Shown here: one piece after another, positions 1 through 64,000 of the stretch
Layout: every line of letters begins with the position of its first letter
How positions within the stretch are numbered: position 1 is the first letter of the stretch
Source of the DNA: an uncultured Candidatus Rokubacteria bacterium
GTDB taxonomy: Bacteria > Methylomirabilota > Methylomirabilia > Rokubacteriales > CSP1-6
NCBI GenBank assembly: GCA_963827505.1
Contig: CAWHBD010000003.1
Coordinates: 1,544,252-1,608,251, forward strand
Reading direction: 5' to 3'
DNA: 64,000 nucleotides
Notes under the pieces: generated by a model
Told to the model about the DNA's origin: nothing
Database searches by the model: none
What the model saw: only the letters and a program-made list of their open reading frames with translations
Translations under genes and position numbers: made by a program

Positions 1-977
<977 letters not shown>

Positions 978-1616
978 GTGGACGCGCTCGTCGATCTCGC
1001 GACGGGGCTGCTGACCGGCCGCCACGGTCTCGACGACCTCATCCGCTGGGGCGGCTACGCCGTGCTGACGGCCATCGTCTTCACCGAGACGGGACTGCTG
1101 ATCGGCTTCTTCCTGCCGGGGGACTCCCTGCTGATCACGGCCGGGCTGGTCGCGGCGACGGGTCAGCTGAACATCTGGGTGCTCAACGCCCTGCTGATCG
1201 TGGCGGCGGTGGCCGGCGACAGCGTCGGGTACGCGATCGGCCGGCGGGCGGGGCCGCGCCTGTTCACGCGTCCGAAGTCGCTCCTGTTCAACCCCCGCCA
1301 CGTCGAGCGCACGCGTGCCTTCTACGCCCGCCACGGCGCCCGCACCATCGTCATCGCCCGCTTCGTGCCGATCGTGCGCACCTTCGCGCCGGTCGTGGCC
1401 GGAGTCGGTGAGATGGAGTACCGGCGCTTCGTTTTCTACAATGTCGCCGGCGGTGTGGGATGGGTGACGAGCATGACGTGGGCCGGCTATCTGCTGGGGC
1501 AGGTGGTGCCCAACATCAGCGACCACATCCACGTCGTGGTGATCGTCGTGATCGTGCTCTCGCTGATCCCGATCGCCGTCGAGCTCGTCCGGGAGCGGCG
1601 ACGGCGCTCGGTCTAG
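978..1616 (+). CDS. DedA family (VTT domain) membrane protein
   Basis: FTETGLLIGFFLPGDSLL and ARFVPIVRTFAP signature motifs. Confidence 0.92.
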   Translation: MDALVDLATGLLTGRHGLDDLIRWGGYAVLTAIVFTETGLLIGFFLPGDSLLITAGLVAATGQLNIWVLNALLIVAAVAGDSVGYAIGRRAGPRLFTRPKSLLFNPRHVERTRAFYARHGARTIVIARFVPIVRTFAPVVAGVGEMEYRRFVFYNVAGGVGWVTSMTWAGYLLGQVVPNISDHIHVVVIVVIVLSLIPIAVELVRERRRRSV

Positions 1617-2488
1617 TCTTCGGCCGGGCGCTGGCGGCAGCCGCCGCGCGGCTGCCGGCGCCGGTCGCCCTCGGGATCGGGCGGCGCCTCGGCGACCTGG
1701 CCCGGCTGGCCCTGCCGAAGCGTCACCGGGTGGTCGCCACCAACCTCGCCGTCGCCTTCCCCGATCTCTCCCTCCCGGCCCGAAACCGGCTGGCCCGTGC
1801 CTCCTGGCAGCACTTCGGGATGACGGTGGTCGAGTTGGCCCGCTTCCTGGGCCGCCCACTGCAGGCCACGCTCGATGAGCTGACGATCGACGGACTAGAG
1901 CATCTGCGCGCGGTCATGGCCGAGCACGGCCGTGCTCTAATCCTGACCGCGCACCTCGGCAACTGGGAGTACCTGGCAGCCTCCCACCGTCTGATGGGCT
2001 ATCCCCTGGCCATCGTCGTCCGGTCGCTCGACTCTCCGTCGCTCGATCAGCTGGCCCAGGCGATGCGGCAGAAGACCGGAGCCGTGCTGATCGACAAGCG
2101 GGGAGCCCTCCGTCCCGTGCTCCACGCCCTGCGCCGGGGAGGCCTGGTGGGCATCCTGCTGGATCAGAATGCGACCCGACGGGAGGGCGTCTTCGTCCCG
2201 TTCTTCGGCCGCCCCGCCTCCACCTCCCGGAGCCTGGCCCTGCTCGCGCTGCGTACGCGGACCCCGATCGTGCCGATCTTCATCCGGCGGGAGGGACCCG
2301 CCCGTCACCGGGTCGTGGTCGAGCCGGCCCTGGCGACCCCGCCGTTGAATGACCTCGAGCGGGCGACCGTCGAACTCACAGCCCGATGCACCCAGAGAGT
2401 CGAGGCCGCGGTCCGGCAGACGCCCGAGCAGTGGTTGTGGTCCCACGACCGCTGGCGGACCGGCCCGCCCAGCGCCGGCCAGGCTTGA
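1613..2488 (+). CDS. Lipid A biosynthesis lauroyl/myristoyl acyltransferase (LpxL/HtrB family); start uncertain
   Basis: HLGNWE motif, GILLDQN, VPFFGRPA and PEQWLWSHDRWR; no clear start codon near the dedA stop. Confidence 0.85.
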   Translation, partial: LVFGRALAAAAARLPAPVALGIGRRLGDLARLALPKRHRVVATNLAVAFPDLSLPARNRLARASWQHFGMTVVELARFLGRPLQATLDELTIDGLEHLRAVMAEHGRALILTAHLGNWEYLAASHRLMGYPLAIVVRSLDSPSLDQLAQAMRQKTGAVLIDKRGALRPVLHALRRGGLVGILLDQNATRREGVFVPFFGRPASTSRSLALLALRTRTPIVPIFIRREGPARHRVVVEPALATPPLNDLERATVELTARCTQRVEAAVRQTPEQWLWSHDRWRTGPPSAGQA

Positions 2489-3123
2489 TGCGTACGGCAG
2501 CACTGGTGCTCGTCCTGCTCCTCGGCCCCGCCGAGGCATTCGAGATCAGCCTCGAGCCTTATCGCGAGGCCCGACGAGCCGGCGCCCTCGGCATCGTTGC
2601 CGGGCGCGTGGTGGCCGAGCCCAGAACGCGGCGTGCGCCCGGCCGACCGTTTGCCAACACGACCATCACCCTGGTTCCTCATTCCCCATCCGTCCTGGCC
2701 ACGCTCGAGCGGCTCAAGGAGGGCTCGCGCGAGTCGACCAAGGCCTTCACGGCGGCCGCCCCGACCATGCGGAAGACGCTGGAAGGGTACGAACGGGAGC
2801 TGCTGGAGGCGGGGGCCCCTGATCTCAACGCCCTGGTTCTTGTCGATCACGACGGCGGCTTCAAGATCGATGACGTCCCGGCGGGGGCCTGGCTACTGGT
2901 GGCCTGGCACGGCACCCCCGTTGACGTGTCGTCGCCCAAGGCGAAGGCGCGTCAGCGCGACATCTACCAGCCTCAGGCGAGGCTGCAGGGCTACCAGGCG
3001 GTCACCGTCTGGCTCAGGGATCTCACGGTGGGAGGCGGGACGACGACATCGGTGGAGCTGACCGACCGAAACAGCTGGTTTCGTGGGGTTGTCGAGGAGA
3101 AGGTGCCGGACACCGGCCGTTGA
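2488..3123 (+). CDS. Hypothetical exported protein (carboxypeptidase-regulatory/transthyretin-like beta domain possible)
   Basis: ATG overlaps upstream TGA (TGATG); signal peptide MRTAALVLVLLLGPAEA; GGFKIDDVPAGAWLLVAWH pattern. Confidence 0.6.
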   Translation: MRTAALVLVLLLGPAEAFEISLEPYREARRAGALGIVAGRVVAEPRTRRAPGRPFANTTITLVPHSPSVLATLERLKEGSRESTKAFTAAAPTMRKTLEGYERELLEAGAPDLNALVLVDHDGGFKIDDVPAGAWLLVAWHGTPVDVSSPKAKARQRDIYQPQARLQGYQAVTVWLRDLTVGGGTTTSVELTDRNSWFRGVVEEKVPDTGR

Positions 3124-3149
3124 GCCGGCGTCCAGCACCAGACCCTCAA

Positions 3150-3608
3150 CTACTTCTTCGCTTCGTCCTTCTTCGGGGCGTCCGCCTTCGGTGCCTCGGC
3201 GGCCTTCTTCGGCGCAAGCACCATCACGGCGTCGGCGACGTTCTTACCCTCGTGCTCGTGATAGCGCACGTTCACCGGATCACCGGCGGCGAGGTCGCCA
3301 GCGGTGATGTCCTTGCCGGCCTTGCGGATCTTCGTGGCCTTCGGATCGACGGCGAACGTCCAGTCGGTGGCCTTGCCCGTCTTGGCCTTGCCTGAGACCA
3401 CGAGGCTGTCAGCGGTGGCCGTCTTCACGGTGCCACTGGCATTGTGGGCAGCGGGCTTCTTCGGCTCCGCAGGCTTCTCGGCCTTCTTCTCTTCCTTCGG
3501 CGCGGCAGCGGGGGCCGGCGTCGGTGCCGGCTGGCCCTGCGCCGGTACGCTGCCAGCGATTCCTGCCACGAACGCCACTCCGAGCATCAGTGCGATCAGT
3601 CTCTTCAC
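3150..3608 (-). CDS. Secreted Lys/Ala-rich protein with a DUF5666/CusF-like OB-fold domain
   Basis: GTG start preceded by GGAGG; signal peptide MKRLIALMLGVAFVAG; G-V-K...T-K-I...DL-AGD-V-V-Y pattern. Confidence 0.7.
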   Translation of the reverse strand: MKRLIALMLGVAFVAGIAGSVPAQGQPAPTPAPAAAPKEEKKAEKPAEPKKPAAHNASGTVKTATADSLVVSGKAKTGKATDWTFAVDPKATKIRKAGKDITAGDLAAGDPVNVRYHEHEGKNVADAVMVLAPKKAAEAPKADAPKKDEAKK

Positions 3609-3788
3609 GGCTCTTCCTCCAGGTACGACGTATCGGGTTTGCGTTTTCGCATGAAGAACATTCCCAGACCATTCAGACGTGTGCGGTCCTCTCGCCTCCC
3701 CTCTAAGTGTCAGGAAACTAAACACAAAATATGAGGGCCCCTTCGTCGCCCGGAAAGGGCCAGCCCCGTTGACCGGTCCCCGGCGCCT

Positions 3789-5153
3789 ATGGTAAAAAAT
3801 AACCGGGCTTTCACCCCAAATATGACCATTCAACCCCGTTTCGCCGTTGCCTCAGCCCTTTTCCTCTTCGTTTTGGCGTCGGGCAGCATCATGCCCGTCG
3901 CCGTCGAATCGTTCTGGCCTGACGGCGCCACCGGTGTGGACCACGCCGTGGTGCCTGCGCCCCTCGACGAAGGCCGTCCGGACCTACTCGTTGAACAGTG
4001 GCTCGACGGAGTGGGTTCCGTAGCCGAGCAGGAGGCGGCGAGCGAGACAGAGCCCGCCGGGGTTGATCCGTGGGCCGACGCCTTTGCCGAATCGAGCCGC
4101 GCCGCCGTCGTCGCCCAGCCTCAGGAGGCCCCTTCGACGTATCCGGTCACCGTCAACCCCCAGGTGCAACGCTTCCTCGATCGTTTCACAGGCGCCCGTC
4201 GGGATGTCGTGAACCTCTGGGCCGGCCGTTCCGGGCGGTACCTCGGGATGATCCGCGAAGTGCTGAAGAGCCGTGGCCTTCCCGAGGAACTGGCCTACAC
4301 CGCCATGATCGAGAGCGGATTCAACCCGCTCGCCGTCTCCCGGGTAGGTGCCAAGGGTATGTGGCAGTTCATGGCGGCCACCGCGCGTCGTTACGGGCTC
4401 CGGGTCGACCAGTGGATCGATGAGCGCCTGGATCCGGAAAAGTCGACGGTCGCGGCGTCGAAGTACCTGCGCGACCTGTACAACATGTTCGGCTCGTGGG
4501 CCCTGGCGCAGGCGGCATACAACGCGGGCGAGGTGAAGGTAAGTCGGGCCATCCGGGCCACGGGCTCGTCGGATTTCTGGACCCTGGCGAAGACCAACCA
4601 CCTGCGGACCGAGACCAAGGACTTCGTGCCGGCGATCCACGCTGCCACGCTCATCGCCCAGAACCCGGCCCAGTACGGGTTCGAGTTCCGCGAGGCAGGG
4701 GCTCCCGGCATCGAGACCGTCGCCGTACCGCCGTCGACCGATCTTCGGCGGCTGGCCGCCAAGGCGGGCATCGCGCCCGCTGCCCTGCAGACGCTCAATC
4801 CCACGGTGGTCCGCTCGATCACCCCCCCGGGCGACCCCTGGCACATCCAGGTGCCCGTCGGCACCAGCACGGACGTGCTTTCCGCTCTGGCGCCGCCTCC
4901 CGCGCCTCGGCGGTCGACGCCCGCCACCACCGTACGGGGCGGTACGAAGCGAGCCAGCGCTTCCGCTGACGACGTCCACGTCGTCCAGCCTCGAGACACC
5001 GTCGGCTCGATCGCCAAGCAGTACGGCGTTGCGGTCCGGGACGTGCTCCGCTGGAACCGCCTTCAGAACGACGCACGGATCCGGCCAGGTGACCGCATCC
5101 GGGTTGCCGACTCCCGCTCGCCCCTGTCCGAAGGACAGGGCGGGTTCAGGTGA
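3789..5153 (+). CDS. Lytic transglycosylase (MltD-like SLT domain plus LysM); start may be slightly downstream
   Basis: IESGFNP, GMWQFM and AAYNAGE SLT motifs; C-terminal LysM HVVQPRDTVGSIAKQYGV. Confidence 0.9.
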   Translation: MVKNNRAFTPNMTIQPRFAVASALFLFVLASGSIMPVAVESFWPDGATGVDHAVVPAPLDEGRPDLLVEQWLDGVGSVAEQEAASETEPAGVDPWADAFAESSRAAVVAQPQEAPSTYPVTVNPQVQRFLDRFTGARRDVVNLWAGRSGRYLGMIREVLKSRGLPEELAYTAMIESGFNPLAVSRVGAKGMWQFMAATARRYGLRVDQWIDERLDPEKSTVAASKYLRDLYNMFGSWALAQAAYNAGEVKVSRAIRATGSSDFWTLAKTNHLRTETKDFVPAIHAATLIAQNPAQYGFEFREAGAPGIETVAVPPSTDLRRLAAKAGIAPAALQTLNPTVVRSITPPGDPWHIQVPVGTSTDVLSALAPPPAPRRSTPATTVRGGTKRASASADDVHVVQPRDTVGSIAKQYGVAVRDVLRWNRLQNDARIRPGDRIRVADSRSPLSEGQGGFR

Positions 5154-5392
5154 GGATCGAAGTCCAGCTCTTCGCGACTCTCGCCGCATTCCTGCCCCCG
5201 GACAGCCGGGAAGGGGCGGCAACGATCGAGGTTCCCGACCGCAGCACCGTCCGTGACGTCATTGAGCGCCTGCGTCTGCCGGCGGACCTCGAGCGCGTCA
5301 CCCTCGTGAATGGCGGTGACGCCGAGCCCGAGCGCCCCCTGCGCCCCGGCGATGTCGTGGCCGTGTTTCCCCCGCTGGCCGGCGGCGACTGA
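5150..5392 (+). CDS. MoaD/ThiS family sulfur-carrier (ubiquitin-like) protein
   Basis: 80 aa; MRIEVQLFATL...LVNG...LRPGDVVAVFPPLAGG-D; GTGA overlap with upstream stop. Confidence 0.88.
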   Translation: MRIEVQLFATLAAFLPPDSREGAATIEVPDRSTVRDVIERLRLPADLERVTLVNGGDAEPERPLRPGDVVAVFPPLAGGD

Positions 5393-5433
5393 GCTCGGGC
5401 CGCCCTCGGTCTCATCAGCCCCGCGATCCGCGG

Positions 5434-5442
5434 TGGTACACT
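5434..5442 (+). promoter_or_regulatory. Putative extended -10 promoter (TG-n-TACACT) for tRNA-Sec and the sel cluster
   Basis: TGGTACACT about 32 nt upstream of the tRNA 5' end. Confidence 0.45.
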
Positions 5443-5474
5443 CATCTGGCCGAAACGGAGCGCACCGGAGCACC

Positions 5475-5572
5475 GGAAGCGTCTAGGAACCCGGTGGGCC
5501 TCCCGGACTTCAAATCCGGTGTCCGGCTCTAGACAAGCTGGAGGTGGGTTCGACTCCCACACGCTTCCGCCA
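5475..5572 (+). tRNA. selC: tRNA-Sec (anticodon UCA)
   Basis: 8-bp acceptor stem GGAAGCGT/ACGCTTCC; anticodon arm CCGGA-CTTCAAA-TCCGG; long variable arm; GTTCGAC T-loop; encoded CCA end; next to selA/selB. Confidence 0.97.
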
Positions 5573-5588
5573 TTGGGAACGAGGACCA

Positions 5589-6137
5589 TGGCCAGGGATC
5601 AGGGAAAGGGCAAGGGCGCCAGGACCAAGCCCGGATCGGGACGCGTCGCTCAAGGTGGGGGCGTCCGTCGCCGCGGTCGTCGTCGTGGCGGCCATCGTGG
5701 GTTGGTTCGCCTACCGGGCTGCGGCCGATCTGCCCGGCGAGAAGCTGCCCGACCTGGGCAACGAGCACATCCAGACCTCGTCCGACCCGCGACGTCGCCT
5801 ACAATTCCGACCCGCCGACGTCGGGCCCCCATCTGCCGTACATCGCCCCGTGGGGCGTGCACACCCGGCCCATCCCGCTCGAGCTGCAGGTCCACAACCT
5901 GGAGGATGGCGGCGTGGTCGTGCAGTACAACTGCGACCTGCCCCGAACTGGTCGACAAGCTGCGCGGCATCGTCACAAAGTACGACAAGCACGTGATCCT
6001 GGCGCCCGTATCCCGGGATGAAGTCGCGGATCGCGCTCACCGCGTGGACCCGGCTGGACGCGTTCGAGGAGTTCGACGAGGTCGCGCATCGTCCGGTTCA
6101 TCGAGACGTACCGAGGGATCGACCATCACAAGCGTAG
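5589..6137 (+). CDS. DUF3105 domain-containing membrane-anchored protein (frameshifted, probably sequencing error)
   Basis: Stitched frames give YNSDPPTSGPH, VHNLEDGGVVVQYNC and IALTAWTR after an N-terminal TM segment. Confidence 0.8.
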
Positions 6138-6144
6138 GTGGGGC

Positions 6145-6633
6145 ATGACGCCCCTGGCCGTGGCTCGCGGCTCTGATCGCGTCTCTGGGCGCTGGCCGGC
6201 TGCGCGCGGCCCTTCGTCTCGCCACTGGCGCCGCCACCGTACCGGGCGGAGATCCCGGCCGCCTACGCGCGACGTGGCGCGCGCTCGTCCGGGCGCTTCG
6301 CCCGCGAGAACCTGCCCCTACGGGCCATCGCTCGGGACTCCGGGGTGATCGCCTCCGACGACTTCGTCACCCCGATCGGGCTCTAGGCCGACTGCGGCAC
6401 GGATCGGCGAGGATCGGCTGGAGGGCGAGGCGCTCGTGTCCTTCACGCTGTTCGTCCGAGGCCAACGGCGCCGACAGCACCCGCGTGCAGGTGAACTCCA
6501 AGATGCGAACGCAGGGGCACCGCAAGGGTGACTCCGGCAAGCTGCGGGTGCCGACCCGTGTATCCGTGCGTCGTCGACCGGGCGCTTGGAGGCGAACCTG
6601 GTCGACGCCGTGCGCGAGCTCGTGAAGGAGTAG
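6145..6633 (+). CDS. Hypothetical protein, possibly a lipoprotein (multiple indels, one in-frame TAG)
   Basis: Stitched reading RENLPLRAIARDSGVIASDDFVTPIGL*ADCG...EGEALVSFTLFVRG...EANLVDAVRELVKE*. Confidence 0.5.
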
Positions 6634-6636
6634 CGC

Positions 6637-6920
6637 GTGCCGTCCCGCCTGGCCGAACTCATCCGGCGCGCCCGTCGTCTGGCCGCCGAGCGAGACCGCT
6701 TGATCGAGTCCCTGGCGCGCGACTGGACCCGCGCCCTGCGCGGCCAGCGGCTGTCGGCCTCCGACCTCGACGAGCTGTGGGCGTGGCCTCACCGAGGAGG
6801 CGGTGCGCCGGCGGCTGCGGTGCGCCAGTGAAGGCCGCTGGACCGCCCAGGCCTGGCGGCGGAGGCGCACGAGGTCATCGCGCCGCGTCAGGCGCCAAGG
6901 TCGAGGCGGCTCGCGCGTGA
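6637..6920 (+). CDS. Small helical hypothetical protein (frameshifted)
   Basis: GTG after AGGAG; SRLAELIRRARRLAAERDRLIESLARDW; stop overlaps the selA start region. Confidence 0.5.
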
Positions 6921-8343
6921 AGCGGCTGACCGCCGCCGGCCGCTCCGCGGGCTGCCCTCGGTCGACGCGGTCCTCGCGCGCGCTGGACGGCGCCGCCACG
7001 CGTCAAGGGGATGCCGCGGGCCCGCCTGACGTCGCATGCGTGCGCGAGGTGCTCGACGCCGAGCGGCGCCGCGTGCTGGCCGGCGATCGGCCGCGCCGCG
7101 CCGACGTCGAGGCGCTCGCGGCCCGCGTGGTCGAGGCGCGGGCAGGCGAGCCGGTGTCTTCTCGCTGCGCGCCGGTCATCAACGCCACAGGGCGTGGTGC
7201 TGCACACGAATCTGGGCCGGGCGCTCCTCAGCCCGCTGGCGCTGGAGCGGGTGGCGGCGGTGGGCGCGGCCTACTCCAACCTCGAGCTGGATCTCGCCTC
7301 CAAGGAGCGCGGCTCGCGCTACAGCCACGTGGAGGCGCTGCTGCGCCGGCTCACCGGCGCCGAGGACGCGCTCGTCGTCAACAACAACGCGGCGGCGGTG
7401 CTGCTGGCGCTGGAGACGCTGGCCCACGGCAAGGAGGTCATCGTCTCCCGCGGGGAGCTGATCGAGATCGGCGGCGAGTTCCGGATCCCCGACATCATGC
7501 GCCGGGGCGGGGCCGTGCTGCGCGAGGTGGGCGCCACCAACCGCACGCACCTGCGCGACTACGCCGAGGCGATCGGGCCCGACACCGCGCTCCTCCTGAA
7601 GGTCCACACCTCGAACTACCGCGTCGTCGGGTTCACGGCGGACGTGAGCTCGCGGGAGCTGGCCGAGCTGGGACGGCAGCGCGGGATCCCCGTGATGGAG
7701 GACCTCGGCTCGGGCTCGCTCGTCGACCTGCGGCCGTAGGGATTCCCGTACGAGCCCACGGTGCCCGAGGTGGTGGCCTCCGGCGTGGATCTCGTGTCGT
7801 TCTCCGGCGACAAGCTGCTCGGCGGTCCCCAGGCCGGGATCCTCGTCGGCCGCCGGCGAGGTCGTGGCCCGGCTCAAGAAGAACCCGTGGAACCGCGCGC
7901 TGCGCATCGACAAGTTCACGATCGCCGCCCTGGAGGCGACGCTCTACGCCTACGAGGCGGGGACCGCGCGCGAGACGATTCCCACGCTGCGCGCGCTGAC
8001 CGAGCCGCTCGGCGACGTCCGCCGCGCGCGCCCGCCGACTGCTCGGACGCCTGGCTCCGGCCGACCCGCGCGAGCCTGGCCCCCGACCTGGTGGAGGACC
8101 ATGCCGAGGTCGGCGGCGGCGCGCTGCCCACGGTGGAGCTGCCCACCGTCGGCCTCGCGGTCGGCGCCACCCCGGCCGCCGCCGCGCGCCCTCGACGTGG
8201 CGCTCCGCACGGGCGATCCGCCCATCGTGGGCCGCATGCTGGACGATCGGCTGTTCCTGGACTGTCGCACCGTGCTGCCTCACCAGATTCCGGCGCTGGC
8301 CGCCGCTCTCGCCCACGCCGCCTTGCCGATCGCGTCGAGCTAG
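6917..8343 (+). CDS. selA: L-seryl-tRNA(Sec) selenium transferase (frameshifted, one in-frame TAG at 7737-7739)
   Basis: [37 protein letters not shown] and [13 protein letters not shown] motifs. Confidence 0.95.
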
Positions 8344-8361
8344 GATTCGCCGGCGCCCGTC

Positions 8362-10265
8362 ATGAAGCACGTCGTCGTCGGGACCGCCGGCCACATCGAT
8401 CACGGCAAGACGTCGCTGGTGAAGGCGCTGACCGGCACCGACACCGACCGACTTCCCGAGGAGAAGGCGCGCGGCATCACGATCGACCTCGGCTTCGCCT
8501 TCCTGGAGGAGCCGGACGGCCTTACGATCGAGATCGTCGACGTCCCCGGCCACGAGCGCTTCGTCAAGAACATGCTGGCCGGCGTCGGCGGCATCGACCT
8601 CGCCATGCTGGTCATCGCCGCCGACGAGGGCGTGATGCCGCAGACTCGCGAGCACCTCGGCATCTGCTCGCTCCTGCACGTGCGCCGGGGGCTGGTCGTG
8701 CTCACCAAGACCGACCTCGTCGAGCCGGACTGGCTGGAGCTGGTGCGGGAGGACGTCGTCGGGCTCGTGCGCGGCACCTTCCTGGACGGCGGCCCGATCG
8801 TCGGCGTCTCGGCGAAAACCGGGGAGGGGATCGCCGAGCTGCGCGCCACGCTACGCACGCTGGCGGCCACGGTGCCGGCGCGGGGCACGGACCAGCTGCC
8901 GCGGCTGCCGATCGATCGCGTGTTCACGATCAAGGGCTTCGGCACCGTCATCACCGGCACGCTGATGGCCGGGCGGCTGCGCGTCGACGATCGGGTCGAG
9001 GTGTTCCCGCGCCGGCGTGCAGGCGAAAGTGCGGGGTCTGCAGGCCCACGGCCATGCCGTCACCGAGTCGAGCGCCGGCCAGCGCACGGCCGTGAATCTT
9101 CAGGGCGTGGAGCGCGTGGCCGTCGATCGAGGCGACGTGCTCGGCCTGGCCGGCACGCTGGTGCCCTCGGAGCTCGTGGACGGCACGCTCGAGCTGCTGG
9201 CCGACGCGCCGCGCCCGCTCAAGACCCGCGACCGCGTGCGCGTTCCATACCGGCACCAGCGAGATCATGGCCCGCGTGCTCCTGCTCGATCGCCAGGAGC
9301 TGACGCCGGGCGAGTCGACGCTTGCGCGCCTGCGCCTGGAGGCTCCGCTGGTGGCGCTGCCCGGCGATCGGTTCGTGATCCGCTCCTACTCGCCGATGGT
9401 GACGATCGGCGGCGGCACGCTGCTCGACATCGCGCCGCCACGGTTCAAGCGCAAGGCGCCCGCGCTCTTGGCCCATCTCACGCTCCTGCGCGAGGACCGC
9501 CCCGAGGCCGTCGTCGAGGAGCACGTTCGCCACGCCGGCGGCGGCGGCGTCCGGGTGGCCCCGCTATCGGGCCGGGTGCCGTTCGGTCCCGAGCGGCTGC
9601 GCGGCCTGCTCGACGTGCTGCAGGCCGGAGGCCGGATCGTGGCGATCGACCGCGACTGGTTCGTGCACGGAGAAGCGCTGGCGCGACTGCGCGACCTCGC
9701 GGTCGCCACCCTCGAGCAGTTCCACCGGGCCTCGCCGCTGCGCCCCGGCATGTCGCGCGAGGAGCTGCGCGGCCGGGCGGGCGCGCCGGACGAGCGCGTC
9801 TTCGCCCACTTGCTCGGCGCGCTGGAGACGGACGGGATCGTGCGCACCGACCGGGACAAGGTGTCTTTGGCCGCGCACTCGGTGCGCCTGTCCCCGGAGC
9901 AGCAGAAGGCGGCCGACCGGCTGGAGCAGGAGTTCCTGACCGCGGCGGCCGCTCCCCCCAGTCCGGAGGAGGCGCTCGCCCGGGCCGGACAGTCCGGCGA
10001 CGAGGAGCACGAGCTCTTCCAGGTTTTGGTCGAGGCCCGGAAGCTGGTCCGGGTGAAGGAGTCGCTCTATTTCCACGCCCAGGCCCTGGAGGCCATCCAG
10101 GACAAGCTCGTGGCCATGCTGCGGGAGCGCAAGGAGATCGGCCCGGGCGACATCAAGGACCTGCTCGGGATCTCCCGCAAGTACGCCATCCCATTGCTGG
10201 AATTCTTCGATTCCCGCCGGGTAACCGCCCGGGTCGGGGAGCGCAGGGTCTTGCGCGGGGCGTAA
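8362..10265 (+). CDS. selB: Selenocysteine-specific elongation factor (two apparent frameshifts)
   Basis: [17 protein letters not shown] and RLPIDRVF; C-terminal winged helix [14 protein letters not shown]. Confidence 0.96.
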
Positions 10266-10307
10266 GGCGGGGAGTAAGGTGTTGACGTCCGAGAAAAGGA
10301 GCCACCC

Positions 10308-10496
10308 ATGTTTGGCCTGGGCTATCAAGAACTGCTGATCATCCTGGTGATCGTGCTGATCCTCTTCGGAGCCAATCGCTTGCCCGAGCTCGCCAAGTCC
10401 CTGGGGTCGAGCGTCAAGGAGTTCAAGAAGGGCGTCAACGAGATCAAGGCCGAGGAGCCGCCCGCCGCGCGCAAGGAAGAGGAGAAGAAGGCCTAG
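10308..10496 (+). CDS. tatA: Twin-arginine translocase TatA/TatE
   Basis: [33 protein letters not shown]; AGGAG SD. Confidence 0.93.
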
Positions 10497-10570
10497 CCGC
10501 TCCTCTCGCGCCCCCGCCGCCGCTCCTCCGCCTCCAGTACCCTGCGCCCCCGCGTATACTCGATCCTCGC

Positions 10571-12185
10571 ATGCGTGAGCGAGCCGACCGCGTCGACTAT
10601 GCCCTGGCGGCGGCCCTCTCCCTCCTGACCGTCCTGTCGCGCCTGCCGTACCGGGCCCGGATGCTCTACAACTGGGACGCCGTGCAATTCGCTCTCGCGC
10701 TGCGCGAGTACGACGTGGTCAAGCACCAGCCGCATCCGCCCGGCTATATCCTGTACGTGGCTCTGGGCCGCCTGGTGCACGGCTGGACTGGTGACGCGGC
10801 CGCGGCCTACGTCCTGCTGGCCATGGCGTTCAGCGGCGCCGGCACGTTCGTCGTCTACCTGCTGGCCCGCGCCGTGTACGACCGTCCGACGGCGCTGACA
10901 GCGGCCGCGCTGCTGGCCGTCAGCCCGCTATTCTGGTTCTACGGCTGCGTCGGGCTCAGCTATGCCGGCGAGGCGCTGATGCGCCTCGGTCGTCGCGTAC
11001 TTCGCGTTCCGTGCATTGCGCGGCAGCGAGACCGATGCCTGGCTCGCCGCCGGGTACCTGGGGCTGGCCGGCGGCCTCCGGCAGTCACTCCTGCTGCTGC
11101 TGTTCCCGCTGTGGCTCATCTCGGTGATGGTCGGCGTGCGCCGCGCCCGGGTGCTCGTCATCTCGGGCGCGGTCCTGATCCTCGCCGTCCTCGCCTGGTT
11201 CGTGCCGATGATCTGGCTCACCGGCGGGCTCGAGCGCTATCTCGACGCCTCCCGCCACCTGGCCGATACGGTCGTGAAGCCGACCTCGATCCTGGGCGGT
11301 CCGCTCGAGGTCACGCTGCGGATGTCGCGCTACCTGCTGGAATCTGTGCTGGTGGCGCTCGGCCCGCTCGCCGTCGTCGTCCTCCTGGTGCCGTGGTACG
11401 TGCGCCGGCACGGCTGGGGTCAGCGCGAGTGGTTCCTGCTCGCGTGGATGGTGCCGCCGGTACTCGTCTACACGCTCGTGCACTTCGGGCAGGCGGGCTA
11501 CGTGCTGACGTTCCTGCCCGCGCTCGTGATCCTGCTCTCGCGCGTGCTGCTGGCTGCCCTGGCCCGGGTCGCCGAGCGCGTGCCCCGCGTGTGGGTCCGC
11601 GGGGCCCTGGCCGCCACCGCCGTGATGCTGATCGTGCTGGCCAACGGCGGCTTCTTCGTGAGCGCGCGCCCGCTCGCCCGCGACTTCGACACGCGCCAGC
11701 CGGCCTGGTTGCTGGCGCGCCCGCGACGAGGCGTTCGACTGGATCTTCAGCCGCACGGCGGCCGCCCTGCGCGAGCACGAGGAGGTGATGCGCACGTTCG
11801 TGGCAGCGATCCGCGGCCTCTACCCGCCCGAGGACACCGCGATCCTCACCGAGCTCGGCAACGCGCGCTCGTACCCGTGGCTCCGTCACGCGATGTTCTA
11901 TCTGCCGGAGTACGTCGATCTACGAGCTGCGGGTCGGCGACGTCTCACCCGGCTACTACGCACCACGCCTGGCCTCGGCGATGATCCCGCTGGTCGACAG
12001 CGACGTCGAGGTGCCGGCCGGCGTCAAGCGCCTGGTGTGGTTCGTCGACCACTGGAGTCCGGCCACCGAGCGGCCGCCCGGCCTGCTGGAGATCGAGATC
12101 CCGCACGGCCGCTACCTCTACGTGCTGCCCCTGGGCCGCAAGCCGATCGAGCTACGCCGGCTACACGCTCGTCGGGGCGCGCTGA
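10571..12185 (+). CDS. Polytopic membrane protein, GT-C/PMT-like (DUF2723-like) glycosyltransferase; frameshifted
   Basis: NWDAVQFAL...HQPHPPGY motif; many TM helices followed by a soluble C-terminal region. Confidence 0.65.
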
Positions 12186-12192
12186 CCTCGGA

Positions 12193-13659
12193 GTGCTCCG
12201 CCGCGACGACGTTCTGGTCGTTCTCTCCGCCGTCCTCCCCCTGGCGATGCTCGTGTTGGCCGAGCGCGTGGTGGCCGGCGTTGCCGGGTTTCCGCTGGAC
12301 GACTCGTGGATCCACCTGCATTTCGCTCGCAATCTGGCCGAGGGCACCGGGTTCGCGTACAACCCTGGCCGGCCGATCGCAGGCTCGACGGCGCCGCTGT
12401 GGACGCTGCTGCTGGCCGCCGGCGCCACCGGCGTCGGCGCCTCGGTCGGCCTGGCTAAGGCCCTCGGCGTCATCTGTGCGCTCGGTGCCGCGGTGCTCAC
12501 CCGGCGCGCGGCGCTGGCGTGGGGCGCGCCCCCCGCCGTCGCGGTGGTGGCCGGCGTCGCCCTGCTCTGGGCCGGGCCGATCGCGTGGGGGGCTCTCTCG
12601 GGGATGGAGGTCACCCTCGCCGCCCTGCTGGTGGCCGCCGCGCTCGTCGCCCACGCGGCGGATCGTCCCTGGCTCACGGCGATGCTGGCCGGCCTGGCGA
12701 TCACGGCTCGACCCGAGGCCGCGCTGCTCGTCCCGTTCCTCGCCCTCGCGGGGCCGTTGACCGCCCGGCGTCTGGCCGCGTTCGTCCTGGTGCCGGCCAT
12801 CATCGCGGCCCCCATGGTGGCCTTTTCCTATGCGACGGTCGGCGCGCCGTACCCGGCGACGGCCGTGGCCAAGGTGGAGGGCGGGCTCATCGGCTGGCTC
12901 ACCGGCCTGCGCGAGCCACTGGCCATCACGCTGGCCCAGCGGCCCGGGGCCTTCCTCATCGAGTGGGCGCAGTGGCTGTGGCGTACCCACTTCCTGCTCC
13001 CGCTAGGGCTGCTGCCCGCCATCGTGCTGGCGTGGCGGCGCCGCGGTCACGCGCTCGGGGTCGTTGCCCTGGCCCTGCTGGCCCATCCCGTGGGCATGGC
13101 GCTCCTGGCTCCGTACCGCGGCCCCGGCTTCCAGGAAGGGCGCTACTCGATTCACCTGCTGCCGCTGGCGATTGTCGTCATGGCGGTAGGCATAGGCGCC
13201 ACCCTGCAGGGGCGCCGGCGCCCGCTCCTGCTGGCCTGGCTGGCGCTGGCGCTGTGGTCGCTGGTCCCCACCGCCGAGCGCTACGCCTGGGGCGTGCAGA
13301 ACATCGAGGCCATGCAGGTACGGCTGGGGTACTGGGTGGCCGCCAACACGCCCCCCGGGGCGCGACTCGCCGTCAACGACATCGGCGCTATCGCCTATCT
13401 GTCGCGGCGACCGATCGTGGACCTCATGGGGCTGGTGACGCCCGAGATCCTGCCCTACCGACGGCAGGGGGAGGACGGGGTGATCCGCTTCGTGGCGCAG
13501 GTCTGCCCAGACTACGTGATCGTCTTCCCGACCTGGTTCCCGCGTCTGACCGCGCGTGCCGATCTCCTGGAGCCGGTCGAATGGGTCAAGCTCGACCGCG
13601 TGGAGGTCTCCGGTGGCCCCGAGATGGTCGTCTATCGGTTGCGGCGGTGTGGGGTATGA
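12193..13659 (+). CDS. Polytopic membrane protein, GT-C superfamily (ArnT/AftD-like) glycosyltransferase
   Basis: DDSWIHLHFARNLAEG, GSTAPLW, SGME, RPEA and DIGAIAYLS..DLMGL motifs. Confidence 0.7.
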   Translation: MLRRDDVLVVLSAVLPLAMLVLAERVVAGVAGFPLDDSWIHLHFARNLAEGTGFAYNPGRPIAGSTAPLWTLLLAAGATGVGASVGLAKALGVICALGAAVLTRRAALAWGAPPAVAVVAGVALLWAGPIAWGALSGMEVTLAALLVAAALVAHAADRPWLTAMLAGLAITARPEAALLVPFLALAGPLTARRLAAFVLVPAIIAAPMVAFSYATVGAPYPATAVAKVEGGLIGWLTGLREPLAITLAQRPGAFLIEWAQWLWRTHFLLPLGLLPAIVLAWRRRGHALGVVALALLAHPVGMALLAPYRGPGFQEGRYSIHLLPLAIVVMAVGIGATLQGRRRPLLLAWLALALWSLVPTAERYAWGVQNIEAMQVRLGYWVAANTPPGARLAVNDIGAIAYLSRRPIVDLMGLVTPEILPYRRQGEDGVIRFVAQVCPDYVIVFPTWFPRLTARADLLEPVEWVKLDRVEVSGGPEMVVYRLRRCGV

Positions 13660-13665
13660 TCGGAT

Positions 13666-14280
13666 ATGCGCCGGGTCGCGGTGGTCGCTCTCTCGTTGAG
13701 CCTGCTGATCATGGCGCTCCCGGGTCCGGCACCCGCCCAGGTCTATCGCTACACCGACGAGTCGGGCCAGAACCATTACGTGGACGGGCTCGAGAAGGTC
13801 CCCGGCCGCCATCGTGCCTCGGCGGTCCCCCTGTCCATGCGCAACACGCCGACCTCGACGGCTCCACCGGCCGCGGCCGGCACCGTTCGCCCGGCCGGCA
13901 CCGCGGTCATCAAGTACACGCCGGGGCAGCGCATCATGGTGGACGTGAAGATCAACGGAGGCTTCACCGCACGGCTGTTGCTGGACACCGGTGCGGATCG
14001 CACGATGATCAGCCCCCGGACGCTGGTGGCGGCCGGGGTGCCGGTCACCCGGCCGGTCGCGACGGGCACGATCACCGGCGCCACCGGGACAGACCGGATC
14101 AACTACGTCGTCGTCGAGTCCCTCGAGGTGGGTGAGGCCCGGGTCGGCCGCATGCCGGTCGGCTCCTACGAACTGGCGGGGACGGAGACCGGCGACGGCC
14201 TGCTGGGCCGCGACTTTCTCGACCAGTTCAAGATCACCTTCGACGCCGGCAACGGCGAGGTGCACCTGGCCCCGAAGTAA
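13666..14280 (+). CDS. Secreted retropepsin-like aspartyl protease with N-terminal DUF4124-like segment
   Basis: Signal peptide; QVYRYTDESGQNHY; LLDTGA catalytic motif; GLLGRDFL. Confidence 0.85.
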   Translation: MRRVAVVALSLSLLIMALPGPAPAQVYRYTDESGQNHYVDGLEKVPGRHRASAVPLSMRNTPTSTAPPAAAGTVRPAGTAVIKYTPGQRIMVDVKINGGFTARLLLDTGADRTMISPRTLVAAGVPVTRPVATGTITGATGTDRINYVVVESLEVGEARVGRMPVGSYELAGTETGDGLLGRDFLDQFKITFDAGNGEVHLAPK

Positions 14281-14320
14281 GCCGCTCCGGACCCGTGTGG
14301 TACCATGACGCTTCCTGGTC

Positions 14321-17125
14321 ATGGACTACAAAGCCACGCTGAACCTGCCGAAAACCGACTTTCCCATGAAGGCCAACCTCACCGCGGCGGAGCCGCGGAT
14401 GCTGGCCTGGTGGGAGGAGATCGGCATCTATCAGCGGCTGCGCCAGGCGGCGGCCGACCGTCCACTGTGGATCCTGCACGACGGGCCGCCCTACGCCAAC
14501 GGGCACATCCACCTGGGGCACGTGCTGAACAAGGTCCTCAAGGACGTGATCGTGAAGTCGCGCTCGATGGCCGGCTACAACGCGGTCTACGTCCCCGGCT
14601 GGGACTGCCACGGGCTGCCGATCGAGCACCAGGTCGACAAGAGCTCGGCCTGGACCAGCCGGGGGTGGACGTGCGGCTGGCGATGGATCCGATCGAGAAG
14701 ATCCGGCGCTGTCGCGAGTACGCGCTGAAGTTCATCGACATCCAGCGCGAGGAATTCAAGCGGCTCGGCGTCTTCGGCGACTGGGACCATCCGTACATGA
14801 CGATGGCCCCTGCCTACGAGGGGGTCATCGTGCGCGAGTTCGGGCGCTTGGTCGGCCGCGGGCTCGTGTACAAGGGCCTCAAGCCGGTGCACTGGTGCAT
14901 GCACTGCAAGACCGCTCTGGCCCAGGCCGAGGTCGAGTACGAGGACGAGCGGGCGCCGTCGGTCTACGTTCGCTTCCCGCTGGTGGGTCCGCTGCCGGGG
15001 TTGCCGGAGGCGCCGAAGCCCTCGCTGGCGATCTGGACCACCACGCCATGGACGCTCCCGGCCAACCTCGCCATCGCGGTGCATCCCGAGGAGGACTACG
15101 TCGCCCTCGAGGGTCGGGGCGAGACACTGATCGTCGCCGCCAAGCTCGCCGACACCTTCGCCGCGCTGGCCGGTCTGGAGCGGCCGCGCCGGCTGGCCAC
15201 TCTGCCCGGTCACGCGCTGGCCGGTCTCGAGTTCCGCCATGCCTGGCTCGACCGTACCGGCAAGGTCGCGGCGGCGCCGTTCGTGGCGATGGACACCGGC
15301 ACCGGCCTCGTGCACATCGCCCCCGGCCACGGCGAAGAGGACTACGATCTGGGCCGGACGCTGGGGCTGCGCATCTACAACCCGGTGGACGACGACGGGC
15401 GCTTCATCCCCGAGGTCGAACACTTTGCCGGGCTGACCGTGTGGGAGGCCAATCCCAAGATCATCGCGCACCTGGCCGAGCGCGGCGCACTGATCGCCCA
15501 GGTGCCGTTCGCGCACACCTATCCGCACTGCTGGCGGTGCAAGAACCCCACACTGTTCCGGGCGACCGAGCAGTGGTTCGCCGCGCTCGACAAGCAGGCG
15601 CTCCGCGAGCGCACGCTCAACGCCATCCGTCACGGCGTGCACTGGATCCCGCCGTGGGGCGAGGACCGCATCTACAACATGGTCGCCCACCGCCCCGACT
15701 GGACGCTGTCGCGCCAGCGCGTGTGGGGCGTGCCCATCGTCGCCTTCACCTGCGAGGGGTGCGGTGGGCTGCTGCTCGACGAGATGGTGATCGAGCACGT
15801 CGCCCGGCTCTTCGGCGAGGGGCGCGGCATCGAGGAGTGGTACCTGCGGAGCGAGGCCGAGCTGATGCCGGCCGGTACTCGCTGTCCGAGTTGCGGAGCG
15901 ACCGACCGCTTCCGCAAGGAGACCGACATCCTCGACGTGTGGTTCGACTCCGGGTGCAGCCACGCCGCTGTGCTGGAGACGCGGCCCGACCTGCGGCGGC
16001 CGGCCGAGATGTACATCGAGGGCTCGGACCAGCATCGCGGCTGGTTTCACTCCTCGCTGCTGGAGTCGATGGCCACGCGCGGGGAGCCACCCTATCGGAC
16101 CGTGCTCACCCACGGCTTCTTCGTGGACGGCGAGGGACGGAAGATGTCGAAGTCCGTCGGCAACGTGATCTCCCTCGACGACCTGCTGCCGAAATACGGC
16201 GCCGAGATCCTGCGGCTGTGGGTCGCCGCCGAGGACTACACCGAGGACATCCGGGTCTCTTTCGAGATCCTCGACCGGCTGGCTGACGCCTACCGCCGGA
16301 TCCGGAACACGTTCCGGTTCCTGCTCGGCAACCTGGCCGACTTCGACCTCCAGCGCGACCGCCAGCCCTACGAGTCGCTGGACGAGGTGGATCGGTTCAT
16401 CCTCGACCGGCTGGCCCGGCTGGTCGATCGCGTCACCCGGGCCTACGAGGAATACCAGTTCCACACGGCGTTCCACACCGTCCACAACTTCTGCGCGGTG
16501 GATCTGTCGGCGCTCTATCTCGATGTCATCAAGGACCGGCTCTACACGTCGGCCGCGGCCGACCCCCGGCGGCGCGCCGCCCAGACGGTGTGCCACGAGG
16601 TCTTCGCCGCTCTGGCCCGCCTGATGGCTCCGCTGATGACGTTCACCGCCGAAGAGGCGTGGCGATACCTGCCCGGCGCCCGCGCGGAGAGCGTGCACCT
16701 GGAGCGATTCCCCGAGGTGCCGCTCGCGTGGCTCGACGACACGCCTCAAGCGCGACTGGGACCGCCTGCTCGAGGTCCGGCGCGAGGTGGCCCGCGCGCT
16801 GGAGCTGGCCCGCGCGCGCAAGCTCATCGGCAGCGGCCTCGAGGCCGCCGTGCGCATCACGAGCGCCCCCGAGGATCTGCCGGCCCTGCTGGGGGCCAAG
16901 CGGAAGCTGCTGCAGACGCTCTTCATCGTGTCTCGGGTCGAGCTGGGCCCGGGCCCGCAGGGGGCGGTGCACTACGAGAGCCAGGAGATCCCCGGCCTCG
17001 TCATCGACGTCGACCGTGCCCCCGGCGACAAGTGCGAGCGGTGCTGGATGCGTAGCCCTGCCGTGGGGGCGAGCCAGGCGCATCCCGGCCTGTGCGATCG
17101 CTGCGTGGCCGTCGTCGGCGCGTGA
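14321..17125 (+). CDS. ileS: Isoleucine--tRNA ligase (two apparent frameshifts)
   Basis: [30 protein letters not shown] and KMSKS; C-terminal zinc finger CERCW...CDRC. Confidence 0.97.
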
Positions 17126-17601
17126 CCGTCGTGCTGCTGCTGGCCGGCGCCATCGTGGTGTTCGACCAGGTCACCAAGCTCGCCGCCCTCGACCGCCTTC
17201 AGCTCGGCGTGCCGATCAGCGTGATCGATGGATGGCTCTCGCTCACGCTCGTCCTCAACCCCGGGCTGGCCTTCGGCCTGCTCGGCGGCGTGCCCGCGAA
17301 GTGGCGATGGCTGGTGGCGGCGCTCTCGCTCGTGGCCCTCGCCGTGCTGGCCCGGGTCGCGCTCCGGGTGCTTCCCGACGGAGGCTGGCCGGGACGGCTG
17401 GCAATCGGGCTGATCTTCGGAGGCGCCGTCGGCAACCTCATCGACCGCGCGCGGTTCGGCGCCGTCGTGGACTTCGTCGACGTGCACTGGCGGGGGTGGC
17501 ACTGGCCCGCCTTCAACGTCGCCGACTCGGCGATCACCATCGGCGTCGTGCTGCTGGCGCTGCGCCTCATGAGCGAGCGCTCGACGCCCCGATCCGGCTG
17601 A
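17122..17601 (+). CDS. lspA: Lipoprotein signal peptidase II
   Basis: DQVTK, NPGLAFG, GNLIDR, VVDF and FNVADSAI; follows ileS. Confidence 0.95.
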   Translation: MTVVLLLAGAIVVFDQVTKLAALDRLQLGVPISVIDGWLSLTLVLNPGLAFGLLGGVPAKWRWLVAALSLVALAVLARVALRVLPDGGWPGRLAIGLIFGGAVGNLIDRARFGAVVDFVDVHWRGWHWPAFNVADSAITIGVVLLALRLMSERSTPRSG

Positions 17602-17605
17602 CCCC

Positions 17606-18535
17606 ATGCAACGCCTGTCGCTGGTGGTCGCCGCGGCCGCCGCCGGCGAGCGTCTGGACCGCTGGCTGGCCGCGCACGTCCCCGGCCTCTCCCGCGCGCG
17701 CCTGCAGGCGCTGATCGCCGGCGACCACGTCCGCGTGAACGGCGCCTCCCGGAAGCCGTCGCACCACGTGGTGGCCGGTGAGTGTGTCGAGGTCGAGATC
17801 CCGCCGTTGCCGCCCGAGGAGCTCGAGCCGGAGTCCATCGCGCTCAGCGTGATCCACGAGGACGAGCACGTCCTGGTGCTCGACAAGCCGGCCGGCATCG
17901 TCGTGCATCCCGGCGCCGGCAACGCGCGGGGCACGCTGGCCGCCGCCGTCCTGGCTCACGCGCCCGCCGTCGCCGGCGTGGGCGGCCCGCGCCGGCCCGG
18001 GGTCGTGCACCGCCTCGACAAGGACACCTCGGGGCTCCTCGTGATGGCCAAGACGGCGGCGGCCTACGACTCGCTGACCGCCCAGCTGGGAGCCCGCACG
18101 GTGCGGCGCGTGTACCTGGCCGTCACCCATGGGAGGCTGGCCCCGGCCGAGGGGATTGTCGACAAGCCGATCGGACGGGACCCCCACGACCGCACGCGCA
18201 TGGCCGTCCGGCGGCTGGGGCAGGGGCGGCGGGCCGTCACCCACTACCGCGTCCTCGAGCGCTTCACCGAGTTCACCTTTCTGGAGGTCCGGCTGCAGAC
18301 CGGCCGCACTCACCAGATCCGCGTGCACCTGGCTGACCTGGGTTACCCGATCGCGGGTGACCCGACCTACGGCGGCCGGCGACGACGCGAGCTGCCGGTC
18401 GCGATCGACGGCTTCGCCCTCCACGCGACCGCCTTGGCCTTCATCCACCCCGCAACGGGGCAGCCCGTCGAGTTCGCCTCGGCCTTACCACCGCGCCTCG
18501 AGCGGCTGCTGTCTCACTTGCGCCACTCGCCGTAA
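17606..18535 (+). CDS. rluD: RluA/RluD family pseudouridine synthase
   Basis: S4 domain (ERLDRWL); HRLDKDTSG catalytic motif; TGRTHQIRVH. Confidence 0.9.
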   Translation: MQRLSLVVAAAAAGERLDRWLAAHVPGLSRARLQALIAGDHVRVNGASRKPSHHVVAGECVEVEIPPLPPEELEPESIALSVIHEDEHVLVLDKPAGIVVHPGAGNARGTLAAAVLAHAPAVAGVGGPRRPGVVHRLDKDTSGLLVMAKTAAAYDSLTAQLGARTVRRVYLAVTHGRLAPAEGIVDKPIGRDPHDRTRMAVRRLGQGRRAVTHYRVLERFTEFTFLEVRLQTGRTHQIRVHLADLGYPIAGDPTYGGRRRRELPVAIDGFALHATALAFIHPATGQPVEFASALPPRLERLLSHLRHSP

Positions 18536-18599
18536 CTGGAAGTGGCACCGAACGTCCACACCCTGTTGTGGAAGTCCGCATCGTTGTGTACGCGGTATG

Positions 18600-18614
18600 T
18601 GGCACAGGGCTTGC
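18600..18614 (+). promoter_or_regulatory. Sigma54 (-24/-12) promoter upstream of glmU-glmS1
   Basis: TGGCAC-AGGGC-TTGC is an exact match to TGGCAC-N5-TTGC, 30 nt before the ATG. Confidence 0.7.
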
Positions 18615-18644
18615 CGTCCCCGATGCTAGTATGAAGACCTCCGC

Positions 18645-20891
18645 ATGAATGGGTTGACCACGGTCATCCTGGCGGCCGGCGAGGGCAAGCGGATGCGCTC
18701 ACGGACGCCGAAGGTGCTGCATCCGCTGTGCGGCCGCCCCCTCATCGGGTACGCCCTCCGGCTGGCCCGGACGCTCGCTGACCGGGTCGTGCTGGTGGTG
18801 GGCCCCAACGCCGACGGCGTCCGCGCGCTGGCGGGCGACGGCGTGACGATCGTCGAGCAGCGCGAGCGCCTCGGCACCGGCCACGCCGTGCTGCAGGCCC
18901 GGGCCGCCTGCCCGAGCACCGGTCCCGTGCTGGTGCTGGCCGGCGACATGCCCCTTCTTCTGCTGTCCACCCTGGAGCGGCTCGTCGAGCACCAGCGCAC
19001 GACGGCGGCGGCGGCCACCGTTCTCACCGCGGTCGTCGCGCGCCCCTACGGCTACGGGCGCGTGCTGCGCGTAGCCGGGCGCGTGAGCCGCATCGTGGAG
19101 GAGCGCGACGCCACCGACGACCAGAAGAGGGTCGACGAGATCAACACCAGCGTCTACTGCTTCGACGCCCGCCGGCTGTGGCCCGCCCTCGGGGAGATCA
19201 AGCCCAACAACGACCAGGGCGAGCTCTACCTGACCGACGTGGTGGAGCTCCTGGCCCGGGCCGGGGCCAAGGTCGAGGCGGTGTCCGTCAGCGACCCGGC
19301 CGAGGCGCTCGGCATCAACGACCGCCGGCAGCTCGCCGAGCTGGCGGCCATCCAGCGCCGTCGCATCCTCGACCGGCTCATGGTCGAGGGTGTCACCGTG
19401 ATCGATCCGGCCGCGACCTACGTCGACGTCGACGTCGAGGTCGGCGAGGACACCGTGCTCCACCCGGGAACGACGCTGCAGGGCAGCGTGCGCATCGGCG
19501 AACGATGCACCGTGATGCCGGGCAGCCGCATCCGCGACTCGGTGCTCGGTGACGAGGTCACCGTCCTCGACGGCGCGGTGATCGTCGACAGCCGTGTGGC
19601 CCCCGGCCAGACGGTCGGGGCCCACGCGCGGCTCGACGGGCGGGAGACGGACGCCGCCGCGCGCGTCGAAGTGGGCGGAGCTGTCGACCCGCGCGTGCGT
19701 GCGCTGCTGGAGGGCGGCGCCTGCATCCCCCGGCCCGAGGCGGTGCTCATCGGCCCTGAGGTCAGGCTCGAACGCGTCGTGGCCCGTGGCCTTGTCCTGC
19801 ACCCCGGCACCAAGATCGTGGGCGAGCGTACGCTCATCCTCGAGGGCGCCGAGGTGGGCTACGAGGAGCCGGCCACGCTGGAGAACGCGGTGCTCGGTCG
19901 TCGCGTGAAGATCCAGGGCGGCTTCGTGAAGGACTCGGTGCTGTTGGACGGATGCGAGGTCCGCCAGGGCTTCCACGGCCGCGAGGGCTGCCTGCTCGAG
20001 GAGGACAGCTACTTCGCCCACAACGTCGGACTGAAGATGACGATCGTCTTCCCGTTCGTCGTGCTGGGCAGCCTGATCAACTTCTGCGACTGCCTGCTGG
20101 CCGGGGGGACGAGCCGCAAGCACCACAGCGAGGTGGGCAGCGGCTTCATTCACTTCAACTTCAGCCCGCGCGGTGACAAGGCGACGCCGTCGATGTTCGG
20201 GGACGTCGCCCGCGGGGTCATGCTCGACCAGGCGCCCATCTTTCTCGGGGGCCTCGCCGGAGTGGTAGGTCCGACCCGGATCGGCTACGGCTCCGTGCTC
20301 GTCGCTGGCGGGGTGTACCGCGCCGACTACGACGAGGACCTGCTCGTGCTCGGCGAGCGTCGCCGTGACGGCAGCACCGCCTACCGGCCCCGCGCCCTCG
20401 GCGCCATCCGCGCCAAAGTGAGCAAGAACGTCTTCTACCTCGCCGAGCTGGCCGGGCTATGGGCGTGGTATCGGCACGCTCGGCCGCGGATCGCGGGCCC
20501 CGACCCGCTGGCCCAGGCGGTGATGGCCGCCGGGCTATCGATGGTCGAGGCGAACATCGACGAGCGTCTGAAGCAGATGGACCGGTTCCGCGACCTCGTG
20601 CGGGAGTGCCTGCCCGAGGCGGCCGGCGCGACGCCGCTGGCCGGCGAGTGGCGCGCGTTCGTCGACGGCTGGGACGCCGTCCGTCCGATCCTCAAGGACT
20701 ACCGCGCGACCGAGGGGCGGGTGGAGGCGCGGGAGGCCTTCTGCGCGCGGCTGGCCGCCGGTCCGTCGTACACGGCGGCGATCCAGACGCTGAGCCCGGA
20801 CGACCGCCGCACCGGCACCGCCTGGCTCACCTCGATCCGATCGGACCTGATGGACCGCTGCCAGGCCGCGCTACCGCTCATCACGACCTAG
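18645..20891 (+). CDS. glmU: GlmU-like fusion: N-acetylglucosamine-1-P uridyltransferase, partial LbH, second divergent hexapeptide-repeat domain and helical tail
   Basis: ILAAGEGKRM, PKVLH, LGTGHAV, YGR, EINT and ELYLTD; canonical similarity stops after VGAHARL; 748 aa uninterrupted ORF directly upstream of glmS. Confidence 0.85.
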   Translation: MNGLTTVILAAGEGKRMRSRTPKVLHPLCGRPLIGYALRLARTLADRVVLVVGPNADGVRALAGDGVTIVEQRERLGTGHAVLQARAACPSTGPVLVLAGDMPLLLLSTLERLVEHQRTTAAAATVLTAVVARPYGYGRVLRVAGRVSRIVEERDATDDQKRVDEINTSVYCFDARRLWPALGEIKPNNDQGELYLTDVVELLARAGAKVEAVSVSDPAEALGINDRRQLAELAAIQRRRILDRLMVEGVTVIDPAATYVDVDVEVGEDTVLHPGTTLQGSVRIGERCTVMPGSRIRDSVLGDEVTVLDGAVIVDSRVAPGQTVGAHARLDGRETDAAARVEVGGAVDPRVRALLEGGACIPRPEAVLIGPEVRLERVVARGLVLHPGTKIVGERTLILEGAEVGYEEPATLENAVLGRRVKIQGGFVKDSVLLDGCEVRQGFHGREGCLLEEDSYFAHNVGLKMTIVFPFVVLGSLINFCDCLLAGGTSRKHHSEVGSGFIHFNFSPRGDKATPSMFGDVARGVMLDQAPIFLGGLAGVVGPTRIGYGSVLVAGGVYRADYDEDLLVLGERRRDGSTAYRPRALGAIRAKVSKNVFYLAELAGLWAWYRHARPRIAGPDPLAQAVMAAGLSMVEANIDERLKQMDRFRDLVRECLPEAAGATPLAGEWRAFVDGWDAVRPILKDYRATEGRVEAREAFCARLAAGPSYTAAIQTLSPDDRRTGTAWLTSIRSDLMDRCQAALPLITT

Positions 20892-20897
20892 GATCAA

Positions 20898-21015
20898 CGA
20901 GAAATCGAGGGGTCTGGGGGCCATTTCGGGGCTGAGCGAGAAATCGAGGGGCGCCACGGCTTAGCCGGGGCGTCCCGAGTATCGGGGGGTCTGGGGGCCA
21001 TTTCGGGGCCCCCAG
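20898..21015. repeat. REP-like intergenic element with direct repeats and hairpins
   Basis: GGGGTCTGGGGGCCATTTCGGGGC at 20909 and 20986; CGAGAAATCGAGGGG at 20898 and 20937; 9-bp stem CTGGGGGCC/GGCCCCCAG at 20991-21015. Confidence 0.7.
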
Positions 21016-21037
21016 CCAGACGGAAGGGGGTCTCGTC

Positions 21038-22879
21038 ATGTGCGGCATCGTCGGCTACGTCGGGGAGAAGAGTGCGGTCGGGATCATCGTCGACGGCCTC
21101 AAGCGTCTGGAGTACCGGGGGTACGACTCCGCCGGCGTTGCCGTGATCGGCGCGGGCGGCGCCCTCGAGGTGCGGCGGGCGGCCGGCCGCATGAAGATGC
21201 TCGAGGGGGTCCTTCGTGAGCGACCCATCGCGGGCCGCATCGGCATCGGCCACACGCGCTGGGCGACCCACGGGCGTCCGTCCGACGAGAATGCGCATCC
21301 CCACACCGACTGCTCGGGCACGCTGGTGGTGGTCCACAACGGCATCCTCGAGAACTATCTCGAGATCAAGGAGCGGCTCCTCGCCGAGGGGCACACGTTC
21401 AAGTCGGAGACCGACACCGAGGTCCTGGCCCATCTCATCGAGCACCATCTCAGGGCCGTCGGTCGGCTCGAGCGGGCGGTGAAGCTGGCGCTGGCCGAGT
21501 ACCGCGGCTCCTACGCCGTCGGCGTGGTCTCGACGGCCGCGCCCGACCGGCTCGTGGCCGCCAAGCACGGCGCCGGCAGCGTCGTGGTCGGCCTCGGCCG
21601 CGGCGAGATGTTCGTGGCCTCGGACATCCCGGCCATCCTCGGCCACACGCGCGACGTCGTCATCCTGGAGGACGGCGAGGTGGTGGTGGTGACCGCCGAG
21701 GGGGTGGAGCTCAGCACGCTGGACGATCAGCCCGTGCAGCGCGACCCCGTGCGCATCCTGTGGGACCCGATCATGGCCGAGAAGGGCGGCTACCGGCACT
21801 TCATGCTCAAGGAGATGTACGAGCAGCCGCGCGCCATCACCGATACCTTCCGGGGCCGCGTCGCGCCCGAGACCGGCAACATCCTGCTGCCCGACGTCAC
21901 GCTCGACCCGTCGACGTTGAAGGCGATCCAGCGCGTGGTCTTCGTGGCGTGCGGCACCGCCTCCTACGCCTCCCTGCTCGGCCGCTCGATGATCGAGAAG
22001 CTGGCCGGCCTGCCGGCCGAGGTGGACCTGGCCTCGGAGTTCCGGTATCGCGACGCGATCGTCGGGCCGGAGACTCTGGTGATCGCAGTCTCTCAGTCGG
22101 GTGAGACGGCGGACACCCTGGGGGCGGTGAAGGCGGCGCGCTTGAAGGGCGCGCCCATCCTGGCCATCACCAACGTCGTCGGCTCCGCCCTCTCGCGTGA
22201 GGCCACCGCGACCCTCTACATGCACGCCGGCCCCGAGATCGGCGTGGCGTCGACCAAGGCGTTCTCCACGATGGTCGTCGCTTCCTACCTGCTGGGGCTG
22301 TGGCTGGGCCGCCTGCGCGGCGTCCTGACGGCCGAGGACGTGCGCAAGCGCGTACAGGACCTGGTCGAGATTCCGCGCCTGGTCGAGAAGACCCTCGAGC
22401 TGGACGGCGCGGTGGCGGCCCTGGCCCGCCACCTGTCCTCGGCCCGTGACTTCCTCTACCTCGGCCGTGGCCTGCAGTACCCCATCGCTCTGGAGGGTGC
22501 CCTGAAGCTGAAGGAGCTGTCCTACATCCACGCCGAGGGGTACGCCGGCGGCGAGATGAAGCACGGTCCCATCGCGCTGATCGACGACGGCTTCCCGGTG
22601 GTGGCTCTCGCCCCCCGCGACGGCTCCTACGAGCGCATGCTGGGCAACATCGAGGAGGTACGCGCGCGGGAAGGCCAGGTGATCGCCGTCGTCCAGACCG
22701 GCGACAAGCTGGTCGCCTCCAAGGCCCAGCACATCATCGAGGTGCCGGCCGCGGCCGACCTGCTGGCCCCGCTGATCACCGTGGTGCCGCTGCAGCTGCT
22801 CGCATACCACATCGCGGTGCGCCGCGGCTGCGACGTGGACCAGCCGCGCAATCTGGCCAAGAGCGTCACCGTCGAGTAA
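21038..22879 (+). CDS. glmS: Glutamine--fructose-6-phosphate transaminase, copy 1
   Basis: MCGIVGY, GHTRWATHG, SQSGETADT and PRNLAKSVTVE. Confidence 0.97.
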   Translation: MCGIVGYVGEKSAVGIIVDGLKRLEYRGYDSAGVAVIGAGGALEVRRAAGRMKMLEGVLRERPIAGRIGIGHTRWATHGRPSDENAHPHTDCSGTLVVVHNGILENYLEIKERLLAEGHTFKSETDTEVLAHLIEHHLRAVGRLERAVKLALAEYRGSYAVGVVSTAAPDRLVAAKHGAGSVVVGLGRGEMFVASDIPAILGHTRDVVILEDGEVVVVTAEGVELSTLDDQPVQRDPVRILWDPIMAEKGGYRHFMLKEMYEQPRAITDTFRGRVAPETGNILLPDVTLDPSTLKAIQRVVFVACGTASYASLLGRSMIEKLAGLPAEVDLASEFRYRDAIVGPETLVIAVSQSGETADTLGAVKAARLKGAPILAITNVVGSALSREATATLYMHAGPEIGVASTKAFSTMVVASYLLGLWLGRLRGVLTAEDVRKRVQDLVEIPRLVEKTLELDGAVAALARHLSSARDFLYLGRGLQYPIALEGALKLKELSYIHAEGYAGGEMKHGPIALIDDGFPVVALAPRDGSYERMLGNIEEVRAREGQVIAVVQTGDKLVASKAQHIIEVPAAADLLAPLITVVPLQLLAYHIAVRRGCDVDQPRNLAKSVTVE

Positions 22880-22949
22880 TCCCGCGGCCGCGCCCTCGAC
22901 GCTGATCCACTGGCACCTCGACCGCGAGGGGCGCCATCCCTTCGGGCGC

Positions 22950-23750
22950 GTGTCGCCCGACCCTGCCCGGTGGGAGCCCATCGGCTTCCCGCCGCCGTGG
23001 CCGGACCGGCCGTGGATCTACGCCGTCATGGTCGCCTCGGCCAACGGCGTCGTCGCCTGGCGCCGCGCCGGCGTCGGCGACGATCCGGTGCTGGCCATCC
23101 TCGGCGGCGACCGCCGCCGGCCGGCCCGGGTCGCCGACAAACAGCTCCTGCGCTTCCTGCGCTGCTTCGGCGACGTCGCCGTCGGCGCCGAGACCGTGCG
23201 CACCCAGCCCGAGCTGTTGCTGAGCCCGCAGCAGCCCAGCGACGAGCCGGCGCCCGAGCTGTTCGCGTTCCGCGAGCGCGCGGGTCTGCCGCGCCAGCCT
23301 CGCAATGTCGTCTACTCGCCTTCGGGCCGACTGCCGCTCACACATCGCATCTTCACGACACCCGGCGTCGATCCGCTGGTCGTCACCACGCCGGCGGGGG
23401 AGGTGGCCCTGCGCCGGCAGGCGGGGTCGGCGCCACCACCGCCGACGGTCGTCGCCGACCTTGCCGAGGCGGGAGGACTGCGGCACGCCCACGCGCGCCT
23501 GTTCGCTGCGCACGGCGTGCGCTACCTCGACTGCGAGGGCGGGCAGACGGTGCTGGAGGCCCTGCACGGAGCGGGTCTTCTCGACGAGGTCTTCCTGACG
23601 GTGACGCCGTTCGTGATCGACGAGGCGGCCCACGTCGGCCTGCTGAAGATCTTCGACTTCGAGGCGGAGCGGGCGGATCTCCTCGCGGAGGGCCGGACGG
23701 CGGCGGACGAGGCATGGGTCTTCCGCCGCTGGCGGTTCAACCACCGATGA
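22950..23750 (+). CDS. RibD C-terminal/dihydrofolate-reductase-like protein; start uncertain
   Basis: PWIYAVMVASANG, VGAETVR, CEGGQTV and GLLDEVFLTVTP. Confidence 0.75.
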   Translation: MSPDPARWEPIGFPPPWPDRPWIYAVMVASANGVVAWRRAGVGDDPVLAILGGDRRRPARVADKQLLRFLRCFGDVAVGAETVRTQPELLLSPQQPSDEPAPELFAFRERAGLPRQPRNVVYSPSGRLPLTHRIFTTPGVDPLVVTTPAGEVALRRQAGSAPPPPTVVADLAEAGGLRHAHARLFAAHGVRYLDCEGGQTVLEALHGAGLLDEVFLTVTPFVIDEAAHVGLLKIFDFEAERADLLAEGRTAADEAWVFRRWRFNHR

Positions 23751-23769
23751 TGAGGCGGCGCGGGCGGTA

Positions 23770-24150
23770 CTAGCGGGGGTTGGGCTGCAGGGCCTCGGCG
23801 CCGCATGCGTCGGCGACGAGACGGTCGAGGTGCATCAGGTCGAAGGGCTTGGGCAGGTAGCCGTTGGCGCCTGCGTTCAGCGCCTCCTGGGCGACCTGCA
23901 GGGAGTCGTAGCCGGTCATGATGAAGATGGGCACGGTCACCCCCATCTCGCGGAGCGACTTCAGCAAGCTGATCCCGTCCAGCCCCGGCATCTTGATGTC
24001 CAGCAGCGCCACGTCGGGCGCCCCGCGGACGATGAGGCTGAGCGCCTGCGACGCGTTGGCCGCCACCTGCACCGCGTAGCGGTTCTCGAAGAACTGGCGC
24101 AGGATGTCCTGGACCACCTCATTGTCTTCGACGACCAGGATCTTCTTCAC
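23770..24150 (-). CDS. Single-domain response regulator
   Basis: KILVVEDN, LLDIKMPGLDG, IMTG and YLPKPF. Confidence 0.9.
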   Translation of the reverse strand: MKKILVVEDNEVVQDILRQFFENRYAVQVAANASQALSLIVRGAPDVALLDIKMPGLDGISLLKSLREMGVTVPIFIMTGYDSLQVAQEALNAGANGYLPKPFDLMHLDRLVADACGAEALQPNPR

Positions 24151-24164
24151 GGCGTTCGTGCGTG

Positions 24165-24179
24165 GCAAGCGGTATGCCA
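24165..24179 (-). promoter_or_regulatory. Sigma54 promoter for the response regulator at 24150
   Basis: Minus strand reads TGGCAT-ACCGC-TTGC; predicted TSS near 24153, immediately before the GTG. Confidence 0.6.
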
Positions 24180-24294
24180 GACAGCGCTCGCCGAACCGCC
24201 CGAAAAATCGGCGCGCTACTGGGGATTTCCCGGCCTGGCGCCGTGACGATTTGGCCTGTCGCGCGCAATTTGTCCCGTCGGTTACAATCACGTA

Positions 24295-26469
24295 GTGTCA
24301 GCCCGGCTCGAGCACCTCCTCGACGATCTGAACCCCGCGCAGCGTGAGGCCGTGGTCGCCGGCGACGGACCGTTGCTCGTCCTGGCCGGCGCCGGCAGCG
24401 GCAAGACCCGGGTCATCGCCTATCGCATCGCCTGGCAGCTGACCCGGCAGGAGCTGTCGCCGCGCAACCTGCTCGCCGTCACGTTCACCAACAAGGCGGC
24501 GGGCGAGATGAAGCGTCGCGTGGAGGCCCTGCTGGCCCCGGCCGGCATCAGGCCCCCGCTCATCGCCACCTTTCACTCGATGTGCGTGCGGGTCCTGCGC
24601 CAGCACGGCGGCCACGTCGGCCTGCCCCCGCACTTCACGATCTACGACGAGGACGATCGCCTCGCCCTGGTGAAGGAGTGCATGAAGGAGGGCGAGCTGG
24701 CCGACCGCACGTTCACGCCGAGCGCGGCCGTCCACCGCATCTCCTACCTCAAGAACCAGATGACCGCGGTGACCGAGGCCCTGCGCGATGCCCGGGGGCC
24801 GTGGGAGAAGAAGGCCGCGCTGGTCTACTCGCGCTACGAGAAGCGGCTGCGGGAGACAGGCGCGGTGGACTTCGACGACCTCCTGCTGCTGGTGGTGCGG
24901 CTGCTGGCCGAGACGCCGGAGGTGCTCGCCTGGTACCGGGGGCTCTGGCGCTACGTGCTGGTCGACGAGTACCAGGACACCAACCGCGCGCAGTACCGGA
25001 TCATCCGCCTGCTCACCCAGGAGCATCGCAACGTCTGCGTCGTCGGCGACTCCGACCAGTCGATCTACAGGTGGCGGGGCGCGGACATCCGCAACATCCT
25101 CGACTTCGAGGACGACTTTCCGGGCACCAAGGTCGTGCGGCTGGAGCAGAACTACCGCTCGACCCAGCGCATCCTGGCCGTGGCGGCCGGAGTCATCGCC
25201 CACAACGTCGCGCGCAAGGACAAGACGCTGTGGACGGAGAATCCGGCAGGGGAGCCGGCGCGCGTCTACCGCGCGTGGGACGAGCACGAGGAGGCCTCGT
25301 TCGTCGCCCAGTCGCATCCTGGGGCTGCGCGGCGAGGGCGTGGCGTCGGGACGGGGTCGCGGTCTTCTACCGTACGAACGCGCAGTCCCGCGTGCTCGAG
25401 GACGCGCTGCGGCGCGGCCCGCATCCCCTACGTCATCGTGGGCGGCGTGCGCTTCTACGAGCGGCGCGAGATCAAGGACACCCTGGCCTACCTGCGGCTC
25501 GCGGTGAATCCGGCCGACGACGTCGCTTTCCGGCGGGCCATCGGCGCCCCCAGCCGCGGGCATCGGGCCCACCACGCTGGCCCGCCTGGACGAGGAGTCC
25601 GCGCGGCAGAGCCGCCCGCTGCTGGCGGTGGCGGCCGAGCCGCCCGCCGACATCCGCGGCAAGGCGGGCCGGACGCTCCAGGACTTCGCGGCGCTGATCG
25701 CCCGGCTGGCCGGGCAGCGGCGCGACCTCGCCCCTGCCCGCCTTCATCGACCTGGTGCTCGAGCAGACTCGGCTACCGGGAGGCGCTGCGCCAGGAGCGG
25801 TCGCCGGAGGCCGAAGGCGCGGCTGGAGAACCTGGAGGAGCTGATCGCCGCCGCCGAGGACTTCACGCACGTCGAGGCGGAGCCGACCCTGGAGGGATTC
25901 CTCGACGGCGTGGCGCTGGTGGCCGACGTCGACGAGCTGAAGGACGCCGACTCGCGGGTGACGCTCATGACCCTGCACTCCGCCAAGGGGCTGGAGTTTC
26001 CGGCGGTGTTCCTCACCGGGCTCGAGGAGGGCGTGTTTCCCCACGCCCGATCGATGAACGATCCGCGACGAGATCGAGGAGGAGCGGCGGCTGTGCTACG
26101 TCGGCGTCACCCGCGCCCGCGAGCGGCTGGTCCTGTCGTGCGCCCTGCACCGGCGCATCCACGGCTACGGGGTGGGCGAGCCCTCGCGCTTCCTGCGCGA
26201 GATGCCCGAGGAGCAGCTCCTGCCGCTCAACGCCGGCGCCGGCCGCGTGCAGGAGCCGGCCGCCCCGGCCTTGGCCGTGCCCCGCTACGAGCCGGAGGAG
26301 ACGGCGTGGCCGATCAAGGTCGGCGCCCGTGTGCGCCACGCCCGCTTCGGCGAGGGGCTGGTGGTGGGCGTCGAGCGGGACGGCGCCGACATGATCGTCA
26401 CCGTCGGCTTCGCCAGCGTCGGCCGCAAGCGGCTCTCGCTGCAGTACGCGCACCTGGAGGAGACTGTAG
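24295..26469 (+). CDS. pcrA: UvrD/PcrA DNA helicase (several frameshifts)
   Basis: LNPAQ, AGAGSGKT, TFTNKAA, DEYQD, LEQNYRS, TLHSAKGLEF and EERRLCYVGVTRA; C-terminal Tudor-like VRHARFGEG. Confidence 0.93.
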
Positions 26470-26472
26470 GCC

Positions 26473-26765
26473 GTGATCAGTCTCGCGAGGACGTCGAGCA
26501 CGTGGCGCGGCTCTCCCGGCTGGCGCTGGGCGAGGCCGAGCTGGAGCGCATGCGCGAGCAGCTCGACGGCATCCTCGCCTACATCGACACGCTGCGGGCG
26601 CTCGACACCGCGCGGCGTCGAGCCGACCTCCCACGCGGTGCCGCTCGTCAACGTGATGCGCGAGGACGAGGCGCGCCCGTGCCTGTCCCAGGACGACTGC
26701 CCTCGCCAACGCGCCCGACCGGCAGCGCGGCCTTCTTCCGCGTGCCCCGGATCATCGAGGACTGA
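26473..26765 (+). CDS. gatC: Asp/Glu-tRNA amidotransferase subunit C (frameshifted)
   Basis: EDVEHVARLSRL...GVEPTSH...NVMRED...FFRVPRIIE. Confidence 0.9.
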
Positions 26766-28250
26766 GCGTCGGACGTGCCGGCGCTCGACCATCCACGACG
26801 CTGAGCGCCGCCTTCGCCAAGCGGCGAGGCCTCGCCGGTCGCGGTCACCGAGGCGTACCTGGCCCGTATCGCCGCGCTCGACGCACGGCGTCGGCGCCTA
26901 CCTGACCGTCACCGCCGACGAGGCGCTGGCGGCGCCGGGCCGCCGAGGCGGACGCGCGCTACCGGGCGGGACGCGCCGCGCGGGCCCCTCGACGGCGTGC
27001 CGCTGGCGCTCAAGGACGTCTTCTGCACGCGCGGGGTCCGCACCACCTGCGGCTCGCGGATCCTCGAGCGCTTCGTGCCGCCCTACGACGCCACCGTCGT
27101 GGAGCGGCTACGTGCGGCCGGCGCGGTCCTGCTCGGCAAGACCAACATGGACGAGTTCGCGATGGGCTCGTCCACCGAGAACTCGGCCTTCCAGCTCACC
27201 CGCAACCCGTGGGACCTCGAGCCGCGTGCCCGGGCGGCTCCTCGGGTGGCTCGGCGGCCGCGGTGGCCGGCGGCCTCGCCGCCGGCGGCCTCGGCACCGA
27301 CACCGGCGGCTCGATCCGCCAGCCGGCCGCCTTCTGCGGCGTGGTCGGGCTCAAGCCGACCTACGGGCGCGTCTCGCGCTACGGCGCTGATCGCCTTCGC
27401 CTCCTCGCTCGACCAGGTCGGCACCCTTGGCGCTCGACGTGACCGACGCCGCGCTGCTGCTGGGTGCGATCGCCGGCCACGATCCGCTCGACGCCACCTC
27501 GGTCGACGTGCCGGTGCCCGACTACGCGGCCGGGCTGGGCGGCGGCGTGCGGGGGCTGCGCGTCGGCGTGCCCGACGAGTACTTCGTCGACGGGCTCGAT
27601 CCCGAGGTCGAGCGCGCGGTGCGGGCGGCCATCGACGTGCTCCGCGACCTCGGCGCCACCGTCGAGCGCGTGTCGCTGCCGCACACCGAGCACGGGCTCG
27701 CCACCTACTACATCGTGGCGCCCGCCGAGGCCTCGTCGAACCTGGCCCGCTACGACGGCGTGAAGTACGGGCTGCGGGTGCCGGGGCACGCGACCTCATC
27801 GACATGGCCGGCCGCACGCGCGCGGCCGGCTTCGGGCCCGAGGTCAAGCGGCGCATCATGCTCGGGGACCTACGCGCTGTCGGCCGGGCTACTACGACGC
27901 GTACTACGGCCAGGCCCAGAAGGTGCGCACGCTCGTCCGCCGCGACTTCGAGGCCGCCTTCGCGCGCGTCGATCTGCTGGTGGCGCCGACCACGCCCGGG
28001 GTGGCGTTCAAGCACGGCGAGAAGGACAGACCCGCTGCCGATGTACCTGAACGACGTGTTCACGATCCCGGCCAGCCTGGCCGGGCTGCCCGGCGATCTC
28101 GGTCCCGTGCGGGCTTCAGCGCGGCCGGGCTGCCCGATCGGCCTGCAGCTCATCGGCGCGCGCGCTCGACGAGGCCACGCTGCTGCGCGCCGCCCACGCC
28201 TACGAGCAGGCCACGACCGTGGCGCGACGCGCCGCCCGGAGCTGACGTGA
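26762..28250 (+). CDS. gatA: Asp/Glu-tRNA amidotransferase subunit A (heavily frameshifted; start approximate)
   Basis: [34 protein letters not shown] and [11 protein letters not shown]. Confidence 0.93.
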
Positions 28251-29731
28251 GCGCGTCGACGGTGACCACCGCCTACGAGACCGTCATCGGCCTGGAGGTG
28301 CACGCGCAGCTGCGCGACGCGCTCGAAGATGTTCTGCGGCTGCGCGACGGCGTTCGGCGCGGCGCCGAACACGCCAGACGTGCCGGTCTGCCTGGGCATG
28401 CCGGGCGCGCTGCCGGTGCATCAACCGTCGCGCCGTCGAGTTCGGCGTCCGCACGGCGCTGGCCTTCGGCTGCGGGTGAACGCGCCTGCCGCTTCGCGCG
28501 CAAGCACTACTACTACCCGGACATGCCGAAGAACTACCAGATCAGCCAGTACGAGGAGCCGCTGGCCGAGGACGGCGGGCTCGAGATCGAGACGCCGGCC
28601 GGCGGCCGCGCGGATCGGCATCCAGCGCCTGCACCTCGAGGAGGACGTCGGCAAGCTCGTCCACGAGGGCGACTTCGCGACCGCGCAGGCCGAGCCTGGT
28701 CGACTACAACCGCGCCGGGCGTGCCGCTCATGGAGATCGTGTCGCGGCCCGGATCTGCGGTCGCCCGAGGAGGCCGCCGCCTACCTGCGCGGCCTTCCGG
28801 GCCGTGCTCGTCTACCTCGGCGTGTGCGACGGCAACATGGAAGAGGGCTCGCTGCGCTGCGACGCCAACGTCTCGCTGCCGCCCGCGTCGGCGCCGCCGA
28901 GCTCGGCACCAAGGTCGAGATCAAGAACCTGAACTCGTTCCGCAACGTGCAGCACGCGCTCGAGTACGAGGTGCGGCGGCAGGCGCGAGGCCCTGGACGG
29001 CCGGGCGAGCGGATCGTGCAGGAGACGCGGCTGTGGGACGCCGACCGCGGCAACACCGCGCTCGATGCGCTCCAAGGAGTTCGCGCACGACTACCGCTAC
29101 TTCCCCGAGCCCGACCTGGTGCCGCTGCGGCTCGGACCCGGCCTGGGTCGAGCAGGTCCGCGCCGGCTGCCCGAGCTGCCCCGCGCCCGGCGCCAGCGGT
29201 TCGTGAGCGAGTACGGGCTGCCGGCCTACGACGCCGAGATCCTGACGCAGAGTCGAGTGCGCTGGCCGACGTACTACGAGGCGGCGGTGCGCGCGCACCG
29301 CAACGCCAAGGCCATCTCCAACTGGGTCATGACCGAGCTGCTGCGCGATCTTGCAGGGTGACGACGAGACGGCGGTGGCCGCGCTGCACCGATCGCGCCG
29401 GCCGATCTGGCCGGCCTGGTGCGACTCATCGACGACGGCACCATCAGCGGCAAGATCGCCAAGGACGTCTTCGACGCGGATGTGGCCGGCGGCGAGGATC
29501 CCGCCGCGATCGTGCGGCGCGAGGGGCTCACCCAGGTGGCCGATGCCGGCGCCCTGGAAGCGCTGGTCGACCAGGCGATCGCCGCCAACCCGAAGGCGGT
29601 GGACGACTTCAAGGGCGGCAAGGTGGCGGCCGCCAAATCGCTGGTGGGCCAGGTCATGAAGGCCAGCGGGGGCAAGGCCAACCCGGCCATGGTCGAACCG
29701 CCTCGTCCAGGAGAAACTGTCGAGGATCTGA
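28247..29731 (+). CDS. gatB: Asp/Glu-tRNA amidotransferase subunit B (heavily frameshifted)
   Basis: [55 protein letters not shown] and [13 protein letters not shown]. Confidence 0.93.
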
Positions 29732-29761
29732 TCCCCGCGGCTATAATCGGAACCGCGCGTC

Positions 29762-30437
29762 ATGATTGAGCTTCACCGGGTCTCGAAGATCTACGCCGTG
29801 GGGCCGGTGAAGGTGCCAGCGCTCTCCGACGTCTCCTTCCGGGTCGCCAAGGGTGAGTTCGTCACGCTGTGCGGCCCCAGCGGCAGCCGGCAAGACGACC
29901 CTCCTGCGGCTGCTCTACCGCGACGACACGCCGACCGAGGGCGAGGTGGACGTGCTGGGCGAAGACGCTGACCCAGCTGAGCCGCGGGCAGGTCGCCGGC
30001 CTTGCGCCGCTCGATCGGCATCGTGTTCCAGGACGCCAAGCTGCTGCCGGGCCGGACGGTTTACGAGAACGTCGCCTTCGTGCTGCGGGTGCTGGGGACG
30101 CCCCGTCGTGAGATCACCGGGCGCGTGTTCGACGCGCTGCGCGCCGGTGGGGCTCTCCGCGCGAGCCCAGGCCTATCCGGCCCAGCTCTCCCAGGGCGAG
30201 GCCCAGCGGGCCGCGCTGGCCCGCGCGATCGCCCGCAAGCCGCTGCTGCTCATCGCCGACGAGCCGACGGGCAGCCTCGACGAGGGTATGGCCGCCGAGG
30301 TCCTCGACATCGTCAAGGACATCTGGGCGGGCGGTACCACCGTGCTCTTCGCCACACACCAGGCCTCGCTGGCGGCCGCGCTGCAACACCGCACGCTGAG
30401 TCTGCAGAGCGGGCGGCTGGTCAAGGACGAGGGCTGA
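29762..30437 (+). CDS. ftsE: Cell division ABC ATPase FtsE (frameshifted)
   Basis: GPSG..GKTT, IGIVFQD, LSQGEAQR and ADEPTG; TATAAT at 29742-29747; precedes ftsX. Confidence 0.85.
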
Positions 30438-30442
30438 GGCGC

Positions 30443-31329
30443 GTGTTTGGTTTCCTTCTCGGTGAGGCGCTGCGCGACCTCCGACGCGCCGGGCGAGTGG
30501 CCGTCAGCGCCATCTTCCTCATCTCGCTCTCGCTCGCCGCGCTCGGAGCTTTCTGGCTGCTGTCGTCCAACCTCGGCCAGGCCATCGCCCAGTTCCGGGA
30601 GCGGGTGAAGCGTCATCGTCTACCTCAAGCGCGAGCCGCCCGCCGCCGAGGCGAATGCGCTGGCCGAGCGGGTGCGGCGGATGCCGGGCGTGGCGGCCGT
30701 GCGCTACGTGGGCAAGACGGAGGCGCTCGGCACCCTGAGGCAGGTGCTCGGCAAGGACGCCGCCGTGGCCGACTCGCTGCCGCAGAACCCGTTGCCCGCC
30801 TCGCTGGAGATCACGCCCCACCGAGGAGGGGGCCACGCTGGAGGGCTCGCGCGCGCTGGTGACGCGGCTGTCGGCGCTTCCGGAGACAGACGAGGTCGGC
30901 GGCGGCGTGGAGTGGATGGACCGCTTCGCCCACGGCCAGCGGCTCCTGTGGCTGTTCGCCCTCGGTGTGGGCGCGGTGCTGGCCGGCGCCGCCATCCTGA
31001 CCGTGTCCACGGCCACGGCCCTGGTGCTACACGTGCGCCGCGACGAGATGGAGATCATGCGGCTGGTCGGCGCCCCCGAGCACGTCGTGCGGCTGCCGCT
31101 GCTACTGCAGGGGATGATGCAGGGGCTGATCGGCGCCGTGCTGGCGATCTGGGTCCTGATCGGCTGCTACGCGATCCTGGGCCCGCGCATCGAGCCGCTC
31201 GTGACCGAGACGCTGGGCATCACGCGGCTGGCCTTCCTGCGCCCGCTCAACGTGGTCTCCCTGATGGTGGCCGGGACCCTGCTGGGCGGGCTGGGCGGCC
31301 TGATGGCGCGCGGGCGTCCCGAGCCATGA
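30443..31329 (+). CDS. ftsX: Cell division permease FtsX (frameshifted)
   Basis: NPLPASLEI and RRDEMEIMRLVGA; 4-TM layout. Confidence 0.88.
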
Positions 31330-32529
31330 GCCGCCCGCGGCGCCTGATCGTGGTCCTGGCCCTGGTGGCGGTGGCCGCCCCCGTTCTGGCCCAGGCTCCC
31401 CGCAAGGACGACGCGATCCAGGCCGAGCAGCGCAAGCTGCGCCAGACCGAGCAGCAGCTACGCGACGAGAAGCGCAAGGCGGCCGAGGCGAGGGCGCGGG
31501 AAACCTCGCTCCTGGCCGAACTGGACCAGGTCGAGCAGCAGATGGTCGACAAGCACAAGCAGATCGCCAAGCTCGACACCCGGATCGCCCGGACGCTGAC
31601 CGAGGTGACCGGGCTGCGGGGGGAGGTCCAGGGGCTCGCAGCGGCAACGGGCGAGCCAGGAACAGGCCCTCAGCCGCCGGCTGCGGGCCATGTACAAGAT
31701 GCATGCCCAGGGAGGGGCGCTGCCCCTCCTGCTATCCGGTGATGACCCGGTGGCACGGGCCGTGGCGGTGCGCCATCTGGCCAGCCTGGCTACCCTGGAC
31801 GCTCGCCTCATCCAGGAGTATCGTGGAACAACAGACCGGCTTGATGATCGCCGGCGCCGGGAGGAAACCCGGCAGCGGGAGCTCGCCGATCTCAAATCCG
31901 ACGCCCAGCGTGAACAGGCCGAAGCCGATCGGGATGCCGCCAAGCGACGTAGCCTCCTCGTCAGGGTGCGTGACGAGCGCGCCTACCACGAGCGAATGGT
32001 CGGCGAGCTCACCGAGGCGGCCCGCCGACTCGAGGCGTTCATCGGGGACCTGCAGGCCAAGCAGCGCCGCCTGGCCCGCGTGCCACCGCCCAAGGGAGGA
32101 AGCCTCCCACCGGGGGTGGGGTTCGGCAATCTCCGGGGGCGTCTGCCGTGGCCCACGGAAGGGCGTATCATCGCGGCGTTCGGCGCGCAGGTGCACCCGC
32201 GCTTCGGCACGCGCACGTTCCGTAACGGCGTGGACATCGAGGCCAACGAGGGGCGCGACGTGGCGGCCGTCTACGGCGGTCACGTCATCTACACGGGATG
32301 GTTCAAGGGGTACGGCAACCTGATCATCCTGGATCACGACAACGAGTACTACACCCTGTACGCGCACATGGCCGAGATCGGCGTACGGGAAGGCGACGAC
32401 GTCCGGCAAGGGCAGCGTCTGGGGACAGTCGGGGACACGGGCTCGCTGGAGGGACCGCGGCTCTACTTCGAGGTCCGCTACCAGGGCAAGCCGCAGGATC
32501 CGGAGCAGTGGCTCCGGCAGCGGGGCTGA
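31326..32529 (+). CDS. envC: Murein hydrolase activator EnvC (coiled coil plus degenerate M23 domain; one frameshift)
   Basis: Signal peptide; long coiled coil; GRLPWP, NGVDI, GYGNLIILDH and LYFEVR. Confidence 0.85.
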
Positions 32530-32550
32530 GAGGTCGGCCAGGGGGAATCC

Positions 32551-33762
32551 ATGAAGAAGGGGATCGTCATCGGGGCGCTGCTCGTGGTGTTCACGCTCTC
32601 GCTGGGCGGCTCAGCGGTGAGCAAGGTCACCGACAACGCCGCCACCTACGAGCAGCTGCGACTATTCACCGAGGTGCTGTCCATCGTCCAGAACCAGTAC
32701 GTGGACGAGGTGCCGCCCAAGGAACTGATCTACAGCGCCATCAAGGGCACCTTGCGCGGCCTCGATCCGCACAGCTCGTTCCTCGATCCCGAGAGCTACC
32801 GCGAGATGCAGGTCGAGACCTCCGGCAGCTTCGGCGGGCTCGGCATCGAGATCACGCTGAAGGACGACATCCTCACCGTGGTGGCTCCCATCGACGGCAC
32901 GCCCGCCTACCGGGCCGGCCTGCACACTGGTGACCGGATCTTCAAGATCGACGGTCTCCCCACCAAGGACATGCAGCTCGCCGACGCCGTCAAGCGGATG
33001 CGGGGCAAGCCCGGCACCAAGGTGACGATCAGCATCGTGCGAGAGGGCTGGGCCGAGCCCAAGGACTTCGACATCGTCCGCGAGCAGATTCGCGTGCAGT
33101 CGGTCCGTGAGGTACCGGTCGGGGACGGCATCGAGTACATCAAGCTGCGCCAGTTCCAGGAGCAGAGCCCGCACGACCTGGAGGCGGCGCTGGAGAAGGC
33201 CTCCAAGAACGGCATGAAGGCGTTGGTCCTCGACCTGCGCAACAACCCGGGCGGTCTGCTCACCGCGGCCGTCGAGGTCAGCGAGAAGTTCATCGACGAC
33301 GGCAAGCTCGTCGTCTACACCGAGGGCCGCGTCCGTAACCAGAACATGCGCTTCTCGGCTCACGCCAAGCGCGGGTACTCTCAGATGCCGATGGTGGTGC
33401 TGGTCAACCAGGGCAGCGCCTCGGCCTCGGAGATCGTGGCAGGCGCGCTGCAGGACTGGGGCCGGGCCACGATCATCGGCACCCAGACCTTCGGCAAGGG
33501 CTCGGTGCAGACCATCATCCCGCTGTCCGACGGTTCCGGGCTGCGGCTGACCACGGCCAAGTACTTCACGCCCAAGGGCCGGTCGATCCACGGCAAGGGG
33601 ATCACGCCCGACGTGATCGTGGAGATCCCCAAGGAGACGGCGCCGCCCAAGGAGCGCCCGCTGCCGTCCACCGATCCGCTCGATGATCTCAAGAAGGACG
33701 TGCAGCTGCAGAAGGCGCTCGAGGTGATCAAGACCCTGCGTACGGCGAAGTCGCAGGGCTAG
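32551..33762 (+). CDS. ctpA: Carboxyl-terminal processing protease S41 (PDZ)
   Basis: LDPHS, FGGLGI, DLRNNPGG, SASASE and GKGSVQ. Confidence 0.93.
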   Translation: MKKGIVIGALLVVFTLSLGGSAVSKVTDNAATYEQLRLFTEVLSIVQNQYVDEVPPKELIYSAIKGTLRGLDPHSSFLDPESYREMQVETSGSFGGLGIEITLKDDILTVVAPIDGTPAYRAGLHTGDRIFKIDGLPTKDMQLADAVKRMRGKPGTKVTISIVREGWAEPKDFDIVREQIRVQSVREVPVGDGIEYIKLRQFQEQSPHDLEAALEKASKNGMKALVLDLRNNPGGLLTAAVEVSEKFIDDGKLVVYTEGRVRNQNMRFSAHAKRGYSQMPMVVLVNQGSASASEIVAGALQDWGRATIIGTQTFGKGSVQTIIPLSDGSGLRLTTAKYFTPKGRSIHGKGITPDVIVEIPKETAPPKERPLPSTDPLDDLKKDVQLQKALEVIKTLRTAKSQG

Positions 33763-33770
33763 TACACCAC

Positions 33771-33819
33771 CACGAAGGCGATGGCGGCCGGGCCCGCCCG
33801 GCCCTCATCGCCTTTCGTG
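33771..33819. terminator. Long GC-rich hairpin after ctpA (putative terminator or REP)
   Basis: CACGAAGGCGATG...CATCGCCTTTCGTG outer stem with inner GGCCGGGC/GCCCGGCC stem. Confidence 0.55.
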
Positions 33820-33862
33820 TTTCTGGACGAGGGTGCCCGGAAAAGAGGCAGAACGTTCGACG

Positions 33863-34870
33863 ATGTCCAAGCTGGTTCTCGGGATCGAGAGCTCGTGTGA
33901 CGAGACGGCCGCGGCCGTCCTCGCCGACGGCCGCCGTCTGTTGTCGAGCGTGGTCGCCTCCCAGGACGACGTGCACGCGCCCTACGGCGGGGTCGTCCCG
34001 GAGCTCGCCTCGCGCCGCCACATCGAGGTGATCGTGCCGGTGGTCGACCGGGCGCTGGCCGACGCCGGCGTCCGCCTGGGCGACCTCGATGGGATTGCCG
34101 TCACCTGCGGCCCGGGCCTGGTCGGCTCCTTGCTGGTCGGCTGCTCCATGGCCAAGGCACTGGCGTGGGGGCACGGGCTGCCGCTGGTCGGCGTCAACCA
34201 CCTCGAGGGACACATCCACGCCGCCTTCCTCACCGACGACCCGCCCGAGTACCCGTTCGCCGCGCTCGTGGTCTCGGGGGGCCACACGGCGCTCTACCAC
34301 GCGCCGGCCCCGCTGACCTACCGCCTGATCGGGCAGACGCGTGACGACGCCGCCGGCGAGGCGTTCGACAAGGTGGCCAAGCTCCTGGGGCTGGGATTCC
34401 CGGGCGGACCCGATCATCCAGCGCACGGCCGAGCGCGGGGACCCGCGGGCGATCGAGTTCCCGCTGGCCCAGATCACCGACGGCGCCCGCGACTTCTCGT
34501 TCAGCGGGATCAAGACGCGGTGTCGCTCTACGTGAAGCGCCACGGACCGCTCTCCGAGGCCCAGGTGGCCGACGTCGCCGCCTCGTTCCAGGCCACGGTC
34601 GTGAAGATGCTGGTGCAGCGCACGGTGCGGGCGGCCCTCCACGTAGGCGTCGAGCGCGTCGTCCTCACCGGCGGGGTGGCCGCCAACGGCCCTCTCCGGG
34701 CGGCGCTCGCCGCCGCCGCCGCCGAGCACGACATTCACCTGCACGTTCCCCCGCCGCGTCTCTGCACCGACAACGCCGCCATGATCACGATGGCGGGCGC
34801 CGCCCGCCTGGCCGCCGGTGAGCGCGCCCCGCTGACGCTGAACGCCCAGCCCGATCTTGCGCTGGCGTGA
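33863..34870 (+). CDS. tsaD: tRNA N6-threonylcarbamoyltransferase TsaD (compensating internal frameshifts)
   Basis: [42 protein letters not shown] and CTDNAAMI. Confidence 0.95.
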
Positions 34871-34900
34871 GCTGAGGAGCATGCGGCGGGGTGGGTGCTC

Positions 34901-35975
34901 ATGAACTTCCAGTCGGTCCTGGCCGGCCTTCCCGACGCGGTGATCGCCGTCGACGACGCACTGCGGGTCGTGTTCTGGAACGCCGCCGCTGAAGTGCTCG
35001 TCGAGCGCTCGGCCCGCCGCGTCGAGGGCCGGCTGCTCAAGGAGGTCTTCGCCGCCGACGCCTCGCTGGTACGCCGGCTGTCGGAGACGCTGGCGACCGG
35101 CGAGAGTCGCTCGGAGGCCGAGGGCATCATCGAGCGCCCCGATCACCGGCAGGTCCCGGTCAGCATCGTGACGGCGCCGCTCTTCGATCGGGACGGTCGC
35201 GTGGAGGCCGCGGTGGCGGTACTGCGCGATCTCTCGCGGATCCGCCAGCTCGAGGCCGAGGTGCGCCGCGGCGAGACGCTGGCCTCGGCGGGCCGGATGG
35301 CGGTGGGGCTGGCCCACGAGATCCGCAACCCGCTCGGCGCCATCCGCGGGGCCGTCCAACTCCTGGACCGCGAGCTGGGCCCGGAGTCCTCGCTGCACGA
35401 GTACACGCGCGTGCTGCTGAGCGAGGTCGATCGCGTCAACCGCATCATCGAGATGCTGCTCGAACCTCGCCAAGCCGGCGCCCATCCACCCGATGCCGCT
35501 CAACCTGCACCAGCTGCTCGAGCGCATCGCCCTCCTGAGCGAGGAGACGGCCCGAGACCGGCGGGTGACGATCGTGCGACGGTACGATCCGAGCTTGCCG
35601 CCGATCCTCGGCGACGAGGACCGGCTGCTGCAGGTGTTCCACAACCTCGTGCGCAACGCGATCGAGTCGATGGCCGACGGTGGCCAGCTGATGCTGGTCA
35701 CTCGCGTGAGCCTCGGCCAGCTCTTCGGCAAGGTGGATCTCGGCTCTGGCCAGCGCACGATGGTGGAGGTGCTGGTGACGGACGAGGGAGCGGGCATCCC
35801 GGCCGCGGCGCGGGCGCGGATCTTCGACCCGTTCTTCACCACCAAGGAGGGCGGGCTGGGTCTTGGTCTCGCCATCTGCCACCAGGTGCTCGAGCAACAC
35901 CGCGGCGCCATCCAGGTGGACAGCGCCGAAGGCCGCGGCACCACCGTCACCTGCTTCCTGCCCATCGCGCGATGA
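34901..35975 (+). CDS. Cytoplasmic PAS histidine kinase, NtrB-like (one frameshift)
   Basis: PAS domain; AHEIRNPL H-box; NLVRNA; FDPFFTTKEGGLGLGL; no TM segment. Confidence 0.9.
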
Positions 35976-35991
35976 GCGCCCACGGAGCCCC

Positions 35992-37419
<1,428 letters not shown>

Positions 37420-37440
37420 GCGGCACCGTCACCGGCGCCC

Positions 37441-37503
37441 GCGCAACGTCTGCGCGATCGCCGCGCAACACCTGCGTGACGACGTTGTCGCGCAATCGTG
37501 CGT
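37441..37503. promoter_or_regulatory. Tandem palindromic operator sites GCGCA-N5-TGCG upstream of glmS copy 2
   Basis: GCGCAACGTCTGCGC (37441), GCGCAACACCTGCGT (37463, +22 bp) and variant GCGCAATCGTGCGT (37490). Confidence 0.55.
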
Positions 37504-37608
37504 GGACTCGTTCTAGAATCGAACATCGTCGTTCGCGTGTAGTGCACGAGGTCGATGGCGCGACATTCCGCGCGGCGGCAGCGGATCGTCGTCAGTGAGG
37601 CGTCGAAG

Positions 37609-39447
<1,839 letters not shown>

Positions 39448-39523
39448 GCCCTCTCGGTCCGACGGATCGCCTTCGCCGCCTCGCCGACACCGGAAAAATG
39501 AGGGATGTCCTTGCGCAGCCGAC

Positions 39524-39662
39524 GGCCAATAATTGGCCATCTAATGGCACTGTGCCTGGTCGTTTAGTGTCCAACCATCCAGTTCATGGCTCGCTACCAT
39601 GTCAGTAAGTACATGAAAAATTTCAATAGTTAACATGGGATTCCTTTGGCCCACGCCTTGCG
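39524..39662 (+). promoter_or_regulatory. Sigma54 promoter region: 7-1-7 palindrome, AT-rich tract and -24/-12 box
   Basis: GGCCAAT-A-ATTGGCC at 39524-39538; AT-rich 39606-39636; TGGCCCACGCCTTGC (GG-N10-GC) at 39647-39661. Confidence 0.55.
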
Positions 39663-39795
39663 TAGTTCTTGCGCCCGTATGCAGAAACAGCACGGGGACG
39701 AAAAAGTGTCGAAATACTTGCCGACTCCCGAGGCGGATCATAAAATTGCGGCTCCCTTTCGAAACGCCCGCGGTAGCGGGGAGAAGAGGTCCGAC

Positions 39796-40869
39796 GTGAG
39801 CCGGGTTGTGGCAGCCGACAGCGATGCAATGCCCTATGTCGTCGGGGAATCGACGCGGATGCGGGAGATCTACACGATCATCCGCAAGGCCGCGCCCTGG
39901 GACGCGAACGTATGCATCGAGGGTGAGAACGGAACGGGCAAGGAGCTGGTGGCCCGGGCCGTACACTTCTCTGGCCCGCGCCGGGACCATCCGTTCGTGA
40001 CCCTGGACTGCTCGACGATCGCCGAGGGTCTGATCGAAAGCCACCTCTTCGGGCACGTCAAGGGAGCGTTCACCGGAGCCGTCTCCAGCCGGCAGGGCGT
40101 GTTCGCCCAGGGGCACACCGGGACGGTGTTCATCGACGAGATCACCGAGCTTGCCCCGCACCTGCAGGCCAAGCTGCTGCGCGTCATCCAGACGGGCGAG
40201 TTCGTGATGGTCGGAGGTAGCCAGCCGCAGCGGGTGAACGTGCGAATCATCACCGCGACCAATCGTGATCTCCGGCAGGCGGTCGCCAAGGGCACCTTCC
40301 GGGAGGATCTGTACTTCCGTATCGCGGTCGTCCACATCTCGATCCCGCCGCTCCGTGAGCGGCGCAAGGACATCGCGCTGCTCGCCGAGCACTTCCTCCG
40401 CGAGTTCGTGGCCTCTGGGCATCGTCAGGACATTCGCGGCCTCACGCCCCGGGCGATGAATGCGCTCGTCAACTACTCGTGGCCGGGCAACGTCCGCCAG
40501 CTCAAGAACTGGATCGAGCAGGCCCTCGTGCTCGCCGACGGGGAGCTCATCGACCTCGAGCATTTCCCATCGCTGACCCGCGAGACCTCCGAGGTCATGG
40601 GCGCCCAGGCGCCCCTGGCGCCGCTCGGCCTCCGGCTCGAGGAGCTTGAGCGCTGGTACGTCCTCGAGACCCTCCGTCGCGCGGACGGCAACCGCACCAA
40701 GGCCGCCCGTCAGCTCGGGATCAGCCTTCGAGGCCTGCAGTACAAGCTGCGGCGCTACGGCACGAGCGTCGGTGGCAGTGAGCCCGATGTCACCGGCGGC
40801 GCGGTTGGCGGGGGGATGGGGACGATTCGTCAGTGGCACGACCGGCCGGGCATCTCCATGAACGGCTGA
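39796..40869 (+). CDS. Sigma54-dependent enhancer-binding protein lacking an N-terminal sensory domain
   Basis: GENGTGKE, GAFTGA, EDLYFRI and WPGNVRQL; Fis HTH GNRTKAARQLGISLRGLQYKL; GAGG SD before GTG. Confidence 0.9.
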   Translation: MSRVVAADSDAMPYVVGESTRMREIYTIIRKAAPWDANVCIEGENGTGKELVARAVHFSGPRRDHPFVTLDCSTIAEGLIESHLFGHVKGAFTGAVSSRQGVFAQGHTGTVFIDEITELAPHLQAKLLRVIQTGEFVMVGGSQPQRVNVRIITATNRDLRQAVAKGTFREDLYFRIAVVHISIPPLRERRKDIALLAEHFLREFVASGHRQDIRGLTPRAMNALVNYSWPGNVRQLKNWIEQALVLADGELIDLEHFPSLTRETSEVMGAQAPLAPLGLRLEELERWYVLETLRRADGNRTKAARQLGISLRGLQYKLRRYGTSVGGSEPDVTGGAVGGGMGTIRQWHDRPGISMNG

Positions 40870-41012
40870 GGCCGCCCGCCCCATCCGAATCCGATCGGAT
40901 TTGCCGCCGACCGGGCCCCTCCCGGATCGGCGGGTACGAGGGTTCGTAAGCTTTTCCGACACCCTGATGCCCTCCGCTTAGATTACAGCCGTGCTTCGCA
41001 GTATCATTGGCC

Positions 41013-41390
41013 ATGCCCCCGAGCTCGGTGTTGCTTGTCGAGGATGACGACGCGGTGCGTGGACTGTTCGAGGACACGCTCCGGAGCGCCGGATTCTCGG
41101 TGCGCGCCGTGTCGCTCGCTTCCGACACCTTCGAGGCGTTGCGCGAGGGTACGCCGGACGTGATCGTGCTCGATCTCGGAATGCCGCGAGGCACGCTGCA
41201 GGGCATGGAGATGCTGGCGCGTCTGCGCGAGATCGAGAAGTGGCGGGATATCCCCGTGGTGATCCTGTCGGCCTTCGGTGACGTGGTGAATCGAGACGTG
41301 ACGGGACGGCTGGGCGTGGCGGCGATCTTGGCCAAGCCGCTCGTCGAGGTCGACGAGCTGACGCGAACGATCAGACGGATCGGTCGTTAA
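41013..41390 (+). CDS. Single-domain response regulator
   Basis: VLLVEDD, IVLDLGMP, VILSA and ILAKP. Confidence 0.88.
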   Translation: MPPSSVLLVEDDDAVRGLFEDTLRSAGFSVRAVSLASDTFEALREGTPDVIVLDLGMPRGTLQGMEMLARLREIEKWRDIPVVILSAFGDVVNRDVTGRLGVAAILAKPLVEVDELTRTIRRIGR

Positions 41391-41724
41391 CTCCGCCGTC
41401 GTCCGTTCGCGGAAACACGTGCATCGCTCCTTGCGACACCGTCACAAACTGCATCGATTCCATCCGGAGTGCCTCGTCCACGTGCTGGCGAGTCCGGCGG
41501 TCGGTCGCGCGTCGATCGGCCCGCACCTCGGTCGCGCCGCTGCGCCGGTCGCGCCCGCGGCGGCGGTCCAGGATCACCTCGACGTTGTCCTCGGCGGCAA
41601 AGCGCGCGCGCACGTAGTCGTACAGGCCCGGGTGATATCGAGAAATGATCAGCAGGTGCCGGAGCAGGCGGGCGCCAGATGGCCCGCTCGTCACGGTCGT
41701 TTCCCACACGGTCTCGGTTCGCAT
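41371..41724 (-). CDS. Small hypothetical protein with tandem DRR motifs
   Basis: LIISRYHPGLYDYVRARF...VEVILDRRRGRDRR...DRRATDRR. Confidence 0.65.
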   Translation of the reverse strand: MRTETVWETTVTSGPSGARLLRHLLIISRYHPGLYDYVRARFAAEDNVEVILDRRRGRDRRSGATEVRADRRATDRRTRQHVDEALRMESMQFVTVSQGAMHVFPRTDDGGVNDRSV

Positions 41725-42062
41725 GGTCTTGGCAAGGTCCTCCGAACTCTCACGAGCACCGTCCCCCGGCTGGTCTGCACGGAGTGCATAAGCCGCGCCC
41801 CGCGACGGAACGCCAACAAAACGCGCACATACGCGCGCAGGGGCCGAGAGCCCTTGGCCTGATGTAAAGAGACCCGACGGAGGCCGTCTGGGTCCCCGCG
41901 ACCAAACGCCCCAAACTTGACACGCGCTCGGCCCCTATGCCACTGTGTCCACCCCAGGTGATTCACCACGTTAGGAGGGCCGGGCAGATGATTGCTCGGG
42001 GCGGTCTGGCCCCTACGCTGTCCTCGCGGCAATCCGTCGCACTCACACGAAGGAGACGCCCA

Positions 42063-43061
42063 GTGACGAAACGTATTGGTGCTGGCTTGCTGGTTGTCGT
42101 GCTGCTCCTGGCGGCCGCTGCGCCGACTGTCGCCCAGGACATGGGCGTCATCACGGGATCGGAGAAGGGGACGTATTACCAGTTCGGTCTCGACCTGCAG
42201 AAGCTCGTCAAGCCCACCGGCGTCAACCTGAGCGTCCACCCGTCCAAGGGGTCGGTTGAGAACATCTTCGCCGTCTATCAGCGGCCGGGCGTGCAGCTTG
42301 GTATCGTCCAATCCGACGTGCTCGCCTTCGTGGCGCGCCTGCAGAACGACCCGGTCCTGACCCGTATCGCCAAGAAGACCAAGATGGTGTTTCCGCTGTA
42401 CAACGAGGAGGTTCATCTCATCGGCAAGCGGGGGATCGCCGAGTTCGACGACCTGGCCGGCCGGCGGGTTGCCGTCGGCCGCGAGGGCAGCGGTACCTAT
42501 CTCACCGCGCGCCTGCTCTTCAAGCTGTCGGAGGTGACGCCCAGCGAGATGGTGCTGATCGACACCCAGGAGGCGCTGACCGAGCTCAAGGCAGGCCGTG
42601 TCGACGCGATGTTCTACGTCGCCGGCTACCCGGTGCGCCTGCTCAAGGAGGACATCAGCGACAGCGACCAGCTGGCGGTGATCCCGATCCTGAACAAGAG
42701 CATCGTCGAGTTCTACCCGCGAGCCGAGATCCCGGCCGGCACGTACGCGTGGCAGCCCACCCTGGTCAACACGGTGGCCGCCAAGGCGGTGCTGGTGTCG
42801 TTCGACTTCCGCCGCAAGGACTGCGACGCCGTCGGCAAGGTCGCTCAGCTCATCGCCAGCCGCCAGGATTGGTTACAGAAGAATGGACACCCCAAGTGGA
42901 AGGCCGTGGATCTGAACTATCCACTCCGCGGGTGGGAGCAGTACGACTGCGTGCGCAAGGTCCTCGGCAAGCCGGCTCCGGCCGCCGCCGCTGGCGGCAC
43001 CACTCCCCGGGTGGGTCAGAACCCGGTGTTCGACGCGATCAAGGGGGTACTGGACGAGTGA
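42063..43061 (+). CDS. TAXI family TRAP solute-binding protein
   Basis: AGGAG SD; signal peptide; TGSEKGTYY, SKGSVEN, GIVQSD, LYNEEVH and GREGSGT. Confidence 0.9.
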   Translation: MTKRIGAGLLVVVLLLAAAAPTVAQDMGVITGSEKGTYYQFGLDLQKLVKPTGVNLSVHPSKGSVENIFAVYQRPGVQLGIVQSDVLAFVARLQNDPVLTRIAKKTKMVFPLYNEEVHLIGKRGIAEFDDLAGRRVAVGREGSGTYLTARLLFKLSEVTPSEMVLIDTQEALTELKAGRVDAMFYVAGYPVRLLKEDISDSDQLAVIPILNKSIVEFYPRAEIPAGTYAWQPTLVNTVAAKAVLVSFDFRRKDCDAVGKVAQLIASRQDWLQKNGHPKWKAVDLNYPLRGWEQYDCVRKVLGKPAPAAAAGGTTPRVGQNPVFDAIKGVLDE

Positions 43062-43992
43062 AGCTGTGGCGTCTGATCACGCTCGTTGCAGGGGGCGGCA
43101 TGCTGGTGGTCCTCGGCGCGGCTGCGCTGATCGTGTGGCCGCTGGTATGGCCGCCGGACCCGGACGCCTCCGTGCAGCTCGTGAACGGGCGCTTGATGGG
43201 CGAGGTCACCGGCTACGTCGGTCGCGTCGACCGCGACGCGCGCACCCTGGATGTCTCGGCGAGCCTGGTCGGCTGGCGCCCGGTCCCACTGACGGTCAAC
43301 GAGTCCACGTCCATCCTGGTGCAGAATCGTCAGGGAGCGTTCGGCGATCTCTGGAAGGACTTGCCGGTACGGGTGTCCTACGAGGTCGTCGGTGACGCCC
43401 GGCTGGCGAAGTCGATCGAGGTGGTCGCCGCCGAGTCCGAGATAGCGCGCGCGGCCGCGAGTAGCGCCGCGAAGACACCCGCGGCCGCAGCCCCGGCTCC
43501 CCCACCCGCCGCCGTCGCGCCGGCGGCGGTCGTTCCGCCGGGGCCCGTCACTCCGCCGCCTCCGGTCGTCGCACCTCCACCGGTAGCGCGCACCCCCGAG
43601 CGAGAGCCGGCAGCCGTCGTCTCGCCCCCGCCCCTCGCGCTGCCCCCGCCCCCTGTCCCGCCGGCGCCCGTCGCAGCCCCACCAGCGGCCGCACGGATCC
43701 CGGAGCCAGAGCCGGCGAAGCCCCCAACGAGCCAGCCGCCGGCTCGAGCGGTCGTCCCTCCGCCGGTGCCCCGGCCGGCCCCGGCCCCCGCGGTTGAGCC
43801 TCCCAGGCGCGTCGAGCCCCCGGTCACCGCCGTTGAGCCTCCCAAGCGCGTGGAGCCTCCGGTCGCCGCCCGGGAGCCTCGGCCCGCATCGGAGCCGCCG
43901 GCGCCGGTTCGCCGACCCCCACCGGCCGTCGAGGCTGACAGCAGCGACGGAGCCGCCGCCATCGACTGGCTCCTCAAGGACCGCGGCAGCCG

Positions 43993-43996
<4 letters not shown>
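43058..43996 (+). CDS. Membrane-anchored protein: OB-fold (DUF5666-like) domain plus long Pro-rich stalk
   Basis: GTGA overlap with the TAXI stop; N-terminal TM helix; Pro/Ala-rich C-terminal half ending DGAAAIDWLLK. Confidence 0.7.
43793..43870 (+). repeat. 39-bp imperfect tandem duplication within the Pro-rich gene
   Basis: Encodes VEPPRRVEPPVTA then VEPPKRVEPPVAA. Confidence 0.7.
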
Positions 43997-48337
<4,341 letters not shown>

Positions 48338-48535
48338 TCACGACGCGTGCCTGACGCGCGCCGGCTGGCCGACGTGTTCGCCGGCTGCCGGTAGCGCGGG
48401 CCCCGGGAAACGGGGCCGGGCCATGCGAGCCGGCCCGTCGCGAGAGTGATATCATCAGCCTCCGGTGAAGATGCGTCACATGTCCCTCTCCACGGCGTGC
48501 GGAGTGGTGCGAGCGGCCCGGCCGCGGATCTCCAG

Positions 48536-49321
48536 ATGAGCCTCGCCCCCGGCAGCGCGATCGTCACCGGTGGGGGCTCGGGCATCGGCAAGGCCATCGC
48601 CCTCGCCCTGGCGGGTGCCGGTGCCCCGGTGGCGGTGGTCGACCTGCTGCCCGAGGGCGGGGCCGCCGTCGTCGCCGAGATCGGTCGAGCCGGGGGCAAG
48701 AGTTCTTTCATCGCTGCCGACGTCAGCCGCTGGGAGGACGTCGACCGTGCGGTGGCCGAGGCGGTGCGCGGGCTGGGCCCGCTCGGCATCCTGGTCAACG
48801 CGGCGGGCATCCTCGACGGCTATGCGCCGGTCCACGAGATGTCACCGGCCCTGTGGACGAAAGTCATCGCCATCAACCTGGGCGGCACGTTCTTCGGCTG
48901 CAAGCGCGCGCTGCAGGAGATGGCCCCGGCCGGCCACGGTCGCATCATCAACCTGGCCTCGGTGGCCGGGCTGGTCGGCGACGGCGGCGGCCCCGCCTAC
49001 GTCGCGTCCAAGCACGGCGTCGTCGGCCTCACCCGGCAGCTGGCGGTGAACCATGCCGCCCGGGGCGTCACCGTGAACGCGATCTGCCCGGGGCCCATTC
49101 AGACCGGGCTGCGCGCCAACTCGACGTCGATCCTCGGCACCGACGCCCCCGTCATGCGCGGCGTCGGCGGCGACGAGGCGGCTATCAAGGCGGTGACGCC
49201 GATGGGCCGGCGCGGAACCGTCGAGGAGATCGCCGCCACCGCGCTCTTCCTGGCCAGCGCGGAGGCCGGCTACATCACCGGCCACACACTCGTGATCGAT
49301 GGAGGATGGACCGCGCGATGA
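48536..49321 (+). CDS. SDR family NAD(P)-dependent oxidoreductase
   Basis: TGGGSGIG, NAAG, YVASK, VNAICPG and IDGG. Confidence 0.92.
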   Translation: MSLAPGSAIVTGGGSGIGKAIALALAGAGAPVAVVDLLPEGGAAVVAEIGRAGGKSSFIAADVSRWEDVDRAVAEAVRGLGPLGILVNAAGILDGYAPVHEMSPALWTKVIAINLGGTFFGCKRALQEMAPAGHGRIINLASVAGLVGDGGGPAYVASKHGVVGLTRQLAVNHAARGVTVNAICPGPIQTGLRANSTSILGTDAPVMRGVGGDEAAIKAVTPMGRRGTVEEIAATALFLASAEAGYITGHTLVIDGGWTAR

Positions 49322-50457
49322 TCAAGCGATTCCACTCGCTGTACGTCGGCCAGATCGACCTGGAGAACATCGGCCTGCAGGGGGTTCCGGCCAACGACCG
49401 GCGCTACGGCAACGAGCGACTCTCCGAGGTGTTCTGGACCGCCCGCGACGTCGCCCAGCTGATGGACGAGCTCGGCTACTACGCGTTCTGGACGGCCGAG
49501 CACCACTTCCAGCACGAAGGCTACGAGTGCTTCCCGAACCTCATCCAGCTCTCCCTGTGGCTGGCCACCCAGACCAAGCGTCTCAAGCTCGGCTGCGCCT
49601 TCAACGTCCTGCCCATGTGGCACCCGATCCGCCTCGCCGAGGACTACGCGATGGCCGACATCGTCACCGACGGCCGCGTCATCATGGGCGTCGGGCGCGG
49701 CTACCACTCGCGCGAGGTCGAGAGCTTCGGCGCGCCCGTCATCGACCAGGCGGCCAACCGGGCGCTGTTCGAGGAGCAGGTCGACCTCATGTTGAAGTGC
49801 TTCAACCAGGAGTCGTTCAGCCATCACGGTAAGGCCTACGAGGCGCCGCCGCCGGTGGAGTATCGCGGCTACCAGATGAAGGAGATCACCTGCGTGCCGC
49901 GGCCCAAGCACCTGCCGGTCGAGGTGTGGATGCCGATCGCCAGCAGCAAGTCCATCGACTACATGGCCTCGAAGAACTTCAAGGCGATGGTCACCCTCAA
50001 CGGCGAGAAGATCCTCGACGACGTCGTCAAGGCCTATCGTGACGCCTGCTCCCGCCATGGCCATCCCAAGCAGCTCGGCGAGGACATGATCTGGGGCGCA
50101 GGTCTCTACCTGGCCGACACGCCGGAGGAGGCCAAGCGCCGGGTCGAACCCTCGCACGACGAGCGCTACAAGTGGTTCGCGCCGTTCGGGTTCGTGCGCT
50201 ACGCCGACGAGCATGGCCGCACGTGGGGCACGCCGGGGGCACCGGCCCGTATCCCGACCCTGGCCGACGGCATCCAGCAGAAGGCGTGGTTTTGCGGTCC
50301 GCCGGCCCACGTGATCGAGGGCATCAAGTCGATCGAGGCGAAGTACCCCGGGCTCGAGGACTTCATGATCCACTGGGCGGAGGGGCTCTCCCCCAAGGAG
50401 TTCAAGGAGCAGCTGCGCTGGTTCGCGCGTGACGTGATGCCGGCGTTCCGGGGCTGA
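49318..50457 (+). CDS. LLM class (luciferase-like) flavin-dependent oxidoreductase
   Basis: WTAEHHFQ, HPIRLAED and GVGRGY; ATGA overlap with the SDR stop. Confidence 0.9.
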   Translation: MIKRFHSLYVGQIDLENIGLQGVPANDRRYGNERLSEVFWTARDVAQLMDELGYYAFWTAEHHFQHEGYECFPNLIQLSLWLATQTKRLKLGCAFNVLPMWHPIRLAEDYAMADIVTDGRVIMGVGRGYHSREVESFGAPVIDQAANRALFEEQVDLMLKCFNQESFSHHGKAYEAPPPVEYRGYQMKEITCVPRPKHLPVEVWMPIASSKSIDYMASKNFKAMVTLNGEKILDDVVKAYRDACSRHGHPKQLGEDMIWGAGLYLADTPEEAKRRVEPSHDERYKWFAPFGFVRYADEHGRTWGTPGAPARIPTLADGIQQKAWFCGPPAHVIEGIKSIEAKYPGLEDFMIHWAEGLSPKEFKEQLRWFARDVMPAFRG

Positions 50458-50537
50458 CCGACCTCCGGGAGTCGTCCGGGCCGCGACGGGTCAGTTCGGC
50501 CCGCCGCTAGCGGGACCCAATGTGTCCGTTTCCAGTA

Positions 50538-50686
50538 CGCATTTCTTGCGGGGATCTGACCGCTCATTGCGCCCCTAGGACGAGCGCGTTCGAGAGGAGG
50601 ACCTCCGACACTTCAGAGCCAAGCCATTGATTTAATAGCCTATCTGGGCCAACAGGACGATACCAGCCAGGTGGCACGACAATAGC
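50538..50686 (+). promoter_or_regulatory. Sigma54 promoter architecture (UAS, IHF site, -24/-12) upstream of the polysaccharide cluster
   Basis: CGCA-TTTCT-TGCG at 50538-50550; AATCAA-TGGC-TTG (IHF consensus WATCAAN4TTR) on minus strand 50620-50632; TGGCAC-GACAA-TAGC at 50672-50686. Confidence 0.7.
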
Positions 50687-50714
50687 GGATCGTCGGGAAG
50701 CCTGCAGGCCCAGA

Positions 50715-51643
50715 ATGGTACAGATACCAATGCCAGAAACCTCAGAAAGCCGGATGCCGGAGGCCACGCTCGTCCAGCCCGCCACCGGGCGAACGGCGAC
50801 GACCGGCGCCGCGAGCCTCGATCCACCGACCTTCGTGATCGAGCCCGGGCGGGGCCTGATCGACCTCGACCTGGGCGCCATCTGGCAGCGCCGCGAGCTC
50901 CTGTACTTCCTGGTCTGGCGGGACGTCAAGGTCCGCTACAAGCAGACGGCCATCGGTGCCGCCTGGGCCGTGCTCAGCCCGCTACTGACGGTGCTGATCT
51001 TCGCGGTCGTCTTCGGCCGGCTGGCGAAGATTCCGTCCGACGGCCTGCCCTACATCGTCTTCGCCTTCGCCGGCTTCCTGCCGTGGACCTACTTCGCGCA
51101 GGCGTTCGGCCGGAGCAGCGCCAGCCTCGTGGGCAACGCGCATCTGATCACGAAGGTCTATTTCCCGCGGCTGATGATCCCCCTGGCGGCGGTGCATGAC
51201 GCCGGCGTGGACTTCGGCCTCTCGCTGCTCAGCGCTGCTCGGGCTGATGGTCTGGTACCGGATCACGCCCACGTGGCGCTGCTGGCCCTGCCGGGCTTCC
51301 TCGTGCTGGCCGCCGTGATCGCCCTGGCGGTGGGGCTGTGGCTGGCGCCGCATCAACGTCCGCTACCGCGACGTCAGTCACACCGTGCCGTTTCTCGTCC
51401 AGGTCTGGATGTACTGCTCGCCCGTCGTGTACCCCATCACGCTCGTCCCCGAGCCGTGGCGGCTCGTCTACAGCCTGAATCCCATGGTCGGCGTGATCGA
51501 GGGATTCCGCTGGTGCACTCCTGGGGACGGCGGCGCCCGACCTGCAGGCGATGGTCCTCAGCGCGATCGTGCGGCCTGACGTGCTTATCGGCGGCGCTCG
51601 TCTTCTTCCGGCGGATGGAACGCGCCTTCGCGGACGTGATCTG

Positions 51644-51644
<1 letters not shown>
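50715..51644 (+). CDS. wzm: Polysaccharide ABC transporter permease Wzm (frameshifted)
   Basis: RDVKVRYKQTAIGAAW, LITKVYFPR, LNPMVGVIEGFR and ERAFADVI. Confidence 0.9.
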
Positions 51645-52908
<1,264 letters not shown>

Positions 52909-52909
<1 letters not shown>

Positions 52910-53529
52910 TGGGCACTATGGGAAAGCTCGGGGACGAAGAGGTGCGCTGGTGCGAGTCTCGAAGATGGCGGTCTTCCGATGCTTGGCCGCTCCGACTACA
53001 AGCGGTGGGGCGAACCCGAGCAATCTCGAGGCGTGGTGGGAGTCCCGCACCCAGAAGCTGGCCGGGATGATCCCGCCCAGCACGCGCGTCATCGAGTTCG
53101 GCGCCGGCAAGCGGGCCTGAAGGATATCTGGATCAGGGCTGCAGCTACGTGGCCTCGGATCTGGTCGAGCGGGGGCCCGACACGTTCGTGTGCGATCTGA
53201 ATCGCCGGCCGTTACCCGACCTGCGGGCGCTGCACGCGACGTGGCCGTGTTCGCCGGCGTGCTGGAGTACATCCGCGACGTTCCCTCGCTCGTCGCGTGG
53301 CTGTCGGAGCACGTACGGTATTGCGTGGCTTCCTATGCGTCACCGGCCCACCGGGCTCGTGAGGGCCCTCAAGGTGGGGGTGCGACGGGCCTACTGGCGG
53401 ACGTACCATGGCTACATGAACTCCTACAGCGAACCGGATCTGCTGGCCTTGTTCGCGCAGGAGTCGGTTCGCGTGTCTGCGCACCTACAACTGGAACGAC
53501 CAGCGGCTCTTCCTGTTCGAAGACGATGA
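52909..53529 (+). CDS. Putative SAM-dependent methyltransferase-like protein (frameshifted)
   Basis: RVIEFGAG motif I, YVASDL, CDLN and GVLEYI in stitched frames. Confidence 0.6.
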
Positions 53530-53543
53530 ACGGAGACCGAGTC

Positions 53544-54673
53544 ATGACCGAGCCGGGATTCATCCCCGTCGCCGCGCCCGTCCTGGACGGCAACGAGAAG
53601 GAGTACGTCCTCGACTGCCTGGAGTCGACGTGGATCTCGTCGAGCGGCAAGTACCTCGATCGGTTCGAGGAGGCCTTCGCCGAGTTCTGCGGGGTCAAAC
53701 ACGCGGTCTCGTGCTCGAACGGGACGACGGCGCTGCATCTGGCGCTGCTGGCCCTCGGCGTCGGGCCCGGCGACGAGGTCATCGTCCCCACCCTGACCTT
53801 CGTGGCGACCGCCAACGCGGTGACCTACTGCGGCGCCCGGCCGGTCTTCGTCGACGTCGAGCCGGAGACGTGGAGCATCGATCCGGCCGCGATCGAGGCG
53901 AAGATCACGCCCCGGACGAAGGGCATCATCGCCGTCCACCTGTTCGGCCATCCGGCCGACATGGACGCGATCGGGGCCATCGCCCGCCGCCACGGCCTGT
54001 TCCTGCTCGAGGACGCCGCCCAGGCCCACGGGGCGCGAGTCGCGGGGCCGGCGGACCGGGTCCCTGGGCGACATCGCGACCTTCAGCTTCTTCGGCAACA
54101 AGATCGTCACGACCGGCGAGGGCGGGATGGTGACGACCGGACGACGATGCGCTGGCGGGGCGCATGCGCCTGCTCCGCACGCACGGCATGGACTCGACGC
54201 GGCGCTACTGGCATCCAGTCGTCGGCTACAACTACCGGATGACCAACATCGCCGCCGCGATCGGCCTGGCCCAGCTCGAACGCGTGCAGGGGCTGCTGGC
54301 CCGGCGCCAGGAGCTCGCCGCGTGGTACCGCGAGGCCCTCGGGCGGGTCGAGGTGCTGACCAGCCAGGGCGAGAAGCCGTGGGCGCGGCACGTCTGGTGG
54401 ATGTTCACGGTGCTCGTGAGCCCGGAGGCCGGTGACCGCGACGCGATCATGGCGGCCATGCACGCCCAGGGGATCGAAACGCGTCCGGTGGTGCATCCGC
54501 TCCACACGCTGCCGCCCTACGCCGAGGCGACGTCGGGCGAGCGCTTCCCGGTCGCGGAGGCGATCGCGCGGACCGGCATTAACCTCCCGACGTTCGTGGG
54601 GTTGACCCGGGCCCAGGTCCAGCGGGTGTGCGACAAGCTGCTCGAGTGCCTCGCGGTGGCGAGGACGGCGTGA
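53544..54673 (+). CDS. DegT/DnrJ/EryC1/StrS aminotransferase (perosamine synthase-like; frameshifted)
   Basis: SNGTTALHL, EDAAQAHG, SFFGNKIVTTGEGG and GYNYRMTN. Confidence 0.92.
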
Positions 54674-55311
54674 TCGAGGACCGCGCCACGCGACCCGGAG
54701 CGCACGGCCACGCCGGCGGCCGGCGGGGCGTCGTCGTGCTCGATCGGGACGGGACCATCAACGTCGAGCGCCACTACCTGGCCGACCCCGCCCAGGTCGA
54801 GCTGATCGCCGGCGCCGCCGAGGGGCTGCGGCGCCTGCGCGATCTGGGGCTCGAGCTGATCGTGGTCACGAACCAGTCGGGAGTGGGGCGGGGGTACTTC
54901 AGCGCGAACACGCTGGCGGCCATCCACGCCCGCCTGGTCGAGTGCCTGGCCGCCGAGGGCGTCGAGCTGGCCGGCATCTACGTCTGCCCCCACGTCCCCG
55001 CCGCCGGGTGCCGGTGCCGCAAGCCGGGACCGGAGCTGCTGGAGCATGCCGCCCGCGAGAGGGGCTTCGACCCCCGCGCGGCATTCGTGATCGGCGACAA
55101 GGCCTCGGACGTCGAGATGGGACGGCGGGCCGGGAGCACCACCCTGCTGGTGCGGACCGGCTACGGGGCGGAGGTCGCCGGGGCCGGCGACGTCACCGCC
55201 GACTACGTCGTTGAGGACCTGCGTGAGGCGGCACGCGTCATCGAAGGGCTGATCGGCCCCGACGAGGCGATCGGAGCCGGGGTGCAAAGGAGCACGCGGA
55301 ATGGAACCTGA
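54670..55311 (+). CDS. gmhB: D-glycero-D-manno-heptose 1,7-bisphosphate phosphatase
   Basis: DRDGTI, VTNQSG, CPH...CRCRKP and IGDK..D. Confidence 0.9.
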   Translation: MIEDRATRPGAHGHAGGRRGVVVLDRDGTINVERHYLADPAQVELIAGAAEGLRRLRDLGLELIVVTNQSGVGRGYFSANTLAAIHARLVECLAAEGVELAGIYVCPHVPAAGCRCRKPGPELLEHAARERGFDPRAAFVIGDKASDVEMGRRAGSTTLLVRTGYGAEVAGAGDVTADYVVEDLREAARVIEGLIGPDEAIGAGVQRSTRNGT

Positions 55312-55900
55312 GGTTCAGTCCATGGCCACGGTGCGGTCGTACCTGGCCGAGAGCGCGGCGATCAAGCGCCTCACGGCCGACGCGTGTGCGGAGGCTATCG
55401 CCACAGCGGCGGGGGTCATCACCGAGGCCTTCCGCGCGGGGGGGAAACTGCTCATCTGCGGCAACGGCGGCAGCGCCGCCGACTGCCAGCACATGGCGGC
55501 CGAGTTCGTCAGCCGGCTGACCAAGGATTTCGATCGGCCGGGACTGCCGGCCATCGCGCTCACGACCGACTCCTCGTTCCTGACCGCCTACGCCAACGAC
55601 TGCGGCTTCGACGGGATCTTCGCCCGCCAGGTGCAGGCGCTCGGCCGGCCCGGCGACGTCCTGCTCGGCATCAGCACCAGCGGGAATTCCCCCAACGTCG
55701 TCCAGGCCGTCGAGCTGGCGCGGGCCACCGGCCTGCGGACCGTGTCGCTGACGGGCGGGGGCGGCCGCCTCGGCAAGCTCGCCGACGTGTCGATCGCGGT
55801 GCCGAGTGACGACACCCAGCACATCCAGGAGACGCACCTGGCCGTCGAGCACCTGCTGTGCCTGCTGGTCGAGCGGGAGCTGTTCGGATCCCGGCCATGA
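55301..55900 (+). CDS. gmhA: Sedoheptulose-7-phosphate isomerase
   Basis: CGNGGSAADCQH, AND, ISTSGNS and IQETH. Confidence 0.93.
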   Translation: MEPEVQSMATVRSYLAESAAIKRLTADACAEAIATAAGVITEAFRAGGKLLICGNGGSAADCQHMAAEFVSRLTKDFDRPGLPAIALTTDSSFLTAYANDCGFDGIFARQVQALGRPGDVLLGISTSGNSPNVVQAVELARATGLRTVSLTGGGGRLGKLADVSIAVPSDDTQHIQETHLAVEHLLCLLVERELFGSRP

Positions 55901-56954
55901 TCATCAGCCGGACGCCCTATCGCATCTCGTTCTTCGGCGGCGGCACCGACTACCCGGACTGGTATCGCAAGCACGGCGGGGCCGTGCTGGCCACGACCAT
56001 CGACAAGTACTGCTACATCACCTCCCGGCACCTGCCGCCGTTCTTCGAGCACCGCATCCGCGTCGTCTACTCGAAGATCGAGTACTGCCAGACCATCGAG
56101 GAGATCGCCCACCCGTCCGTCCGCGAGGTGCTGCGGTTCCTCGACCTGCAGCGCGGCGTCGAGATCCACCACGACGGCGACCTGCCGGCCCGCAGCGGCA
56201 TGGGCTCCAGCTCGGCCTTCACCGTCGGCCTGCTCCACGCCCTCTACGCGCTGCACGGCGAGATGGTCGAGCAAGCACCAACTGGCCATGGAGAGCGTGC
56301 ACCTCGAGCAGGACGTGCTGAAGGAGACGGTCGGCTCGCAGGACCAGGTGCTGGCCGCCTACGGCGGCTTCAACCACATCACCTTCGCGCCGAACGGCGA
56401 GATCTCGGTGCGGCCCGTCACGCTCAGCCGCGACCGCATGCTCGAGCTGAACTCCCACCTGATGCTCTTCTACACCGGCATCGAGCGCACGGCGTCGACG
56501 ATCGCCGACACCTACGTGAATGACCTGGACGACAAGCGCCGCCAGCTCCGGATCATGCGGGAGCTGGTCGACGAGAGCGTGTCGATCCTCGAGCGGCGGC
56601 CAGGACCTCGGCGGGTTCGGCGAGCTGCTCCACGAGGCCTGGCAGGCCAAGCGGAGCCTGAGCGCCAAGGTGTCCAACTCGTACGTGGACGACATCTACG
56701 ACCAGGCCCGGGCGGCCGGGGCCATCGGCGGGAAGCTCACCGGGGCCGGCGGCGGCGGCTTCATCGTGCTCTTCGCCCCGCCCGCGCGGCACGCGGCCAT
56801 CCGGGAGCGGCTCGCCAAGCTCATCCACGTGCCGGTCAAGTTCGAGTTCGGCGGCAGCCAGATCATCTTCTTCGATCGCGAAGAGGACTACTCGGCCGAG
56901 GAGCAGGCGCGCTCGGCGCGGACGATCGACGCGTTTCGCGAGCTGGGCCACTGA
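55897..56954 (+). CDS. hddA: D-glycero-alpha-D-manno-heptose-7-phosphate kinase (GHMP family; frameshifted)
   Basis: RISFFGGGTD, PARSGMGSSS, GSQDQ and GAGGGG; next to gmhA/gmhB. Confidence 0.85.
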
Positions 56955-56988
56955 TCGGCCGAGCACGCAGACCAGAGGGAGGGGCAAC

Positions 56989-57924
56989 GTGCGGATCCTG
57001 GTGACGGGCGGTGCGGGATATCTGGGATCGATCCTCGTTCCGATGCTGCTCAACGACGGCCACGACGTCACGGTGGTGGACAGCTTCATGTACCAGCAGA
57101 CGTCGCTGCTCGACTGCTGCTGGAACCCGCGCCTGACGGTGGTGCGGGGCGACGTCCGCGATCGCCGGCTCCTGGAGGAGCTGGTGCCGAAGGCCGACGC
57201 CATCTTCCCGCTGGCGTGTCTGACGGGGGCGCCGATCTGCGCCAAGGAGCCGGAGGCCGCCCGCGCGGTGAACCTCGAGCAGATCAAGACCATCGCCAGG
57301 CTGGCCGGGCGCGGGCAGCGGATCATCTACCCGTGCACGAACAGTGGCTACGGCATCGGCGAGGCCGACATCTACTGCGACGAGGACTCGCCGCTGCGGC
57401 CCATCTCGGTCTACGGGAAGGTCAAGGTGGAGGCCGAGGCGTTCCTGCTGGACCGCGGGGACTGTGTGACCTTCCGGTTCGCCACGCTGTTCGGGGTCAG
57501 TCCGCGAATGCGGCTCGACCTCCTGGTGAACGACTTCACCTTCCGGGCGGTCATCGACCGCTTCGTGGTGCTGTTCGAGCCGCACTTCAAGCGAAACTAC
57601 CTGCACGTGCGCGACGGCGCCGGCGTCTTCCGCCACGCCCTGGCCAACTACGACGCCATGAAGGGCCGCACCTACAACGTCGGCCTCAGCGACGCCAACC
57701 TTAGCAAGTGGGAGCTGTGCGAGGTGATCCGCAAGCACGTCCCCGAGTTCTACTACGTGGCGGCCGAAATCGGCGAGGACCCCGACAAGCGTAACTATCT
57801 CGTGAGCAACCAGCGGATCGAGGACACCGGGTTCCGGACCACCGTGGGCCTCGACGACGGCATCGCCGAGCTCGTGCGCGGGTACCAGATCCTCCGGCGC
57901 GACCAGCACTCGAACATCCGATGA
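56989..57924 (+). CDS. NAD-dependent nucleotide-sugar epimerase/dehydratase
   Basis: TGGAGYLG, YGKVK and RMRLDLLVNDF. Confidence 0.88.
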   Translation: MRILVTGGAGYLGSILVPMLLNDGHDVTVVDSFMYQQTSLLDCCWNPRLTVVRGDVRDRRLLEELVPKADAIFPLACLTGAPICAKEPEAARAVNLEQIKTIARLAGRGQRIIYPCTNSGYGIGEADIYCDEDSPLRPISVYGKVKVEAEAFLLDRGDCVTFRFATLFGVSPRMRLDLLVNDFTFRAVIDRFVVLFEPHFKRNYLHVRDGAGVFRHALANYDAMKGRTYNVGLSDANLSKWELCEVIRKHVPEFYYVAAEIGEDPDKRNYLVSNQRIEDTGFRTTVGLDDGIAELVRGYQILRRDQHSNIR

Positions 57925-59258
57925 CGGTGGCCCGGCCCACGAGCTACGCGCCCCGGCTCAAGGTCGCCATCGCCGCTCACGCCGGTCCCGGGGGGACCGG
58001 CGGGGTCGCGCGCTTCGTGGGGTCCTTGATCCAGGCGCTGGGCCGGCTCGAGGACGGTGAGGAGCAGTACCTCATCGTCGTCCGGTCCGAGGCCCACCGT
58101 GCCTGGCTGCAGCCCCTCCTGGGGCCGAACCAGGAGATCGTCTTCGAGGCCGAGATGAAGCGGGAGATCCAGCGCCGTCGCCGCCGGGAAGCGGGCTGGC
58201 CGCTGCTCGAATGGCTGAAGGCCGGCCTGCGACCGCTGATCCCGACCGCCCGGAGCCTGCAGGAGCGCCTCAATCTCCTTCCCCGGCAGTGGCCGGAAGT
58301 CCCGATCTCGGACGGGTCCTACGAGGCGCTGGGCTGCGACGTCCTCCACATCGTGAATCAGGCGTTCTTCCTGTGCGCCATCCCGACGGTCTACAACCCT
58401 CACGACCTGCAGCACCTGCACTTCCCGCAGTTCTTCCTGCCCGAGACCATCGCGTGGCGCGAGACGGTTTTTCCGGCCGGCTGCCACTTCGCTCACACCG
58501 TCGTCGTGGGCTCTCAGTGGGTGAAGGACGACGTGATCAGGCGCTACCGGGCCCACCCCGACAAGGTCCAGGTGGTCTTCGAGGCGCCGACCACCGAGGC
58601 CCTGTCCGAACCGTCGGAGGACGCCCTGGCGGCGGTCAGGCGGAAGTACCATATCGACGGGCCGTTCGCGCTGTACCCGGCCATGACCTGGGCCCACAAG
58701 AACCACGTCCGCCTCCTGGAGGCGCTGGCCCACCTCCGGGACACTCGGGGGCTCGTGGTCCCGCTCATCTGCACCGGGATGCGGCGTCCGGATGTGTGGC
58801 CGACGATCGAGCGCTGCCAGCAGGAGCTGGGGCTGTCCCCGCAGGTCCGATTCCTGGATCTCCTTCCTGAGGACGACCTGAAGGCCCTCTTCAGCCTCGC
58901 TCAGTTCATGATTTTCCCGACCCTGCTCGAGGCCATCAGTCTGCCGATCTTCGAGGCGTGGCTGGCCGGCCTGCCCGTGGCCTGCTCCAACGTCACCGCG
59001 CTGCCGGAACAGGTCCGGGACGCGGCGCTGACGTTCGATCCGATGTCCGTCGAATCGATCGCCGGCGCCATCGCCACCATGGCGACCGACGCCGAGATGC
59101 GGCGAGACCTGCAGCGGCTCGGCCACGAGCGCATCAAGGACTTCACCTGGGAGCGGACGGCGAAGGCGTATCGCGCCGTCTACCGGCGGGCCGCCGGCTT
59201 TCCCCTCACCGAGGAGGATCGGTGGCTGCTGTCGTGGGACTGGGCGACGCGGCCCTAG
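57921..59258 (+). CDS. Glycosyltransferase family 4
   Basis: HDLQH, HKNH and EAISLPIFEA (E-X7-E). Confidence 0.88.
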   Translation: MTVARPTSYAPRLKVAIAAHAGPGGTGGVARFVGSLIQALGRLEDGEEQYLIVVRSEAHRAWLQPLLGPNQEIVFEAEMKREIQRRRRREAGWPLLEWLKAGLRPLIPTARSLQERLNLLPRQWPEVPISDGSYEALGCDVLHIVNQAFFLCAIPTVYNPHDLQHLHFPQFFLPETIAWRETVFPAGCHFAHTVVVGSQWVKDDVIRRYRAHPDKVQVVFEAPTTEALSEPSEDALAAVRRKYHIDGPFALYPAMTWAHKNHVRLLEALAHLRDTRGLVVPLICTGMRRPDVWPTIERCQQELGLSPQVRFLDLLPEDDLKALFSLAQFMIFPTLLEAISLPIFEAWLAGLPVACSNVTALPEQVRDAALTFDPMSVESIAGAIATMATDAEMRRDLQRLGHERIKDFTWERTAKAYRAVYRRAAGFPLTEEDRWLLSWDWATRP

Positions 59259-59292
59259 TGTCGCGCCCGTAACGAAGGAGACACACACTCCT

Positions 59293-60207
59293 ATGCCGCG
59301 GGTGTCCATCACCATTCCCACGTTCAATTGCGCGCGATACCTCGGTCGGGCCATCGACAGCGCGCTCGCCCAGACCTACGCCGACTACGAGATCATCGTG
59401 GTGGACGACGGCTCCACCGACGACACGCGGGGGGTGCTGACCCGATTCGGCGACAAGATCCGCTACGTCTACCAGCCCAACGGTGGACTGTCCTCGGCGC
59501 GGAACCTGGCGCTGGCCCACGCGAGCGGCGAGTTCATCGCCTACCTGGACGCCGACGACCTCTGGTATCCCCACCGACTGCAGACGCAGGTCGCCTTTCT
59601 GGACACCCACCCGGCGTGTGGGTTCGTGCACAGCGACGTGACGATCATCGACGACGACGATCGCGTGATTCACCGGGCGTATAACGCGGAGACCCGGCGG
59701 GATGTGCCCGAGGGATATTGCGCGCTGAATCTGCTCCGGCGATGCCACGTGCAGGTGCCGTCGGTGCTGGAGCGTCGCGAGTGCATCGAGCGTGTCGGGA
59801 ACTTCGACGGGCGACTGAAGACTGCCCAGGATTATCTCCATTGGATCCGGATCGCCCTGGACGGGATGGCGGTGGGGTACATCCCGGAGCCGCTGGCGAT
59901 GTACCGCCGCACCGCAAGCAGCCTCTCGAGCAGCCCCCGGCGCGTGCTCGACGATGGGGTCATGATCTTCGAGACGCTGCTGGCCGACCCCGCCGTGCGG
60001 CGCGGGCCTGGTCGAGAGGCCGTGGCCATCGCCCGGGACCGCCTCTACGCGTTTCGCCGCGAGCTCGCGTATCTCGACCGCGTCGAGGGCCGCCGGGGTC
60101 ACGCCCTGGGACACACCCTCCGCCTCGTCAGGCAGTGGCCGTTGCGCCCCCAGCTCTACGCGGACCTGCTCAAGACCTGCCTTCGCTCGAGGCCCGTCCG
60201 CGGGTGA
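59293..60207 (+). CDS. Glycosyltransferase family 2
   Basis: VSITIPTFN, VDDGSTD, ARN and YLDADD; AGGAG SD. Confidence 0.92.
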   Translation: MPRVSITIPTFNCARYLGRAIDSALAQTYADYEIIVVDDGSTDDTRGVLTRFGDKIRYVYQPNGGLSSARNLALAHASGEFIAYLDADDLWYPHRLQTQVAFLDTHPACGFVHSDVTIIDDDDRVIHRAYNAETRRDVPEGYCALNLLRRCHVQVPSVLERRECIERVGNFDGRLKTAQDYLHWIRIALDGMAVGYIPEPLAMYRRTASSLSSSPRRVLDDGVMIFETLLADPAVRRGPGREAVAIARDRLYAFRRELAYLDRVEGRRGHALGHTLRLVRQWPLRPQLYADLLKTCLRSRPVRG

Positions 60208-60214
60208 GGGCGGA

Positions 60215-61384
60215 TTACCCGGCGAGGGGGCTGCGGCCGTTCAGCAGCGCGGCGAACACGCCGTCGTAGTGGGCGCCCATCGCCTCGCTCCCGAAGCGCT
60301 CCCGCACTCGCCGGTATCCCGCCTCGACCATGGATTCCCGCAGCGTGTCGTCGGCGAGCACGGACAGCAGGGCCCGGGCCAGCGCGTCGGGATCGTCGGG
60401 CTCGACCAGGAGGCCGCTCCGTCCGCTCTCGATGATCTCGGCGATGCCGCCGACGGCTGACGCCACCACGGCCTTGCGAGAGGCCAGCGCCTCGGCCACC
60501 ACCAGTCCGAACGGCTCCGACCGCGAGGGCAGCACGAACAGGACACAGTCCCGGAGCAGCCGGGCGACCTCGGGCCTGGCCCGCCACCCGAGAAAGGCGA
60601 CCCGGTGTTCGAGCGAGAGTGACCGCGCCAGTCCCTCGTGTTCCGAGCGCAGAGGGCCGTCGCCCACCAGCAGCAGCCGTAGGTCGCCGCGGGTCTGGGT
60701 GATCTGGGCGAAGGCCCTGAGCAGCACGTCGAGCCCCTTCTTCTCGTTGTGGGCGGCGATACACAACAGGTAGGGCGTCCAGTGGGCCGTGGCCATCGCG
60801 CCGTCCGCGCGGCCGAGCTCCTCGAAGTCGATCCCGTTGTGGACGACCACGCCTTTCGGCGCCGCCCGCGGGAGGACCGCGAGGCAGTCGGCCAGGAACG
60901 CCCTTGACGGGGCGACGACCGCGTCCGCGGAGGCCAGCAGGAACCGGACGGATCCCGGGAGCCGTCGGCGGGGCCGGCCGCCGGGAAACAGGTCGGCGCC
61001 GTGCACGGATACCACGAGCCGGATGCGCAAGAGCCAGCGGAGCAGGCCGAAGTAGACGAACAGCTCGACAGGGTAGTGGATGTTGACGACGTCGATCCGG
61101 TGCGCCCGGACCACCGACAGGAGTTGGTACATCGTGAACGGGAAGAACAGCAGGAACGCCAGGATGCCCCGGAGGGGGTAGTCGGGCAGGAAGGGCGCCC
61201 GGAGATTGATCTCGTATCCGGTGAATCCCCACTCGGTCGTCCGGCGCCTCCGGCGATTCGGGTCGCCGGGGTGGACGAAGACCACGCGGTGGCCCCCGCG
61301 CTCCAGGTGCGTGGCCAGGTTTCCGACGACCGAGGCCACGCCGCCGAACGCCTGGTCCCAGGGGACCACCAGCAGAACGTTCAC
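60215..61384 (-). CDS. Glycosyltransferase family 4
   Basis: GGVASV, VHNGID, KGLDVL and EPFGLVVAEA; GTGA overlap with upstream gene. Confidence 0.9.
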   Translation of the reverse strand: MNVLLVVPWDQAFGGVASVVGNLATHLERGGHRVVFVHPGDPNRRRRRTTEWGFTGYEINLRAPFLPDYPLRGILAFLLFFPFTMYQLLSVVRAHRIDVVNIHYPVELFVYFGLLRWLLRIRLVVSVHGADLFPGGRPRRRLPGSVRFLLASADAVVAPSRAFLADCLAVLPRAAPKGVVVHNGIDFEELGRADGAMATAHWTPYLLCIAAHNEKKGLDVLLRAFAQITQTRGDLRLLLVGDGPLRSEHEGLARSLSLEHRVAFLGWRARPEVARLLRDCVLFVLPSRSEPFGLVVAEALASRKAVVASAVGGIAEIIESGRSGLLVEPDDPDALARALLSVLADDTLRESMVEAGYRRVRERFGSEAMGAHYDGVFAALLNGRSPLAG

Positions 61385-62535
61385 CGTGAGGGCGAGGAGC
61401 CCGCGGGCATCAGCGTGTCGAGGGCGGTGTGGTTCTTCAGCGCCCTCAGCCGCATGGCCGTCGAGCCGTGCTTGAGGCGATCCAGCCCGGCCGATGGGTC
61501 TCGTTCGACCGCGTCGTACAGGGCCAGGAGAGCGTCGGGCGTGGCGGTGTCGATGGGCACGCCATAGGTCCACTGCAGGTCGTCGCAGAGATCGTTGACC
61601 TTGTCCGACCGCTGGAGGGCGATGAACGGCACGCCCTGCAGGGCGGAGAAGAGGCAAAAATGGTAGCGCGTGGAGACCGTCACCCGGCAACATCCGATCA
61701 TCGAGAGCATCTGCTCGGGCGACCAGTAATCGTTGGGGACGAGCACCGCACGGTCGGCGTGCCGCATCGCTCTCCTGACGAGCGCGCCGGCGGCCATGTC
61801 GTACGTGGGGCCGTCGCTGACGTCGTTGCACAGGAACAGGGGGGTGGCGCCGTGGCGCTCGACGAGCTGATCGAGAAACTCGCCCACGTGGCTCAGCAGT
61901 CGGGGAGCCCCCCGCTGCATGAAGGGCTCGTTGTTCACGTTCACACCCACGATGGGCCGATCGACGTCGACGCCCAGGGTCTTCAAGTAGTCGCGGCCCC
62001 ACGAGGGCGGGACCGGCTCGAGCAGCCAGGCCATGTCGCCGGCGACGGTCACGGACCCACCGGGGACGCCGCACTCGGTGAGCCGGTCCTTGTCACGCTG
62101 GGATCTGACGCTCCAGTGCTGGACCCGGGGCGCAATGGTCTCGGCCAGGATCCGTCGCGACTCGGCCCGGTGAAGCCGCTCCGTTCCGATACCGACGAAG
62201 ACGATGCGCTTGTGGCGGTGCGATCCCATGGTGACGATCGGCGCGACGTCGGCGAGGGGATAGGGGCCGAGAATGTCCATGACGGGGGTCCCGCCGGCGA
62301 ACAGGTACGCGTCGGCCCGCTGTCGCGCCCACCAGCCGCGAAGGTCGCGCGCCAGCGCGTCGTAGTACCGGAACGACGGCTCGATGCGGGCGGTGTGGGA
62401 GCGATTGCGCGACGCCACCCACGGGTGTGGCTCGATTCGCGGGTGCCCCGCGATGAGCCGGGCGAAGCCCTGGAGGGTGGACTCGTCTCCGATGTTGCCC
62501 CAGCCATAGAAACCGAAGGGAATGACGATCCTCAT
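61381..62535 (-). CDS. Polysaccharide pyruvyl transferase family protein
   Basis: GFYGWGNIGDE, FAGG, SVR and STRYH motifs. Confidence 0.85.
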   Translation of the reverse strand: MRIVIPFGFYGWGNIGDESTLQGFARLIAGHPRIEPHPWVASRNRSHTARIEPSFRYYDALARDLRGWWARQRADAYLFAGGTPVMDILGPYPLADVAPIVTMGSHRHKRIVFVGIGTERLHRAESRRILAETIAPRVQHWSVRSQRDKDRLTECGVPGGSVTVAGDMAWLLEPVPPSWGRDYLKTLGVDVDRPIVGVNVNNEPFMQRGAPRLLSHVGEFLDQLVERHGATPLFLCNDVSDGPTYDMAAGALVRRAMRHADRAVLVPNDYWSPEQMLSMIGCCRVTVSTRYHFCLFSALQGVPFIALQRSDKVNDLCDDLQWTYGVPIDTATPDALLALYDAVERDPSAGLDRLKHGSTAMRLRALKNHTALDTLMPAGSSPSR

Positions 62536-62642
62536 CGACGAAGAACTCCAGGAGGCATCATGTCGATAGTAGCCTCAGGAACTCGACGGAAGCAACGAAA
62601 GCGTCGGCCGGTGGCGGTCGCCGGGGGTGGAGGCCCCGATAG

Positions 62643-63629
62643 ATGAGCATTCTCGTGACCGGAGGCGCCGGGTACATCGGTTCCCACGTCGTCGCGGAGC
62701 TACAGGCGGCCGGGTTGTCGTGCGTCGTCCTGGACAGCCTGGTTCGCGGGCATCTCGAGCTGGTGCAGGACGCCGATCTGGTCGTGGGTGACGTCGCCGA
62801 CGCCGCGCTGGTGCGGCGGACGATCGCGGACTACCAGGTCGACGCCGTCACGCACTTCGCAGCCTTCGCCTATGTCGGAGAATCTGTCGAGCATCCTGGC
62901 ACGTACTATCAGAACAATGTCGCGGCCACGGTGCATTTCCTGAACGCCATCGTGCAGGCGGGCGTACGACGGATCGTGTTCTCCTCGACGTGCGCGACCT
63001 ACGGGATGCCCGAGGCGACGCCCATGACCGAGGAGCATCCGCAGCGACCGGTGAATCCGTACGGGGCGAGCAAGCTCATGGTGGAACGGATCCTGACGGA
63101 TTTCGATCGGGCCTACGGGCTGCGATCCGTCGTCCTCCGATACTTCAACGCGGCCGGTGCCGATCCGGCTGGCCGGCTCGGCGAGCGGCACGATCCGGAG
63201 ACCCATCTGATCCCACTGGCGCTCCAGGTCGCGGGCGGCCAGCGGGACAGCGTGGCCATCTTCGGCACGGACTACCCGACCCCCGACGGAACCTGCGTTC
63301 GCGACTACATCCACGTGACGGATCTCGCCCAGGCTCACATCCTGGGGCTCCGCTTCCTCGAGGCCGGCAATCCCGGTGACGTCTTCAACCTCGGCACCGG
63401 CAACGGGTTCTCGGTCCGCGAGGTGATCGAGGCGGTGCAACGGATCACCGGGCGGGCGGTCTCCTCGATCGAGGGACCCCGCCGGCCCGGGGATCCCCCC
63501 ATCCTGGTCGGGGGATCGGCCAAGGCCCGCCGGTTTCCCGGGTGGGCGCCGAGATACGACAGCCTCGACGCCATCATCGAGACGGCGTGGCGATGGCACC
63601 AGGGGAGCACGGTGACGCACCCAATCTGA
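62643..63629 (+). CDS. galE: UDP-glucose 4-epimerase
   Basis: TGGAGYIGSH, YGASK, LRYFNAAGA, ETHLIP and DGTCVRDYIHV. Confidence 0.95.
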   Translation: MSILVTGGAGYIGSHVVAELQAAGLSCVVLDSLVRGHLELVQDADLVVGDVADAALVRRTIADYQVDAVTHFAAFAYVGESVEHPGTYYQNNVAATVHFLNAIVQAGVRRIVFSSTCATYGMPEATPMTEEHPQRPVNPYGASKLMVERILTDFDRAYGLRSVVLRYFNAAGADPAGRLGERHDPETHLIPLALQVAGGQRDSVAIFGTDYPTPDGTCVRDYIHVTDLAQAHILGLRFLEAGNPGDVFNLGTGNGFSVREVIEAVQRITGRAVSSIEGPRRPGDPPILVGGSAKARRFPGWAPRYDSLDAIIETAWRWHQGSTVTHPI

Positions 63630-63725
63630 AGCTCGCAATCGCCATCTGTCAGGATTCTTTTCGGTTTCACCGCTCCCGCTGGCCGCGATCCTCGTAAGGT
63701 CCCTGAGAGCAAGGCGTCGCGAGTG

Positions 63726-63740
63726 CGGCATTCTTCTTGC
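63726..63740 (+). promoter_or_regulatory. Possible sigma54 promoter upstream of the last gene
   Basis: CGGCAT-TCTTC-TTGC (GG-N10-GC), 18 nt before the ATG at 63759. Confidence 0.45.
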
Positions 63741-63758
63741 CAAGCAGTACGAGTCCTC

Positions 63759-64000
63759 ATGGGAAACTGTGTTCTCGACGCGCTGACGAACTGGGTGTCC
63801 GCCGTACGGAGTGAACTGCGCGTGCGGGTTGCGCGCTTGGCCGTGCTGGTGGGCGGCGTGCTGCTCATCGGTGCGCCCCTGATTCCCGAGGCCGCCGCCC
63901 AGACGCTGCCGGCAGGTTTCCAGGACGTGACGGTCTTCAGTGGTCTCACCCAGCCGACGGTGGTGGCCTTCTCACCCGACGGTCGCATCTTCGTCGCGGA
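63759..64000 (+). CDS. Secreted PQQ-dependent sugar (glucose/sorbosone) dehydrogenase-like beta-propeller, N-terminal fragment
   Basis: Signal peptide followed by TLPAGFQDVTVFSGLTQPTVVAFSPDGRIFVA; runs off the window. Confidence 0.65.
   Translation, partial: MGNCVLDALTNWVSAVRSELRVRVARLAVLVGGVLLIGAPLIPEAAAQTLPAGFQDVTVFSGLTQPTVVAFSPDGRIFVA

Follow-up and report, generated by a model that had tools for sequence, protein, structure and literature searches.

UDP-N-acetylglucosamine (UDP-GlcNAc) is an essential precursor of both peptidoglycan and lipid A, and GlmU's acetyltransferase site is a studied antibiotic target. In the bifunctional GlmU of the Escherichia coli type (EC 2.7.7.23 / 2.3.1.157; PDB 1hv9, 2oi6 and 3fww), a protein of about 455 aa, we take the catalytic residues to be His363, Glu349 and Ser405, and the ligands of the glucosamine-1-phosphate (GlcN-1-P) phosphate group are presumably Arg333, Lys351 and Asn386. 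Two other systems resemble parts of the arrangement described here: the archaeal-type GlmU (Sulfolobus ST0452; TIGR03992), whose stand-alone C-terminal half in some Thermodesulfobacteriota likewise supplies an acetyltransferase beta-helix apart from a truncated bacterial GlmU, and LpxA and LpxD, which have a trimeric left-handed beta-helix (LbH) followed by a C-terminal helical domain. In genome surveys, some lineages are said to "lack GlmU" or to be without its C-terminal domain.

The gene analyzed here lies in a 64,000-nucleotide stretch of DNA from an uncultured Candidatus Rokubacteria bacterium of soil (hereafter, the window), and all coordinates refer to its + strand. A single glmU-like ORF runs from an ATG at 18645 to a stop at 20891 without internal stops and encodes 748 aa. 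It is preceded by the housekeeping genes ileS, lspA and rluD (14305..18535; TIGR00392 716.5, TIGR00077 106 and TIGR00005 297.3 bits) and directly followed by a canonical glmS of 613 aa (21038..22879; TIGR01135 805.8 bits, cut-off 418). Its neighbors in the window are hence rluD and glmS and not glmM, which is found on another contig of the same genome (468 bits). The uninterrupted frame and the adjacency to glmS had both been reported in a preliminary description of this locus, which proposed a GlmU with its acetyltransferase half replaced by a divergent hexapeptide enzyme, and both stand.

Like the bifunctional enzyme, which is also found with glmS beside its gene, the fused protein has a uridyltransferase domain that leads, through the connecting helix, into the first coils of the beta-helix. 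The GlcNAc-1-P uridyltransferase (nucleotidyltransferase) domain (residues 1-229; 18645..19331) matches PF12804 (E 6.4e-23), PF00483 and TIGR01173, retains 90 of the 91 columns of positions 1-233 that are invariant in eight canonical Rokubacterial GlmUs, and is predicted with a pLDDT of about 90, so that it is intact, as first claimed. The long connecting helix (residues 230-250, 19332..19394; helix 227-247 in the model) follows, and all 15 invariant columns at canonical positions 234-262 are kept in the same comparison. Conservation then falls to 10 of 24 such columns in a stump of about five canonical LbH coils from which the catalytic residues are absent (residues 251-335; 19395..19649); Pfam recognizes Hexapep at 263-297 and Hexapep_GlmU at 289-332 in it, its mean identity among the fused forms is 76%, and it was modelled at low confidence (pLDDT 39-58). 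The match to TIGR01173 joins residues 5-347 to positions 2-345 of 452 and stops there, before the catalytic region, in agreement with the first reading of the sequence; its 344.6 bits (328.7 in the genome-wide search) fall under the cut-off of 366.85 because the remainder of the canonical protein is missing. After a variable linker (residues 336-352; 19650..19700), with a mean identity of 57% among the fused forms, several of which lack up to 12 alignment columns here, a second and complete LbH begins (residues 353-590; 19701..20414). This putative acetyltransferase core is followed by an all-helical domain of about 160 aa (residues 591-748; 20415..20888). In contrast to bifunctional GlmU, therefore, the fused protein has no canonical positions 346-452 and carries instead a replacement that is only about 20% identical, extended by loop insertions and by the helical domain.

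Comparison with relatives of the same genus shows how this architecture is placed in the genome. In G040 a canonical GlmU (533.8 bits, positions 2-449) occupies the syntenic site, and the window is collinear with that genome as far as 19466 and then from 21037 onward, with 1570 bp in between standing in place of 582 bp; the upstream ileS/lspA/rluD stretch is collinear with both G040 and G048. Since a same-genus relative carries an ordinary glmU at this locus, the 3' part of the gene was replaced in place: the catalytic acetyltransferase part of GlmU, as had been suggested from the sequence, has given way to a module of about 400 aa. In the taxonomic family, a canonical GlmU scores above the cut-off in 61 of 76 genomes (G063 included); the fused form occurs only in the genome of the window (G000) and in G048. 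No canonical glmU was detected in the former (62.9% complete), where none of the ten TIGR01173 matches exceeds the cut-off and the best is the window gene itself, and the 97% complete G048 has no GlmU besides the same fused form. An archaeal-type GlmU was not found in the window's genome either. A 404-aa protein with nucleotidyltransferase and LbH domains (G000:C3:25779) was considered as a second GlmU and turned out to be ManC-like (NF052502, 318 bits). Non-catalytic beta-helix domains do trail nucleotidyltransferase domains elsewhere, the ManC-like protein of this genome being an example.

The fused gene is under purifying selection, with an overall dN/dS of 0.18 relative to the G048 orthologue; by parts, the values are 0.23 for the stump, 0.12 for the C-terminal beta-helix, the lowest of the gene, and 0.26 for the helical tail. 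GC3 (94.8% in the N-terminal part, 92.7% in the C-terminal module) gives no compositional sign of a recent transfer.

Residues 340-748 match at least 78 proteins of 411-465 aa (E 1e-92 to 1e-101) at an identity of 41-49%, with 92-99% of the module covered, so the preliminary description was correct in likening the module to a family of stand-alone GlmU-like proteins from Desulfobacterota. The members of this family, of about 415 aa, are mostly from Thermodesulfobacteriota and all bear the helical tail; relatives are encoded in at least 559 species genomes, and clustering at 50% identity (E <= 1e-30) divides the family into 339 clusters. A member also occurs in the cultured Desulfatibacillum alkenivorans DSM 16219. 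Pfam and NCBIfam have no model for the family and none that matches its tail, and no paper on any member was found in the literature. In databases these proteins are named "UDP-N-acetylglucosamine pyrophosphorylase" or "protein GlmU", the former being a misnomer. The fused forms constitute one clade inside the family tree (SH-aLRT 99), and the protein encoded in the window shares with the stand-alone proteins the same helical tail and all 64 columns that are invariant in an alignment of 34 family members at 41-47% identity. The two forms differ in their context: whereas the fused gene lies beside glmS, the stand-alone gene is separate, unlinked to the truncated glmU and usually beside glmM. 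The latter adjoins it in 23 of 35 loci, in 21 of them immediately downstream, and the three representatives scanned were confirmed as glmM (557-583 bits to TIGR01455).

The phyletic pattern points in the same direction as the fusion. The 23 family-positive genomes of Thermodesulfobacteriota comprise one with a full-length GlmU (G281, the sole genome with both proteins), 17 in which GlmU is cut short at model positions 235-357, and five with no match, whereas a full-length GlmU is present in 84 of the 128 family-negative genomes; these counts come from a single set of 151 related, hence not independent, genomes, and they may miss genes because ten GlmU candidates were scored per genome and genome quality is unreported. 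None of five family-negative genomes with a truncated GlmU encodes a family member. All four candidates scanned from these genomes are instead a separate archaeal-type GlmU half (TIGR03992 positions 241-392, 141-159 bits), a C-terminal half that is absent from the five family-positive genomes searched for it.

As for its fold, profile comparisons and structural models indicate that the module is homologous to the acetyltransferase domain of GlmU, although highly diverged from it, and consists of an LbH followed by the helical domain. In the profile-profile comparison (hhalign), module residues 10-233 aligned with canonical GlmU positions 242-441 over 199 columns with a probability of 98.0% (E 1.9e-13). 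The alignment opens with the helix/turn motif that the preliminary description had seen mirrored past the linker, so that the restart of the beta-helix proposed there is corroborated. Searched against PDB sequences, the family profile gave 17 matches at E <= 0.01, all of them GlmU. Pfam and NCBIfam models applied to the C-module alone gave weak GlmU/LbH matches only (LbH_EIF2B at E 0.043, Hexapep_GlmU at E 0.1) and none for the tail, and Hexapep matches were obtained for 18 of the 34 family members. With VIA-align, run over 48,161 chains, the top three matches of the model were GlmU domains (2qkx, Z 14.9, rmsd 4.2, 145 aligned; 1hm0, Z 14.7; 4aa7, Z 14.3) and the 50 chains at Z >= 8 were LbH proteins for the most part, in line with the LbH fold expected for this module. 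ST0452 is among the matches (5z09, Z 11.1) yet belongs to a different family and does not possess the helical tail. LpxA and LpxD rank below GlmU (Z 12.5-10.5); the C-module matches no lpxA or lpxD sequence model, and the tail of the fused protein is much longer than theirs.

The model of the C-terminal beta-helix reaches pLDDT values of 94-98 and the helices of the tail (589-742), which had also been noticed at the outset, 84-98. In the first monomer model, built from the module by itself, pLDDT was below 50 over module residues 160-240, a region for which confidence came only with a deeper alignment and the trimer. Because this region was poor in the first model, Foldseek returned a weak result with it: nothing in the PDB at E <= 0.001, the best match being GlmU at 1.1e-3 with low TM-scores. 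All three runs of a homotrimer of the module gave a score of 0.94, compared with 0.00 for the best of three controls, with a partner pLDDT of 90 and at least 90% of contacts common between runs, although this score may reflect memory of solved LbH trimers, a well-known class. In the calibration of the tool, 20 of 30 solved one-chain pairs and 1 of 23 single chains attained this score mark; the calibration covers two copies only, modelled without a user-supplied alignment such as the one used here, so that these counts hold only roughly for the present trimer. The fold is that of bifunctional GlmU, whose trimeric state the module would also share. The predicted interface (module residues 119-123, 136-140, 159-167 and 196-202) takes in invariant residues.

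Where the module departs from GlmU is at the catalytic center. The preliminary description saw a counterpart of the canonical catalytic region at the equivalent place of the second beta-helix, but the catalytic His is not found at that place: the residue aligned to His363 of E. coli is Ser476 with HMMER, Cys481 with hhalign and Asp482 with MAFFT, and a His appears there solely in a pairwise alignment displaced by about one coil, so that four alignments give four differing answers. Gly462 stands at the Glu349 position and Gly536 at that of Ser405 in both the HMMER and the MAFFT alignment. The same two alignments pair Arg446, Lys464 and Asn505, which are invariant over 123 rows, with canonical Arg333, Lys351 and Asn386, the counterparts being placed one residue off by hhalign. 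Within residues 446-543 fall 41 of the 64 family-invariant columns, among which a new set is prominent (His459, Cys481, Asp482, His494, Glu496, His503, Asp511 and Lys512), and beside the putative active-site region the family has loop insertions of its own, of 6 and about 12 residues. The best reading of these alignments is that of a remodelled active site, in which the substrate ligands would be kept while the canonical catalytic His has no aligned counterpart. Arg446, Lys464 and Asn505 would serve as ligands of the sugar phosphate, and the invariant His459, His494, His503, Glu496 and Asp482 are candidate catalytic residues.

Taken together, these results make it probable that the module is the GlcN-1-P N-acetyltransferase of this organism. 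The fused gene would be the only GlmU of the bacterium, with an ordinary GlcNAc-1-phosphate uridyltransferase as its N-terminal half and with a stump that, its catalytic residues lost, is probably just a trimerizing stalk. Most likely, the module trimer would transfer the acetyl group from acetyl-CoA to GlcN-1-P at the subunit interfaces, and the acetylated product would then be uridylylated by the N-terminal domain. The corresponding module of Thermodesulfobacteriota is a separate protein encoded beside glmM, in genomes where GlmU is truncated to its uridyltransferase part. The Rosetta-stone argument first advanced from the fusion next to glmS, namely that it would identify the family as an alternative GlcN-1-P acetyltransferase, is strengthened by the linkage to glmM, the near-exclusion with full-length GlmU and the lack of another GlmU in the genome, while the acetyltransferase activity as such is still something that we infer. 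Against this reading speak the alignments, in which the catalytic dyad of canonical GlmU is not conserved in place, the non-catalytic beta-helix domains found behind nucleotidyltransferase domains in other enzymes, the presence of both the family and a full-length GlmU in G281, and, in the window, a gene that is not beside glmM.

There is some room, albeit limited, for a mechanistically distinct hexosamine acyltransferase, in which the catalytic base would have moved to a neighboring coil or to a loop specific to the family (His459, His494 or His503), the donor, the acceptor or a metal may differ, and the tail may either dock a partner such as GlmM, GlmS or a carrier protein or itself sense a metabolite. 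The module may also be a distant relative of the DUF4954/DUF6819 proteins (PF16314, PF20683) of Bacteroidota and Spirochaetota. The latter kinship, for which a language-model likeness to the family of 0.81-0.88 is a lead only, received no support from HMM searches: none of 34 family members matches these models at E <= 1, and the window's genome contains no match at E <= 10. One publication (PMC7725333) describes these two phyla as having no GlmU. Were the kinship true, a single hidden superfamily would close the gap left by the "missing GlmU acetyltransferase" of several phyla.

We consider it unlikely that the module acts in the hexosamine pathway with a chemistry different from that of the GlmU C-terminal domain, be it on another acceptor (GlcN-6-P, ahead of the GlmM step, or the already uridylylated UDP-GlcN), with another donor (an acyl carrier protein, acetyl phosphate or another acyl-CoA) or by a metal-assisted mechanism through the invariant His/Cys/Asp/Glu cluster. 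The loss of the His363, Glu349 and Ser405 positions in favor of a new invariant set, together with the loop insertions near the active-site region, would fit this possibility, as would the extra helical domain after the beta-helix, an order also seen in the acyl carrier protein-dependent LpxA and LpxD, which are among the structural matches (Z 12.5-11.2), and the appearance of gamma-carbonic anhydrases, metal-binding LbH trimers, at Z of about 11. Nevertheless, the residues at the GlcN-1-P phosphate ligand positions are kept, the closest structures are GlmU domains, ahead of LpxD and of the carbonic anhydrases, and the family substitutes exactly for the C-terminal half of GlmU in the phyletic pattern.

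A non-catalytic module seems to us still harder to defend. In this view a beta-helix with a regulatory or scaffolding role, in the manner of eIF2B epsilon/gamma, GMPPA or ADP-glucose pyrophosphorylase, would sense a metabolite or organize GlmU and GlmM, with the acetylation carried out by another enzyme, for example a GNAT acting on GlcN-6-P. The canonical position without its catalytic His, the weak Pfam matches to LbH_EIF2B and Hexapep_GlmU, the eIF2B and GMPPA/GMPPB chains among the fold matches (Z 9-10.7) and a helical tail with no known catalytic counterpart all speak for it. Yet no part of the gene is more constrained than the beta-helix core, many of its 41 invariant columns are polar or charged and they are spread over 98 residues lining the predicted subunit interface, and in five of five family-positive genomes no other GlmU-like acetyltransferase half was present, in a search directed at GlmU-like halves.

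Finally, the junction at 19635-19700 was checked in independent sequence data, as the preliminary description had proposed, and is supported. Contigs from three other soil studies bridge it without indels (X3, 19319-20063, 1 difference; X4, 18934-20132, 2 differences; X5, 19331-20236, 4 differences), G048 is collinear with the whole gene (80.6%), and 40 proteins of 740-760 aa with the same fused architecture come from many assemblies; an assembly chimera is thereby ruled out. A 133-nt contig from an RNA run is identical to 19331-19463 and six further RNA contigs are 90-95% alike; none crosses the junction, and these data are too weak for a claim of expression. An artefactual ORF, arising from chimeric assembly, from an indel-caused read-through of two genes or from a decaying gene, is accordingly a negligible prospect, even though indel errors do occur in this assembly (3.4 kb downstream, a pcrA-like gene is broken up over three frames), the genome is estimated at only 62.9% completeness (7.0 Mb in 4 contigs) and other metagenomes contain some joints that skip gene parts (sides of 20-30 letters, depth 2-13), since those joints have fewer than 31 letters on one side and should not count as bridging, and the dN/dS of the gene also argues against an artefact.

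The natural fusion provides independent genomic evidence that an uncharacterized family supplies the acetyl-transfer step, and it points to the stand-alone proteins as the missing acetyltransferase of bacteria of the sulfate-reducer type. If this is true, pathway reconstructions would have to be corrected for many Thermodesulfobacteriota and some Rokubacteria, and there would be grounds for a new family model. The case would also show how the active site of a beta-helix acyltransferase can be rebuilt while its substrate ligands persist.

The fused GlmU-like ORF (18645..20891, + strand) runs from an ATG start over 748 aa without interruption. Pfam places a nucleotidyltransferase domain (PF12804, E 6.4e-23) at residues 7-133, and a nucleotidyltransferase match (PF00483) at 6-211. 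Residues 263-297 match hexapeptide repeats and 289-332 a hexapeptide stretch of GlmU type, and in the NCBIfam GlmU models residues 5-347 correspond to positions 2-345 of 452. The protein scores 344.6 bits with the GlmU model TIGR01173, just under the cut-off of 366.85, because the final hundred positions of the model have no counterpart. Of the columns that do not vary among eight canonical GlmUs from its taxonomic family, the protein keeps (i) 90 of 91 in the uridyltransferase domain, (ii) all 15 across the connecting helix and the helix start, and (iii) only 10 of 24 in the remaining coils of the stump (residues 251-335); nothing canonical is found past about residue 335. The preliminary description had the canonical enzyme stop after its first beta-helix coils, and this is borne out both by the end of the TIGR01173 match at position 345 and by the loss of canonical invariants after about residue 335. 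We consider it probable that the module that follows (residues 340-748) is a glucosamine-1-phosphate N-acetyltransferase standing in place of the catalytic part of GlmU. The former beta-helix stump would have been retained to act as a stalk; for the helical tail, a regulatory or docking role is possible.

In Pfam, the module alone gave only faint matches (LbH_EIF2B, E 0.043; Hexapep_GlmU, E 0.1), and its 12 NCBIfam matches were all weak, 10 of them being to GlmU models and the best having an E of 9.4e-7 over model positions 235-431. Aligned by hhalign, the profile of the module family matched the eight canonical GlmUs over 199 columns (family 10-233 opposite GlmU 242-441; probability 98.0%, E 1.9e-13), and all 17 of its matches to PDB sequences at E <= 0.01 were GlmU. 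These profile matches make the homology of the family to the GlmU acetyltransferase domain clear. The AlphaFold2 model of the full-length protein, built on a 123-row alignment, has a mean pLDDT of 86.1, with about 90 in the uridyltransferase domain, 39-58 in the stump (here 248-345) and 94-98 over residues 350-748, which are modelled as a beta-helix followed by helices at 589-742. An earlier module-only model (34 rows), of low quality across module residues 160-240, was the one used in the VIA fold comparison with 48,161 PDB representatives. The top three matches were GlmU acetyltransferase domains (2qkx, Z 14.9, rmsd 4.2, 145 aligned; 1hm0, Z 14.7; 4aa7, Z 14.3); below them came LpxD (Z 12.5) and, at Z about 11, gamma-carbonic anhydrases along with other hexapeptide N-acetyltransferases. 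Furthermore, prediction of module residues 8-250 in three copies scored 0.94 in all three runs, the best of three controls scoring 0.00; the partner pLDDT was 90, and the runs had no fewer than 90% of contacts in common. In the calibration of the method, the mark was reached by 20 of 30 solved same-chain pairs and 1 of 23 single chains, counts that come from two copies at most and no user alignment and that apply to this prediction only roughly. As LbH trimers are abundant among solved structures, the score is read as likeness and not as proof.

In the 34-row family alignment, 41 of the 64 invariant columns lie within module residues 107-204 (446-543 of the full-length protein). We compared the residues of this putative active site by a HMMER profile alignment to GlmU in Yersinia/E. 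coli numbering and by a MAFFT alignment with six canonical GlmUs. Both agree in placing Arg446, Lys464 and Asn505 opposite canonical Arg333, Lys351 and Asn386, and Glu496, Gly462 and Gly536 opposite Asn377, Glu349 and Ser405. The roles of the E. coli acetyltransferase residues were reportedly set out by Olsen, Vetting and Roderick in 2007; of those named, all but Ser405 have a counterpart that does not vary among the eight canonical sequences, and in place of Ser405 these have an invariant Thr. The canonical His363 position holds Ser476 (HMMER), Cys481 (hhalign) or Asp482 (MAFFT) and no His in any of these three alignments; His493 reaches it only where a pairwise phmmer alignment is displaced by roughly one coil. 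Two other readings of the module are considered unlikely: that it is an acyltransferase but differs in its donor, its acceptor or the use of a metal, and, with a slightly lower probability, that it is a non-catalytic regulatory beta-helix. With the module read as the acetyltransferase, the catalytic base may have moved to His459, to His494 in an inserted loop, or to His503. In the predicted trimer, the interface returns at module residues 101-105, 119-123, 136-140, 159-167 and 196-202, a spacing that fits the HMMER coil register once inserted loops of 6 and some 12 residues are allowed for, and this register would put the invariant His120 of the module (His459) one coil above the His363 equivalent.

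The junction, for which spanning sequence had been proposed as a check, is bridged near-identically by contigs of three other soil or rhizosphere studies, over 19319-20063 with one difference (X3), 18934-20132 with two (X4) and 19331-20236 with four (X5), in each case with no listed indel; 11 further joints were listed, whose sides of 20-30 letters are too short to count as bridging. In addition, G048, a 97%-complete genome of the same genus, shows collinearity over 13691-20891 at 80.6% identity, and the same architecture is found in 40 proteins of 740-760 aa with module identities of 58-100%. Between our genome (G000) and G048, dN/dS is 0.17 in the uridyltransferase domain, 0.23 in both stump and junction, 0.12 in the second beta-helix and 0.26 in the tail. 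Fused forms differ most from one another in the junction (336-352), with 57% mean identity and up to 12 alignment columns deleted, which would be expected of a linker. That the fused ORF is an artefact has a negligible probability, and it is sound despite indel errors elsewhere in the assembly. The latter comprises 7.0 Mb in 4 contigs, and its estimated completeness of 62.9% is low probably because of such errors. A pcrA/uvrD-like helicase gene (24295-26476, + strand) is split over three reading frames that break near 25550 and 26022 and cover model positions 1-414, 411-585 and 570-724, which indicates indel errors. Besides, the match of ileS (14305-17055, + strand) begins only at ORF residue 131 (model position 112) and that of glmM (G000:C2:333822-334946) at model position 65; these may be further frameshifted N-termini.

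Canonical GlmU was found over the cut-off in 61 of 76 sampled genomes of the taxonomic family (about 524-567 bits; the count takes in an unpublished genome, G063), and a partial match within a frame of about 750 aa only in G000 and G048. In G040, another species of the genus, GlmU is canonical (533.8 bits, positions 2-449); along ileS-lspA-rluD and into glmU its locus is collinear with the window as far as 19466, and collinearity resumes at 21037 from glmS onward. The collinear flanks and the exchange of 1570 bp in the window for 582 bp in G040 between these two points therefore indicate that the 3' part of glmU was replaced in place. GC3 is 92.7% in the module and 94.8% in the N-terminal part, and composition no longer sets the module apart. 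An unrooted module tree was built from the full set of 76 stand-alone rows and from 15 of the 41 fused-type rows (P0043, P0044 and every third row), with six canonical rows left out; in it the fused forms make up one side of a branch with SH-aLRT 99. P0044, a protein of 583 aa encoded on a 4.3-Mb contig, lies with P0043 next to the fused clade. It joins some 165 residues of beta-helix coils to the module, lacks a uridyltransferase domain, and could represent an intermediate or have been split secondarily. In a rokubacterial relative (G128:C31:14980-16330), canonical glmU lies in two adjacent frames (positions 2-321 and 320-451), probably through a frameshift or sequencing error and not a true split.

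The module aligns over 92-99% of its length, at 41-49% identity, with 78 listed stand-alone proteins of 411-465 aa, most of which have no domain listed in Pfam and which, where named by their source, are called 'UDP-N-acetylglucosamine pyrophosphorylase' or 'protein GlmU'. Scanning one genome per species, relatives occur in at least 559 genomes, of whose best 80 there are 51 Thermodesulfobacteriota by record titles (26 Desulfobacterales, 19 Syntrophales); a cultured carrier is Desulfatibacillum alkenivorans DSM 16219. Among 1.84 billion representative proteins, the family profile matched 339 at E <= 1e-30, rising to 756 at 1e-10 and to 1588 at 1e-3. MAGs labelled Promethearchaeia (Asgard archaeon; L077), Verrucomicrobiota (L031), Nitrospirae (L050) and Ectothiorhodospiraceae (L062) also carry members, which could reflect gene transfer or mis-binning. 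Gene context was sampled in 35 loci (the 37 of 80 with full flanks, minus L009 and L031). A gene of about 450 aa adjoins the stand-alone gene in 23 of them, directly downstream on the same strand in 21, and is glmM in the three representatives scanned (557-583 bits, cut-off 447.55); other neighbours are a NagB-like gene (13/35), pyrG (12/35) and a GlmS-like gene of 1240-1302 aa (10/35). This double-length GlmS-like protein (L016:1720-5442, L027:9191-13099 and eight more loci) scores 231-236 bits with TIGR01135, under the cut-off; in Syntrophales/Smithella its gene clusters with the stand-alone family, glmM, the NagB-like gene and pyrG.

Five genomes with the stand-alone protein gave no GlmU above the cut-off, and three of them have a uridyltransferase-only GlmU (254-268 aa, 245-276 bits, positions 2-235/246). 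In a fixed sample of 151 Thermodesulfobacteriota genomes searched with both family and GlmU queries, 23 were family-positive at E <= 1e-30 and 128 negative. Scoring ten candidates per genome, in related genomes that are not independent and whose quality is unreported, we found (i) full-length GlmU in 1 of 23 positive versus 84 of 128 negative genomes, (ii) GlmU truncated at positions of about 235-250 in 9 versus 14, (iii) GlmU truncated at 310-357 in 8 (at 323-357) versus 12, (iv) a C-terminal piece only in 0 versus 6, and (v) no GlmU match at 1e-30 in 5 versus 12. The truncation point of 323-357 is that of the fused protein. The one positive genome with a full-length canonical GlmU (G281; 551.9 bits, positions 3-450) is a case of natural redundancy or a transition state. 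Five negative genomes with truncated GlmU gave no family match even at E <= 1e-5, and all four candidates scanned from them (L125, L126, L127 and L128, in G248, G164, G238 and G165) are a different stand-alone protein of 269-289 aa. Its C-terminal 150 residues correspond to positions 241-392 of the archaeal-type model TIGR03992 (141-159 bits), the acetyltransferase part; this is a second kind of split GlmU. Conversely, no TIGR03992 match past position 333 was found at E <= 1e-10 in the family-positive G000, G048, G005, G004 and G002. The one long TIGR03992 match in G000 is a ManC-like guanylyltransferase.

Full-text searches around GlmU, Desulfobacterota, Rokubacteria and Methylomirabilota found no paper on the family of the module. 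Some lineages are described as lacking GlmU or its C-terminal domain, with no substitute named in the relevant passages of that source, and Bacteroidota and Spirochaetota are among the phyla reported there without GlmU (PMC7725333). Language-model queries with module residues 1-409 and 245-409 (window 19662-20888) returned DUF4954/DUF6819 proteins of these two phyla, with a likeness that is weak overall (0.81-0.88; beta-helix 0.88, helical tail 0.85). HMM searches gave no support for this kinship, which is a lead only. Taken together, the counts of GlmU states and the reciprocal absence of the archaeal-type half suggest that the acetyl half is supplied in three largely exclusive ways, namely canonically fused, as a separate archaeal-type protein, or by the module family, and the fusion is independent evidence for the latter as the acetyl half.
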